64,000 nucleotides of DNA from Octopus vulgaris (taxonomy: Eukaryota). The notes beneath the pieces are model-generated. The model had not been told where the DNA came from, did not search any database, and saw nothing but the letters and a program-made list of their open reading frames with translations. Where the stretch lies: positions 146,072,001-146,136,000 of the forward strand of contig OX597817.1 in the NCBI GenBank assembly GCA_951406725.2, read 5' to 3'. Numbering within the stretch: the first letter of the stretch is position 1; each line of letters opens with the position of its first letter. This document shows positions 1 through 64,000 of the stretch, piece after piece. The translations under genes and the position numbers were made by a program.

Positions 1-2165
1 TCCTGACACCGAACACTTTACAGCATGTACTGAGTGCTCTTTATGTGGCAAGTGAGGCTGCCATGTCGTGGCACTCTGTCAGTAATGACGGCAGGGGTTC
101 CAGTTGATTAATGTAGTTCATGGGGAGATTCAGCATGACACAGTGTGTGACAAGGCTGGCCCTTTGAAATACAGTTACAAGAGAAACAGGAAGAAAGAGT
201 GAGAGAAAGTTGTGGTGAAAGAATGCAACAAGGTCCGCCACCACTCCCTGCCAGAGCCTCGTGGAGCTTTAGGTGTTTTCACTCAATAAACATTCATAAC
301 ACCCGGTCTGGGAATCAAAACTGCAATCCTACGACTGTGAGTCCATTGCCCTGACCACTGGGCCATTGCACCTCCATTAGGTTACCATGTAACTCACAAG
401 ACTAAAGAGCACCCTCAACTGAGAGGGGAGTATAGTAGGGAGGGCAGTGGCTTTAATCAAGGTTTAATCCTTTAATCTTAAGATTATTCTTTTAAATGTA
501 ATTCTAATTCTTTCACATTATTTTGAATTAGTTATGCAACATCTCATACTTTTGAGATTTTAATGGTATGAGGTTCATTTTGAGAATGACATTGTAGGGT
601 AGGTGTGAGAGGCTGAATGTTGCTAGTTTGAACATGAAACATGAAGAACATTTGAGCAAGATATGGTTGGTTTAAATGTTAAAGGTTTAAGTATGATAGA
701 AAGGTCAGGAACAAGGTTTGTTGTTGTAAAAGAGGTACCTGCTTACTCCTACATTATGTCAGGGTGAGTGGAAGTAACATGGGGTGGAGATGGTGGTGAC
801 AAGGTGAAAGATAAATAGATACCATGTCAATTCTCAGGATTCTAAGAAAGATTTTCTTCAGTTTCAACTCTTAAGGAATTGTGAAAAATATTCCAAAAGA
901 ATTATTTTTCTCAATACTTCCCAATCTATAGTTTATTATATTCAAAACCAAAATTCATGGAAGATCATCATCATCAACATCATTGTCTTCATTTAACATC
1001 GGTTTTCCATACTTGCATGAGTTGGACAATCTGACAGGAGCTGCCCAGGTTTCAGTTGTCTCTGTTTTGGCATGGTTTCTATGGCTGGATACCCTGCCTA
1101 ACGCCAGCCACTTTACAGAGTGTACTAGGTGCCTTATACACGGGCCCCAGTACAGTTACCCTACACGTGGCACTGGCACAGGTTCCCTAATTGGCACGTG
1201 TGCTAGTTTTTTATGGAACGCTAAAATGCTGAAGGGAAAACTTTACAATATCTTGTTCTGGAGTATGTTGTTGTTTGTTCCTTCTTGAGCCATGTCTGGC
1301 TCATAAGGGTCGGTTTCCAGTTTCATTGGATTATAGGTTCCCCACCTGGACAGAGCGCCAGTCTGTCACAGGTGAGCTGCTAGATGCAGGAGGCAAGAGT
1401 GAGAGAAAGTTGTGGCAAAAGAGTCAGCAGAAGTTCACCATTACCCTCTGTCAGAGCCACGTGGAGCTTAGGTGTTTCACTCATAAACACACATTACCCG
1501 GTCTGAGATTCGAACCCGTAATCCCTCAAATGCAAGTCTGCTGCTGTAACCACTAGGCCATATGCCTTGTTCTGGAGTCTACTAGGATTAATATGTTATT
1601 TTGTAAAAGATTTTTATTGAAAATATATTTTGCTGTAAAATTATTCTCTGGCCTAGTTTTATTTCCAAATTCATGGCTATCAAAACTCCCCATTTTTACT
1701 TCTATAATTCTGAGGATATGCAAAACCATTGCTGCAATTATTACTACCAACAGAATACTTCAAATTTTCTATTTCAACTAGTGTACATTGCTGTACATTT
1801 ATTTTCTGATTCTCTTGTCAATACTACAGCTCGTATGGCAAAGTATATACTTTGTTGATAAGGTCATAATAAGTCTGAAGCCTGTCCGACATTGTCTCCC
1901 ATTCTTGTCAGCATTATTAAAATAATATTAGACACAACTAAAGCAGCTTCTCTCCCTCACCACAGCATTATTTCCTGTTAGCTTTTTAGTGTTCTCTGCA
2001 TTAGATATGTTAACACTTTCTTAATAATATACTTAGATATTAACAAAGCTCTCTCTCCAAAATTTTTACACTTATGAATTGATGTTAGGTCAATTTGTTC
2101 TGAAGTAGAATTTTTTTCCTGTTGTGAAATGCTAGAAGTGAGGTATTTGCCAAAATCCCTCTTTC

Positions 2166-2178
2166 CTTCTCTCTCTCT

Positions 2179-2264
<86 letters not shown>

Positions 2265-2461
2265 GTATATATATGTATATGTATATATATGTATATGTAT
2301 ATATATGTATATGTATGTATATGTATATGTATGTATATGTATATATATGTATATGTATATATATGTATATGTATGTATGTATATGTATGTATATATATGT
2401 ATGTATGTGTATGTATGTATGTATGTGTATATATGTATGTGTATATATATATATATATATA
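2166..2461. repeat. Compound (CT)n/(AT)n/(ATGT)n/(ATATGT)n microsatellite
   Basis: Read directly. It explains the YI/HT/MY low-complexity ORFs. Confidence 0.97.
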
Positions 2462-4604
2462 CTCATCCATCTTTTCTCTTTCTCTCACTACATAGCTGCC
2501 TTAAAAATGAAAGACTAAAATGAATTGGTAATGTTAAAATAATAATAACCAGCTGGCTGGCTGATGCTTAGGCCTCCCTAAGTTCTCTGGCTATCCATTA
2601 TGGAGTGAGTGAGCCAGTTGTGCGGTCAGGAATTTATATAGCTTAGTCTTAGTTCTAACAGCAGCAACGACATAACATGAGAAAATACACATCTAATTAA
2701 AGCTGACATTAGGAACTCCTCTATTTTACTGAATTAGCTCACCCTCAACCATCGAAGTCTTTGTAGCATTACCTCTAGAATATTTTACTCAAGTCTAATC
2801 CTGATATTTTTTCCTTTTGTCATCTTTAATCATTATGTTTTAGTTGTCTAGTAAATGACCTGATAAGCTAAATCATGCTAGACTGTTCGTCATTTAGTTT
2901 ATCATGTCCTTTGTAAATATTTCTCTCTACAACTTAAAACAATTTAAAATTTTTATCTAGTTTAAACTCCATCTTGAGTTTCCTTGATGCACTGCCATGA
3001 TGGAGATGAAAGCCATGGCTTTAACTCTATGATCTTGGAAGAAAAGAAACCAAGTTCAAATTCTTTTGTTCTAAGCTCTTACCACAAAGGAGCCTCTATG
3101 TAGTCCCTTGACCCACCAAAATAGCTAAATTGCCTTTTATTGTCCATTCTATCTTAACTAAATAAAGGACACCCCTGCCTGTGGGCATAATTGCGCCTGC
3201 AGGCCAATATACTTGTATGTACAAAATATAATAAATTTTTCAATTATAAAATTTATACAATATCCCTATTTGCAACATAAGTCGCGTTTCCACGACAACT
3301 TAAAGCAGCTAGACTCGAACATCCGGTAATTGCCATTTGAATGGAAATTTTGCTTTCCGCCGAGGTCAGCTTTGCCTTTCATCCTTTCGGGGTCGATAAA
3401 TTAAGTACCAGTTGCATACTAGGATCAATGCAATCGACTGGTCCCCTCCCCCAAAATTTCTGGTCTTGTGCCTAGAGTAGAAAAGAATTTTGTTTTCACT
3501 ATAAAACACATATTGGTAGGTTTGTACCACCCCCTTGAGACCCAACTACACTCTAGCTGAAAAATATAGAATACTTCATAAGTAATATAAACGTCCTAAA
3601 TTCGGTGGTGACGTTAATGCAGATGTTACTTGCTAATTTAATGTGTTAAACTCATCTTTATTAATGTATATCGAATTATACATACTCTTTTACTTGTTTC
3701 AGTCATTTGACTGTGGCTTTGCTGGAGCACCACCTTAGGTTGAGCAAATCAACTCCAGGTCTTATTCTTTGTAAGCCTAGTACTTATTCTATCGGTCTCT
3801 TTTTGCCAAACCGCTAAGTTATGGGGATGTAAACACACCAGCATCAGTTTTCAAGCGATGTTGGGGGGCAAACACAGATACGCAAGCGTATACACACACA
3901 CATACATATATATACGACAGGCTTCTTTCAGTTTCCATCTACCAAATCCACTCACAAGGCTTTGGTCGGCCCGAGGCTATAGTAGAAGACACTTGCCCTA
4001 GATGCCACACTGTGGGACTGAACCCGGAACCATGTGGTTCGTAAGCAAGCTACTTACGACACAGCCACTCCTGTGCCTATATGTACAAGACTTACGTAGA
4101 TATAAGTGTTAGAACTTGTGGTCTGCCCGTAGACCTTTTTCATTGGAAATTTTTGCCTGCCGCACTAAAAAGTTTCCCCACACCCTGCTCTCAATAATAT
4201 AGTCTTAATGGACCTGGGAAGGTAGCAAGCTTACAGAATTGTTAGCACATCGGGTAAAATGGTTAGCGCCATTTCTTCCGGCTCTTTACATTCTGAGTTC
4301 AAATCACACGGAGGTCAACTTTACCTTTCGTCTCTTGGGGGGAGGGGGTCAATAAAATAACTCAAATACTGGTGGTCAATGTTGCTGCCCTGGCCTCTCC
4401 CCTCAAAATTGATGCACTAGAACCCTGCGATGGACTGGCACCCTGTCCAGAGGGAATGTTGTGACCTCAGTCGCTTATACAGTATGGAAACCAAGTAACT
4501 AGCCTCATTAGTCTTAGGGCTTCGAAAGGGTAAAGAAAATGGACCTGAGACTAAATGACAATTCTTACTTTGACTTTCAAACCTGTGACACATGGTGCAA
4601 AGTC

Positions 4605-4850
4605 CACACACATGCACTGGCACACACATACACATACACTGGCACACACACATGCACTTGCACACACACACATGCACTGGCGCGCACACACATGCATACA
4701 CATTTGTACACACACACACCGACATGCATAAAGATGCACAGGCATACACACACACATGCACTGGCGCGCACACGCATACACATCGGTACACACACACACA
4801 CCAACATGCATAAAGATGCACAGGCATGCACACACGCACACACACACTTA
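4605..4850. repeat. CA-rich minisatellite with a duplicated ~85-bp unit, inside a SINE
   Basis: cacacatgcactggc recurs, and acatgcataaagatgcacaggcat occurs twice. Confidence 0.85.
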
Positions 4851-5684
4851 TACGACAGACTTCTCTCAGTTTCTGTCAACCAGATCCACTCACAGGGCTT
4901 TGGTCTTCCCAGGGCTATAGTAAAAAAAACACTTGCTTAAGATGCCACAAAGTGGGACTGAACTCGAGACTGTGTGGCTGGAAAGAGCACTTCTTCACCA
5001 CACATCCATGCACGCCTGTGCCTTTTTCAAACTTTATATTATTTCAAAAGATGAGGAGTTAAAATACTGGATTACTGATGCAGTCAAGGTGTGTGGTTGT
5101 TAGTAAGAGACACATCTCTTGGGCCAGTGAAGGAGTTCATCTCTATGTGATTACTTGATTTGCTAGAAACAGCAGCTAAATATCACTTGAATTACAACCA
5201 TACCAACTAAACAAAAAGTACTACAACTTTTGCTTGCACCAGACTATTTGGATAGCAAAAGCCTTTGGGTTGGGGTGGGGGTCTCCCTTTTCTCTCTGTA
5301 TAGCTAAATGGTTTGATGTTGGAAGGTAATTCATCTGCGAAAACGATTAGTGTCCCCACCACCCCTGCAAAAATGCAAGTACTGAAATACGTGAGAAAAA
5401 GAAAAATCCTATGCAAGGGGAACTAAATAAGCTACAAACCAGATGAAGTCTCTGTAGTTGCTAAAAATAGCAGCCAAGTCTCCTTCAGATCACACCCTAC
5501 TGGCATAAAAAAAAATAAAATAAACAACCAGAGACAATGTAGTCTATGATAAGCTATCTGGAAATAAGATGAGATGGTCACAGCTGGAATATTGACCACC
5601 ATCGGTCTGCTTGATCAGAGCTGATCTGGGATCAGCAACAACGAAATTGTGATCAAGATGGTGTGCATGCATGCATGTATCCAG

Positions 5685-6115
5685 TGTTTTAAATCTGGGT
5701 TTTGTCCCCATTAACAGGGGTGGCCAGATCTACCTCAATGCCATAGCAACCACCCTCACACCATCTTGCCCAGTTTTAGGTGTCCTCCCTTCTCAAGCCA
5801 ACCCTCCCAATCTCCTCATCCGCCTGTCTCCTCCACATTTTCCTCAGTCTACCTCGCTTTCACTGTCCATTCACCTCAAACTCTAGCACCCTCCTCAGAA
5901 CATGCTCCTCATCCCTCCTCAACACATGCCCATACCACCTCGCTCCATTCACCCTTGCCAGCCGTTCCACTGATTTCTCCGACCTCAGCATCCCCATCAG
6001 TTCTCCTCTTATCAAACAGCTTCACACCACACATTTCTCTTACCATTGCTCTCTCGGTCCTTCTCAAAATCGCCATCTCTCTCTCCCTCAAACACCATGC
6101 CTCACTCCATACAGC
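5685..6115 (-). mobile_element. RTE-clade LINE 3' fragment (degenerate)
   Basis: AILRRTERAMVREMCGVKLFDKRR, then in another frame RWYGHVLRRDEEHVLRRVLEFEVNG..KRGR.RK.W. Confidence 0.8.
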
Positions 6116-8418
6116 AGTTTTAGGGGTGGAGTTAAATTGATTACATCAACTGGTCCTTATTTTATTGACCTCGAAAGGATGAGAAGCAAAGGACTGCAAT
6201 GGAATTTGAACTCTGAATGTTGGGATGGACAAAATCACCCAATACACTGTGTGAAGTTGTTGGCATTAAGAAGGACATCTAGCCATAGAAACCCAAACAG
6301 ACAGATGGGGCCTGGCGCAGCTCTCCAGCTTGTCAGCCTGTATCAAGCCATCCAACCCATGCCTGCATGGAAAAGTGACTTTAAATGATGATCACGAAAA
6401 AAGTACCATCTGATTGTGGTCGATGCCAGCTCTTCTGGCCCCTGTGCCAGTGGCACGTAAAAAGCACCCACTACACTCTCGGAGTGGTTGGCATTAGGAA
6501 GGGCATCCAGCTGTACAAACACTGCCAGATCAGATTGGGGCCTGGTGCAGCCTCCTGGCTTTTCCAGACCCCAGTTGAACTGTCCAACCCATGCCAGCAT
6601 GGAAAACGGACATTAAATGATGATGATGATGATGTACTATAGACTTAGATTTTACTTAGGTCTATCTTGAGCCCTAGGACTCATAATGAAATGGAAATTG
6701 TAGTTGTGATCTTGCTGGTGACACGTAAAAAGCACCACCTGAATGTGGCCGATGCCAGCACCGCCTTGACTGGCTTCTGTGCCAGTGGCACATAAAAAGC
6801 ACCATCTGATCGTGGTCGATGCCAGCCCCCTCTGGGCCCTGTACCAGTGGCACGTAAAAAAGCACCCACTACACTCTTGGAATGGTTGGTGTTAGGAAAG
6901 GCATCCAGCTGTAGAAACACTGCCAGATCAGACTGGAGCCTGTACATGGTGTTGTTATGAGGATCTGATCAAAGTCTTTGCAATTAAAAAAAATGTAGGA
7001 GAAAACCATTCAAACATTAATAAAGTGGAAGTATACAAAAATAAACATTATTTTCCATCTTACTGTGTAGTTTATTGTTGTTTATACTTTGAATTACATA
7101 TATACGGGGGCACCAAAGTGTTTTTCAGTGCTTAGGGCCCTTGTGGGTCTTAACTGGCCCTAGATAAAAAGACATGAAACCACATGGCAAATCAAAGATG
7201 GCTCTTCTGACTGTCACTTCCTTAAAATAAGGATGTCCTTTCCAATAATAATTATTCAAGTTTTTCTTACTTTTCAACTTTTCACCTCTATCTGATCTCT
7301 CATTCTCTCTAGCCATGCTCTCTCACCACTTCTTTTTTCATTTTTACCTTTTACCTTTATCCCTCTCTCTCTTCTCTCTCTCTCTCTACTTCTCTCTCTC
7401 CCTCACTGAGCTGTAGCTTTTCTACTCCAACTCCCTAGCTACTTGGTTGCGGTGGGGGGAGGGGTTATGTACCATATAGTGGGAGTAAGGGAGAGCAGTT
7501 TTATTCCCCCCTCTCTCTGTTCATCTCCCATTACTGCTGTATCACCTTTTAACTCCTACCACTACAACATACTTCCACTTCCCTTCACTTTGCCTCTGTT
7601 ATAATATCCTCTCTCTCCCCTCTTTCTCTCTCTCTGCCTCCCTCGCTTTCTCTCTCTGCCTCCCTCCCTCTCTCTTTCTCTGCCTCCCTCCCTCCCTCTT
7701 ACAGTACTTCTTATCTGTAAAAACCAAACCTGATCTGATCTTAACTGTTGGTATTTTCACAGTCAGAATACTGACATTAAATTCTCTCTACAGACTAATT
7801 TCACACATCTTGCCGCCTCATTACTGATATTAGAACATGATTCTGACAAGGACAAATATATATGAGTCTGTCTGCATATGTGCCTCTAATCATCTCTGTA
7901 TGTATGTCAGTGTATATATCACTATATGTGTGTGTATGTGTGTCTATATCACTGTACACGTGTGTGTGTGTCTATGCATCACTGCATATATGTCTGTATT
8001 ATTATGTGTCTTGGTTTTATCCACAGAGATATATTTCTTTACTACCCACAAGGGGCTAAACACAGAGGGGACAAACAAAGACAGACAAACGGATTAAGTC
8101 GATTACATTGACCCCAGTGCATAACTGGTACTTAACTTATCAACCGCGAAAAGGATGAAAGGCAAAGTCGACCTCGGCGGAATTTGAACCCAGAACGTAA
8201 CGATACTAGTAACCTATCTTCTTGGATAGGTTGCTAGTATACTTTAGATAACTTTCTCAGACCAGTCATATATGCAAAGAAGGTTTTTGTTTTTGGCTTT
8301 GTTTTTTTTTTGCCCCACAGAGGCAACAAGGCATTATAGTAGATTTGAACTTACAATACTGTCAGTTACTGATCCAATATCTTCTTAGTTTCATCCCGAA
8401 CATTTTTTACAAAGCCGT

Positions 8419-8650
8419 TTTAACCTTTGAACATTCAGATTACTCTGTCAAATCTAATTCTTATTTATTCACATTGTTTACAATTAACCAAGTTTTTTAT
8501 CTTGTAGCTTTGGAATTTCAATGTTGAGATTCTTTATTTTTAAAATGACATTGTAGGTTAGATATGGGAAACCAGATCTGGTTGGTTTGAACATAAAGCA
8601 GATGGAATATTTGGTCTGGATATGGCCAGTCTAAATGCTAAACGGGTTAT
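8419..8650. mobile_element. Second TTAA-type MITE family (related copy at ~465-690)
   Basis: ttaacctttgaacatt...aatgctaaacgggtta termini. Internal 'gacattgtagg' and 'gtttgaacat' are shared with 465-690. Confidence 0.6.
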
Positions 8651-8882
8651 GGTCAGAATCTGAGTGATGGTGTGTGTTGAGAGAAAGAGAAGCGAGTGTC
8701 TACTTAGTGTAAAGGAATTAGAATTAATTCCAGATAAAGATAATGGTAATGTTATTAATTTACCACATGGTTCCGGGTTCTGTCTCATTGTGTGACAGCT
8801 TGGGCAGGTGTCTACTACTATAGCCTCAGACTGACCAAAGACTTGTGAGTGGATTTGGTTGACAGAAACTGAAAGAAGCCCG

Positions 8883-8916
<34 letters not shown>

Positions 8917-8918
<2 letters not shown>

Positions 8919-9296
8919 AGGCGCAATGGCCCAGTGGTTAGGGCAGCGGACTCGCGGTCGTAGGATCGCGGTTTCGATTCCCAGACCGGGCGTTGTGAGT
9001 GTTTATTGAGCGAAAACACCTAAAGCTCCACAAGGCTCCAGCAGGGATGGTGGTGATCCCTGCTGTACTCTTTCACAACTTTCTCTCACTCTTACTTCCT
9101 GTTTCTGTTGTACCTGTATTTCAAAGGGCCGGCCTTGTCACTCTCTGTGTCACGCTGAATATCCCCGAGAACTACGTTAAGGGTACACGTGTCTGTGGAG
9201 TGCTCAGCTACTTACATGTTAATTTCACGAGCAGGCTGTTCCGTTGATTCGGATCAACCGGAACCCTCATCGTCGTAACCGCCGGAGTGCTTCCAT
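8917..9296 (+). mobile_element. tRNA(Arg)-headed SINE nested in the (AT)n tract of another SINE (related copy at ~60-378, minus)
   Basis: A box TGGCCCAGTGG, ggactcgcgg anticodon-like arm, B box GTTTCGATTCC. Flanked by (AT)n. Confidence 0.85.
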
Positions 9297-9476
9297 CCAT
9301 ATATATATATATATATATATTTTAATAATTACTGGTATCTTTATATATTATATATGTAAAACATATGTTATACGTGTATCTATATTGTTGTAATTGTCAT
9401 TTTAGTAAATAAATAAATAGACATATGCCTAAAAGTTGATGAATACCACCTATTGATCACCTTCATTTTCTTATTA

Positions 9477-9518
<42 letters not shown>

Positions 9519-10587
9519 CTGTGTCTGTCCCCTCCCCACCATCATCTGACGACTGATGTTGGTTTGTTTATGTCCCCATAACTTAACGGTTCAGCAAAAT
9601 AGACCAATAGAATAAGTACTAGGCTTGTAAAGAATAAGTTCTGGGGTCGATTTGTTCGACTAAAGGCAGTGCTCCAGCATGGCTGCAGTCAAATGACTGA
9701 AACCAGTAAGCCATTCACAGGAGAAATTTCCTTGCTGTAGACAAATGTGTGTAGCGAGAAATTTTCTCCATGAGAAAACACAGATAATGACTCGTTTACA
9801 AATTGAAATTTGTGTCTGGCATATTCAAACTGGTAAGGACATTACATTTATGCCCATCACTGCTTAGCACTCCCACCTCATAAAGATAGTTGTGATTGAG
9901 CAAGGGTGGGTATGTGTAGACACAAGTTGAGTGGTCAGTGTATTGGGTTTAAGGAATTTAAACTTTCCCATGCTTTGACCAAGATGCTGTTGGCTACTTG
10001 AATATACTTTAAACAAATGAAATACCAGTAATAATCATCATCATTGTCATAATTTTACTTTAGCTTTCCATACTGGTATGGATTGGCTGGGTTATTATCC
10101 AAGACAATTTTTCAATGGCAGTTGCTGTCTCTAAAGACCGTTGCTCCTATATGTTATCCAGCTTGGTTTCTGCAGATGGATGTTCTTCCCATTGCCAAAG
10201 TGTACTGGGTACATTTTCTCATGGCTCTAATACCAGAGTACTCATCCAAGACCAAAGAGGGAAATAGGAAAGGGAGCAATGACAGCTGAAAGGCCAGAAA
10301 TTAGTGGTTGAGTGGTGAGGGTAGGAGAGTAAATGTCCGGGGTAAGACTGCATCCGGTAGTTAGAGCTTGGTATGGAAGTTCCAGGGTTTCTAAGGGTGT
10401 GGAACCAACTCTTGCCACTATTGTTCCTAGGTCTACTCGGATCCAGGGTAGTGGCACCTGTCAGGGTCTCAGCTATGGGTTAACCAGTATGGGTACCACC
10501 CACTTCAAACCCAGGCTACATCTTCTCCAATAATTGGTGGTGACTTGGTCAGCAGGTCGTCTGCGACAGTTGACAATCAACAGCAAG

Positions 10588-10951
10588 TGGAGGCGCAATG
10601 GCCCAATGGTTAGGGCAGCGGACTCGCGGTCGGAGGATTTCGGTTTCAATTCCCAGACCGGGTGTTGTGTGTGTTTATTGAGCGAAAACACCTAAAGCTC
10701 CACGAGGCTCCGACAGGGGGTGGGGGTGGCAACCCCTGTTGTACTCTTTTGCTCCAACTTTCTCTCACTCTTTCTTCTTGTTTCTTGTCTCTGACTTCCT
10801 ATGTAACTGCTGAGCCTGGATGTGCATTCATCCATCCGTCGATGCTCTCGGTGTCGGGGATTGACCTGCTTTCTCTTCTGCGGGTCTTACAAATAGCAAA
10901 GGACCACGTTTCAGACTTCTCCCACTACACTCTGGGATGAAGACTGCTTCG
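10588..10951 (+). mobile_element. tRNA-headed SINE with 12-bp TSD
   Basis: Same head as 8917. ATCAACAGCAAG at 10576-10587 and 10952-10963. Confidence 0.88.
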
Positions 10952-13474
10952 ATCAACAGCAAGATGAGCTGCCATGGATCGCACTAACCCAAAGTGTGTG
11001 TGCATGTGACTGGGGACCACATATGAACTTTTATTTCCACTGAAACCCCAAATATGAACAACGAATGACAACTGCGGCTATGGTGTCCGCACTGTCAGAT
11101 GTGCTTGGTCTCCCAGTCGGGCATTTGTAAAATTTTCAAGCTGGATTTTTGGGCAACAGGCAGAAGCATTATTTTACCTGCTGGAACGTTAGGGCTGACC
11201 ATCAGATGTGGTCAGTGTTTGTGAGGGACATGGTGAACTCATTGGTCAGAACCAGCTCAACCCACCTCAGGTGAATGCTGCCACAAATACAAATTGTGAA
11301 TATAGAGAGTATCTCAGAATGGGTGAGAGGATGGAAAGAACAAGGATATGATGGGCAAAGGTAAGATTATTTGGAGGGTGGACTTGGTAGAAGAGTGATT
11401 TGCAAAAGCAGAAGTGAGCAAAGATAAGGGTAGGTGATAGGTGGCAATAGACGTGGCCCAGAGTGGAGAGAATGCTGGCTGGTAGTATAGCAGGGTAAAG
11501 TTAGTGTATTTGCATAAGAGGGTAAGAGTGGTCCACTGCAGCCTCTTATTTGGTGGGGTCAGAGTGAAGTAAAGTGAGTGGTGCGGTTTGCATAGGTGGT
11601 GGGGAAATGAGAGATGGAGGGCTACGGAATGATAAGGAGACAGGAGCTGTGAAGAGGGAAAGGGAGCAATAGGTATATGAGAAGGAGTGATGGGGAAGCA
11701 AGATAAGATTGGCAACTTTGTGTGTGTATATGTACATACATCATCATCATCGTTTAACGTCCGTTTTCCATGCTAGCATGAGTTGGATGGTTCGACCGGG
11801 GTCTGGGAAGCCAGAAGGCTGCACCAGGCTCCAGTCTGATCTGGCAGAGTTTCTACAGCTGGATGCCCTTCCTAATGCCAACCACTCCGAGAGTGTAGTG
11901 GGTGCTTTTTATGTGCCACCGGCACAGGTGCCAGGCGAGGCTGGCAGCAGCCACGATCGGTTGGTGCTTTTTACGTGCCACTGGTACGGAAGCCAGTCAA
12001 GGTGGTGCTGGCATCTACATATATGAATTCTAAACACAAGCCTTGTGTCAAGGTGTATTTTGTCATGGTTGGGCAGGCCTTCTGTAGCACTGTATATCAC
12101 CCATTATTAAGGTCCACAGTCATCTCCTCCCTTCTGAGTTCGGGTAGCTAGCAGAATTGTTAGAGCATCCGAAAAAATACTTCCAGCTCTGTACATTTTG
12201 AGTTCGAATCCTACTAAGGTCAACTTTGCCTGCCATCCTTTTGGGGCCAATGAAATAGTACCAGTTAATTAAGTATTGGGATCAATTTAATCAACTTACC
12301 CTTTTTGACAAAAACTACTGGCTAAGGTGGCCTAATCGTTAGCACCACTGGGCGAAATGCTTAGTGAAATTTCATCCATCATCACATTCTGAGTTCAAAT
12401 TCTGCAGAGGTCGACTTTGCCTTTCATCCTTTTGAGGGTCAGTAAAATAAGTACCAGCTGAGTACTGGGGTCGATGTAATCGACTAGTCCCCCTTCTCCA
12501 AATTTCAGGCCTTGTGCCTTTAGTAGAAAGGATTATCATTATCATATCTAGCAGTTTCATTGCTGACATTTGCTTCCTCAGCTATTTGCTTTTTAATGCT
12601 CTCTGATGAATTTGAAGCCAGACTCAGTACATCTATTGACTGTTTATTTATTTAAGTTTTTTTTTTGTTTTTATTCAAGAGTTTGTTTTAATGGTTTTAA
12701 TATTTATTGCCTTTCTAATAGAAAGGGAATAAATTAAACCTCTGCATGGCAAGGTGGGGTTGGTTGGGTAGGGTAACTTTTTTTTTCTTCATTCAAACTG
12801 GTGGCTTCTTAATTTTGGCAAAAAAAATAGTTTTGTAATACCAGCCTTGCCACTATTGTATATAAATAACTACCTTGACAGGAAAGGGGGTTTTTTTGTC
12901 TTTTTGTTTTGCTTTGTTTTTAAACCAAAGAGTGTAACTTGAACACACACTGATACTGTACAAGGAGAAAACATGTCAGTGAAAATTAATTTATTTTATT
13001 GCCTAGACAGTGGAGGAATCTAATAAATATGCAGATAATATGGAAGTCATTAACGAGATTGGTAGACTATTGGTGTGGAATTGTTTAGAAGTTCAGAGAT
13101 GGCAGCAGTGTGAAGTAGCGTTGGTTTGTATACACAGCAGTAAGTGATCCAGAAATGGAGTGAGTAGACACTAGTTTCGAGTGTGATGGTGATATCCTTA
13201 TTGTTTCATGTGGCTGTATGGTAAGAAGCTTGCTTCCCAACCACATGGCTCTCGGTTCAGTCCCACTGCGTAGCACCTTGAGCAGTTCATCATCATTGTT
13301 TAACACCCGCCTTCCATGCTAGCATGGGTTGGACGGTTCGACCGGGGTCTGAGAAGCCAGGAGGCTGCACCAGGCCCAGTCTGATCTAGCAGTGTTTCAA
13401 CTTTTAATATAGCCTCAGGCTGACCAAAGCTTTGTGAGTGGATTTGGTAGATGGAAACTGAAGGAAGCCCATCT

Positions 13475-13505
<31 letters not shown>

Positions 13506-13850
13506 CTTTGTTTCTGTTTGTCACTCACCATCACTTGGCAAACGGTATTGATGTGTTTACATCCCTATAACTTAACAGTTCAACAAAAGAAGCCAATAAA
13601 ACAGGTACCAGACTTCAATAAATGTACCGAGGTCAATTCAATTGACTAATAATTCTTCAAAGTGCTGTCCCAGCATGGATGCAGTCTAATGACTGGAACA
13701 AGTAAAAGATAAAAGACCATGTGATCAGTTTTACTCTGTTGGCCATATAGTTATATCATCATCATCATCATCATCATCATCTTTTGATGGCCGTCTTTCA
13801 TGCCAGTATAGGTTAGACAGTTTGACAGGACTTGAGAAGTCAGGGGACAT

Positions 13851-14035
13851 TATTTACATTTGACAGATATTTGTCCTCATCTTGTTTGTTGCTAACATAT
13901 TTTGGCTGATATACTCTCCAGCCTTCTTCAGGTGTCTTGGGGAAATTTCGAACCTGTGTTCTCATTCTCCAAGACACCTGATGAAGGCTGTTAACAACAA
14001 ACAAGATGAGGACAAATATCCATCAACTGTAAATA
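13851..14035. repeat. Fold-back palindrome with decayed hammerhead-like motifs (Penelope pLTR-like)
   Basis: gatatttgtcctcatcttgtttgttg...cagccttcttcaggtgtcttgg versus ccaagacacctgatgaaggctg...caacaaacaagatgaggacaaatatc. Confidence 0.8.
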
Positions 14036-16028
14036 TTGTACATAATTCCTCACCTCTTAAATATAGAACTGTATTTGTCAGAGGACATGTTCTGCTCCAA
14101 TTGTTTTGATATGGTGTCTGTAGCTGGATGCCCTGCCTAAAGCTGACCACTTTACAGAGGGTACCAGCTGCTGTTTCATAACACCAGCACTATTGAGGTC
14201 ACCATGTGGCTTGCAAAACTAAGATCCCCTTCAACTAAGTGTAACTGCAGAAGAGGAAGAGGTAGCTTTATGCCAGTTGTTGAAAGCTTCCAGTATGAAA
14301 AAAAGGAAAACAGAATAGGCTTCTTGCTGCAAAGTAACAGTTCTTAGCCTTTTTCTTTTTTGTCTGTGGAATCCCTTTCATTCCTATTTTACTCTACTGG
14401 GCCTCCTTAGCCATTCAATGTATATATATATATATATATATATAAAAAAACCCTGTGTTTTTATAATTAATTATTATTAGGAATTGTATTTTAAAATGTA
14501 TTTGGAAATTGTAGTTGTGACCCTCGTGCCGGTGGCACATAAAAAGCACCATCCAAATGTGGCCGATGCCAGTGCTGTAAAAAGCACCATCCAAATGTGG
14601 CCGGTACCAATGCCGCCTTGACTGGTTTTCATGCCGGTGGCACTTAAAAGGCACCCACTACACTCTCAGAGTGGTTGGTGTTAGGAAGGGCATCCAGCTG
14701 TACAAACATTGCCAGATCAGATTGGGACCTGGGGCAGCCCCCTGGCTTCCCAGGCCCCAGTCAAACCGTCCAACCCATGCCAGCATGGAAAAAGGACGTT
14801 AAATGATGATGATCATCATCATGATCATAGAAGTATAAACAACAAAATCTTACACGGAACCCAACTTCCCCCAAAGGCCATATAGACCCCAATTGAGAAC
14901 AACTGCTGTTGAGGAAATACATTGATGCTTACATTATGTAAGCATGGGAGCAGATTCTAAAAGAAACTAAAAAAGGATTATTTTCAAACATAGCACTTCT
15001 ATTGTTTGGTTTTTTTATAAGCTAGCACAGTGAAACTATAATAATGTTTGATTTCCTGCTTGTGTTTTACAGAAAGCCTGGATTTAGTCAACAGCTATGT
15101 AACAAGAGATTCAATGTTAATCGTTGTGTTTACCATTTAAGATCAGCCCCTTTATTTAATGCTAATTTTTAACTGCAGTTTGAAATGTTTTTTTTTTTTA
15201 ATCTTCTGGTCAGTTTTTTCCTCTTTCCTATGTTTTTTAAAATAGAAATTTAACTCATCTTTCTTTAATTTTCCAGTAATTTTGCTACATGCCTCTCTGA
15301 GAATGAGAAGTATAAAGAACAAATTGGCAAACAAGATGGAATATATTGGCCTGAAGCGAAGTCCTATGGGGATCATATTGGAAGGATTTGGTCAGGATCA
15401 TGAATCAGGATAATTAAAAAAAACTTTTAAAAAACTTGAAAAAAAGCAAAAAATTGGCTTTCATATTCCTGTACAGAACCTTTTATTAAAGCCACAAACA
15501 TGTCCAGTAATTTTCACAATGAAGTTTAATTTTTTTTTTAAGAGTGAAAAATATTTGAAAAAAATTGTAAACAAAACTGTTCAAAAACTTGGGAAAAAAA
15601 TATATATATAAAAAAAATGGAAAAAATTAATTTGGAACAAAATTCCTGATAGAAGTGTTATTTTGATGGAGTTGAATGGGGTGACTTGGGAAATCAAAAA
15701 CAAAAAAAATGAAGAACCAGTTGATTCTCTAGTTATATTTCCATGTTACTGGTTACTAAACAAATATTCCTTTGTGATATCTTTTTACTCATATCTCTCT
15801 TCTTCCTTCTAAAACACAGGCTACATGCAAAAATATGCACAACACATGACCTATAACACTGACATACACATTTGATTTTCATACACTAAAAGCAAAAAAA
15901 AAAAAAAAAATGCTCATCAAACAAACAGACATACAGGTACACATAGTGTCCCTTACACAAATGTTCCCACTTGAAATGACACTACCTTCAAGTATATATA
16001 TAGTGTGTGTGTGTATATATATATATAT

Positions 16029-16242
16029 AATACAGTGTACATTTAAACACATAAGGAATCCACTCGTGGTATTCAACACACTAGAAAGAACAGCTAGGTT
16101 CCATAACCACAAAATTAGGAATGAAAGAAAAAAAATAAAAACATTTTACCATTTAGTTTCCTGGTTATGAAACATAGCTGTTCTTTCTAGCGTGTTGAAT
16201 CCCACGAGTGGATTACTTATGTGTTTAAATGTACACTGTATT
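16029..16242. repeat. Inverted repeat, ~81-bp arms, ~52-bp spacer
   Basis: Arms 16029-16109 and 16162-16242. The ORF track shows the same peptide (IQCTFKHI.NPLV.FNTLERTA) on both strands. Confidence 0.9.
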
Positions 16243-16342
16243 TTATGACTAATACATAGTCTTTGGACTAAATTTTTACACGTTAGGCCACTGGAAGTGA
16301 AAATTTCTATTAATTTCCATTTCCCTTTGATATGATTATATA

Positions 16343-16577
16343 TATATGGCAAATGAAAGACAGAAGATGGAATATACAAGAGTTTATTATTAATCAGGAC
16401 AATTGTTTCGACACATCTAGCATCACCTGACGAAATACATCTGCACCGCCGGATGCTCCTGAACCAGTTGTTGAGTGTCCCACCCATGAGGGATCGATGC
16501 TAGATGTGTCATAACAATTGTTGTGATTCATAATAAATTCTCGTATATTCCATCTTCCGTTTTTCATTTGCCATATA
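16343..16577. repeat. Inverted repeat, ~82-bp arms, ~71-bp spacer
   Basis: Arms 16343-16424 and 16496-16577. Contains GAAAC-AATT-GTC on minus. Confidence 0.88.
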
Positions 16578-16652
16578 CATAACGATCACTGTGAAAAGTG
16601 ACCGTGCTTTACCAGTAAGCTACCAGGTGTAAACCATTTGTTTTATTATCCA

Positions 16653-16708
<56 letters not shown>

Positions 16709-19538
16709 TGTAGTTGTACTTGTTATACAGGCTGTAACAGCTGTGCTCAAGGTTTCCACAAATAAGCCCATTCATTGTAATACCTGTATGCTGGTATACT
16801 GTACCACATTTATGTTCTGAGATATATTTGTATGTGAACATAGGGATATGGCCACATACAACAAATGCATAATACTGCTGTAAACATCCACAGACACTCA
16901 CACACATATGCGCACACACACACACACACTCCTATAGAAACAGCCTCATTCATCACCCTATATAAACATCTGTATATCAAAATGAGGGTACACCCCTATA
17001 TAAACAGCTATACATCGACATTCAGGTACACTTCTATATAGACATATCTGTAAAGCAACATCCTGACATATCCGTGCATTATTAACATATATATATAAAG
17101 TGGATCTGCCTTCGGTTTCGAAGCTGAGTGCTTCAGTTGCTCATCCAACTGAGCTACAAGCAACCAACTGGCTGAGTGTTCCACAGACAAATGTACTCTT
17201 ATTGTAATCCTTTGGAAGAATCAGCATGACATGATGATGTGTGCCAAAGCTGGTCCCTTTGAATTACAAGTATAGTCCATCCGATGAGCTTCCACACAGT
17301 TTCCATCTGCCCAGTTTCACTCACAAGACTTGGGTCAGCCACAGGTTAAGGTAAAAGACACTGGCCCAAGATGCCATATGACGAGATTGAACCTGGAGGC
17401 CTCACGATTGCAAAGCAAACTTTTTAACCACTTGGCTATGCCTGTGCCTATAATTTTTTTTTTTTTTCTTACACATGCACATACATTTACACACATGTAA
17501 ACACACTCCTACGACACAAACCTGTAGACATTCCCCTCCACAGATGCATTTGCACTTGTTTATACACACACACACACTTTGCAGACACACACACACACAT
17601 ATACAATGCATATGGTATTGATCTATTTTCAATTATCTTGTTCATCCTTCCTGTTTCTTGAGCCTGAAATAGGCTTTCTCTCTCTGTATTCTGTTTCCAC
17701 CGATGTTGATGATGCTGATTCTCTTACGCTAAATGTAGTCAATGGGTGTTTTTTTTTGTTTTTTTGTTTTTTTTTTTCCTCTTCTAAATCTGAAAAAGTG
17801 AATATAGCAGAAGTTTAGACATAAACAGATTGCCCCCCACCCATTTTTTTTTTTTTTTCACAATTCTATTTTTCTGCTAGTTTTTCTTGTTCAGTTCTTC
17901 AGTGAGATCATTGATTTCCAAAGATGTCTTTTTCTTTCTTTTTCTCTCTCTCTCTCTCACTCTCTATTCATATTGAATTATAATTTCCTTTCATTAAGTG
18001 TTGACGCTGATTGAGTTTGCAACTATGTTAACTTAAACCCTTTTGATACCAATGCACCCGAAACTGTCTCTGGTTTTATAATACAAAGTTCCTGTTTTAA
18101 AGCAATTTAAATTAAAACCTACCATCAAAATTTCATGTTTATTTATCTTACAAACACTTGCTTGGTAATGGCAAAGTTATTTTACTAAATCCTTCATTAC
18201 TTTCAAAACTGACTGAAACAAAGTGTATTTCAACAAAAATATGGTAACAAAAGGGTTGATGCATCTACCTATGATCATGATGGTAACGCTAATACTTTTA
18301 ATAACAGCTACTTTAAGTTAGCTGGTGTTTATATGGTGGTCAGTGAACTTTTACCAAAAACTGACCAGTGAAAACTTTTTTTTTCCTTTACTTTTTTTTT
18401 TTTTTAAATATTTGGCTGCGAACACAAAAATGGCTGCTACTAATGTTAAAATCATGAAGAAAAGCAATTAGGTACACCGTTTACAAAGACTATGGGAGAT
18501 TTTGAACTATTATTTTATATTCTACCCTTATTGTTAGTCTTTTCGTTCCTAAACTCATCTATAATTGATCTTCAGAATTTGTCTGGTTTATAAATTTTCT
18601 CTCTGAATCTATTTTTGCTGATATTGTTTGTTTCATTTATTTGTATTGTTTAACCAATTCCCAGAAGGTCCAGCTTCAGTTGATTTTTTTTTTTCTTTTC
18701 TCCTTTCTTTTATAATTTTTTTGTCTTGTTTTTATCCCCATTTCATTTCTTTTCTTTTTTTTTCCTTTTTTTTTTTTTTGAAAAGGTTTAAATGATACAA
18801 AATATTTGAATTCTTCCAAAATCATCATTCAAAAGTCCTCTATTTTTTTGGTTTTCATTGTCTGTGTTTACATATTTTTCCTTTTTTTTTTTTCTTTTTT
18901 TTTTCTTCCTGACAGACGCCTGTTTTATACACAAGTCTTTTCTTCTTCAAAACATTACCCATATCAGTGATGTTCAGCTGAAATAAACTAAAGATTTACA
19001 CAGATTTATTTTCTTTTCTTATTTATTTTTTTAGAATTTTATTTATTTATTGCATGCCAAAACTGACCAGTTGCTCTTCACATTCTTCTACTGTCAAAAG
19101 ATCCTAACACAATACTTAGGATATTGTTTTCTGTACACTGTCCTCAGTTCTTTCAAATTCTGTTTTGCTTTTTGGTGGGTGATGGGATCTCAGGCCAGTA
19201 CCATGTAAAAAGCACCCAGTACGCTCTGTATAGTGGTTGGCATTTAGGAAGGGCCTCCAGCCATAGAAACCATGCCAAAACAGAAATAGAGCCTAGTATA
19301 GCCCTCTGGCTCACCAGCTCCTGTCAAACTGTCAACCCATGCCAGCATGGAAAATGGATGTTAAATTATGTTGATGATGATGTGTTGGAGAGGGACAATT
19401 ACAATAATAAAAAAACAAATTCATAAAAATTTTTAATTCTCTGATTGAAATTGAAAAAACAATGAAATTCAAAGAAATATCTAAGCAGTGTAATATCCAA
19501 AAACAACAAAAATAAACTTAAATAATGCAATGTTTTAA

Positions 19539-19978
19539 CCCTTTTGTTACCAACCTGGCTGAAACTGGTTCCAGCTCTGTAAAGTTCTGAATTAAAATCT
19601 TCCACGAAACCTTAGTTATCATTAAGCTAGTGTTAGGAATATAAATTGTGACTAAGTTATTTTGCTAAATTCTTTCTTATATTTAAAATTAATTGAAAGA
19701 AACACAGAGCATCTCAATAGAAATATGGTAACAAAAGGCTTAACAAATGATTAATTTAATCCTTTCGATACCAACCTGGCTGAAACTATCTCTGGCTCTG
19801 TAGTACAAATGTCTTGTTTTCATAAGTTCTGAATTAAAATCTTCCAAACCTTAGTCACAATTTATGTTCCTAACACTAGCTTAATGATAACTAAGTTATT
19901 TTGCTAAATTCTTTCTTATATTTAAAATTAATTGAAAGAAACGCAGAGCATCTCAAAATAAATACAGTAACGAAAGGG
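19539..19978. mobile_element. Two adjacent piggyBac-type MITEs (19539-19739 and 19760-19978)
   Basis: Each has TTAA-CCCTTT...AAAGGG-TTAA-type termini and a shared ~220-bp body. Confidence 0.85.
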
Positions 19979-20252
19979 TTAAAGAAGGCCAAAGTATCAC
20001 CACCCTTGTTGTTTTAACATCCAGTTTTCCTTGCTTGCTTGTATTGGATAAAGCTTTTATTGAGGCAGATTTTCTAGTGCCAGGTGTCCTAGTTACCAAA
20101 TCTCACCTGATTCCAAGTGAGGTAATATTTCCCTATTGCCAGATATGTTATCACAGAATATTGGAAACGAATGATGACACTGCTTGTTTAAGTCACTCTC
20201 GTTTACAACTCTATCGTGCAATATCACAAACAAGCATACACACTTGCTCGCG

Positions 20253-20283
<31 letters not shown>

Positions 20284-21325
20284 ACACACACACACACATC
20301 AGCAAAGATTGTTGGCCAACGGAATGTATGTAGAATGGTTACTTGGTACTTACATGATCATGAATGGTATTCTTAAACTGAAGAAAGAGTTGTATTGTTG
20401 AAACATGTATATTCATTTTCTTTCACTGATAATGATTAGGGAAAATGTTATTCCAATGCTTTCCATGAATGAGAGACCAGTTTGTGTGGGAGTTCATTTA
20501 TTTATTTATTTATATAGGAACAGTAAACATCAGCCATTGATCTGAAGGGAAAGAAAACATGGGTTACCTTAGTTAACTGATTTTGTTACTAATTGAGCAG
20601 CTAACTGGCTTCCATGCCGGTGGCATGTAAAAAGCACCATTCGAGTGTGATCATTACCAGCGTCGCCTTACTGGCACATGAAAAAACATTCAAGCGAGGT
20701 CATTGCCAGTGCCGCTGGACTGGCTCCTGTGCTGGTGGCACATAAAAAGCACCATTTGAGCGTGGCACGTAAAAGCACCCACTACACTCTTGGAGTGGTT
20801 GGCATTAGGAAAGGCATCCAGCTGTAGAAACTCTGCCAGATCAGATTGGAGCCTGGTGTAGCCATCTGGTTCGCCAGCCCTCAGTCATTCGTCCAACCCA
20901 TGCTAGCATGGAAAGCAGACGTTAAACGATGATGATGAGCACAAATTGTTGGAGTATTGGTAAAGATGGCTGTTTTATTTCATGACAATTTATAGCTAAA
21001 TCTGGAAACATCTCCATCACCGTGTATCAGTGGTTCTCAACTGAAGGCCATATGACTCCTAGGGTGGTAGATCTATGAAAAAATGTTAATTTGGATGTGT
21101 CTCTTGCAAGAAACCACCAAATTTCTTTTCTCTAATGTTTTACATACTTCAGCATACGCAATGCATCAAAAAAATAGAATAGGAATTTGGAAAAAAGTAT
21201 CCATAAAACTAGTTTTCAAACATTCAATGGCTTTGGGGTCCACCAGAATAGAAGAGTAACCAAGGGGGTCCATGGGAAAAAATGGTCAAGGATCATTGCT
21301 ATATGTTTTCAAGGAACAGCTTTAA

Positions 21326-21542
21326 CCCTTTCATTACCAATCCAGCTGAAACCGGCTCTGTTTCTGAGTACAAATGTCTTGTTTTCATAAGTTCTGAATT
21401 AAAATCTTCCACCAAACATTAGTCACAATTTATGTTCCTAACACTAGCTTAATGATAACTAAATTATTTTACTAAATTTTTTGTTGTATTTAAAGTAAAT
21501 GAAAGAAAAACAGAGCATCTCAAAATAAATACAGTAAAAGGG
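21326..21542. mobile_element. piggyBac-type MITE, same family (other copies at ~18038-18255, and a partial one from ~23691)
   Basis: TTAA|CCCTTT...AAAGGG|TTAA, body homologous to 19760-19978. Confidence 0.85.
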
Positions 21543-22467
21543 TTAAGCTAAAGAATAAGCTTTTAAAAAAAAAACTACTCAAGAAATTTGCAATGATTTA
21601 TGTGTATAAAGAATAATTCTGTAAAGTCGATGTTCCATGGAGTCAAGAAAATGGAATTTTCTCTCAGACCAAGATTTTATTTCTAAATATCAATGTTATG
21701 TTCTCCCTACAGTTTATAAATTTATCTACGTTTAAATAAACCAGTTACTTCATTACAATCATCATCATTTAATGTCCATTTCCCATGCTGACATGGGTTA
21801 GACAATTTGACGACCCAGTGATGCAGAGAACTGCACCTAGCTCCTCTGTTTTGGCATGAATTTTATGGTCAGATACCCTTCCTAATGCCAACCACTTTAC
21901 AGAATAGACTGGGTGCTCTTCAGGTGGTACCAGCACCATCACAATCAGATTTGGCATGGTTTTTATGGCCGGATGCCCTTCCTATTGTCAACCACTTTAC
22001 AGAGTGGACTGACTCTAAAACTGAAACTGAATGTACAAACAGTAGCTGCAAATTTATTAATAGACTTTTAACTTTATAGTGTTGGTGCCACTATAAAATG
22101 TAGTCAGGGTGCTGTAAAGTAGTTGGTGAATGAGCTGAGACCGATTGAGAGGTCCACTTTAGCCTTGTCAAGGAGTTGACAACTTCTTCAGGGTTAGTAA
22201 CAGGATAAAATGCATCCAGTACACTTTGTAAAGTGGTTGGTGTTAGAAAAGGTACCCAACCATAGAAATGAAACCAAAAATTAAACTTTGGGCAAGATGT
22301 GTTCCTCTTGACCTTTCTAGGGAGGCAGTAACTCCCAATAAGAACCAACTTGGACTGTAGCAACCTTTCCAACCTATGCCAACTTGGAAAACAGATATAA
22401 AATGATGGTTATGCAAAAAATATAGATAGATTGGTAGCTACTACTCACATTTTTTTTTCTCTCCTTG

Positions 22468-22509
22468 TTTCTTTCTGTGGAAGAGCGTAGGCTCGAAACG
22501 TTAAAGAAA
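22468..22509 (+). ncRNA. Variant minimal hammerhead-like motif (Penelope-type remnant)
   Basis: TTTCTTT CTGTGGA A GAGC-GTAG-GCTC GAAAC GTT AAAGAAA. Perfect 7-bp stem I, 4-bp stem II and palindromic AACGTT stem III, but the core deviates from CUGAnGA. Confidence 0.45.
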
Positions 22510-24387
22510 TTTTCAATTCCTGAGCATTATACTAATACATCTGTTTGTTTTCTACACCACCTGTCTTTGTTTTTTGTTTTTTTCGTGAATATATATACAT
22601 GTGTGTGTGTATAAATGTTTGTGTCTGTGTTTGTCCCCCCCACCATCGCTTGACAACCGATGTTGGTGTGTTTACGTCCCTGTAACTTAGCAGCTCGGTG
22701 AAAGAGACTGATGGGATAAGTACTAGGCTTAGAAAGAACAAGTGCTGGTGTCGATTTGTTCAAATAAAGGCAGTGCTCCAGCATGGCTGCAGTCAAATGA
22801 CTGAAACAAATGAATGAATAAAAGAATTTTATATAGAACTGTAATATTCCAGCTTAAAAATGTGTATCTGAGTTAAATCTGAGAAATACAGAGCATCTTT
22901 TTAAGTTTGTGTTCTTGTTTGGAGTATTCTTTGTTATAGTATTCAAGTTATAAATCTTAAAATGATGCCAAAAGTCTAAGATAATCAGACTTACTTTTTC
23001 TTTAAAATGCTTCACTGAATAGAAACAATTTTAATTCAACTAATTTGTTTATTTTCTAAGGTTTATATTTTATCCTTTCTCTAACATCGTTAATGTTGAT
23101 TTAAATTAAGCTGAAAATTTCTCTTGATTCTACAAATATTACAATATATACATATACTTCTATCCTTGTTTATCAAAGGGGTTTGGTTAAAAAGGAAAAG
23201 CTGGTAAAGGAATCATCTCTATGCACTTTGTAAATGGAACAAAATGAAAGAATCATGGCCCACAGCCACAAAGCCTCTACCATCATCTATTTTCTTGATC
23301 TACTTTTTCCAGTAGAAAACACACTCATCTGCATCATTTGTTGGGATCAGGTACCTCCATATTTTCTCTGTTCACTGGTGACGTGTTGATGAGTCCGAAT
23401 ACATAAATCCTTATATAAAATATGCAAACGAGAGATAATCAGTCCATTCTGTGATAAGCATAACATGGTTCACAACTGAGCGTACTGTTTTATCCTGGGT
23501 CAGTGATAAACAAAGCTACATATATTTGACTATCTTGGATTTTTATGAGTGTATATAAATATATAAATATAAATTTACAGCAATAAGATAGTGGGAAAAC
23601 TGAGCTATGATATTTTTTCCGTTTTTGTCAAGTGGTTCATGCTGTTTTTCATTTCTTTTTTTCTTTTATCTGAATTTGTATCTCAATTTAACCCTTTCAA
23701 TACCAATCTGCTTGAGACCACCTGCAGTTCTGTAATACAAAATATCTCGTTTTACAGGATTCATATTAAAAAAAACCTTCCGTCATAATTTTATGCAAGA
23801 CTCTTTTGTTATATCCCTAACACCAGCTTAATAATGGAAAAGTTAAAAATCCCTCCAGATCTCTCATTATATGAATTGGTTTTTAATTAAAATGTATAAA
23901 TTAAAATTTTGTTCATATTGAATAAATATAAAAGGATTAGACTGTTAGATATCTTTTTAATAATTTCACTAATGTGTGTGTGTGTGTGTGTGGTACTAAA
24001 TGCATAATTATAGTTATATTATTATTGTATGCTTTGGCCTGTATTTATATAAAAAATGAAATAAAAAGCTTGAGCTTTTGCACGTGTTGTTCACAAAAGA
24101 TTCTTAAATGCAAGAGCATAACGGTGAGCGTTTCCTTCAAACTTTCATTTCATATTTCAAAAAATATTCAGACAGTGACTATTGCAAAGGAAGTCAGGAT
24201 AAGTTTACCAGCTGATGATCAGAAAGGAGCAACTTGGAAATCGGTTCTGGAAATCGGAACCTTTCAGTTATAATATATTAAAGAATAATCTACATTTGTA
24301 TTGAATTCACAAAAACTGTTACTCAGAGTTTCTACTGAGTTCTGTAATTTGTTGCTTCTGGTGAATCAACAGAGATTTATATATATA

Positions 24388-24787
24388 CAAGGTGTTCAGA
24401 AAAAGTCTCTCTGCAGTATTTTATTGCAAAATAAATATAAGATGGAATAAGACTACAAAAGAATATATTAGACTTTACAAGACTTTAAAAAACTTTATAG
24501 GAGGTGATGAAAGTGTCGTCCTTCATTTTCAATACATAAATTGATTCTTCTACACGTGTTTTGAAATACATCTTGGAGAGTCTGATGTGGTATGAACATG
24601 TGAAGATTATAATTGTGTCTTTTAGCTCATTAATGGTTTTCGGGATATTCTTGTACACTGATCCTTTACTTGCTCCCTAGAAAAAAAACTTTGGCAGTGT
24701 TAAATCAGGTGATTTTAGTGGCCTTGTCCCTTCGAAATAATCCATTCACCGAAAAATTCACTGCAGAGAGACTTTTTGAACACTCTG
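24388..24787 (-). mobile_element. Deleted Tc1/mariner-superfamily element (maT/rosa-like) with TIRs and TA TSD
   Basis: caaggtgttcagaaaaagtctctctgcagt / actgcagagagactttttgaacactctg flanked by TA. Internal minus frame reads PLKSPDLT...KGSVYKNIPKTINELKDTI. Confidence 0.78.
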
Positions 24788-24792
24788 TATAT

Positions 24793-24844
<52 letters not shown>

Positions 24845-26049
24845 TTAGGGAGTATAACTCCAAACTTACAGGGAAAAATTCAATTTAGTATTAAATCAAA
24901 TTTCACAGTATAAATATATAAATTAGAGATAAAACCACTATTATGCAACTCAAACAGTGATAGACGTAAACCAATACATAAATAACAAATAATATATATA
25001 TATATTACGGAGATGTACTCGCATAGCAAGTAATTTGATCTGAGATCGTGTGCTGAAACGAAAACAATTGGAGCGTGGAAGGTGTTTATAAGCCATTTAA
25101 GAAATATATAGAAATAATTTTTTTTTATAATATATAACTTATAACCAGATCTCAAAAAGTATAAAATATATATATATACATACACTCACACACACATATA
25201 TATATATATATGAATGTGAAGTGCTTTTGTCAAAAAATAAACTCCACTGGTACTGGTACACTCAACACATTGTAATTTTGCTTTTGTTCCTGAATGATTT
25301 AATGTATGCATACTCTGCTGAACAGAATGATAAGTAAAGTTGTCAGGACTGTTGCTCTACTTTATGATTATTTAAATAAACATAACATTTTTGTCCTGGC
25401 TATTTCCAATCCCTTATTTTGTCGAAATTGTCTTCTGATTTATGATCTCTGGTTCTTCTACACTGATATAACCAAACTGGAATTAAAGATTCTGATTCTG
25501 TTGTAAGACAACAGAGCGATTCTTTCAGATGTTGCAATTTTCTGCTGAAATGAAATATTTTATTATACAAATTGTTTGTTAAGAAACACAAGCCATTCTG
25601 TCTTTATAGTATCATGGTGGTCCCAATGTTGATGACAATAAAACTGCTTTTAATGTTACCTACATTTATAAATGTCTTTTCTTTTCTTCTTTTTTTTTCC
25701 TTCTTTTTGCTTTGTTACTTTTTGGGTCTGGAGACATGTTGCAGTGCTCTTGGCACCTTTGCAGGTTCTTTAAGGTTCACGATACTGATACCTATTTCTT
25801 TACTACCCACAAGGGTACCTACACAGAGGGGACAAACGAATTAAGTCAATTACATCGACCCCAGAGTGTAACTGTTACTTAATTTATCGACCCTGAAAGG
25901 ATGAAAAGCAAAGTCGACCTCAGTGGAATTTGAACTCAGAACGTAGCGGCAGACGAAATACCACTAAGCATTTTGCCCGGTTTGCTAACATTTCTGCCAG
26001 CTCACCACCTTTTGGTTCATGTTACTGATACCATTAATATTTCTGTTGA

Positions 26050-26300
26050 AGCTTTGTAAGTCAAGGGAAGGAATTCCAGAAGGTTAACATTCTGGTAAGG
26101 AAAGACTAAGAATAATAATTAGTGTATAGCCAGAGAATGGGGTGAACACAACAAGAGGAGGAGAGACAAAGTTGGGAAGGAATACCTGAGTGGTGATATA
26201 AGCTCATCCAGCTCTGAGGAGCAGAGGTCATTATAGTAATGGTAGAAAAGTCAGAGGCAAGAGGCAGCACTCCTGTGGTCCAGAGTCTGGAGAGTGTCTG
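26050..26300 (-). mobile_element. Degenerate L2/CR1-group LINE C-terminal fragment
   Basis: LQTLDHRSAASCL*LFYHYYNDLCSSEL resembles the LxHRRxVAxLxLFYxYYxxxCSxEL block. Confidence 0.55.
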
Positions 26301-26323
26301 TAGGTGACTTTATACCTTATATA

Positions 26324-27617
26324 TTAGGTTGAGGAATAATTTGTGAGCGCTTTTTGTTTTGTTTTTTTTTTTTCAAATTTATTTTAAACAAAAAAATCAA
26401 TCAATAATATACTCTCCTTTGTTGTTTACAACTTCCTCCCATCATTCAATAAGTTTTTTGATGCCTTTGCTATAGAAATCTCCCAGTCTTGACTCAAAGA
26501 ATTTGTCTAACCAAGCCCTCAATTCTACATCATTATTGAACGATACACCATGCAAAGCATTCGAAAGCAGTTGAAAGAGATGAAAATCCAACAGCACCAA
26601 GTCTGGAGAGTATGAAGGATGAGGTAGCACTTCCCATTCAACTTCTTGAATCATGGCTTTGGTCATATTGGCAATGTGAACCTTGCCCATGGAGTAAAGG
26701 TTATTCAACAGATTTTTTTATCACAATCCATCTGCTCCACCAATTCTCTGGCTGTTTGATGTGGAAAACCTGACAAATGAAGTGAGTTCATGGCTTGCAG
26801 GATGGTCTGCTGGAGACCTATTGAGTCAAGTACATCAACATCAAAATAAAAATCAAAGGCAATTGTAGTTGTGACACCCGTGCCGGTGGCATGTAAAATA
26901 TACCATCCGAACGTGGCCAATGCCAGCACCGCCTTGACTGGCGTCCATGCTGGTGGCATGTAAAAGGCACCAACTGATCATGGACGTTGCCAGCCTCCTC
27001 TAGCCTCTGTGCCGGTGGCATGTAAAAAGTACCCACTACACTCACGGAGTGGTTGGTGTTAGGAAGGGCATCCAGCTGTAGAAACACTACCAGATCAGAC
27101 TGGAGCCTGGTGCAGCCTCCTGGCTTCCCAGACCCCGGTCGAACCATCCAACCCATGCTAGCATGGAAAACGAGTGTTAAACGATGATGATGATGATGAC
27201 GATGAAGTTGATTCAATTGCTTTTCATCGAACTCAGTTGCTCAACTATTGTGTGATCTGTCCTTGAGGTCAAAATTCCCATTTTTGAAGCACAGAAACCA
27301 ATGACAGGCAGTACTTTGAAGCATTGCTCCTTCTCCACACACAGCACAAATCTCATGAGCAATTTCGGCAGCCTTAACACCTCGATTAAATACAAAAAGC
27401 AAATGGTGTCAAAAAGGCTCAGTTTTGTCCATTTGACATTCCATTTTAAAGATCTAAAAATACACAAAAGTCAATACAATTAAAAAATCAAAACACACTA
27501 TCTTGTAGAGCCAAAAACTTTGTTTTAAATAACATAAAACATTTTGTTAATCCATTTTATTTCTGTGTGCATTTTTAAAGTTGAAAAAAAACCCTCATGA
27601 ATTATTCCTCAACCCAA
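26324..27617 (-). mobile_element. Internally deleted mariner (DD34D-type) element with ~30-bp TIRs, interrupted by a retro-repeat at ~26765-27205
   Basis: TIRs ttaggttgaggaataatt / aattattcctcaacccaa, with TA at 26322. Transposase pieces WEVLPHPSYSPDL..DFHLF...FYSKGIKKL and N-terminal HEICAVCGEGA...WF..FKNGNFDLKD. Confidence 0.9.
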
Positions 27618-28279
27618 CATAATCACCATTTAATAAGTAACACAATACATATATATATTTGATCCCTTCATGGAATCATTGATAACTTATCACCTCACAG
27701 CCCTGGTGTTGGTGTCACTTAAAAAGAACCCAGTACACTCTATAAAGTGGTTGGCATTAAAAAGGTTATCCAGAAAACCATGCCAAAACAGACAATAGGA
27801 GTCTGGGCAGCTTGCCACCACCTGTGAAACCACCCAACCCATGCCAGCATGGAAAACAGATGTTAAATGATGATGATAATGATGAATTAATAAAAAATTT
27901 CTTCATTTAAAACGATTCCTTTGTCCTTTTGTGTTGTTGCCACTTTTAATAAGAAATATTTAGAGAAACTTACTGAAAATGCTTAACAAAATTGATGAGA
28001 AACAATAGAAATATTCATATTATAGTCTTTTCTCCTCTAGGCAGAAGGCCCAAAATTTTTGGGGAAGGTGCCAGCTGATTAGATCGAACCTAGTATGTAA
28101 CTGGTACTTAATTTATTAACCCCCAAAAGGATGAAAGGCAAAGTCAACCTCAGATGAATTACCACTAAGCATTTCGCCCAGTGTGATAACGATTCTGCCA
28201 GCTCACAACCATTACGTCATATTATATTGATAGAGCCAAAATACCAAACCCAAGGGTTTGGTATTTTGGCTCTATCAAT

Positions 28280-28865
28280 ATTTATTTCTTTATTGCCCAC
28301 AGGTGAGCTAAACATAGAGGGGACAAACAAGGACAAAGAGATTAAGTCGATTACATCAACCCCAGTGCAAAACTGGTACTTATTTAATCGACCCCAAAAG
28401 GATGAAAGGCAAAGTCGACCTCGGCAGAATTTGAACTCAGAACATAACGGCAGACGAAATACCTATTTCCTTACTACCCACGAGGGGTTAAACACAGAGA
28501 GGACAAACAAGGACAGACAAACGGATTAAGTCGATTATATCAACACCAGTACATAACTGGTACTTATTTAATCGACCCCAAAAGGTTGAGAGGCAAAGTC
28601 GACCTCGACAGAATTTGAACACAGAACATAATGGCAGACGAAATACCTATTTCTTAACTACCCACAAGGGGCAAAACATAGAGGGGACAAACAAGTACAG
28701 ACAAATGATTAAGTTGATTACATCGACCTCAGTGCATCACAGGTACTTAATTTATCGACTCTGAAAGGATGAAAGGTAAAGTCGACCTCAGCGGAATTTG
28801 AACTCAGAACGCAGCAGCAGATGAAATACCGCTAAGCACTTCACCTGGCGTGCTAACGATTCACT
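28280..28865 (-). repeat. Head-to-tail trimer of the Deu/Nin-like SINE (~185-bp period)
   Basis: Three consecutive units joined at gaaatacctatttc (~28458 and ~28640). Confidence 0.88.
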
Positions 28866-29804
28866 TGGCCTACCCCTATTCCAAGGGACATAGTCACTCT
28901 TTCTTACTCAAGGAAGTCAATCTTCAGTATTGATATTTTTCATTCTATTTTTTATCAAATTCATTCTTTATCTTCACTGAAGGAAACTTAATTCTAAAAT
29001 AATATAAAAATGGAAGTGTAGGTGTGGCTGGGTGGTTAAGAAGTTCACTTCCCAACCATGTGGTTTCAATTTCAGTTCTACTTCATGGCATTCTAGGCAA
29101 GTGTCTTCTACTATAAACCCCAAGGCTTACCAAAGTCCCAGGAGTGAAGTTTGTATACAAACACAGAAAGAATCTTGTCATTCTACATTTTTGTGGAAGG
29201 CATATCAACAATATATTTTTATAGGAAGAAAAGAAAGAAGAGAAAAAAAACATTAAACAGATGCAGGTGTGGCTGTGTGGTAAGAAGCATGCTTCCCAAC
29301 CTCATGGTTCTGGGTTCAGTCCCACTGCATGGCACCTTGGGCAAGTGTCTTCTACTATAGCCTCAGGCTGACCAAGGCCTTGTGAGTGGATTCGGTAGAC
29401 AGAAACTGAAAGAAGCCCGTCGTGTATATAAATATACATATGTGTGTGTGTCTGTGTTTGTCCCCCAACCATCACTTGACAACCGATGATGGTGCGTTTA
29501 GATCCCTGTAACTTAGTGGTTCGGCAAAAGAAACAGATAAAATAAGTACTAGGCTTACAAAGAATAAGTCCTGGGATTGATTTGTTCAACTAAAGGCAGT
29601 GCTCCAGCATGGCTGCAGTCAAATGACTGAAACAAATAAAAGAATTTAAAAGTTCAAATTATTGAGAAAAAACCCTATAACTACTTCAGCAAAGAAACAA
29701 AAAAAAAAAATGAAAAAAAGGGAGAGAGGCAAGCAGCAGAAGATAGGGGAGAGGAAATAACAAGTTGTACACTCCCAGAATAAATGGTATGTTTGGCCAC
29801 ACCT

Positions 29805-30040
29805 CATGGACATAATTGCTAAGGTGTTGCCCTGGAGAATGGCCAGCAGCACTTATTGCAACAGCCATCCCATCTTACAGAGCTCGTTTCTTAGATGGAC
29901 TATAGTTATCCTGGTTTTGTGGAGGAAATCAATAGTGCAGGGGCTGAAAACAGCTGAGGCCCCAATGACAACCAGCACAGACTGATGGTGACTAGAGATT
30001 GGAGGACTTAGATTTTGCTGGTTTAGGCTTTGTGGAACAT
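29805..30040 (-). mobile_element. Degenerate CRE-like (restriction-like endonuclease) non-LTR C-terminal fragment
   Basis: HQSVLVVIGASAVFSPCTIDFL...RNELCKMGWLLQ*VLLAILQGNTLAI resembles FxPxxxExxGxxGP...LxQRxSxAxxRGNxxxI. Confidence 0.45.
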
Positions 30041-30559
30041 CTAATATAGATTACAAATGACACAAGAAAGTTTCTTTTGAGACGTAAAATTAATTTCTGA
30101 AGGTTTTATATTTCAACATAAATGCTAATATCTCCCATGGTATTACTTGAATCCATTTGCTGCTGTGAGATGGTTTATCGTGAGTGTCTACTGGGTTTCG
30201 GATTTCTAGAAAATGAAATATCAAAAGTTCAAATTCAAGTGTGTTATGGAAATTTTCCATTATTAATTTTGTCTTTTCTAGTGTCAGCCATTTTGTGTGT
30301 GTGTGTGTGTGTGTGTAACCATGTTATATACATGGAATCTTCTCAAGCTGTTTCTGGACCAATGTCTGTGAATACACACAGACACTCACACACATGTACA
30401 TATAACTGCGCTCTGTTGGTTAAGATCACAAGCGATCCAGTTGATCTGATCGACAGAACCAGCCTGCTCATGAAATTAACACGCAAGTGGCTGATACATA
30501 TACCCTTAATGTAGTTGCCAGGGAGATTCATTGTGACACAAAATGTGACAAGACAGGCC

Positions 30560-31249
30560 ATATTGCTAAAAGTGCCAAGAAGGCTGAGGGTGTCTTGGCA
30601 TCACTCACCAAGTCCTTTGTGAGCCGCTCTCCTGCTATCTATCTGCAGCTTTATATAGCTATGATGCAACCTCACCTGGAATTTGCATCACCGGTCTGGA
30701 ACCCCTATCTTGCCCAGGATATTAATAGTCTGGAAGCCGTTCAGCGACGTGCAACCAAGAGAATACCCTCCATCAGGCATTTGCCATATTCTGAACGCCT
30801 TACTTCCCTGGGCATGGATACATTGAAACTCTGATGTCTGGCAGCTGACTTGGTGGACACCCATAAAATTATTAACCATCTTACTAACAATAACTCTGAG
30901 CACCTTTTCAAACTCCACCTGTCTAACACCCGTGGACATGTTTACAAAGTCAGAAAACAGCACAGCTCCCATGACTTTCGGAAACATTTTTTCATGCTAA
31001 GAGTTGCTGAAGCATGGAACAAAATGCCGGCATCAGTTATTAGTTGTCGGAGCACTGCATCCTTCAAAACTTCCATGCTTCCTGAGATTCGCCAATACTA
31101 CACCTGATTTTCTCCCCTCCATACACATGCAAGCATGTATCTGATTCATTCACTGTTCACTTTCCAGACATTTGTACATTACTGCATATGCTTTATACGC
31201 ACTTTTGACAAGTTGTGGTGCACCTGAGCACTGTACACAATAATTTCAT

Positions 31250-31287
<38 letters not shown>

Positions 31288-31337
31288 TTATCATTATTAC
31301 TATTATTATTATTTTTATTATTATTATTATTATTATT
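30560..31337 (+). mobile_element. 5'-truncated CR1 fragment related to the 51.6-56.3 kb element, with (CTA)n(TTA)n tail
   Basis: KAEGVLASL..SFVSRSPAIYL...PHLEFAS.VWNPYLAQ and TRGHVYKVRKQHSSHDFRKHFF match the ORF2 C-terminus. In-frame TGA at 30832-30834. Shares the terminal 'gtgcacctgagcactgtacacaat'. Confidence 0.92.
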
Positions 31338-32109
31338 ATGGATAATTTCCAAAGGTCCCTCGCCTGGCAGTGCTACCGAGGGGCTCTGCCTGTTCGGAAT
31401 AAACTCTACTGGCACGGAAGTGCCGTCAGACGGGCCTGCCCAAGGTGCGCCCAGGACGATGAAACCGTTCTGCACGCATTCGTCCAGTGCCCGAGTATTG
31501 CTGAACTATGGGTTTATGTTGAACAGCTACTGTCGCGTATAGGACGGATCAACTATCAGCTGAATCCATAGTGAGAATTGCCCCGCCGACCTCCTTTAAC
31601 CGGGAGGGCAATGCAGTTTTCCTTTGCCTAGTGGTTATAGCGAAAGAGGTGATATGCTGGACCCGTTTGAAAAGGCTAAGGTCAGACAATTTCCTCTTTG
31701 CCGAAAGCCTCATCAACTTTTTCAAGTTTCGCTTGAAAAGGAAGATGAGAGTAGAGAGGGAAGTGATGTCTGATAGCAAGTTCATTGAAAGGTGGGTGAA
31801 TGTCGCAAGAATGGCCAGTATGAACGGACCAATTCTGAGGATACACCTGTGAAAATTAAAAGGAAATATAAAAGGAGAAAGGGGCTCTCTACCCACCTTT
31901 TGACCAGGCTCCCGTGGCGTTTATGGGTTTTTCCACGAGTAAACTTTCGAAGCGCCTCCCCCCTATTGATACTTACGTTTCGTTGTTATCCTGCTTTTGT
32001 ACACGGACTTTTTCAAACGGACAAAACCCTTTGTAACTTTCGTCCTGTGTTTTGTCCCTTTATGTTTTAACTGATTTTTGTTAGCCCTTGTGGCCAATAA
32101 ACGAATTAG
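31338..32109 (+). mobile_element. Short 5'-truncated Tx1/L1-clade LINE fragment (C-terminal zinc-finger region + 3'UTR)
   Basis: MDNFQRSLAWQCYRGALPVR...CPRCAQDDETVLHAFVQCP is near-identical to 33308-33822. Frameshift near 31550. AATAAA near 32096, then (TTA)n. Confidence 0.88.
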
Positions 32110-32137
32110 TTATTATTATTATTATTATTATTATTAT

Positions 32138-34140
32138 CTCATGCGCTACATCATAGAGAGGGTGGGTAACGACGCTGGCGCGGGTGGGGCTTTGATCAAC
32201 TTGGATCAGAGTAAAGCCTTCGATGGGGTCGACCATCGGTACCTGGCAGCTGTCCTCAGGGCAGCCGGCTTCGGTCCAGTCTTCCGCAGGTGGATCGCTG
32301 CTTTATACAGCAATATCTGCTCGGTGATACGGGTGAACGGTCACCTTTCGGAACCGTTTGACATCTCGCGTTCGGTCCGCCAAGGATGCCCTCTCTCCTC
32401 CCTCTTGTACATTTTGACTCTCGAGCCATTACTGCGCAAGTTGGAGGCTTTCAGGGGTATCCCGCGCGATCTAGGAGGCGGAAACAGCGTGTCTGCTTAT
32501 GCCGACGACGTCACCATGGTGGTGTCGAGCCACAGGCACATTGGCCTGATTGGCGAGACGCTAAACCAGTACGAAGCGGTGACAGGGGCAAAGATTAACG
32601 CGGAAAAGTCTGTGGGCTTGCAACTGGGCGCTGGACAGACGGACCCGTTAAACTGCTCGGGGTCTGGTTCGGTCCGGACCTCCAGGTGGATAAGAACTGG
32701 GAAGAGGTGACGAGCAGGGTGGCACGTCTCACCCAGAAATGGGCCGAGAGGAAGCTGTCCCTGAAAGGTCGAGCGGAGGTGGCGAATGCGTACATCGCAT
32801 CCGTCATCTATTACCGCTTGACCGTCGTCCCTTGTCCCGACCGCTGGTTGGCCAAGCTGGTACGCCTGCTCTTCGACTTTTTGTGGAAGGGTCAGGTGCC
32901 ACTGGTCAGGCGATCCATCTGCTGTCAACGACCGCTGAACGGAGGCCTTGGAATGCCGTGGTTGCTGTTGCGCAGACATGCGCTCAGGCTGCGGCATCTC
33001 AAGCGCTTCCTAGACGGTGAACAGGTGTGGTCGTCTTTTGTCAGACGCGATTTTCCGCAGCTCGTCTCTTTGACGGAGCTGCAGACCTGGATCAAACGTA
33101 GACCGAGAAAGGGCGCTTGGCACCTCGAGTGCCGTCAAGCCCTCTCCGCCCTCCGCCAGGCGGGCAATGCGGTCGGTTACAGCTCCACTCTAGCGTTCTA
33201 TAGAGGGTTAGTGGAGGAAAAATGCGACGACGTTCTCGGGGAAACTCTAGGCGTTGAAGACGACGAACTGAGCGGTCTGTTCGGGAAGACTTTCGGGCCG
33301 GGGCCGATGGATAATTTCCAGAGGTCTCTCGCCTGGCAGTGCTACCGAGGGGCTCTGCCTGTTCGAGATAAACTCTACCGGCACGGAAGTGCCGTCAGCC
33401 GGGCCTGCCCGAGGTGTTGCCAGGACGACGAAACCGTTCTGCACGCACTCGTCCAGTGCCCGAGTATTGCTGAAATATGGGTTTATGTCGAACAGCTACT
33501 GTCACGTGTAGGACGGATCCGACTATCGGCCGAATCCATTGTGAAGATTGCCCCGCCGACCTCCTTTAACAAGGAGGGCGAGGCCGTTTTCTTGTGCCTA
33601 GTGGCTGTGGCGAAAGAGGTGGTGTGGTGGACTCGTTTGAAAGGGCTAAAGTCAGACACTTTCCTCTTTGGTCAAGGCCTCATCAACTTTTTCAAGTTTC
33701 ACTTGAAAAGGAAGATGAGGTTAGAGAGGAAAGTGCTGTCCGATAGCAAGTTTTATGAAAGGTGGGTGAATTGTGCGAGACTGGCCTGTATAAATGGACC
33801 AGTTCTCAGGTTTCGCCTGTGATTTCAAAGAAAAAGGTAATGTAAAAGGAGAAAAAAGGGGACTCTCTACACCCCCTTTTTTTGACCAGGCTCCCGTTGG
33901 CTTTTGTAGGGTTTTTTCCACCAGGAACCTTTCGAAACGTCTCCCCCTTTTGGGAGTTTTTCATTGTTGAATTTTATAAGTTGTTATAAAGATTTTTACT
34001 CGATGTTTTTAAAAAACGGCAAAACCCTTTGTAACCTTTCGTCCTGTCTTGTCCCTTTATGTAATCATGCGTGTCAGCCCTTGTGGCCAATAAAAAAAGA
34101 ATTGATTATTATTATTATTATTGTTGTTGTTGTTGTTATT
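32138..34140 (+). mobile_element. 5'-truncated Tx1/L1-clade LINE (partial RT + CCHC-type C-terminus + 3'UTR), GC- and CpG-rich
   Basis: ALINLDQSKAFD.VDHRYL, SVRQGCPLS.LLY...LEPL, AYADDV, then WTDGPVKLLGVWFG...LSLKGRA...GGLGMP and CPRC..DETVLHALVQCP. One frameshifting deletion near 32630. AATAAA near 34089, then (TTA)n(TTG)n. Confidence 0.92.
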
Positions 34141-36407
34141 GACGTAAGATGAGAACAGACTGAAGTGGAGTTATCTCCTCTTGGGAGTTATAACGAAGCT
34201 GCGAATTTGTTGTGACCAGCAAAGGTAAAGAAAATTTTGATGTTATTTTAAAATTGTTCTTAGTAAACAGTCGTATATTTTGTTGAGACTCCTTTTATAA
34301 AGTTAGCCCTTGTATAATATCCATGGTACTGCGTAGAAATATTGTTTCATGCATGGAATTTCGAACTATCGTTATTTTAATTAATAACGAAATGTGACAA
34401 ACTTGTTTAGTTTCGAAATAACTTCGGAATCCAACATTGGAGAATATATCTTTTATAAGGAATGTGAAAAGAAATATTTATTAAATAAGTCGAAGCTTGA
34501 GCCAAGATATTTGTTGACACATTTTTTTATGTTTCTGTTTTTATGTAAAATATAATTTGTTCCTTGTTTACTGACATCGTCCGATGTTATTTATATCCTG
34601 CAGTGGTAGACACGTTGTTGTTAGTCCCAGAGTCAATATTATTTGAATAGACCCATGATTAAAGACGTTCCAATTACGACTATCTCGTCTAAGACGTTTG
34701 ACTAATGTGTCTTTCTCGTTTTTTAAGACAATAAGGTGAGCTGAAAGAACTTGGCTGCTATTTCTAGCATGTTGAGCGTCTGCCTAGAGGATGTTACTTG
34801 ATGCGATCGGAGACACATTCAGTTATTGAATCGAGGGTAGACTTGATCAAGCAGATATCTATAATCAAAAGCATTCCAGCCATGACCATCCACATCTGTT
34901 TTCTCCAGACAGCAAACTACATTATCGAATATATTCTTTCATTGTTTAAGACAGTGTGGTTTGAGAAGAGGTTGGCTGCTATTTCCAACAGATCTTATCA
35001 AATTCTCACTTGTCGCCAGATTGCTTCAATGAGCCTAGTTAATTAGTTAATTAATATAACTGGTTTCTAGCTTCAACTTAATCAACAATAACGATGTTTC
35101 TTTTATTATCACATCTTGTTAAAGTTGTTTTGACCAATAATATTAATTTATATTATTTTACATAAGACTACAGAAGCTTCCATGACATTAATCTCATTTC
35201 TGTGAAATTGCTAAACGAAGCTCGTGAGTTGCATATAAATGATTTCGACATAATTCTTTACTTGGCCGTAATTAAATTTGTGTTAAGCTCTGGTGCAAGA
35301 GCTTAGCAGTTATTTATGACCAGTGGATTAAACACATCAATAGTTGTTGTTGTTATTATTATTATTATTATCCACCCTTATTAGTTGTTTATCAACAACT
35401 TTATCATGCTTCCCTTAAATCAAACCCTAATGTTGAAAAAAAAAATAAGTGGGGGCAAGGTCACATTAGATAATTTCGTGGTTGACATGTGAGGTGGAAG
35501 ACACTGGATGGTCAAAGCTGAAATGCCATTATCCATAAGGTCTTCTTCGACTAAGGTTAACAGGCAGGACCTAAACAATAGCAACAGCGTGTAAACACGT
35601 GTTTGATGTTTTTATTTTGTCGTCCGCGTAATGCCTGCTTCTAGAGCTGTCTTAGCACTGCTATAGGCTCCCTGGCAAATCAATGCATTCATTGGGCCCT
35701 ACAGTATTTATTTATTGACTTACATAGATTATAATTATGCCCTTAAGTCTGTGAGACCACCCGTCTGTCTACACATACCTTAAGATGACATTCTGTATTA
35801 CATTTATACATTATTCAATCTTTTTAGTATAAAACTCGCTTGAAATCGCAGTATTAAAGAATTGACTTCGCTAAGTGTATTCATAGGTTATATCCTATGC
35901 GGTGGTTAATAGAGTTACATCTGATTTGGGGAGGCCTAATTAAAACTTTTGCTTTAGTTTGAAAATAGTGTTTTTCCGGTCTACAAAATATTTCCCAAAC
36001 TATTACTCAGAGATGATTAATTCTTTGTTGTAAAATGTGAGCAGTCTTTACGTGTTTAGCATCAAACTTTAAAGAATTACAGGAAAGTAAGTACACAGCT
36101 AAATGAATAAAGGAATGTGTTTCTCGTTAGGCAATTAATGACAATCCTTTAGCAATCTTGTTAGTTTGTTCTGTTTGGTTTACTTAGCTGTCGGCAGGGC
36201 CGGATTAAGACCTGTAGAGGCTCTAAGCACTTAAAAGATTTTGGTGCTCCCATATTTATGTAATTCAGTATAGAAACGGTAAATATTCTGTGTTTATTTC
36301 TGTATACTTTTCATTTGAAACGTTTTCTCCCACTCTTTTTAATTGCTAAGTCTTTGGATCAGATTCTCGTTGACACCATTGCAAACTTCGAAATATTTTC
36401 GATCATA

Positions 36408-36795
36408 GGCGCAGGAATGGCTGTGTTGTAAGTAGCTTGCTTACCAACTACATGGTTCCGGGTTCAGTCCCACTGTGTGGCACCTTGGGCAAGTATCTTC
36501 TGTATCCTCGGGCTAACCAAAGCCTTGTGAGTGGATTTGGTAGATGGAAACTGAAAGAAGCCCGTCGTATATATATATATGTGTGTGTGTCTGTGTTTGT
36601 CCCCCCCTCCCAACATCGCTTGACAATCAATGCTGGTGTGTTTACGTCCTTGTAACTTAGCGGTTCGGCAAAAGAGACCGATAGAATAAGTACTAAGCTT
36701 ACAAAGAATAAGTCCTGGGGTCGATTTGCTCGACTAAATGCGGTGCCCCAGCATGGCCGCAGTCAAATGACTGAAACAAGTAAAGGAATAAAAGA
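36408..36795 (+). mobile_element. ~390-bp SINE with internal microsatellite (other copies at ~3683-4077 -, 29260-29645 +, 39467-39832 +, 49961-50340 +, 50790-51150 -, plus fragments)
   Basis: Pol III-like head ggcgcagg..tggctgtg.gtaag...gggttcagtccc, CORE-like ccttgggcaagtgtctt, tail gactgaaacaagtaaaaga. Confidence 0.88.
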
Positions 36796-37707
36796 ACATA
36801 AACCATGCTTTTGCTAATTGTAGTTAGTTAAGGAAGTAAAAAAATAGGTGTGAAGTGGAGAGTTGTGTCAGCCGGAAATTCTTTAATCTGTAATTAGAGA
36901 GGTATTGGTGTGTTAATAGCTGCTAAGTGGGTAGTGTATATTTTTAAATGTAGTTAGGGGGACTTATATACTCTCTGCTTTAACAATTTCCAGAAATGTT
37001 GAAGTGAATCTTGCGGTTTTTGTGTGTTTCTTAAATGGCTTATAAACACCTTCCACGCTCTGTTAAGTTTGACATAAAGATTGCTTTTTAATGTCGAGAG
37101 AATTTTAATTGAATGCTGTGAAGGTAGAGAAAAGAACTACATCCATGAGACTTATACTGAAGCTGGAATGTTGTATCTACAAGAGCTAATTTCTATTTAG
37201 TATAATCAAATGGGAGCCACTACATCACTGCTCATCCTGCTAGAAACAATAACTAAAATCTCCCTCAACTCACTACTGTCTTTATAAGTGTGAAGGACAC
37301 TAGTATCAGGATAAGACTACTGGTGTTTAAATCTTAGAATTACACTTGTTGACCTAAAAATGTTTTGACATGATTTCATGTCATTTGACTGACAGTGTGA
37401 ATACTAGCTGTGACTAAACGACATGCGACATGTAAGAGATAATATCACGAATGAGAATGTTGAAAATAAGGTTAAGGTCAGCAGTGAACTTAATGTATAA
37501 ATCGATACTAATCAAAGTTTTGTCTCAGTTCTATTTGAGGCAAACTGAAAGAAGTTCTGCACTAAATGATGATAAAACACATGTAGGTTTATATAGACTA
37601 AATATAAATGCCGGCATAGCCGCTTGGTTAGGAAATTCACTTCCCAACCACATCAAAAACACACAGATAATCCTACACCATATCTATTGACAAAAAATGA
37701 TGAAATA

Positions 37708-37849
37708 CCGTATTTCAATGTGTATAAGGAACCCTTTTTTGTCAAAAATTAGGCTAAAAAATATGTGAGTTTCTTATTCATGGATAACCTTATTTCCAAA
37801 TTTTAAGACCCCAAAATTAGTGGGGTTCCTTAAACACGTTAAAATACGG
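37708..37849. mobile_element. Tc2/pogo-type MITE
   Basis: TA-CCGTATTT...AAATACGG-TA termini with extended imperfect TIR (gtgtataaggaaccc / gggttccttaaacac). Confidence 0.75.
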
Positions 37850-39120
37850 TATTTTTTAACTGTTGTTGTAAATCTAATCATATCACAAACTGACATTCTA
37901 ATAACACACTTTAGAAATTACACCTACATCAAATGGCAGTATTGTCAGAAAATGGATTTTAGGAACTTCGTGTACGCCAAGGTCTATGAAAATGAAGATT
38001 ACAAAGGCAGACATCGTAAAGCTCCTACTTTTGTCAGTTGAAAAGTTGGCGAATGCTGACCATCGCCCTTTTTCCATCATTGGTGAGCAGAGATGTTAGA
38101 CTATCAGACTAAATGCCTATCGCATTTAGTTGAGGCTCTTTACATTTTAAGTTCAGATCCAGTCGAGATCAAGTTTGCTTTTGGATGTTCCGAAATTGTT
38201 AAAATATAAGTACCAAAAGCACGTAAAGAGCACTATCCATTCGTGTCCGTTGCCAGCCTCGCCTGGCCCCCGTGCTGGTGGCACATAAAAAGCACCATCC
38301 GTTCGTGGCCGTTTGCCAGCTCTGTCTGGCACCTGTGCGGGTGGCACGTAAAAAGCACCCACTACACTCACGGAGTGGTTGGCGTTAGGAAGGGCATCCA
38401 GCCGTAGAAACACTGCCAGATCTGACTAGGCCTGATGAAGCCTTCTGGCTTCACAGACCCCAGTTGAACCGTCCAACCCATGCTAGCATGGAAAACGGAA
38501 GCTAAACGATGATGATGATGATGAATCCAATATTTGGATCGGTTTAATATTGTTATAAAACACTCGAGATGTGAATGGAAATATAAAATTATAACAGAAA
38601 ACTAAAGTATTTCTGCTTTTGCGACGAAAAACCAAACGTTTCATCGTTTAATGAGAAAAATAAAAATTTCCTATCATTCTGTTATTATGTGTTCTGTTAA
38701 GAAAATAGTATAATTCGTTTAGGTGAAAGTTTTACACCTCAAGACAATTTTTTTTCATAAGCTAAGCTCGGGTGCAGGGGACGCAAGCACACCTTTTTTT
38801 TTTTTTTTTTTTGTGGGGTGGAGGGGGGCAATGAAAATACTTTGAACATCCTCCTGAAAAATTGGGTTTGCCCTCCCTAAGCAAATTTCGTTCCCGTTCT
38901 TAAGATTTAAAAAAAAATATACTTTAATCCGAATGCAGAGATATTAAGGAATATTTACAAGGGAGAGAACTGTTAAATAACTACTCATATTTTAGTGTTC
39001 ATAAATGTGGGTGTGTGTGTGAGTTTGTGAAGATCTTAATCTTTTTAATTTTGTGGTACACTGGAAGTTGGACAAAAGAGTTACTTGCTCATTTCAAATG
39101 TAAAGTTATTAAAAAAATCT

Positions 39121-39458
39121 GTTTTCAAATCTAAAATTTAACAAAAAAAAAAGATTATCTTCAGGCTTTTTAATTTCAATCTTTTAATATACATATATTA
39201 ACATTTTGTACTGTACTTTCTTTTGTACCAATGATTTAATTTTGCTATAAATTATGCATCTTTTAATTTTTTTGATGATGATGGTAGATTAAGAATATAG
39301 CATAAATCTCTGGTGACTCCTATAATATATTAAGTATATAGCATGGGGATAGGGTCATTGATAACCCTCAGGACAAGAAAAATGTTAATGTATGCATATC
39401 AAAAGATTGAAATTAAAAAGCCTGAAGATTTTTTTTGTTAAATTTTTAATTTGGAAAC
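39121..39458. repeat. Fold-back (arms 39121-39207 / 39379-39458) whose core is a deleted copy of 44281-44883
   Basis: Direct sequence identity of 39204-39280 to 44281-44358 and of 39280-39428 to 44737-44883. Confidence 0.88.
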
Positions 39459-40134
39459 TATATGCATAGGAGTGGCTGTGTGGTAAGTAGCTTGCTTGCC
39501 GACCACATGGTTCCATTTCAGTCCCACTGTGTGGCACCTTGGGCAAGTGTCTTCTACTGTATCCTCAGGCCGACCAAATCCTTGTGAGTGGATTTGGTAC
39601 ATGGAAACTGAAAGAAGTCCGTCGTGTATATATATGTGTGTGTGTGTTTGTTCCCTCCAGCATCACTTGACAACTAATGCTGGTGTGTTTATGTCCCCAT
39701 AACTTAGCAGTTTGGCAAAAGAGACTGATAGAATAAATATTAGGCTTACAAAAAATAAATCCTGTGGTCAATTTGCTCAACTAAAGGCGATGCTCCAGCA
39801 TGGCCATAGTGAAATGACTGAAACAAGTAAAGAATCTTTTTATATTTTATCCTGTGTACAATGCAGGCTTTTACTTGCCAACCACATGGTTTCATGTAGC
39901 ACCCTGAACAAATTTTTCTACTATAGACCTGGGCCAAACCAAGCCTTGTTTGTGGATTTGCCAGGTGATGGAAACTAAAAGAGGCCTGTCATGTGTATGA
40001 GTGTAAACATTTATGCATGTATCCATATTATTTATTATTTTAAATATTTCTTTTCATTTTTACTGCAGATTCCCAGAAATATATATATATATATATAAAA
40101 AAAAAAACAACTCCAAAACACACAAACAAAAGAT

Positions 40135-40198
40135 ATGGCTACAAATAACTTTTTACTTTATGTGTTATTTTTACTAAAAGTTGTTACTGCAAATGTGG
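40135..40198 (+). CDS. First coding exon (signal peptide MATNNFLLYVLFLLKVVTA-NV) of a small type-I membrane protein
   Basis: Acceptor ttttcatttttactgcag (exon starts at 40069), ATG at 40135, hydrophobic leader ending V-T-A, and donor G|GTAAGT at 40199 (phase 1). Confidence 0.72.
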
Positions 40199-40320
40199 GT
40201 AAGTACCCTTTTTTTTTTTTCCATTTTCTATTATGAGATTAACAGTTTCTCTCATTCCCGTCTTCTTGGTCTCAGTTGTGTAAACATATACCAACATTTG
40301 AACATAACTGTATTTTATAA

Positions 40321-40556
40321 GGCGGTGACCTGGCAGAAACGTTAGCACGCCGGGCGAAATGCGTATCCGTATTTCTTCTGCCATTATGTTCTGAGTTCAA
40401 ATTCCGCCGAGGTCGACTTTGCCTTTCATCCTTTCGGGGTCGATAAATTAAGTACCAGTTACGCACTGGGGTCGATGTAATTGACTCAATCTGTTTGTCT
40501 GTCCTTGTTTGTCCCCTCTGTTTAGCCCCTTGTGGGTAGTAAAGGAATAGGTATTT
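40321..40556 (+). mobile_element. ~235-bp SINE with Deu/Nin-like central domain (other copies at ~41074-41307 +, 8032-8200 -, 25792-26010 -, 45686-45882 -, 12325-12530 +)
   Basis: gagttcaaattcc B box, then gactttgcctttcatcctttcggggtcgataaattaagtacc. Confidence 0.85.
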
Positions 40557-41764
40557 TATGTTTGTCTGTCTCTCCTCTGTGTGTGTGTGCAAGGAGTATT
40601 TGGTAAATCTGCATTACAAACAGTTTATATACATTGCTCAAAAGAAAACATGTCTTCATTCACAATCTTTATATAAAAAGTCTTTTATTGATTATATTCC
40701 ACTGGTGAACACTGTGTCTGGTGTAGGATTAATTTCTTAGAATTTCCTGTCACATTTGTCTTCTTTCGTAAATTTTAACTTGTAACAACTAAATATTTGG
40801 CTGGTTGACAGAAAAACAAAAATCTGTGTGAAGTCCAAATACAAAAATATGCTGTCATTTCAATGAATGACAAAAAAGAAGTAATTTACACAAAGTGAAT
40901 CAGCTTGTGTTTGTCTGTGAGAAATGTGTGCATCAGCAATGAAAGTGGATTGTTAAAGCTGATGAATTTTGTAGCCAAATTTGGCTGATGTAAGTTCCCC
41001 CTATAAGATGACTTTTTTTGTCATAACCACTTATCAGTTACCAAACATATATACCTAATGGTTTGTCCAGAAAGGCGACAAGCTGGCAAAATTCTTAGCA
41101 TGCCGAGCGAAATACTTAGCGGTATTTCATCTGCCGCTACGTTCTGAGTTCAAATTCCGCCGAGGTTAACTTTGCCTTTCATCCTTTTGGGGTCGATTAA
41201 ATAAGTACCAGTTATGCACTGGGGTCGATATAATTGACTTAATCCGTTTATCTATCCTTGTTTGTCCCCTCTGTGTTTAGCCCCTTGTGGGTAGTAAAGA
41301 AATAGGTTTGTCCAGATAAAGAGCACCAAAGACAAAATCATTAATGACATTCCAATATGTTAATTACAACAACTGGTATTCTGACAAGTTAAGCATCTAC
41401 TGGTTCTATTGTATCTTTGTTGGTCAGCCCTGCTACTGATGTAAACTGGTTCTTAATGTGTCCACCAAAGACTTGAATGGTTAGCAGATTGCTATTTTCA
41501 TTGATCCCTGACAAAATCCTGTTTGGGTGTTGACACTTGCTCTCACATCTGAATAGAGTGATTCAAGATAAATTCCAAGGTAATGAGTTGATGTTTGGGA
41601 ATCTGCTAATATTCCTGCTACAAACTCAACAAGAATTTGTAAATAATAGAAATAATATATTTAATTTTATTTATAAAGAATAAAAAGTTTTGAATGGTAC
41701 AATGCACTATAATACAAAAAATGGACTATGTACCTGTTGTAATTTAGTTATACCTAGTCCAATG

Positions 41765-42425
41765 ATATTTCAGAATACAATTCCTTCTTCAGCTATTCTT
41801 AGATGGAGTCGCTGCTATAATCGGTTTTCCAATGGCTTTTCTTTTTTCGGAAGTGTCTCAGCAGTGGTCTCACACAGCTCTTTCCGGAATTCCTCATGAG
41901 AAGTGCATGAGGTTGGCCATGTCTCAATTTCGTGTGTGTTGGTACTTCTGTAGCGCTGCTTCTAAGTTATGTATTATACATGCAGCTTCCTTCCCCCCCT
42001 TTTTTTCCTCTTCTCTTTTTGTTTTGTTATAAACAATAGATGAGCATATCAAAAATGAACCGACACGCATCCAGATGTAGCTAAATAATATATTGATTAC
42101 CAACCTTCAGCCTGTTGTTAATTTGGGGTCCTAGTCTGTGTATGAGTATAGCTTCCTTAATTCTTAAATTGACCAAATTTCTTTCATTGGCCTCAATTGT
42201 GACTGTTATGCTTTTGTCGGTGTTCCAGCATCTGTCTAGATGTTTTCTGAAGGAGGAGGCTCTCGTGTTCAGATGTTCTTTGATGCGAAAGTGTAAAGGT
42301 CTTGTTGTGCTACCCACATAGAACTTGTTGCATTTGTTACATTGTATTCTATAGACAACATTTACCCATTGGCGTAAATCTGCATCACGGATGGGACAAT
42401 TTGTTGATATTTACTGAATTTGTTA
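41765..42425 (-). mobile_element. Penelope-like element remnant (GIY-YIG endonuclease + 3' region) in the intron
   Basis: Minus frame reads CPIRDADLRQWVNVVYRIQCNKCNKFYVGSTTRPLHFRIKEH...LRIKEAILIH...PQIN. Decayed hammerhead-like core CTGAAGA-AGGAAT-TGT-ATTCT-GAAA at ~41768-41793. Confidence 0.82.
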
Positions 42426-42477
42426 AATCTGATGATTCAAGTAATTATTTCTTTTTTTTTCTCTCTTTTCCTTCCAG

Positions 42478-42842
42478 AAACTAACGAAAGACCATCATTT
42501 TTCTCCACGCCGACATATCCTTTTATTGCTGTTGTTTCCATTATAAGTTTAGCCATCACATCTTGGGTGGGAATCTTTCTCTGTACAGACTGTTACAATT
42601 CTGAGGTTGGCAGTATGAACCATCCAGCTTGTAAGACCCAGAAAACAAGCCATCCAATACCACAAGCAAATCCACTTGCTATGCATTATGGCATATCTCA
42701 ACCAACATTTCCAATGCCACAACCATATTCAACAGAACCTCAAACTGTACCATCTGCACCTTCTCTAGAACCTGCGGCCTCTTTATACTTTTCACCACAG
42801 AGGTATGGGGCAATGAAAGGTTATGACACCAATGTCTACTAA
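42478..42842 (+). CDS. Last coding exon: short ectodomain, TM helix, CxxC, Pro/Tyr-rich cytoplasmic tail (spliced product 142 aa, family unknown)
   Basis: Long polypyrimidine tract + CAG at 42475-42477. Phase 1 matches the 40198 donor (G+AA = Glu). TM segment FIAVVSIISLAITSWVGIFL. Non-repetitive sequence ending in TAA. Confidence 0.75.
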
Positions 42843-43067
42843 CAAAACTCCTTTGGAACATTGAACCTCATTATCATTTTGTTTATTTGCTCAAATTTTG
42901 TCATATAGTTCCTTAATATTTATAGAAACATTATTAACAAGGGCTTTCAAACATTTGTTTAAATGTTAACCTTTATTGTTCATCAGCTTTTAATGTAATG
43001 TTTGTCTCTGTTAGAATGGTCTTCAGAGCAAATTCATTTGTATTTTAAATAATATAAGCATTATTCA

Positions 43068-43098
<31 letters not shown>

Positions 43099-43609
43099 CC
43101 CCTGTTGTAGCCATGTAGGATTTCAGCAGGTCTGGACAACTTCTCTTGAAATCCATGCAAACATAAATATTATCTAGTTTTTGGAGGTTTTTTTTTCCTT
43201 TTTCACTTACTATACAGATTATGGTGGATCCAGTTTAAAAACTGATGACTGCCCCTTTGGTTGATATTTTAATTAAACTTATATAACACACACAAACATA
43301 CACACACAATTATTACACTTCTGCCAGCTTAAACATTCCCTCTGACCTGACCATCCTATTATATTTATATATATATACTCAAAATAAGCAACAAGGATAT
43401 CCAAAGGTAGTGTAGTACAATTGTTTCATGCTACTTCATTTAATTAAACAATGTAAGTATTACATCAGTTTTAAAATGTAGAGCACTCTTCAGGCATATA
43501 TGGAATTTTTAAAATTAAATTGACAATGTTCATTTTTATACTTATTCCATTACAAAGAGGGTAGATATATACCCTCTGAATCTAAATTTTTGCTGAACTT
43601 ATAATACCA

Positions 43610-43651
<42 letters not shown>

Positions 43652-46600
43652 AAATAAGAAAATGGAGAAATACATCGAAATCAAATATCAATTACCAGAT
43701 AATACTCAACCACATACTTTATTAAACCACCACATAAGAAACTATTAGGTTAAACATAATAATGTAGGGTAAAACAGTGTACATGAAGGAGTGTACATAA
43801 AATAGTAATGTTATACAATAAGTAGAATATGTATAATAGAAAATAAATATAAGTACACATATACGTGTGTATGTATACACACACATAATAATATATATAA
43901 TGCATATTTGTTTTTCTAGTTATTGTGTAGTTTACCTTTGCTGTGTCTTACTTTATTGAACAAATATTTAATATAACATTCTTATGTCTATCATTATTCA
44001 CTGTCAACTGTCTTGACCTTGCCTACTGGTTTGGAAGCTCTGTATCAAATTTCCCATGTGAGATAGTCATCTTAAAAAGCAAAAGGTCATATTAAATATT
44101 GTAGGCCTAGATACATATTCCCCCCAAGGCTGGAAAAATCTGCTCAGTCACTGTTGATTGAGGTTGAATAACAACAACAACAATTTTATTGCATTGTCAC
44201 TGTTTAACAATGTTTTGTTTGCATTTAAGTTTATATTTTAATATACTTGATCAAGTTTTACATTTTGCCTGCCAATCTAATTTTGTACTATACTTTCTTT
44301 TGTACCAATGATTTAATTTTGCTATAAATTATGCATCTTTTAATTTTTTTGATAATGATGATGATGATACACATAAACTACCACATTGATTTATTGCATG
44401 GGTATCACTGGATTCACCTGTCGTACATAACAAATATATTTATTCTGAACTGCATGAGTCACCTGTGAGACACATGTTAATAAATGCTAAAACATCAATT
44501 ATACTTCCATTTATGGATTTTTTTCTCTACAGAATTTATAAGCCCTAATGGCTTGTTTTTCACAAAAATTATTTTATGGAGGGTAGCATTCCAATGATGG
44601 AGATGACAGTGACTTGCACCCTTCTGATACCTGTGTTCTGTACATTTCTTCAGATTCGAATAATGTGGTTTTAACCACAGTAAAGATACACTCCGTGGAA
44701 ATAGCATCAGCACTGGGAGTCACTGGTGACTCCCAATGGTAGATTAAGAATATAGTATAAATCTCTGGTGACTCCTATAATATATTAAGTATATAGCATG
44801 GGGATAGGGTCATTGGTAACCCTCAGGACAAGAAAGATGTTAATGTATGCATATTAAAAGATTGAAATTAAAAAGCCTGGAAGTAAACACATGTGTTAGT
44901 GATAAGGTCTACAGAATGGTAATAGTATTAGGGATGTGGTCTTTTGTGGTATTGAAACAAGAAGAGATTGGCAGGAATTTATTACTGTGGAGGAAGTATA
45001 AGAAAATATTTTGACAAGAAAATCTGATGAGAGACTAAAACTAGGTGCTCTAAATGCATTGCAGTATTTTGCAGTGTGACCAACCATCAGAACTGGATAA
45101 ATATGGATGTAAAGGACAAGAATAATAAATGATGTACATAAGTTACCTTTCATTTTCTACACGCTTCCAGAAAGACAAGCATCTACTGGCTTAATATGCA
45201 TTGGGCACTAAACTCTGCTTGCAAAGACCTATTGAGGCAAGTGAAATCGAAATTGAAATCAAATTCGATGACTGGCATCCATGCTAGTGGAGTGCTAAGA
45301 GCACCATCCGAGCGTGATCGTTGCCAAAACTACAAACTCCTTCCTGTGCCGGTGGCACGTAAAAAGCACCATTTCAGCGTGATCGTTACCTGCGTTGCCT
45401 TACTGGCACTTGTGCTGGTGGCACGTGAAAAACATTCGAGCGAGGTCGTTGCCAGTGTCACTGGACTGGCTCCTGTGTAGGTGGCATATAAAAAGCACTA
45501 TTTGAGCGTGGCCGTTGCCAGTATCATTAAATGATGATGATGATGTATATTGACAAACATCATGTGATGACAAAAGAGGTTGACCTCGATATCATTGGGA
45601 ATAGAGGAATATATTTATTAAATGATGCAGTGATGGAGACTTACATTTAGAACTTTAAATTTCTGTGTCAACAAGTCTCTTGTATGGGGACAAACAAGGA
45701 CAGACAAACAGATTAAGTCGATTATATCGACCCCAGTGCGTAACTGGTACTTATTTAATCAATCCCGAAAGGATGAAAGGCAAAGTCAACCTCGGCGGAA
45801 TTTGAACTCAGAACGTAGTGGCAGACGAAATACTGCTAAGAATTTTGCCCGGCGTGCTAATGATTCTGCCAGCTCGCTGCCTTGAGAATGGCTGAAAATT
45901 CTTGCTGCTTTCTGATTGGTCCAGTAAACCGGTGAAAAAAGATGAGTGAATAAGACTCAACTTGATTGATGAGAGTTGCTAAAAGACTGTGGATTGTTTG
46001 GACGGCTTTTATGAAAATAATAAACTTCTGCTTAGTTTTTTTTTTACTTAATTAATGCTAGCAGTGGAGCTAGAACTAATATATAGTAAAATAGGAGGTG
46101 GAAAAATTTTGAGGGAAATGTTACTTCTGTCAGCAGTAAAGGGTTTCTCTTTTGTTAGAAAATTAAAAGAAGTGTGAGGCTGTTGTCAGTAAAACACTGA
46201 TAGTAGTGAATATAAAGGATGAAATCGAGTGTGGTGTACAAGATGTTGGTGTTTGAGAAAGGCAAGGAAGTTGACATGGTGTCAAAGTCATTGGATTGCA
46301 TTTATAGGAAAGACAGTTTCACTTATAGAACTATGGAGTATGAATGAATGAAGGATGCTTAGTTTAAAAACTATGTTGTAAGTCCACAATGGAAACAACA
46401 GTCAAACAGAGACATTGAAAAGCCTGGAGAAGTGGATGGATCGAACTTGTTTGGATTTCACAGATGATGCAATGCAGGAGTAAGCTGATGCCATCTTTGA
46501 GAAAAAAAAAAAAAAAACATGATCATGAAATATAAAGCAAAATTATTTTTATATTTACTGGCACTGCTCCAGCATGGCCACAGCCTTTGGGCTGAAATGC

Positions 46601-47298
46601 ATAAAAGAATAAGTGTTGCTTACATATAATTGTTAAACTTAATATTGTAATATATAGAAACTATTTATCTTTTTTTCTTCCCATTTTACAATCTCAACCT
46701 TTAATCAATCCTCTTAATGTTATCATCGTTGCATTTGTTGTTATCGTTATATTTAGTTTATTCACTGTGATAATTATGATTATGGTGATGAAATTAAATC
46801 ATCTTTTTCTAACTGATGTCCACATTTTTGTGTCTTATGGGTATATTTTGTGTTATCTGAAGCAAAGTTTTAAAATTCCACTGAGTGACATTTATTAAAA
46901 AATAACTTTTTTTTTTGTCATTGGACTTGAAAAGTTAATCTTAGAGTTGCGAGTACAATGTGTTACTATAGCAATGAATCAAACTAAAAATCTTATGGGT
47001 TTAACATATAAATATTTTAACTTTTTCACAAAACATAAATCATCCCTGTGGTTTATTCTCTTATTTTTTATGACTATTTTTGTAAAAATGTTCAATGTTG
47101 TTATCTTTGATATTGTTTCCTTATAAAATAACTGCTGATGTTTTTACAAGAACTTTTCCTGCCACTATATGGAGTGAGAATGCATTTTAAAGTTGTAATA
47201 TTTTCCTCAAAACTGCATAATAAATAAATGTTTTAATGCAATATATAAAATTATTGGAATTATACCTGTCTACAGTGCATTACCCTGGTGCTTTCGTG

Positions 47299-47355
<57 letters not shown>

Positions 47356-47524
47356 TACTATCTGATTTGCTTGAACTGTTATTATTTGGATGTATTTATC
47401 ATTTTTCTAAATAAACAACAAACAAAATATGTTGTTGCTGGTTTCTTATCCAAATTCATTTTTTTCTCATATGTTTTTAACCATGAGAGAAATAATTATT
47501 TCTTTATTATTTATTATGAAATAG

Positions 47525-47815
47525 TGGAGGCACATGGCCTAGTGGATAGAGCAGTGGACTTGTGGTTGAGGAATTGCGGGTTCGAATCTCAAGACCGGAC
47601 TATGTGTGTGTTTATGAGCGAAACACCTAAGTTCCACGCGACTCCGGCAGAAGGTAATAGTGGACTTCTACTGACTCTTTCGCCACAACTTCTCATTCTT
47701 TCCTCCTGCATCTTGCAGCTCACCTGCGACAGACTGGCGTCCCGTCCAGGTGGGGAACCTATACGTCAAGGAAACCGGCCCTTATCAGCCAGGTATGGCT
47801 TGAGAAGGAACAAAC
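47525..47815 (+). mobile_element. tRNA-headed SINE with a third 3' module (related copy at ~1270-1570, minus)
   Basis: Shared head tggaggcacatggcctagtgg...gagcgaaacacctaag, then cacctgcgacagactggcgtcccgtccagg. Confidence 0.8.
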
Positions 47816-48027
47816 ATTATGAAATAACAATTACAAAAAGTTCTTGTGAGGAAGACAGTAGTCCAATGTTTCAAACAGGATCTGTTCCTCCTTTTCGTTG
47901 CAAACTAATTCATCCCATATTCTGCACCATTTTGTACTTATTAATGTACCAAAAAAAGACCATCATTAGTTGTTTTTTCAATACATATGTCACAAGAAAC
48001 CATCTTAAAATTTGATTTTATTAAATA

Positions 48028-48305
48028 CTTGCAGTATCGCCCGGCGTTGCTCGGGTTTGTTTCAACCCTTTAGAATTGGAATGTTTGAAAAGTAAAAATT
48101 TTGCATTATGTAGCTTGTTATTCTCTTTAAGTGAACATTTTTCTGGTTGAAATACACCGAAAAATGGTGACACAGCAGTCAAAAAATAGGGATTTTCATA
48201 GAAAAAAAGCACCATTTTCATGTAAATAATTTTTGGTGTTAACATGGTCTGATTTGAAGGCTACCAAACCTGCCATACACAGACAACTTCAGCTTTATAT
48301 ATAGA
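48028..48305 (-). mobile_element. Non-autonomous Helitron
   Basis: Minus strand begins A|TCTATATATAAAGC and ends with the hairpin CCCG-AGCAACGC-CGGG about 10 nt before CAAG|T (degenerate CTAG), inserted in an A|T site. Confidence 0.7.
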
Positions 48306-48879
48306 TGAGTAATTACAGTGTTAGATTATTAGTCCACAGGTTTTTAGGTTCAAACTCTGCTCTAATTCAAAACACTACATAGGTTGTTCAAATTGCATAT
48401 CCCAGTATAGTAATTCTTCAGCTGTATGAGAGTAAGACTCTGGTACAAGTGATGCAGTTGTGTCATCATTGAATGCAAATCTTGAATCCTTTTTGAAAAA
48501 TTCAAGTGAACACCCACTTCTTTACAAACACTTTCCCTCTTCTGTATCATCAAATCACTCTCACCAAAGACTGCTTTTCATTGAACTAAACATGTGGAAG
48601 TACTGTCGTTAATTGTTGATTGTTTGTAGTTTGATTCTTGTAGATGTAATTTTTTCTTTTGCATGTGTGTAGGGTGTGATAGTTCTCATATCCTATTTGG
48701 AACATGGATCATTTCTTAAAATGAATTTGTTTTGGTGTCTACCTCTAGACATGGTCTCAGTCCTCTTATTTTATTTGACAATGCAGCATTTTTCTGTGGT
48801 GCACAATCAATTATTTCTCATTTTATTGTTGTGGTTATGCTGTTTTCTCTTAATTCCCATATGTAATTAGAGAAGGTCA

Positions 48880-49125
48880 CTGCATTTTTTTTTCTAATCC
48901 AGAATGTGTGTTGTATCTATCTTTGAAAATTCCACTGGTAACACCATTTATTTTTTCTTTTTCTGATTTGTCCATTTTATGACACTGCTCCATTATAGAC
49001 CATTTGTAGGTAGCTTCATTGTAATGGATATCTTCTTGTGTTCTTTGGCATGTACAAGGAGACATCAATTTCAACAAGAGATCAGAAAAACCTCTTTGCA
49101 AACAAGACAAAAATCCAATATGCAA
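48880..49125 (-). mobile_element. Possible highly decayed Penelope-like GIY-YIG fragment
   Basis: CTCQ...KINGVTSGIFKDRYNTH resembles YxGxTxxxFKxRYxxH. Confidence 0.35.
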
Positions 49126-49328
49126 TAGATGGAGACACCCACCAAGAACTCCTCAATAAATGCATTTAAAATAAAATTAGCCCCCCCATATATACAACAA
49201 ACAGAGAAGCAAAATAACTACCAATGAAAATGAAAATAGAAGGCAGAGTTAAATGCCTAAGAAAAAGACAAGCGTATAAAGGACCACATCTCAATATGAC
49301 CAACCCCTTATATATATATATATATATA

Positions 49329-49920
49329 TCATCATCATCATCATCATTTAGCGTCCGTTTTCCATGCTAGCATGGGTTGGACGGTTCAACTGGGGTCTGT
49401 GAAGCTGGAAGGCTTCATCAGGCCCAGTCAGATCTGGCAGTGTTTCTACGGCTGGATGCCCTTCCTAACGCCAGCCACTCCGTGAGTGTAGTGGGTGCTT
49501 TTTACGTGTCACCAGCACGGGGGCCAGGCGAGGCTGGTAACGGACACGAACGGATGGTGCTTTTACGTGCCACCGACACGGGGGCCAGACAGAGCTGGCA
49601 AACGGCCACGAACGGATGGTGCTTTTATGTGTCACCGGCACGGGGGCCAGGCGAGGCTGGCAACGAACACGAATGGATGGTGCTTTTACGTGCCACCGAC
49701 ATGGGGGCCAGACAGAGCTGGCAAACGGCCATGAACGGATGGTGCTTTTACGTGCCACCGACGCGGAGGCTAGACGGGGCGGCGCCGGCAACGACCATGA
49801 TCGGATGGTTCGCTTAACCACAGCTGCAATTCCCACTGATGTTGATCAACCTCAATTTGGTTCTGCTTTCTGATATATGAATTGATTTGGTTTGATTTTG
49901 ATTTTGACTATTCTCACTGG
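49329..49920 (-). mobile_element. (GAT)n-tailed retro-repeat (RTE-type 3' end) with five internal ~61-bp subrepeats (other copies at ~6390-6635, 6690-6945, 11738-12015, 14505-14820, 20605-20938, 26765-27205, 38215-38524, 45180-45545, 57572-58065)
   Basis: Conserved ttaggaagggcatccagc...ccaacccatgctagcatggaaa..ggacg.taaa.gatgatgat end. Variable 5' truncation. Subrepeat core ggtggcacgtaaaaagcacc. Confidence 0.8.
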
Positions 49921-51696
49921 TCTTGCCGGGTTTTCTCACGCACATATATATATATATATAGGCGCAGGAGTGGCTGTGTGGTAAGTAGCTTGTTTACTAA
50001 CCACATGGTTCCGGGTTCGGGCAAGTGTCTTCTACTATAGTCTCGGGCCGACCAAAGCCTTGTGAGTGGATTTGGTAGGCGGAAACTGAAAGAAGCCCGT
50101 CGTATATATGTATATATATATATGCGTGTGTGTGTTTGTGCGTCTGTGTTTGTCCCCCTTGCATTGCTTGACAACTGATGCTGGTGTGTTTATGTCCCCG
50201 TTACTTAGCGGTTCGGCAAAAGAGACCGATAGAATAAGTACCAGGCTTACAAAAGAATAAGTCCCGGGGTCGAGTTGCTCGATTAAAGGTGGTGCTCCAG
50301 CATGGCCACAGTCAAATGACTGAAACAAGTAAAAGAGTAATATATATATATATATGCATAGAAATACGCATATCCATACACACACATACATTACATACAC
50401 ACTATATATATATATATATATATGTCCAACCCATGCTAGCATGGAAAGCGGACGCTAAACGATGATGATGATATATATTATATACATATGTCCTCATCAT
50501 TTAACATCCATTGTCTATGCTGGCATGGGTTGGATGGTTTGACTAGGGCTGCACCAGACTCCAGTCTGATTTGGCATGGTTTCTGTGGCTGGGTGCCCTT
50601 TCTAATGCCAACCACTATGAGAGTGTAATGGGTACTTTTTACATGCCACAATTACCATTTCATTTGGCTTGATGGGTCTTCTACTCAAGCACAGCATATT
50701 GCCAAAGGTCTTGGTGGTCATGTCATTGCCTCGATGAGGTTCAACACTAGAAAGGTGTTTTTTACTTAACAACAGCATTATACTCTTACTTTTTTACTTG
50801 TTTCAGTCATTTGACTGTGGCCATGCTGGAGCACTGCCTTAGTCGAGAAAATCGACCCCTTTGTAAGCCTAGTACTTATTCTATCAGTTGCTTTTGCTGA
50901 ACCACTAAGTTACAGGGACGTAAACACACCAGCATCGGTTGTCAAGCAATGTTGGGGGTACAAACACACACACACACATATATATATATACAAGCTTCTT
51001 TCAGTTTCCGCCTACCAAATCCACTCATAAGGCTTTGGTCAGCCCGAGGCTATAGCAGAAGACACTTAACCAAGGTGTCATGCAGTGGGACTGAACCCAG
51101 AACCACGTGGTTGGTAAATAAGCTACTTACCACACAACCACTCCTATGCCTTTTATGTTTCTATAATCTTAACACATATATACATACAAGATTTTCACCA
51201 CAAAATAATCCCTGAATCATGGCTGGCCAGGGTGTTGTGACCTAGCAGTTGATGATTTGAATCCCATCAGTAACAAAACTAATTACCTTTTATTTATGAA
51301 CTAAATAAATTACTGAGACAAAAATTTCTTAACAGTCCAGTCCACTGTACACATCCATGAATCAAAAGCCCTATGATAATCAGGGAGGACTCTCTGGTTG
51401 AAAACGAGATGAGGGTTCCGCAAAGCTGAAATAACCTGCTGAGATGATTTTTTTACAGTGGTCAAATATTTGTACAGTACATTAGCTCGCTCACTCCATC
51501 AAATCGATATTGCACATACAGGTGCAATGTGTGCCACATCAGATGCTGAAGTGAGCATATAGCAACATGAAATGTCTTGGCATGGTTTGACAGGAGCTGG
51601 CCAGGCAGCATGTCTGTTTTAATAATAATAATAATAATAATAATAATTGTGTACAGTGCTCAGGTGCACTACAACTCATCTAAAGTGTATATATAA

Positions 51697-54522
51697 TCAG
51701 GTGAAGTTTCGGCGGATTTCGGAAAGCATGAGGGCCTTAAAAGATGCAGTGTCATGGCAGTCAACAACTGACGCAGGCAGTTTATTCCATGCTTCAGCAA
51801 CTCTGAGCGTGAAAAAATGTTTCCGAAAGTCATGGGAGCTGTATTGTTTTCTGACTTTGTAGGCATGTCCACGTGTGTTAGACACATGGAGATCAAAAAG
51901 GTGTTCAGTGTTGTTGTTGGTGAGGTGGTTGATAACTTTGTGGGTGTTTACCAAGTCCGTCGCCAAACGCCGGAGCTTCAGTGAATCCATGCCCAGGGAA
52001 ACAAGGCACTCAGAATATGGTAGGTGTCTGATGGAGGGTATGCGTTTGGTTGCACGTCTCTGGACAGATTCCAGGAGGTCAATGTTCTGTGCAAGATAGG
52101 GGTTCCAAACTGATGATGCGAATTCCAAGTGTGGTCGTACCATAGCTGTATACAGTTTTAAATAGATGGCTGGAGAGCGGCTAACAAAAGACCTGCTGAG
52201 TGATGCCAAGACACCCTCGGCCTTCCTGACAATCTTAGAGATATGCTTTGACCAACGCAAATCACTGCTGACAGTGATGCCTAGGTCACGCTCGCAAGAG
52301 GATTTCTTGATATCAGTGTTGTGGAGGGAGTATGTGAACGCAGGGTTTTTTCTCCCAAAATGCATGGTGGTACACTTGTCCACAGCCAGTTTCAGTTGCC
52401 AGTCTGTGATCCATTGCTGCATTGTGTCTAGGTCTGATTGCAGGAAAGAGTTGTAGACATCAGGATCTGTCCTCTTGATTTCAAGGTACAGCTTGATGTC
52501 GTCTGCATATTTCAATACTGTGGCATTCCTTAAATTGGCATCTATGTCGTTAATGTATGCCACAAACAAGAGGGGGCCAAGGACAGATCCCTGTGGTACA
52601 CCCGATGACATCTCATATGGTGTAGAGTGCTGTCCTAGAACTGTGACTACCTCCTTTCGGCTGAGGATGAAGGATTTCAACCAGTTAAAAAGGTCATCCC
52701 CCACACCCATTGCAGAGAGTTTCACCATAAGCCTTTTGTGTGGCACAGAGTTGAAAGCCTTAGCAAAGTCAAGGTAGACAACATCCACCCATGAGCCACT
52801 GTCAGTAATCTGAGTAATGTCCTCAAGGAACTCGACAAGCTGGTCACTGCAGCTGGAGTTAGGGACAAATCCATATTGTGAGGGTCGGATGAGACTGTGA
52901 GAGCTCCAGAAGTTCCAGAGTGTTTCTCTGACACACGATTCCATCAGTTTTGCAATACAGCTAGTGAGACTGACTGGGCGATAGTTGACAGGTGATGTGC
53001 GGTCGCCCTTTTTGAACAGAGGAATGACACTGGCAGTTTTCCACTGCTCCGGAGTAGCACCATTGTTGAGACAGTACTGGAAGAAAATAGAAAGCTGGTG
53101 TAAAAGGAAGTGCCTGCCACGTTTGAGAAGCAGGTATGTAACTCCATCGAGACCAGGGGAGGCATAGTTGCGCTTATTTTGAAGGTGACGTCGCAGCATT
53201 GCAGGTGTAAATTCCATAGTTGTTATGGAGTTTGCTGTTAGTGATGGTGAAGATGGTACATTTTGACTTTCAACAGTGAATATGTTTGCATAGCACTCGG
53301 CAATGAGTTCTGCGCATTCCTTGGGGTCGTCAGTGATCTGGTTTGTGTGAGGGTTGTGAAGAGGGCCCACTGGAGAGTGAGGTCTCTGCTTTGAGTGCAC
53401 ATATTTCCAGAAAACCTTGCTGTCAGGATTGGCTGCTATGCACTGTTCAAATTCAAGCACTGCTTTTTTTGTCACTTGCTTGAGATGGTTGGAGGATTTA
53501 TTCCGCTTCTTCCTGTTGGTGTCTGATTTATGCAACCTGTATTCCCGTTCAGCAGTCCGACGTTCCCTCCTGGCAAGTCGGACCGCTGAAGTTTCCCAAA
53601 TTGCCCTTTTGGGGCGGTTCTTCTTTTTTTGTTTACGTGGCACTGATGCTGCACATGCTGCCCATATTGAGTCCAGGATACTCTGGAGTATAGTATTCAC
53701 ATCTCCAGAGTTGTAGAATTCACGCCAGTTTGGGTGCTGTAGTTCAGTGTGGTACAGGTTCCAATCTGCTCTCTTCCAATCGAATGAAGCAGATTGGAGA
53801 TGGTTCAGGTTTTTGTTGCCCGCAAGAGCCAGATTGGCGATGATCATAGCATGATCAGAGTCACCTAGAGGTTCCTCCGTAGTGCAATTGATAACCGCTT
53901 CAGGAGTTGTGGTGAAGAGCAGGTCCAAGGTGTTGTCGCCTCTTGTTGGAGAGGTGACTACTTGTGACCAGTTTGAGTCCAGCACAAGCTCAACAAAATC
54001 GTTTGCACTCTGTGGCCAATGGAAGGTCTCCCAATCGATCTCAGGATGATTGAAATCGCCTGCAATAAACACATAAGTGGCTGTTTTCCTGGCAGCAGCT
54101 CGGAGGACATTGCAAAGCTGTGTGTCCCGATGGTAACTTGGGGGACGATAAACAACGCCAAGCAGGAGTGTTGACATGGTCATACGCACGTCACAGAAAA
54201 AAACTTCTTCTTGTGATTCGTTCAAATCGGCACAAGGAATTACCAAAAAATTTGAACGAACGTAGACCATCACACCACCACCACGGCGGTTAGTGCGGTC
54301 CTTACGGAAGAGGTTGTACCCCGTAATGTTGAAAACCCCATCACAGAGTAAGGAATGCGCCCATGTTTCCGTGACAGTGATGAAGTCAGGGTCAACACTT
54401 CTGACGTAGGCGTTGAACAAATGTATTTTGTTGCATAAACTGCGAGCATTTAAGGACAACAATTTGTACCCTGCTCGCAGTTTATGATGGTGTGTAGAGG
54501 ATGGCAGGTTGTTCTGGCTTAG
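51697..54522 (-). CDS. LINE ORF2: apurinic-like endonuclease + reverse transcriptase (CR1 clade), frame uninterrupted
   Basis: APE motifs LNARSL, VTETW, DR..RRGGGV, VYRPP, GDFNHP, LDL, SDH. RT motifs NYRPVSLTS, YLDFAKAF, GVPQGSVLGP, YADD, DLG. CR1-type C-terminus TRGH...RKHFF..RV...WNKLP. The frame stays open upstream of the track's TTG (54462) to a TAA at 54549-54547, and the first AUG lies inside the endonuclease. Confidence 0.95.
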   Translation of the reverse strand, partial: LSQNNLPSSTHHHKLRAGYKLLSLNARSLCNKIHLFNAYVRSVDPDFITVTETWAHSLLCDGVFNITGYNLFRKDRTNRRGGGVMVYVRSNFLVIPCADLNESQEEVFFCDVRMTMSTLLLGVVYRPPSYHRDTQLCNVLRAAARKTATYVFIAGDFNHPEIDWETFHWPQSANDFVELVLDSNWSQVVTSPTRGDNTLDLLFTTTPEAVINCTTEEPLGDSDHAMIIANLALAGNKNLNHLQSASFDWKRADWNLYHTELQHPNWREFYNSGDVNTILQSILDSIWAACAASVPRKQKKKNRPKRAIWETSAVRLARRERRTAEREYRLHKSDTNRKKRNKSSNHLKQVTKKAVLEFEQCIAANPDSKVFWKYVHSKQRPHSPVGPLHNPHTNQITDDPKECAELIAECYANIFTVESQNVPSSPSLTANSITTMEFTPAMLRRHLQNKRNYASPGLDGVTYLLLKRGRHFLLHQLSIFFQYCLNNGATPEQWKTASVIPLFKKGDRTSPVNYRPVSLTSCIAKLMESCVRETLWNFWSSHSLIRPSQYGFVPNSSCSDQLVEFLEDITQITDSGSWVDVVYLDFAKAFNSVPHKRLMVKLSAMGVGDDLFNWLKSFILSRKEVVTVLGQHSTPYEMSSGVPQGSVLGPLLFVAYINDIDANLRNATVLKYADDIKLYLEIKRTDPDVYNSFLQSDLDTMQQWITDWQLKLAVDKCTTMHFGRKNPAFTYSLHNTDIKKSSCERDLGITVSSDLRWSKHISKIVRKAEGVLASLSRSFVSRSPAIYLKLYTAMVRPHLEFASSVWNPYLAQNIDLLESVQRRATKRIPSIRHLPYSECLVSLGMDSLKLRRLATDLVNTHKVINHLTNNNTEHLFDLHVSNTRGHAYKVRKQYSSHDFRKHFFTLRVAEAWNKLPASVVDCHDTASFKALMLSEIRRNFT

Positions 54523-54528
54523 TTTCCC
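54434..54528 (-). promoter_or_regulatory. Candidate -1 programmed ribosomal frameshift signal (G_GGA_AAC plus downstream RNA structure)
   Basis: ORF1 ends CAG GGA AAC TAA (heptamer 54528-54522), and the ORF2 frame reads TCA GGG AAA CTA, i.e. -1. Perfect 15-bp inverted repeat at 54434-54448 / 54472-54486. Confidence 0.6.
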
Positions 54529-55746
54529 TGAGTTGCTGTAGTTTTTTTAGTTATTGTGGGTAGAGAGCACTCAGACCAGCTGGTATCTCTCTTCCACGTT
54601 TCAGCAGTCTTGACAAATCTCCAGATTTGTCCATCTTCCCGAAGACTGAAGCTTTCCTGTAGAGCTGAGTTCCTATTCAGGGAAGCCACTACACGTAGCT
54701 TTGGGCGTACATCGGACGGTAAGCCTGGGCGTGTTCGGAAGGTGGTCCGATTTTCCCGCCCAGCTTTAACTGAGGCCAGATGGTAAGAGGTTGCCTCAGT
54801 GGGGTCCGTAAAAGACAACTTGATGAGCCTAGGTTTTGGGCCAGGTCGTCCAAGGCGGATAGCACCCGTTGGGGGAACGCAGCCTAGGTCTTTGGCTGAG
54901 TTGGCAGCAAAAGCCTGAAGATTAGCCATGTCTTCTGGCACCCCAATGGCAATGACTTCATGGGTGGCAGAATCCGCGGTCTTAAATGCGACAAGAGGTA
55001 CAGGTACAGGGAGGTTCTTTAGCAGAGCATTCCGATAAGACCCTCATTGTGGAGTCCAACCTGAATGGTTGCTTTTATTCCTGCTACTTCCCCTTTTAAA
55101 GCACAGATCGATTGTTGCAGTTCTGCAAGAACCGCACTGGTCAATTGGTGTTGTTGTTGTTGCTGCTGTTGCTCTGGTTGTGGTTGATTTTGTTGTTGCT
55201 GTTGTTGTTGTTGATGTTGTTGTTGCTGCTGCTCTGGTTGTGGTTGATTTTGTTGTTGCTGCTGCTCTGGTTGTGGTTGATTTTGTTGTTGCTGCTGCTG
55301 CTGCTCTAGTTGTTGCTGCTGCTGTTGTTGTTGCTGTTGTTGTTGCTGCTGCTCTGGTTGTGGTTGATTTTGTTGTTGCTGCTGTTGCTGTTCCGCCTCC
55401 TCCACGGGAGTGGCAGGGGGAGACACAATCGTCGGTTGTGGAGGCACGCAGGCCTGACACTGAAAAGTCCAAGATTTAAGCTGAACCATCTTCCAGAGTC
55501 TATCCATCATAGCATTATGATGGCTCTTTTTTGGCCTGGGATCTTCTGAAAGTCCGTGGCACATTGGAGGCAGACAGAGATGAGACATGTCCCACATTCG
55601 ACCCAGCGATTACGGAACGTATTTTCGGGTTCCGTACAGATGTGGCAGGTGTGATTTTCTGGGCAGTGTTCTATTTTAGAGCAGCGACCAGTCTTATCGC
55701 ACGCCGCTATGGATTTCACCATGGCGATTCTGTTGGTTCTGGTCAT
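54519..55746 (-). CDS. LINE ORF1 (about 409 aa when two 1-nt homopolymer deletions are restored): PHD-like zinc finger, polyQ repeat, coiled coil, RRM/CTD-like region
   Basis: Three track ORFs join up. CHIC...WVECGTC...CLQC (55507..56004) continues into WTFQCQAC after the A6 run at ~55527-55532. After the GAGGG run at ~55041-55045 the frame reads SYRNALL...VIAIGVPE...IRLGRPGPKPRLIKLSF, resembling the xIxGxPE and RLG...PRxIxxxF motifs of CR1/L2/L1 ORF1. ATG at 55746-55744, TAA at 54521-54519. Confidence 0.8.
55146..55391 (-). repeat. CAA/CAG-rich coding tandem repeat (polyQ with four NQPQPE units) inside ORF1
   Basis: Four copies of gctctggttgtggttgattttg on plus, separated by (gtt/gct)n. Confidence 0.9.
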
Positions 55747-55809
55747 CCGTAGAGACAGAAAATGTAAACAACAATACGATAAAAGTAAAATATAAAATAT
55801 TTGTTTTTG

Positions 55810-55925
55810 ATTCGTTCTTTTTTGTGTATATTCCTTGTTCTTAAATATTGCGTGTGTATATACACATGTTTCGTTCTTTTTTGTGTATATTCCTTTTTTT
55901 CTTAAATATTGCGTGTGTATACATA
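55810..55925 (-). repeat. Two-copy ~60-bp tandem repeat in the LINE 5'UTR
   Basis: ttcgttctttttgtgtatattcctt...cttaaatattgcgtgtgtata occurs twice head-to-tail. Confidence 0.85.
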
Positions 55926-56439
55926 AAAGTATTTGTGCGTATAGACACGGAGAAAGTTTGTAAACAAATGAAATTTTTGATTTTTTTGCAGTGTAGTCCG
56001 TCACATTAAATAGTGTGATTTATTTTCACTCTGCACGTATATACATGTGTGCTACAAGTATCTATGTATGTATGTATGTCACTGCTTTATAAATTTTGGA
56101 CGTACTTACTGTCGTTCAACGATTTCTTTTACCCTCAACTACACGTGGTGAATTCTTCCATTGTAGATCTGTGGTGGTCATCATATATCTTCACAAATTA
56201 AAGTTAAGGTATATAACACATACATCCTCTCATCTTTGCTATATGGGAGTGAGGCATGGGTTGTTTACCAGAGGCATGTAAGGCATTAACTGGAAAATGA
56301 CCATTAGTAATCATGGTTTCTACGGCTGGATAGCCTTCCTTATGCCAACCACTTTACAGAATGTACTGGGTGCTTTTACATGGCACTGGTACAGGGAGTC
56401 CAGGATATTTACCCCTGAGAATAACAAATGACAATTTAA

Positions 56440-56659
56440 CCCTTTCGTTACTGTATTTATTTTGAGATGCTTTGTGTTTCTTCCAATTATCTTAAATATA
56501 ACAAAGAATTTAGTAAAATAACTTAGTTACCATTAAGCTAGTGTTAGGAACATAAATTGTGACTAAGATTTGGTGGAAGATTTTAATTCAAAATTTATGA
56601 AAACAAGACATTTATACTAAAGAGCCAGAGCCGGTTTCAGCCGGGTTGGTAACAAAGGG
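56440..56659. mobile_element. piggyBac-type MITE, same family, opposite orientation
   Basis: TTAA|CCCTTTCGTTAC...GTAACAAAGGG|TTAA. Confidence 0.87.
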
Positions 56660-58693
56660 TTAAAACTTCTTAATATATTAGAGAGGGGTTAATTAACTAA
56701 GTGGGTAGTTGTCCTATAGGGACAGGTGTTTTTCACGATACACAATTATTGCATCGTTAAATAACTCTTTTTTAGTGTGATGGTCTACACTCCTTAATTC
56801 AAATATCACCATACATATCTTTGCCTTGTCACCGAGATATATATTTTGAACATTTTAGTACTTTTACCCTCCATACTGGTTCCTAACGATAAACAACAAT
56901 ACTGTAACGTTCGAAGTTATGAGTAGTTCCTCACATGATATTAGAATTCAATGCTCATCACCATCATTGTTTTAGTCCCTACTTTTCCAAGCTTGCATGG
57001 CTCAGATGGAATTTGTTGAGGCGTATTTTTTATAGTTGGACGTGTTTCCATGGAAAATTGAAAATAACAACACTGCTTTTATGACATACATTTACAACTA
57101 TTGTATAGTGTTACAATGAACTGCACATACACACACATATACATACAAACCTATATACATACATTTTCAAAAGGTTTGTTTCACATTCCATTTTGTTTTC
57201 CTCTATCAAATCCACCCACAAAGCTTTGCTTGGCCCAGGGCTAAAGTAGAAAACACCCAAGGAGCCATGCAGTGGGATTGAACCTGAAAATAAATTGGTT
57301 GGAAAGCAACTTCTTAACTACAAGGCCATGCCAACATTTGCTATTTTTTCTAAAACAGCTTTAACATTATCCCAGCTGGATATCAAAGCATTAACTGCAA
57401 AAATTCAAACTCAAGAAATTAATCAATATACTGAAGTAAGTTAATTTATGTAGCCAAATAAGTTCTTCATTGAAAACTACTTTATAGTGATTTGATTACA
57501 CCTTTCTTTTATTGTAATTAGCATTTTTCTGCTTTCTTTGACCTACAGACTGAAATTATGTAAATATTTGGATCATCATCATTGCCGTTTAACGTCTGTT
57601 TTCCATGCTAGCATGGGTTGGATGGTTCGACCAGGGTCTGGGAAGCCAGGCGGTTGCACCAGGCTCCAGTCTGATCTGGCAGTGTTTCTACAGTTGGATG
57701 CCCTTCCTAACGCTAACCACTCTGTGAGAATAGTGGGTGCTTTTTACGTGCCACTGGCACAGGTGCTGGGGGAAGCTGGCAGTGGCCACGATCAGTTGGT
57801 GCTTTTTACATGCCACCGGAACGGAAGCCAGTCAAGGTGGCGCTGGCATCGGCCACATTCAGATGATGCTTTTTACGTGCCACTGGCACAGGTATCACAA
57901 CTACAATTTCCATTTGATATTTATTTTGATGTTGATGAACTTGACTCAATAGGTCTCCTAAAGCACAGCAGGTTGTTCTGCAATCCAAGGTACTTTGGAT
58001 GGGCTGGGGCTGCTATGCGAAACTGGTGCAGGAAACAACCATGAACTCATGTTATTTGTCAGATCCTTGCAATATATATGCACATAAAACTTAGCCATGG
58101 AGAGACTCGTTAAGAATATCACTGTGAGAGCATATCAAAAATGAGATAATTAGAAAGCAGAGCAAAGTAAACTATGTGATCACAGCTGGACCTGTGCAGT
58201 TGCCAAGTGGTATGCAAAAGAATGGAAAGGCCTCCACAATGATGAGAAGAATGATAGAGCTAAACAATTTGGGCCAAGATGGAAAGAGTTGGAACTGCAT
58301 TGTAACCAGAGATGTATAACAATATTCATTAGACTGGTTGATGCAGATAGTGTGTAAAAGAAAATACATTTCTAAACCTTTTTTTTAGATACATTTTCAT
58401 AAAGTGCAATGATGTAGGTATAGGTCTCTTTCTCTAGCTGGGTTATTAAATGGAAAAATAAACAGTTGGACACTGGATCGTACTCAAAATTTTAGCTGCT
58501 ATCTGGAGAAAAAGGAACAACTCTTACACCACCTCAGACAACATATACAGATAAACCTGGGTTAGCTATAAGAGATGGCTGTAGTACTTCTTTCTGAAAC
58601 ATGCTAAGGGTTGTGAATATATTATGCCACAAACTTAGAGTAATATATATATATAAAATTAGTAATGGAAGCAGTATTAAAAACTGAAAGGCA

Positions 58694-59002
58694 ATCTTTA
58701 TATCCAACTTAACATGGATATCTTGTTAGAACACCAAATATTGCATTACTAGCCTTCTGAGAAGCTCTGTCAGAATTCCCATATCTCGTAATTTCAGTCT
58801 ACTGGACCTCATCAGTAGGAAGTGCTGGCTGAATTGAGATTTGACTGGCACTTCCAACTGATGAGGTCCAGTAGACTGCAATTACGAGATATGGGAATTC
58901 CAACATTCATGACCAGATGCCTATAAGGGAGGTTCTCTCAGGGCGATTAACATAATATTCAGTGTTCTAACAAGACATCCGTGTTTACTTGAATATAAAG
59001 AT
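58694..59002. repeat. ~310-bp fold-back palindrome carrying two opposed hammerhead motifs
   Basis: Inner arms 58773-58825 / 58848-58900 are almost perfect. Outer arms 58694-58767 / 58930-59002 are more diverged. Confidence 0.88.
58776..58821 (-). ncRNA. Minimal type I hammerhead ribozyme (Penelope/retrozyme type)
   Basis: UUCCUA CUGAUGA GGUC-CAGUA-GACU GAAA UU-ACGA-GA UA UGGGAA. Intact core, 4-bp stem II, 3-bp stem III, 6-bp stem I. Predicted cleavage after AUA, between 58782 and 58781. Confidence 0.65.
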
Positions 59003-62000
59003 ATGTGTAAGTTTTCTGAATGGAACAAGACAGGCAGAACTAAACAAAATTTCATAGATGTCAACATTGCTAGAGGAATGAAAAGAGCAGTGAGCTTTTG
59101 TTTTCAAAATTATTATATTCTTCTAATTCCCACAATCCAATATTGTCTCTGAGTAATCAGTTAAACAAATGTATGCTTTTATTACAACCAGTTAATTTCA
59201 CATTGCACTTATCACGTCTGTAGATGAGGATGTTTTACGGACAGTTGTATTTACGGAATGCTTTGGATATCAAATCTGAAATGAAATGAAAGCAACAAAT
59301 ACATGGAAACATTTTAAACATATTTATTTGATATATTTTTCTGTTTTGTAACTCTATACACATCATGGCTTATATTTATTTCCAAAATCTTTTTCATACT
59401 ATCACATAACTTAGCCCACCTCACACATTCATTTATTCAATACACATATGCACATGGACACACACACACACACACACCACTTCCATTTTTACTAAACCAG
59501 GTCAGCATGATCCAACTGGACTAAACATTAAATACTTCCAGATTATATTAAAAAAAAAATTCTCATTATTTTGTCAATTGAAAAATAAAAGAAAACCATA
59601 TTGTAAAGACGTTTTTTTTTTTCTTCTCCAGAATAACACGAGAAAAAATTTGCTGTAATTTCAAAGTTGTGTCTTCTCATTTTTTTTTTTTTTAAATCTA
59701 TATAGAAATGTGTCTGTGTTGATTTGGATTAACTGGTTGTGAAATTTGAGGGGATAAATAAAAGTAATTGTATTACCAAAGAAATACAATGAAAAAAAAA
59801 AATTATGTTTACATGTCACAGGTTTTAACCTTGTTTCACTTCCAAGCAGTTTCACTTCTGTCACCCAACATAAAAAATGGCAAGTTAAGAAACTCAGCTG
59901 TTGATTTTTTTTTTTTTTTTTTTAAGAAAGAAATTAAATATTCTCAAAATTTGGAGAAGGAGGAGATCTACCAACTTGTTCCAAAAAACGGTAAACACTA
60001 AACTGATCTCTTAGCTAATTTGATGCAAGATAAAATACATCTTCCTGGAGGAAAAATAAACTAAGAAGTTTAGTAAATTTGGCATTTTCATGTCTGCTTT
60101 CGCATCAGTTGAAGAATAGAAGTTAGACATTCTTGATTAAATGGAAATGTTTGTGGCATAGGTATAAAACTGGCATAAGTTGAACTATGAATATGAAGAG
60201 GGGGAAATGTAAAAAAAAAAAAAAAAAAAAGAGAGAGAGAGAGAGAGAGAAAGAAAAAAAATCATCTATTAAAATGAAGTCACGAATGCATGCAATGAAC
60301 AAAATTTGAGACATTGAAGAGTTATCTAACTTGAAATAAAAGAATTAAACAAATGAAAATTGAGAACTATATAAAGAGACTGGAATGATGGGAGATCACA
60401 AATTGAGATGCAAGAAGTTGCTAATAAAGCAGTTTATTTATATATACAAAAGATATTCAACAAAAACATTAACATCAGTAGAAAAAGTTGATTGGATCTC
60501 ATTTATTGTTTTCTTATCAATCTTGTCAAATGTTACTCAGCTCATTTTATTTTTTATTTCCTCACATGTGTCCTACTCCACCTGCACGATCTACATACAG
60601 TCAAAACTATTTGACAAGGTTTCTCATTCATGAGTTTTGAAGTCCATATATTAACACAACCCATCATTGGTAACATATACACCTGGAGTTGTCACCCATT
60701 ATACCTGGGATTTTATTTTGTTTAAAGCAGTGTATTTCTGGAGAGAAGCTCAATGAAATAATGTAGAATTTTGCAAATTAAATAAGAATGAAGATAATGG
60801 TGATGATAATAATGACGATGATAATGGGAAGGGAGTGATGGTGGTGGTACTGGCGATAGTAGTAGTAGTAATAATAATAATAATAACAATAATAATCTTT
60901 CTACTATAGGCACAAGGCCTGAAATTTTGTGTGTGTGTGTGTGGGGGGGCTAGTTGATTACATTGACCTTCCCCAATCCCATACTCAATGGATACCTATT
61001 TTATCAACCCCAAAAGGATGAAAGGCAAAATCAACCACGGTGAAATTGGAACTCAGAATGTGAAGCCGGAAGAAACATATCAGCATGAAGCCACAAGTTT
61101 GTAAGGAGAGGGACATAATCAATTGAACTGACCCAGTATACAACTGGTACTTATTTTATCAACCTCAAAGTGATGAAAAAAGCAAAGTCAACCCTGGCAG
61201 GACTTGAACTCAGAACCTTAAAGGAACAAGGCCAAATACTGTAATCATGTTCTACAATTTCTTCCAACTTCAATGCAATAATTAGTGTTACTAATTTAGG
61301 CACAAAGCCCAGCAATTTTGGGGGGAGGGGTTTACTCATTTAAATTGAACCCAGTGCTTGACCAGTCTTGTATTTTATTGACCTCAGTGGGATTCAAACT
61401 CTGAATGTAAAGCATTTCCCCCCAATACCTAACAGTCCTGCCAAACGTCTACCGTAACAATATTTAACAAAGGCACAAGGCCTCAGATTTGGTGGGGAAG
61501 GGAATAACTGAATATTTCTGACCCTGGAAGGATGGAAAGGCAAAGTCAACCAATAGTAGAATTTGATATAAGAGGTGAAGCTAAATACCACAAGGTATTT
61601 TGTTCGATCATCTATCAAATCTGTAAATAAGTTTCTTAATTAGGCAGGAAGAATAAAGTGCCTTAAATATGGACACAACACAGAGTCTATTAAGTTAAAG
61701 TGAATTCAGAAAAATCTATCAAAGATCTATTAAGATCAACTGATGAAATACAGTCTCTCCTTAATTTCTGAAAATAATTAATGTTTCTGCTAAATTAAGT
61801 AAAACCACTATCCACCAGATTGTTCATATTATTTCTGTTCAAGTTTATAAAGAACTACTCTAAAGTAAGCATTTAAAAAAAATCACACTGGATTTGTGGG
61901 CTTGGTGTCATTTTACAAATAATATAAAATGATTAAAAAAAAGTTATTAAAATGGTTGTATCAATTCGTCTTTGTCAGAAGCTTTTTGTTCAATATCACA

Positions 62001-64000
62001 CTGAATCACTGGTTCAGCTGTTCAGTATAAACAATATGTAAAATATTTTCTGTTGTTAACAGAGAAAGGAATGATATTCTGGCAAATGACAATGATCAAA
62101 GTGGATCTATCCATAGGAGAAATCCTTATCACTAACAGCTATTTTCCCCTCACACAAGACGGGGAAACTTTTAGGATGGTTCCAACCTCAAAGTTCACAA
62201 TGAATGGCAAGGACAATTAGAGGTGAACACTGGCCTTTTACCCCCCATCTTTTTTTTTTCTTCTTGTTTCATTTCCTCTCCATAAAAAAAAAATCTGTGA
62301 AAAATTCTTTCATTTATAGAAATCAATTGTTTCGCCTAACTAAAAATTATAAATTACAACAAAATAAAAAAAAACAACAATTTGATTGTATTTGGGTACA
62401 AAGCAAAAAATTTTTTAAATAGTTAAAACTTTCTACATAAGTTTGGTTGGGGGAGGGGGGGAATAAGTGCTGGGGTTAATTACTTGCATAAAAAAGAGAA
62501 ACAGTCTAAAAACTGTTAAACTATTTAACCATTTTGTTAACCCGGTCAATGATAATTTTGGCCTTCAGTTTGATACTACAGAATAGACATGTCAATATTA
62601 CCATAAAATATACCAGGAAAGAATCTGGAAAGTGACACTGACAATGACTATAAAGATGCATCTATTACATAAAAGCAACCAGTATATTTTCTCTACACAT
62701 AAGCAAACCTAGTCATCACTAAACCCTCCAGGCATACAAATACAGGCCGGACAGTAAGTTGAATGTATGATACAACACCAATCCCAGGCTATGAAAGAAA
62801 GTGTAGTGAAACCAGACTAGATTATAGAATGTATATGATATGCTGGATCAGAAGACAATCAACAAATTATAATTGATATCCCTGATCGAGAAGCTTGCTT
62901 GAATGGAACTGACTGGAGTTATTCAAAAACACATACAGCCATAAACAAACGTATGCATTAATCCCTGACAGAAAACTAATCATTAAATCCGAGTGAATTT
63001 CTAATGATACAGAAGACTGTTTAGTTGTAGGTGCATAGTGTCACATGGGGGATGGGGGTATTTTCTAGTCAATACATTTATAAATGGTGGAGCATAAGTG
63101 ACAGAAGACAACTGAAACCCTTCAGGCTTTTATTTCTGTCTTTGGTTACAAACTGCACCAACATTCAATGACAGTTCAAGCAAGTTAAAATAGAACAGGG
63201 TTACAATATGGAAGCACATTTTAGCCCTGGACCTTGATGGGAAGCAAATTTTCAAAATACTGATTCCTCTATTTTGGAAATTAGTCTGTCTTTTACGTGA
63301 GCATGACTGACATAATTCATATGCAATGTTCTGGGATTATGAGTCGTGACCCAAATCTATTTCAAATGGTTTATATAGAAGAATTCTTAACTGTCCACTA
63401 CTTCAAAAATAAAGACCAATTTTAAACAAGTAAAATAAGGAAAAATCAAAATATATATTGAAGGGGAGGAGGAAAATGTTTTAATTTAAAAACAAGTTTG
63501 CACTTAGTGCAAATATGTAATTTCCTTAGCAGTCTAAGGGTTTTTATCAAAGATTTTTCTATGAATATAGATGTTCGTTCCCAAATGTACATTTTTTAAT
63601 GAAGAATTTTAACTCTACTGAGTGTGTATAAAAAAAAGATAATTCCTATGGAGAAGATCAAAGGAATTATAAAAGAAATTACGGTGGGAAGGGGAGGCAA
63701 GACTGTTTAAATAAAATAACATAAAAACCACATTATTTACACACATACATGTACAGTCACATTAACTTTCACAATTGTATACACAATTTGGAAGGTGGTT
63801 GGAAAAAAAAAAGAGAGAGAGAAAGAGAGAGAGAGAGATACAACCGATGTACCTTTCTATCAATTATTTATCTCTAAATCACATTAACTCTAAAATTCAG
63901 AATTAAAAAAAAATTATTTTTGGTGGGGAGCAGTGATGAGCATGTGATATGAATGAGATGTGAAAAATACTAGCCTCAGGATATATATGCACATGAGAAT

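Follow-up and report, generated by a model that had tools for sequence, protein, structure and literature searches.

A conserved slippery heptamer at the ORF1–ORF2 junction of an octopus CR1-group LINE suggests programmed −1 ribosomal frameshifting

The minus strand of the window, the whole 64,000-nucleotide stretch of Octopus vulgaris DNA analysed here, carries a CR1-group LINE of ~4,250 nt whose layout raises the question of how its second open reading frame is translated. The ORF2 frame spans 949 codons between stops, from position 54546 to 51697, and overlaps the last 28 nt of ORF1 (54519..55746). As a preliminary description of this DNA had noted, its offset from ORF1 is exactly −1 and no AUG precedes the endonuclease motifs; Met first occurs at codon 93 (54270), 3' of NARS (codon 33) and TETW (codon 59). 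A protein begun at this Met would therefore lose residues 1–92 and with them both motifs, which in alignment fall at the beginning of the L1 endonuclease. The missing AUG alone proves nothing, because L1 ORF2 is reported to tolerate the loss of its AUG (PMC1965478). The last ORF1 codons on the minus strand are CAG GGA AAC TAA, such that the heptamer G_GGA_AAC (54522..54528), in the ORF1 register, directly precedes the stop codon (54519..54521), as had also been read in the preliminary description. The junction thus has the arrangement of a canonical signal, an X_XXY_YYZ heptamer that lies in register and is followed by an open −1 frame.

Layout and classification of the element

The 5' untranslated region (55747..56168, minus strand) has an approximate outer end, and copies L037 and L050 match it over at least this extent. 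ORF1 comprises a putative PHD-like finger, a Q-rich repeat and a C-terminal domain. The window copy of ORF1 is broken by single-base deletions near 55533 and 55044, as seen by comparison with intact copies, and therefore this copy is unable to use the slip site as it stands; an unbroken ORF1 of 406–416 amino acids is present in 6 of 30 fetched copies. The finger is proposed from its PHD-like cysteine pattern. Fragments of the window ORF1 yielded no passing Pfam match; the homolog P0033 yielded PHD_Pygo/PHD feature matches at 0.90–0.92, and PHD_Pygo occurs in 12–21% of the members of its atlas neighbours.

ORF2 (51697..54546, minus strand) encodes an APE endonuclease (codons 31–236) followed by a reverse transcriptase (codons 514–739), matched by the Pfam families PF03372/PF14529 and PF00078, respectively. 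The endonuclease profile matches L1 endonuclease structures with an E value of about 1e-5, a single-sequence search of the PDB returned chance matches only, and the domain search returned no protease or integrase family. The short 3' untranslated region (51621..51696, minus strand) ends in nine ATT repeats. The window element belongs to a young family, termed family A, and the (ATT)n tail recurs in all 7 further family A copies inspected; truncated copies are present in the genome search of this family. CR1-group elements typically end in a short tandem repeat, are frequently truncated at the 5' end and lack LTRs. The order of the APE and reverse transcriptase domains and the short-repeat 3' end place the element among the CR1-group LINEs (CR1/L2 lineages). 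Within the group, the strict label CR1 as against L2 is a tentative one based on C-terminal motifs, and the tree holds unnamed relatives only.

Heptamer and downstream RNA structure in close relatives

The comparison comprised copies of family A, a second family with an 80% identical ORF2 (family B), and a metagenomic relative with a 57% identical endonuclease (L081). The heptamer and the adjoining stop are retained in 29 of 30 young family A copies, in all 18 copies of an older subfamily whose sequence spans the site, and in 28 of 30 family B copies. The remaining two family B copies read G_GGA_AAU and G_GGA_AAA, both still of the X_XXY_YYZ form. TAA is the stop codon in 77 of 77 own-genome copies tallied, and the L081 junction reads CAG GGA AAC TAG, with the heptamer retained and TAG as the stop. 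A further ORF1, 61% identical and available as protein sequence only, has the C-terminus Val-Gly-Asn. The codon 5' of GGA is CAG, CTG, TTG, ATG or CGG; these specify four amino acids and always have G at the third position. Identity between families A and B amounts to 15/30 positions just upstream, 10/10 over the heptamer and stop, and 26/35 downstream. The heptamer is, judged by these alignments, conserved beyond the need of the protein. The stop is followed by GCC, CCA or ACC and never by AUG, hence the UAAUG stop-start overlap of the SART1 type is absent.

The heptamer, the −1 offset and the lack of an early AUG are thus common to three diverged families. None of the findings that would have spoken against the frameshift proposed in the preliminary description emerged, namely a single frame for both ORFs, an AUG opening ORF2 or loss of the heptamer. 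Own-genome searches with diverged proteins gave matches whose best identities and places agreed with families A and B; among these matches, 20 of which were fetched, none proved to be a close copy of the P0003 family. A metagenome scan with P0033 and a viral scan returned no match.

The RNA downstream of the heptamer contains the perfect 15-bp stem that had been described as lying ~35 nt away (5' arm 54472..54486, 3' arm 54434..54448, minus strand). It starts 36 nt 3' of the heptamer, with a fold z of −4.29, and, as had been cautioned, is beyond the usual 5–9 nt spacing. The 4,250-nt element contains no longer perfect stem with a loop of ≤60 nt, and none of 300 mononucleotide shuffles covering 3,400 nt of the element gave one of ≥13 bp. 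Its 3' arm codes for the conserved NARSLC motif. A compensatory, two-sided change was seen in none of the 16 older copies scored, 14 of which have an A·C mismatch within the stem, and the stem is missing in family B and L081. It was thus rejected as a conserved stimulator and is specific to the family A lineage, so that the stem itself stands and the role ascribed to it finds no support.

A second pairing, between 54508..54515 and 54453..54460 (minus strand), the latter within the loop of the long stem, is present with 7 of 8 pairs and one A·C mismatch. Its register also pairs in the minimum-energy fold of family B and is absent in L081; this possible proximal helix is weak and common to families A and B only. 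The pseudoknot that had been built on it is not conserved and shows no two-sided covariation, and comparison of families A, B and L081 revealed no stable conserved stem-loop or pseudoknot 5–9 nt downstream. Downstream folding across distant loci is weakly enriched (mean z −0.75; 7 of 37 below −2), and an Rfam search returned three chance-level matches and no frameshift element. Pairing of the 3' tail behind the slip site was considered and not found; it ranks 19/29 among control windows in family A and 14/15 in family B, and of the 18 distant loci that include a 3' end it ranks first in 3, the longest Watson–Crick helix being 7 bp. Of the features that might cause a pause favouring the slip, only the stop adjoining the heptamer is common to all three families, and the RNA structure differs between them.

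Alternative routes to ORF2 and the distant loci

The alternative that survives best is termination-reinitiation as in L1 and SART1, by which ribosomes would stop at the ORF1 UAA and, aided by the stem, restart at a non-AUG codon of the ORF2 frame to produce a free ORF2 protein. Suitable near-cognate codons follow the stop in frame (CUG at +15 and +42, UUG at +60 and +63), the first of them ~18 nt before the strong stem, and the ORF2 frame of L081 has an AUG where the first strand of the endonuclease is encoded. SART1 reinitiation is reported to depend on RNA structure 3' of the ORF1 stop (PMC10275272), and L1 ORF2 to be functional with any sense codon replacing the AUG (PMC1965478). However, reinitiation leaves the conserved in-register heptamer and the fixed −1 offset unexplained, and in family B the CUG at +15 is replaced by CAG. 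Nor does it account for relatives whose heptamer precedes the ORF1 stop by 60–430 nt and lies at the 5' border of a long overlap. We consider this route unlikely.

Distant relatives were assembled as a set of 80 loci, 57 of them with a callable ORF1. The ORF2 offset is −1 at 48, +1 at 6 and zero (same frame) at 3 of these; redundancy removal reduced the −1 set to 44 loci, forming 11 clusters at 50% identity, and as the loci are related, their counts and p-values overstate independence. A canonical in-register heptamer is located within the overlap at 27 of the 44 loci, and the other two registers contain one at 4 and 1 loci. The in-register density is 3.9 per kb in the overlap versus 0.46 per kb in the upstream ORF1. 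Inclusion of G_GAA_AAC, which was added post hoc after inspection of the data, raises the count to 37/44 and leaves 7 loci without a heptamer. Five heptamer types are spread over separate clades of the tree of relatives. Their median distance to the 5' border of the overlap is 12 nt (n = 32, KS p = 2e-12), a position that fits a −1 frame held open from the shift site onwards and not before it. Of the 44 −1 loci, 31 lack and 13 possess an AUG in frame ahead of the endonuclease; such an AUG is present in 5 of 6 other-frame loci (Fisher p = 0.018).

Many distant sites fall inside a conserved ORF1 motif, for example E-N-Y or K-N-L, which speaks for the heptamer as a by-product of a conserved protein sequence (Gly-Asn, Lys-Asn or Glu-Asn towards the end of ORF1), with ORF2 made otherwise. 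However, redrawing synonymous codons with the protein fixed yielded a mean of 10.6 and a maximum of 21 loci in 2,000 runs, compared with the 27 observed, and largely refutes this explanation. Moreover, 17 of 24 K-N pairs within overlaps have slippery codons, compared with 5 of 68 upstream, the corresponding numbers for E-N pairs are 12/17 and 3/67, and the family A site ends a variable ORF1 tail. A by-product is thus very improbable. A frame change at the RNA level, whereby splicing, RNA editing or polymerase slippage would join ORF1 to ORF2, might draw on the A7 run just upstream of the overlap in the window copy, but in many copies this run is broken up, and its position is at or 5' of the last −1 stop. 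Base editing cannot alter the frame, and contigs from four studies, whose RNA status is guessed and which drop rare forms, cross the junction with no joint, insertion or deletion, so that we give this route hardly any credence.

Proposed frameshift and comparison with known systems

Programmed −1 ribosomal frameshifting is the best reading of how the endonuclease-reverse transcriptase is made and, on the comparative evidence, a likely one. From the observed layout and its conservation we infer a slip at a low rate. Most ribosomes would terminate at the ORF1 stop and release the ~410-residue ORF1 protein; in a minority, the tRNA-Gly at GGA and the tRNA-Asn at AAC would shift back by one base to pair with GGG and AAA, and these ribosomes would read on into ORF2, generating an ORF1–ORF2 fusion. 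The length of 1,350 residues predicted for this putative fusion in the preliminary description is right for an intact copy. The proposed −1 frameshift at G_GGA_AAC passed the comparative tests in the three families and in distant relatives, and its stimulator part found no support. As family A is young, the signal is probably in current use there.

The heptamer G_GGA_AAC is in use at the frameshift sites of PEG10 and SRV-1. It has been named among the most shift-prone heptamers (PMC5009743). The junction resembles those of retroviral gag-pro and gag-pol and of PEG10 in its in-register X_XXY_YYZ, with a structural protein upstream and the enzyme in the −1 frame. Unlike these sites, it has no conserved hairpin or pseudoknot at 5–9 nt, and it resides in a non-LTR element with APE and reverse transcriptase domains and no match to a protease or integrase family. 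Dictyostelium TRE5-A and TRE3-A are likewise APE-type non-LTR elements, and according to a review legend their ORF2 requires a −1 frameshift (PMC5911963), as is predicted here; they differ in host kingdom and in domain layout, with a zinc finger after the reverse transcriptase. L1 and SART1 share with the octopus element a bicistronic RNA in which ORF2 translation would depend on that of ORF1 (PMC2881922). However, their ORF2 opens with an AUG and yields a free protein, whereas in the octopus element this AUG is missing and a −1 overlap is combined with a conserved heptamer. The CR1/L2-lineage LINEs of types IIC and IIIB (Metcalfe and Casane 2014) possess the same APE and reverse transcriptase ORF2 and an N-terminal PHD-like finger in ORF1, for which the octopus ORF1 has a candidate; the words frameshift and overlap are absent from the main text of that study and of a 2026 vertebrate survey. 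The literature searched, which lay outside the early CR1 descriptions, contained no report of −1 frameshifting in CR1. Some of those early descriptions (chicken, turtle, Anopheles T1 and Q) may have suggested it.

Reviews ascribe ORF2 translation in two-gene LINEs to unconventional reinitiation, on the basis of L1 and SART1. We lean towards the view that programmed −1 frameshifting is instead the default ORF2 route in two-ORF CR1-group LINEs, with a Gag-Pol-like fusion that carries the ORF1 PHD finger, turnover of the signal among at least five heptamers, and some lineages doing without a stimulatory RNA structure of the classical kind; the non-canonical G_GGG_GA may serve as the site in another six loci. 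The prediction is exact as to site, direction and product size. If CR1-group elements do frameshift, a very widespread group of LINEs makes its enzyme as an ORF1 fusion. Frameshifting would then set the ORF1:ORF2 ratio, the enzyme would be tied to the ORF1 particle, a chromatin-reader-like finger would be attached to the endonuclease, and the annotation of CR1-group elements would change.

The LINE and its ORF1–ORF2 junction

The LINE lies on the minus strand from ~56168, an approximate outer end, to 51621. It belongs to family A, a young CR1-group family of the 2.8 Gb source genome. ORF2 (54546–51697, minus strand, 949 open codons) encodes an endonuclease of the APE type and a reverse transcriptase; behind it come a short 3' UTR and, at the very end, nine ATT repeats. 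With the junction as DNA query, 361 candidates were obtained, 40 of which were scored, and 30 copies, including that of the window, were fetched. Over 451 nt these share 99.5% identity or more, and 13 are identical; the family is thus very young. ORF1 is intact in six of the 30, spans 406–416 residues and ends in Gln-Gly-Asn-stop. In the window copy, ORF1 lacks one base near 55533 and another near 55044, which may reflect mutation or assembly error. Frame breaks also recur at the same positions in ORF1 and ORF2 of many of these near-identical copies (L001–L030); possible causes are mutations within sub-lineages and assembly errors in homopolymers. A CAG/CAA-rich tandem repeat in ORF1 (55140–55400, minus strand) encodes a long glutamine tract that varies among copies by whole codons, within the 406–416 residue range of ORF1.

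The preliminary description placed a -1 frameshift at the heptamer G_GGA_AAC (54528–54522, minus strand), adjacent to the ORF1 stop codon (54521–54519), with a downstream 15-bp stem (arms 54486–54472 and 54448–54434) as stimulator. The heptamer, the -1 offset, the 28-nt overlap, the stem arms and the 7/8 pairing of a possible pseudoknot were all reproduced on the window sequence. ORF2 indeed lacks an AUG before its endonuclease motifs, the first Met being codon 93. A start at Met93 would drop NARS (33) and TETW (59), both of which are aligned to the opening strands of the L1 endonuclease. Zorro3 requires the corresponding Asn (PMC1965478).

Conservation of the putative slip site

Diverged copies were sought because identical copies cannot reveal selection. 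Older family A subfamilies provided 19 loci, 18 of which span the slip site, mostly at 85–93% identity there and with one partial match of 76%. All 18 keep G_GGA_AAC TAA; insertions occur directly upstream of the heptamer in many copies, and the codon before GGA is CAG (8), CTG (8), ATG (1) or CGG (1). Family B, a second family in the same genome, is 80% identical to family A in ORF2 and 60% in the ORF1 C-terminus. Its ORF1 ends in TTG GGA AAC TAA with the same -1 layout, and nucleotide identity between A and B is 15/30 upstream, 10/10 over the heptamer and stop, and 26/35 downstream. The heptamer is G_GGA_AAC in 28 of 30 fetched B copies (G_GGA_AAU and G_GGA_AAA in one each), ten of the 30 being one chimera that counts as a single event. 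This chimera (L067–L074, L079, L080) fuses an RTE-like LINE stretch to a 5'-truncated family B element without most of ORF1, and one additional G at the slip site brings what is left of ORF1 into the ORF2 frame; apparently, a single non-autonomous chimera was amplified and reached many chromosomes. In the metagenomic locus L081 (endonuclease 57% identical) ORF1 ends in CAG GGA AAC TAG and ORF2 is at -1; A, B and L081 form one clade (100/99). A further ORF1, known as protein only, has a Val-Gly-Asn C-terminus. The heptamer and frame offset of the window copy are kept in families A and B and in L081.

An endonuclease alignment was used to fetch metagenomic loci, the best 80 of 455 confirmed ones. 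Of these, 23 were left out: 15 had no callable ORF1, 5 a broken start of the endonuclease and 3 a single long frame. In the remaining 57 called loci (median pairwise identity 37%), fixed rules place ORF2 at -1 relative to the long upstream ORF in 48, at +1 in 6 and, behind a stop, in frame with it in 3. Three of the six at +1 resemble -1 copies that have broken; this was shown for L081 and is probable for L098 and L118, judging from close -1 relatives. In L148, L151 and L159 a long open frame of 212–280 codons extends upstream of the endonuclease, possibly a natural in-frame ORF1–ORF2 fusion.

Collapsing at 80% identity left 44 -1 loci. The overlap contains an in-register canonical heptamer in 27 of them, one each, and the two other registers yield 4 and 1; with G_GAA_AAC, picked after viewing the data, the counts are 37 versus 4 and 5. 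A synonymous-codon null with the ORF1 protein fixed (2,000 runs) averaged 10.6 and 11.6 loci and never exceeded 21. The site lies a median of 12 nt from the 5' edge of the overlap (32 site-bearing loci whose overlap is 60 nt or longer; KS p = 2e-12), and an in-frame AUG before the endonuclease is absent from 31/44 -1 loci whereas it is present in 5/6 remaining non-(-1) loci (p = 0.018). Both p-values are optimistic because of the relatedness among loci, which form 11 clusters at 50% identity. Seven of the 44 have no site. The frame of L128 runs past the contig end, and the other six (L086, L091, L113, L120, L122, L134) carry NCG GGG GA(A/C) in register, 6–12 nt into the overlap. In-register G_GGG_GA may be a non-canonical shift site; the upstream parts of ORF1 in all 44 loci together contain it only three times.

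The junction is colinear in contigs of four studies, in three of them in one piece. These contigs, whose RNA status is guessed and which drop rare forms, show no joints or indels there; one of them may come from close to the source of this DNA.

Candidate RNA stimulators

The 15-bp stem exceeds chance (z -4.29), is the longest perfect stem in the element (0/300 shuffles reached 13 bp) and has no mismatch in 28 of the 29 copies of family A that were tallied. Among 16 older copies scored, it is perfect in 1, has 14 pairs in 10 and 13 pairs in 5, and 14 share an A.C mismatch; two-sided change occurs in 0/16. Family B lacks it and has, by eye, only a short stem further down with the same 3' arm; the hairpins of L081 are unrelated. 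The long stem, not being kept in B or L081, is real but by this comparison lineage-specific. It may have arisen neutrally by inversion, or it could aid pausing or reinitiation; that it acts as a roadblock, at 36 nt suitably spaced for a second ribosome waiting in a queue, is speculation. The proximal helix is the only candidate common to A and B. It pairs 8/8 in four A copies and the same register is paired in the B minimum-energy fold, but both its strands encode conserved residues and it is absent from L081. In the distant loci, folding of the first 40 nt past the site is slightly stronger than in control windows (mean z -0.75 vs ~0, p = 0.001), with z below -2 in 7/37. Several members of one clade (L082, L097, L101, L110, L114 and relatives) have a short hairpin with a GUGG loop 6–22 nt after G_GAA_AAC, the usual spacer distance. 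Pairing of the element 3' tail behind the slip site was looked for and not found.

Translation of ORF2

The ORF1–ORF2 junction is a real feature, and its layout, conservation and statistical excess are shown. Comparative conservation upholds the -1 frameshift of the preliminary description, which is likely, and not the stimulator proposed with it. tRNA-Gly and tRNA-Asn would slip in tandem on the heptamer, the adjacent stop codon presumably aiding pausing, to yield a minority 1,350-aa ORF1–ORF2 fusion. LINEs exhibit cis-preference, such that one enzyme per RNA may suffice, in which case a low slip rate may be enough. Reinitiation at a non-AUG codon is possible; however, it leaves unexplained why relatives have heptamers at a long distance before the ORF1 stop.

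Searches of the open full-text literature found no report of frameshifting in CR1 elements, a claim on which survey supplements could bear. Some older CR1 descriptions may have proposed frameshifting, and the priority of the idea is therefore uncertain. A -1 frameshift is stated for the Dictyostelium elements TRE5-A and TRE3-A (PMC5911963), and +1 frameshifting or reinitiation is suggested for Paramecium elements (PMC5405496). The junction in the octopus element appears to be one instance of a putative translation strategy that is group-wide.
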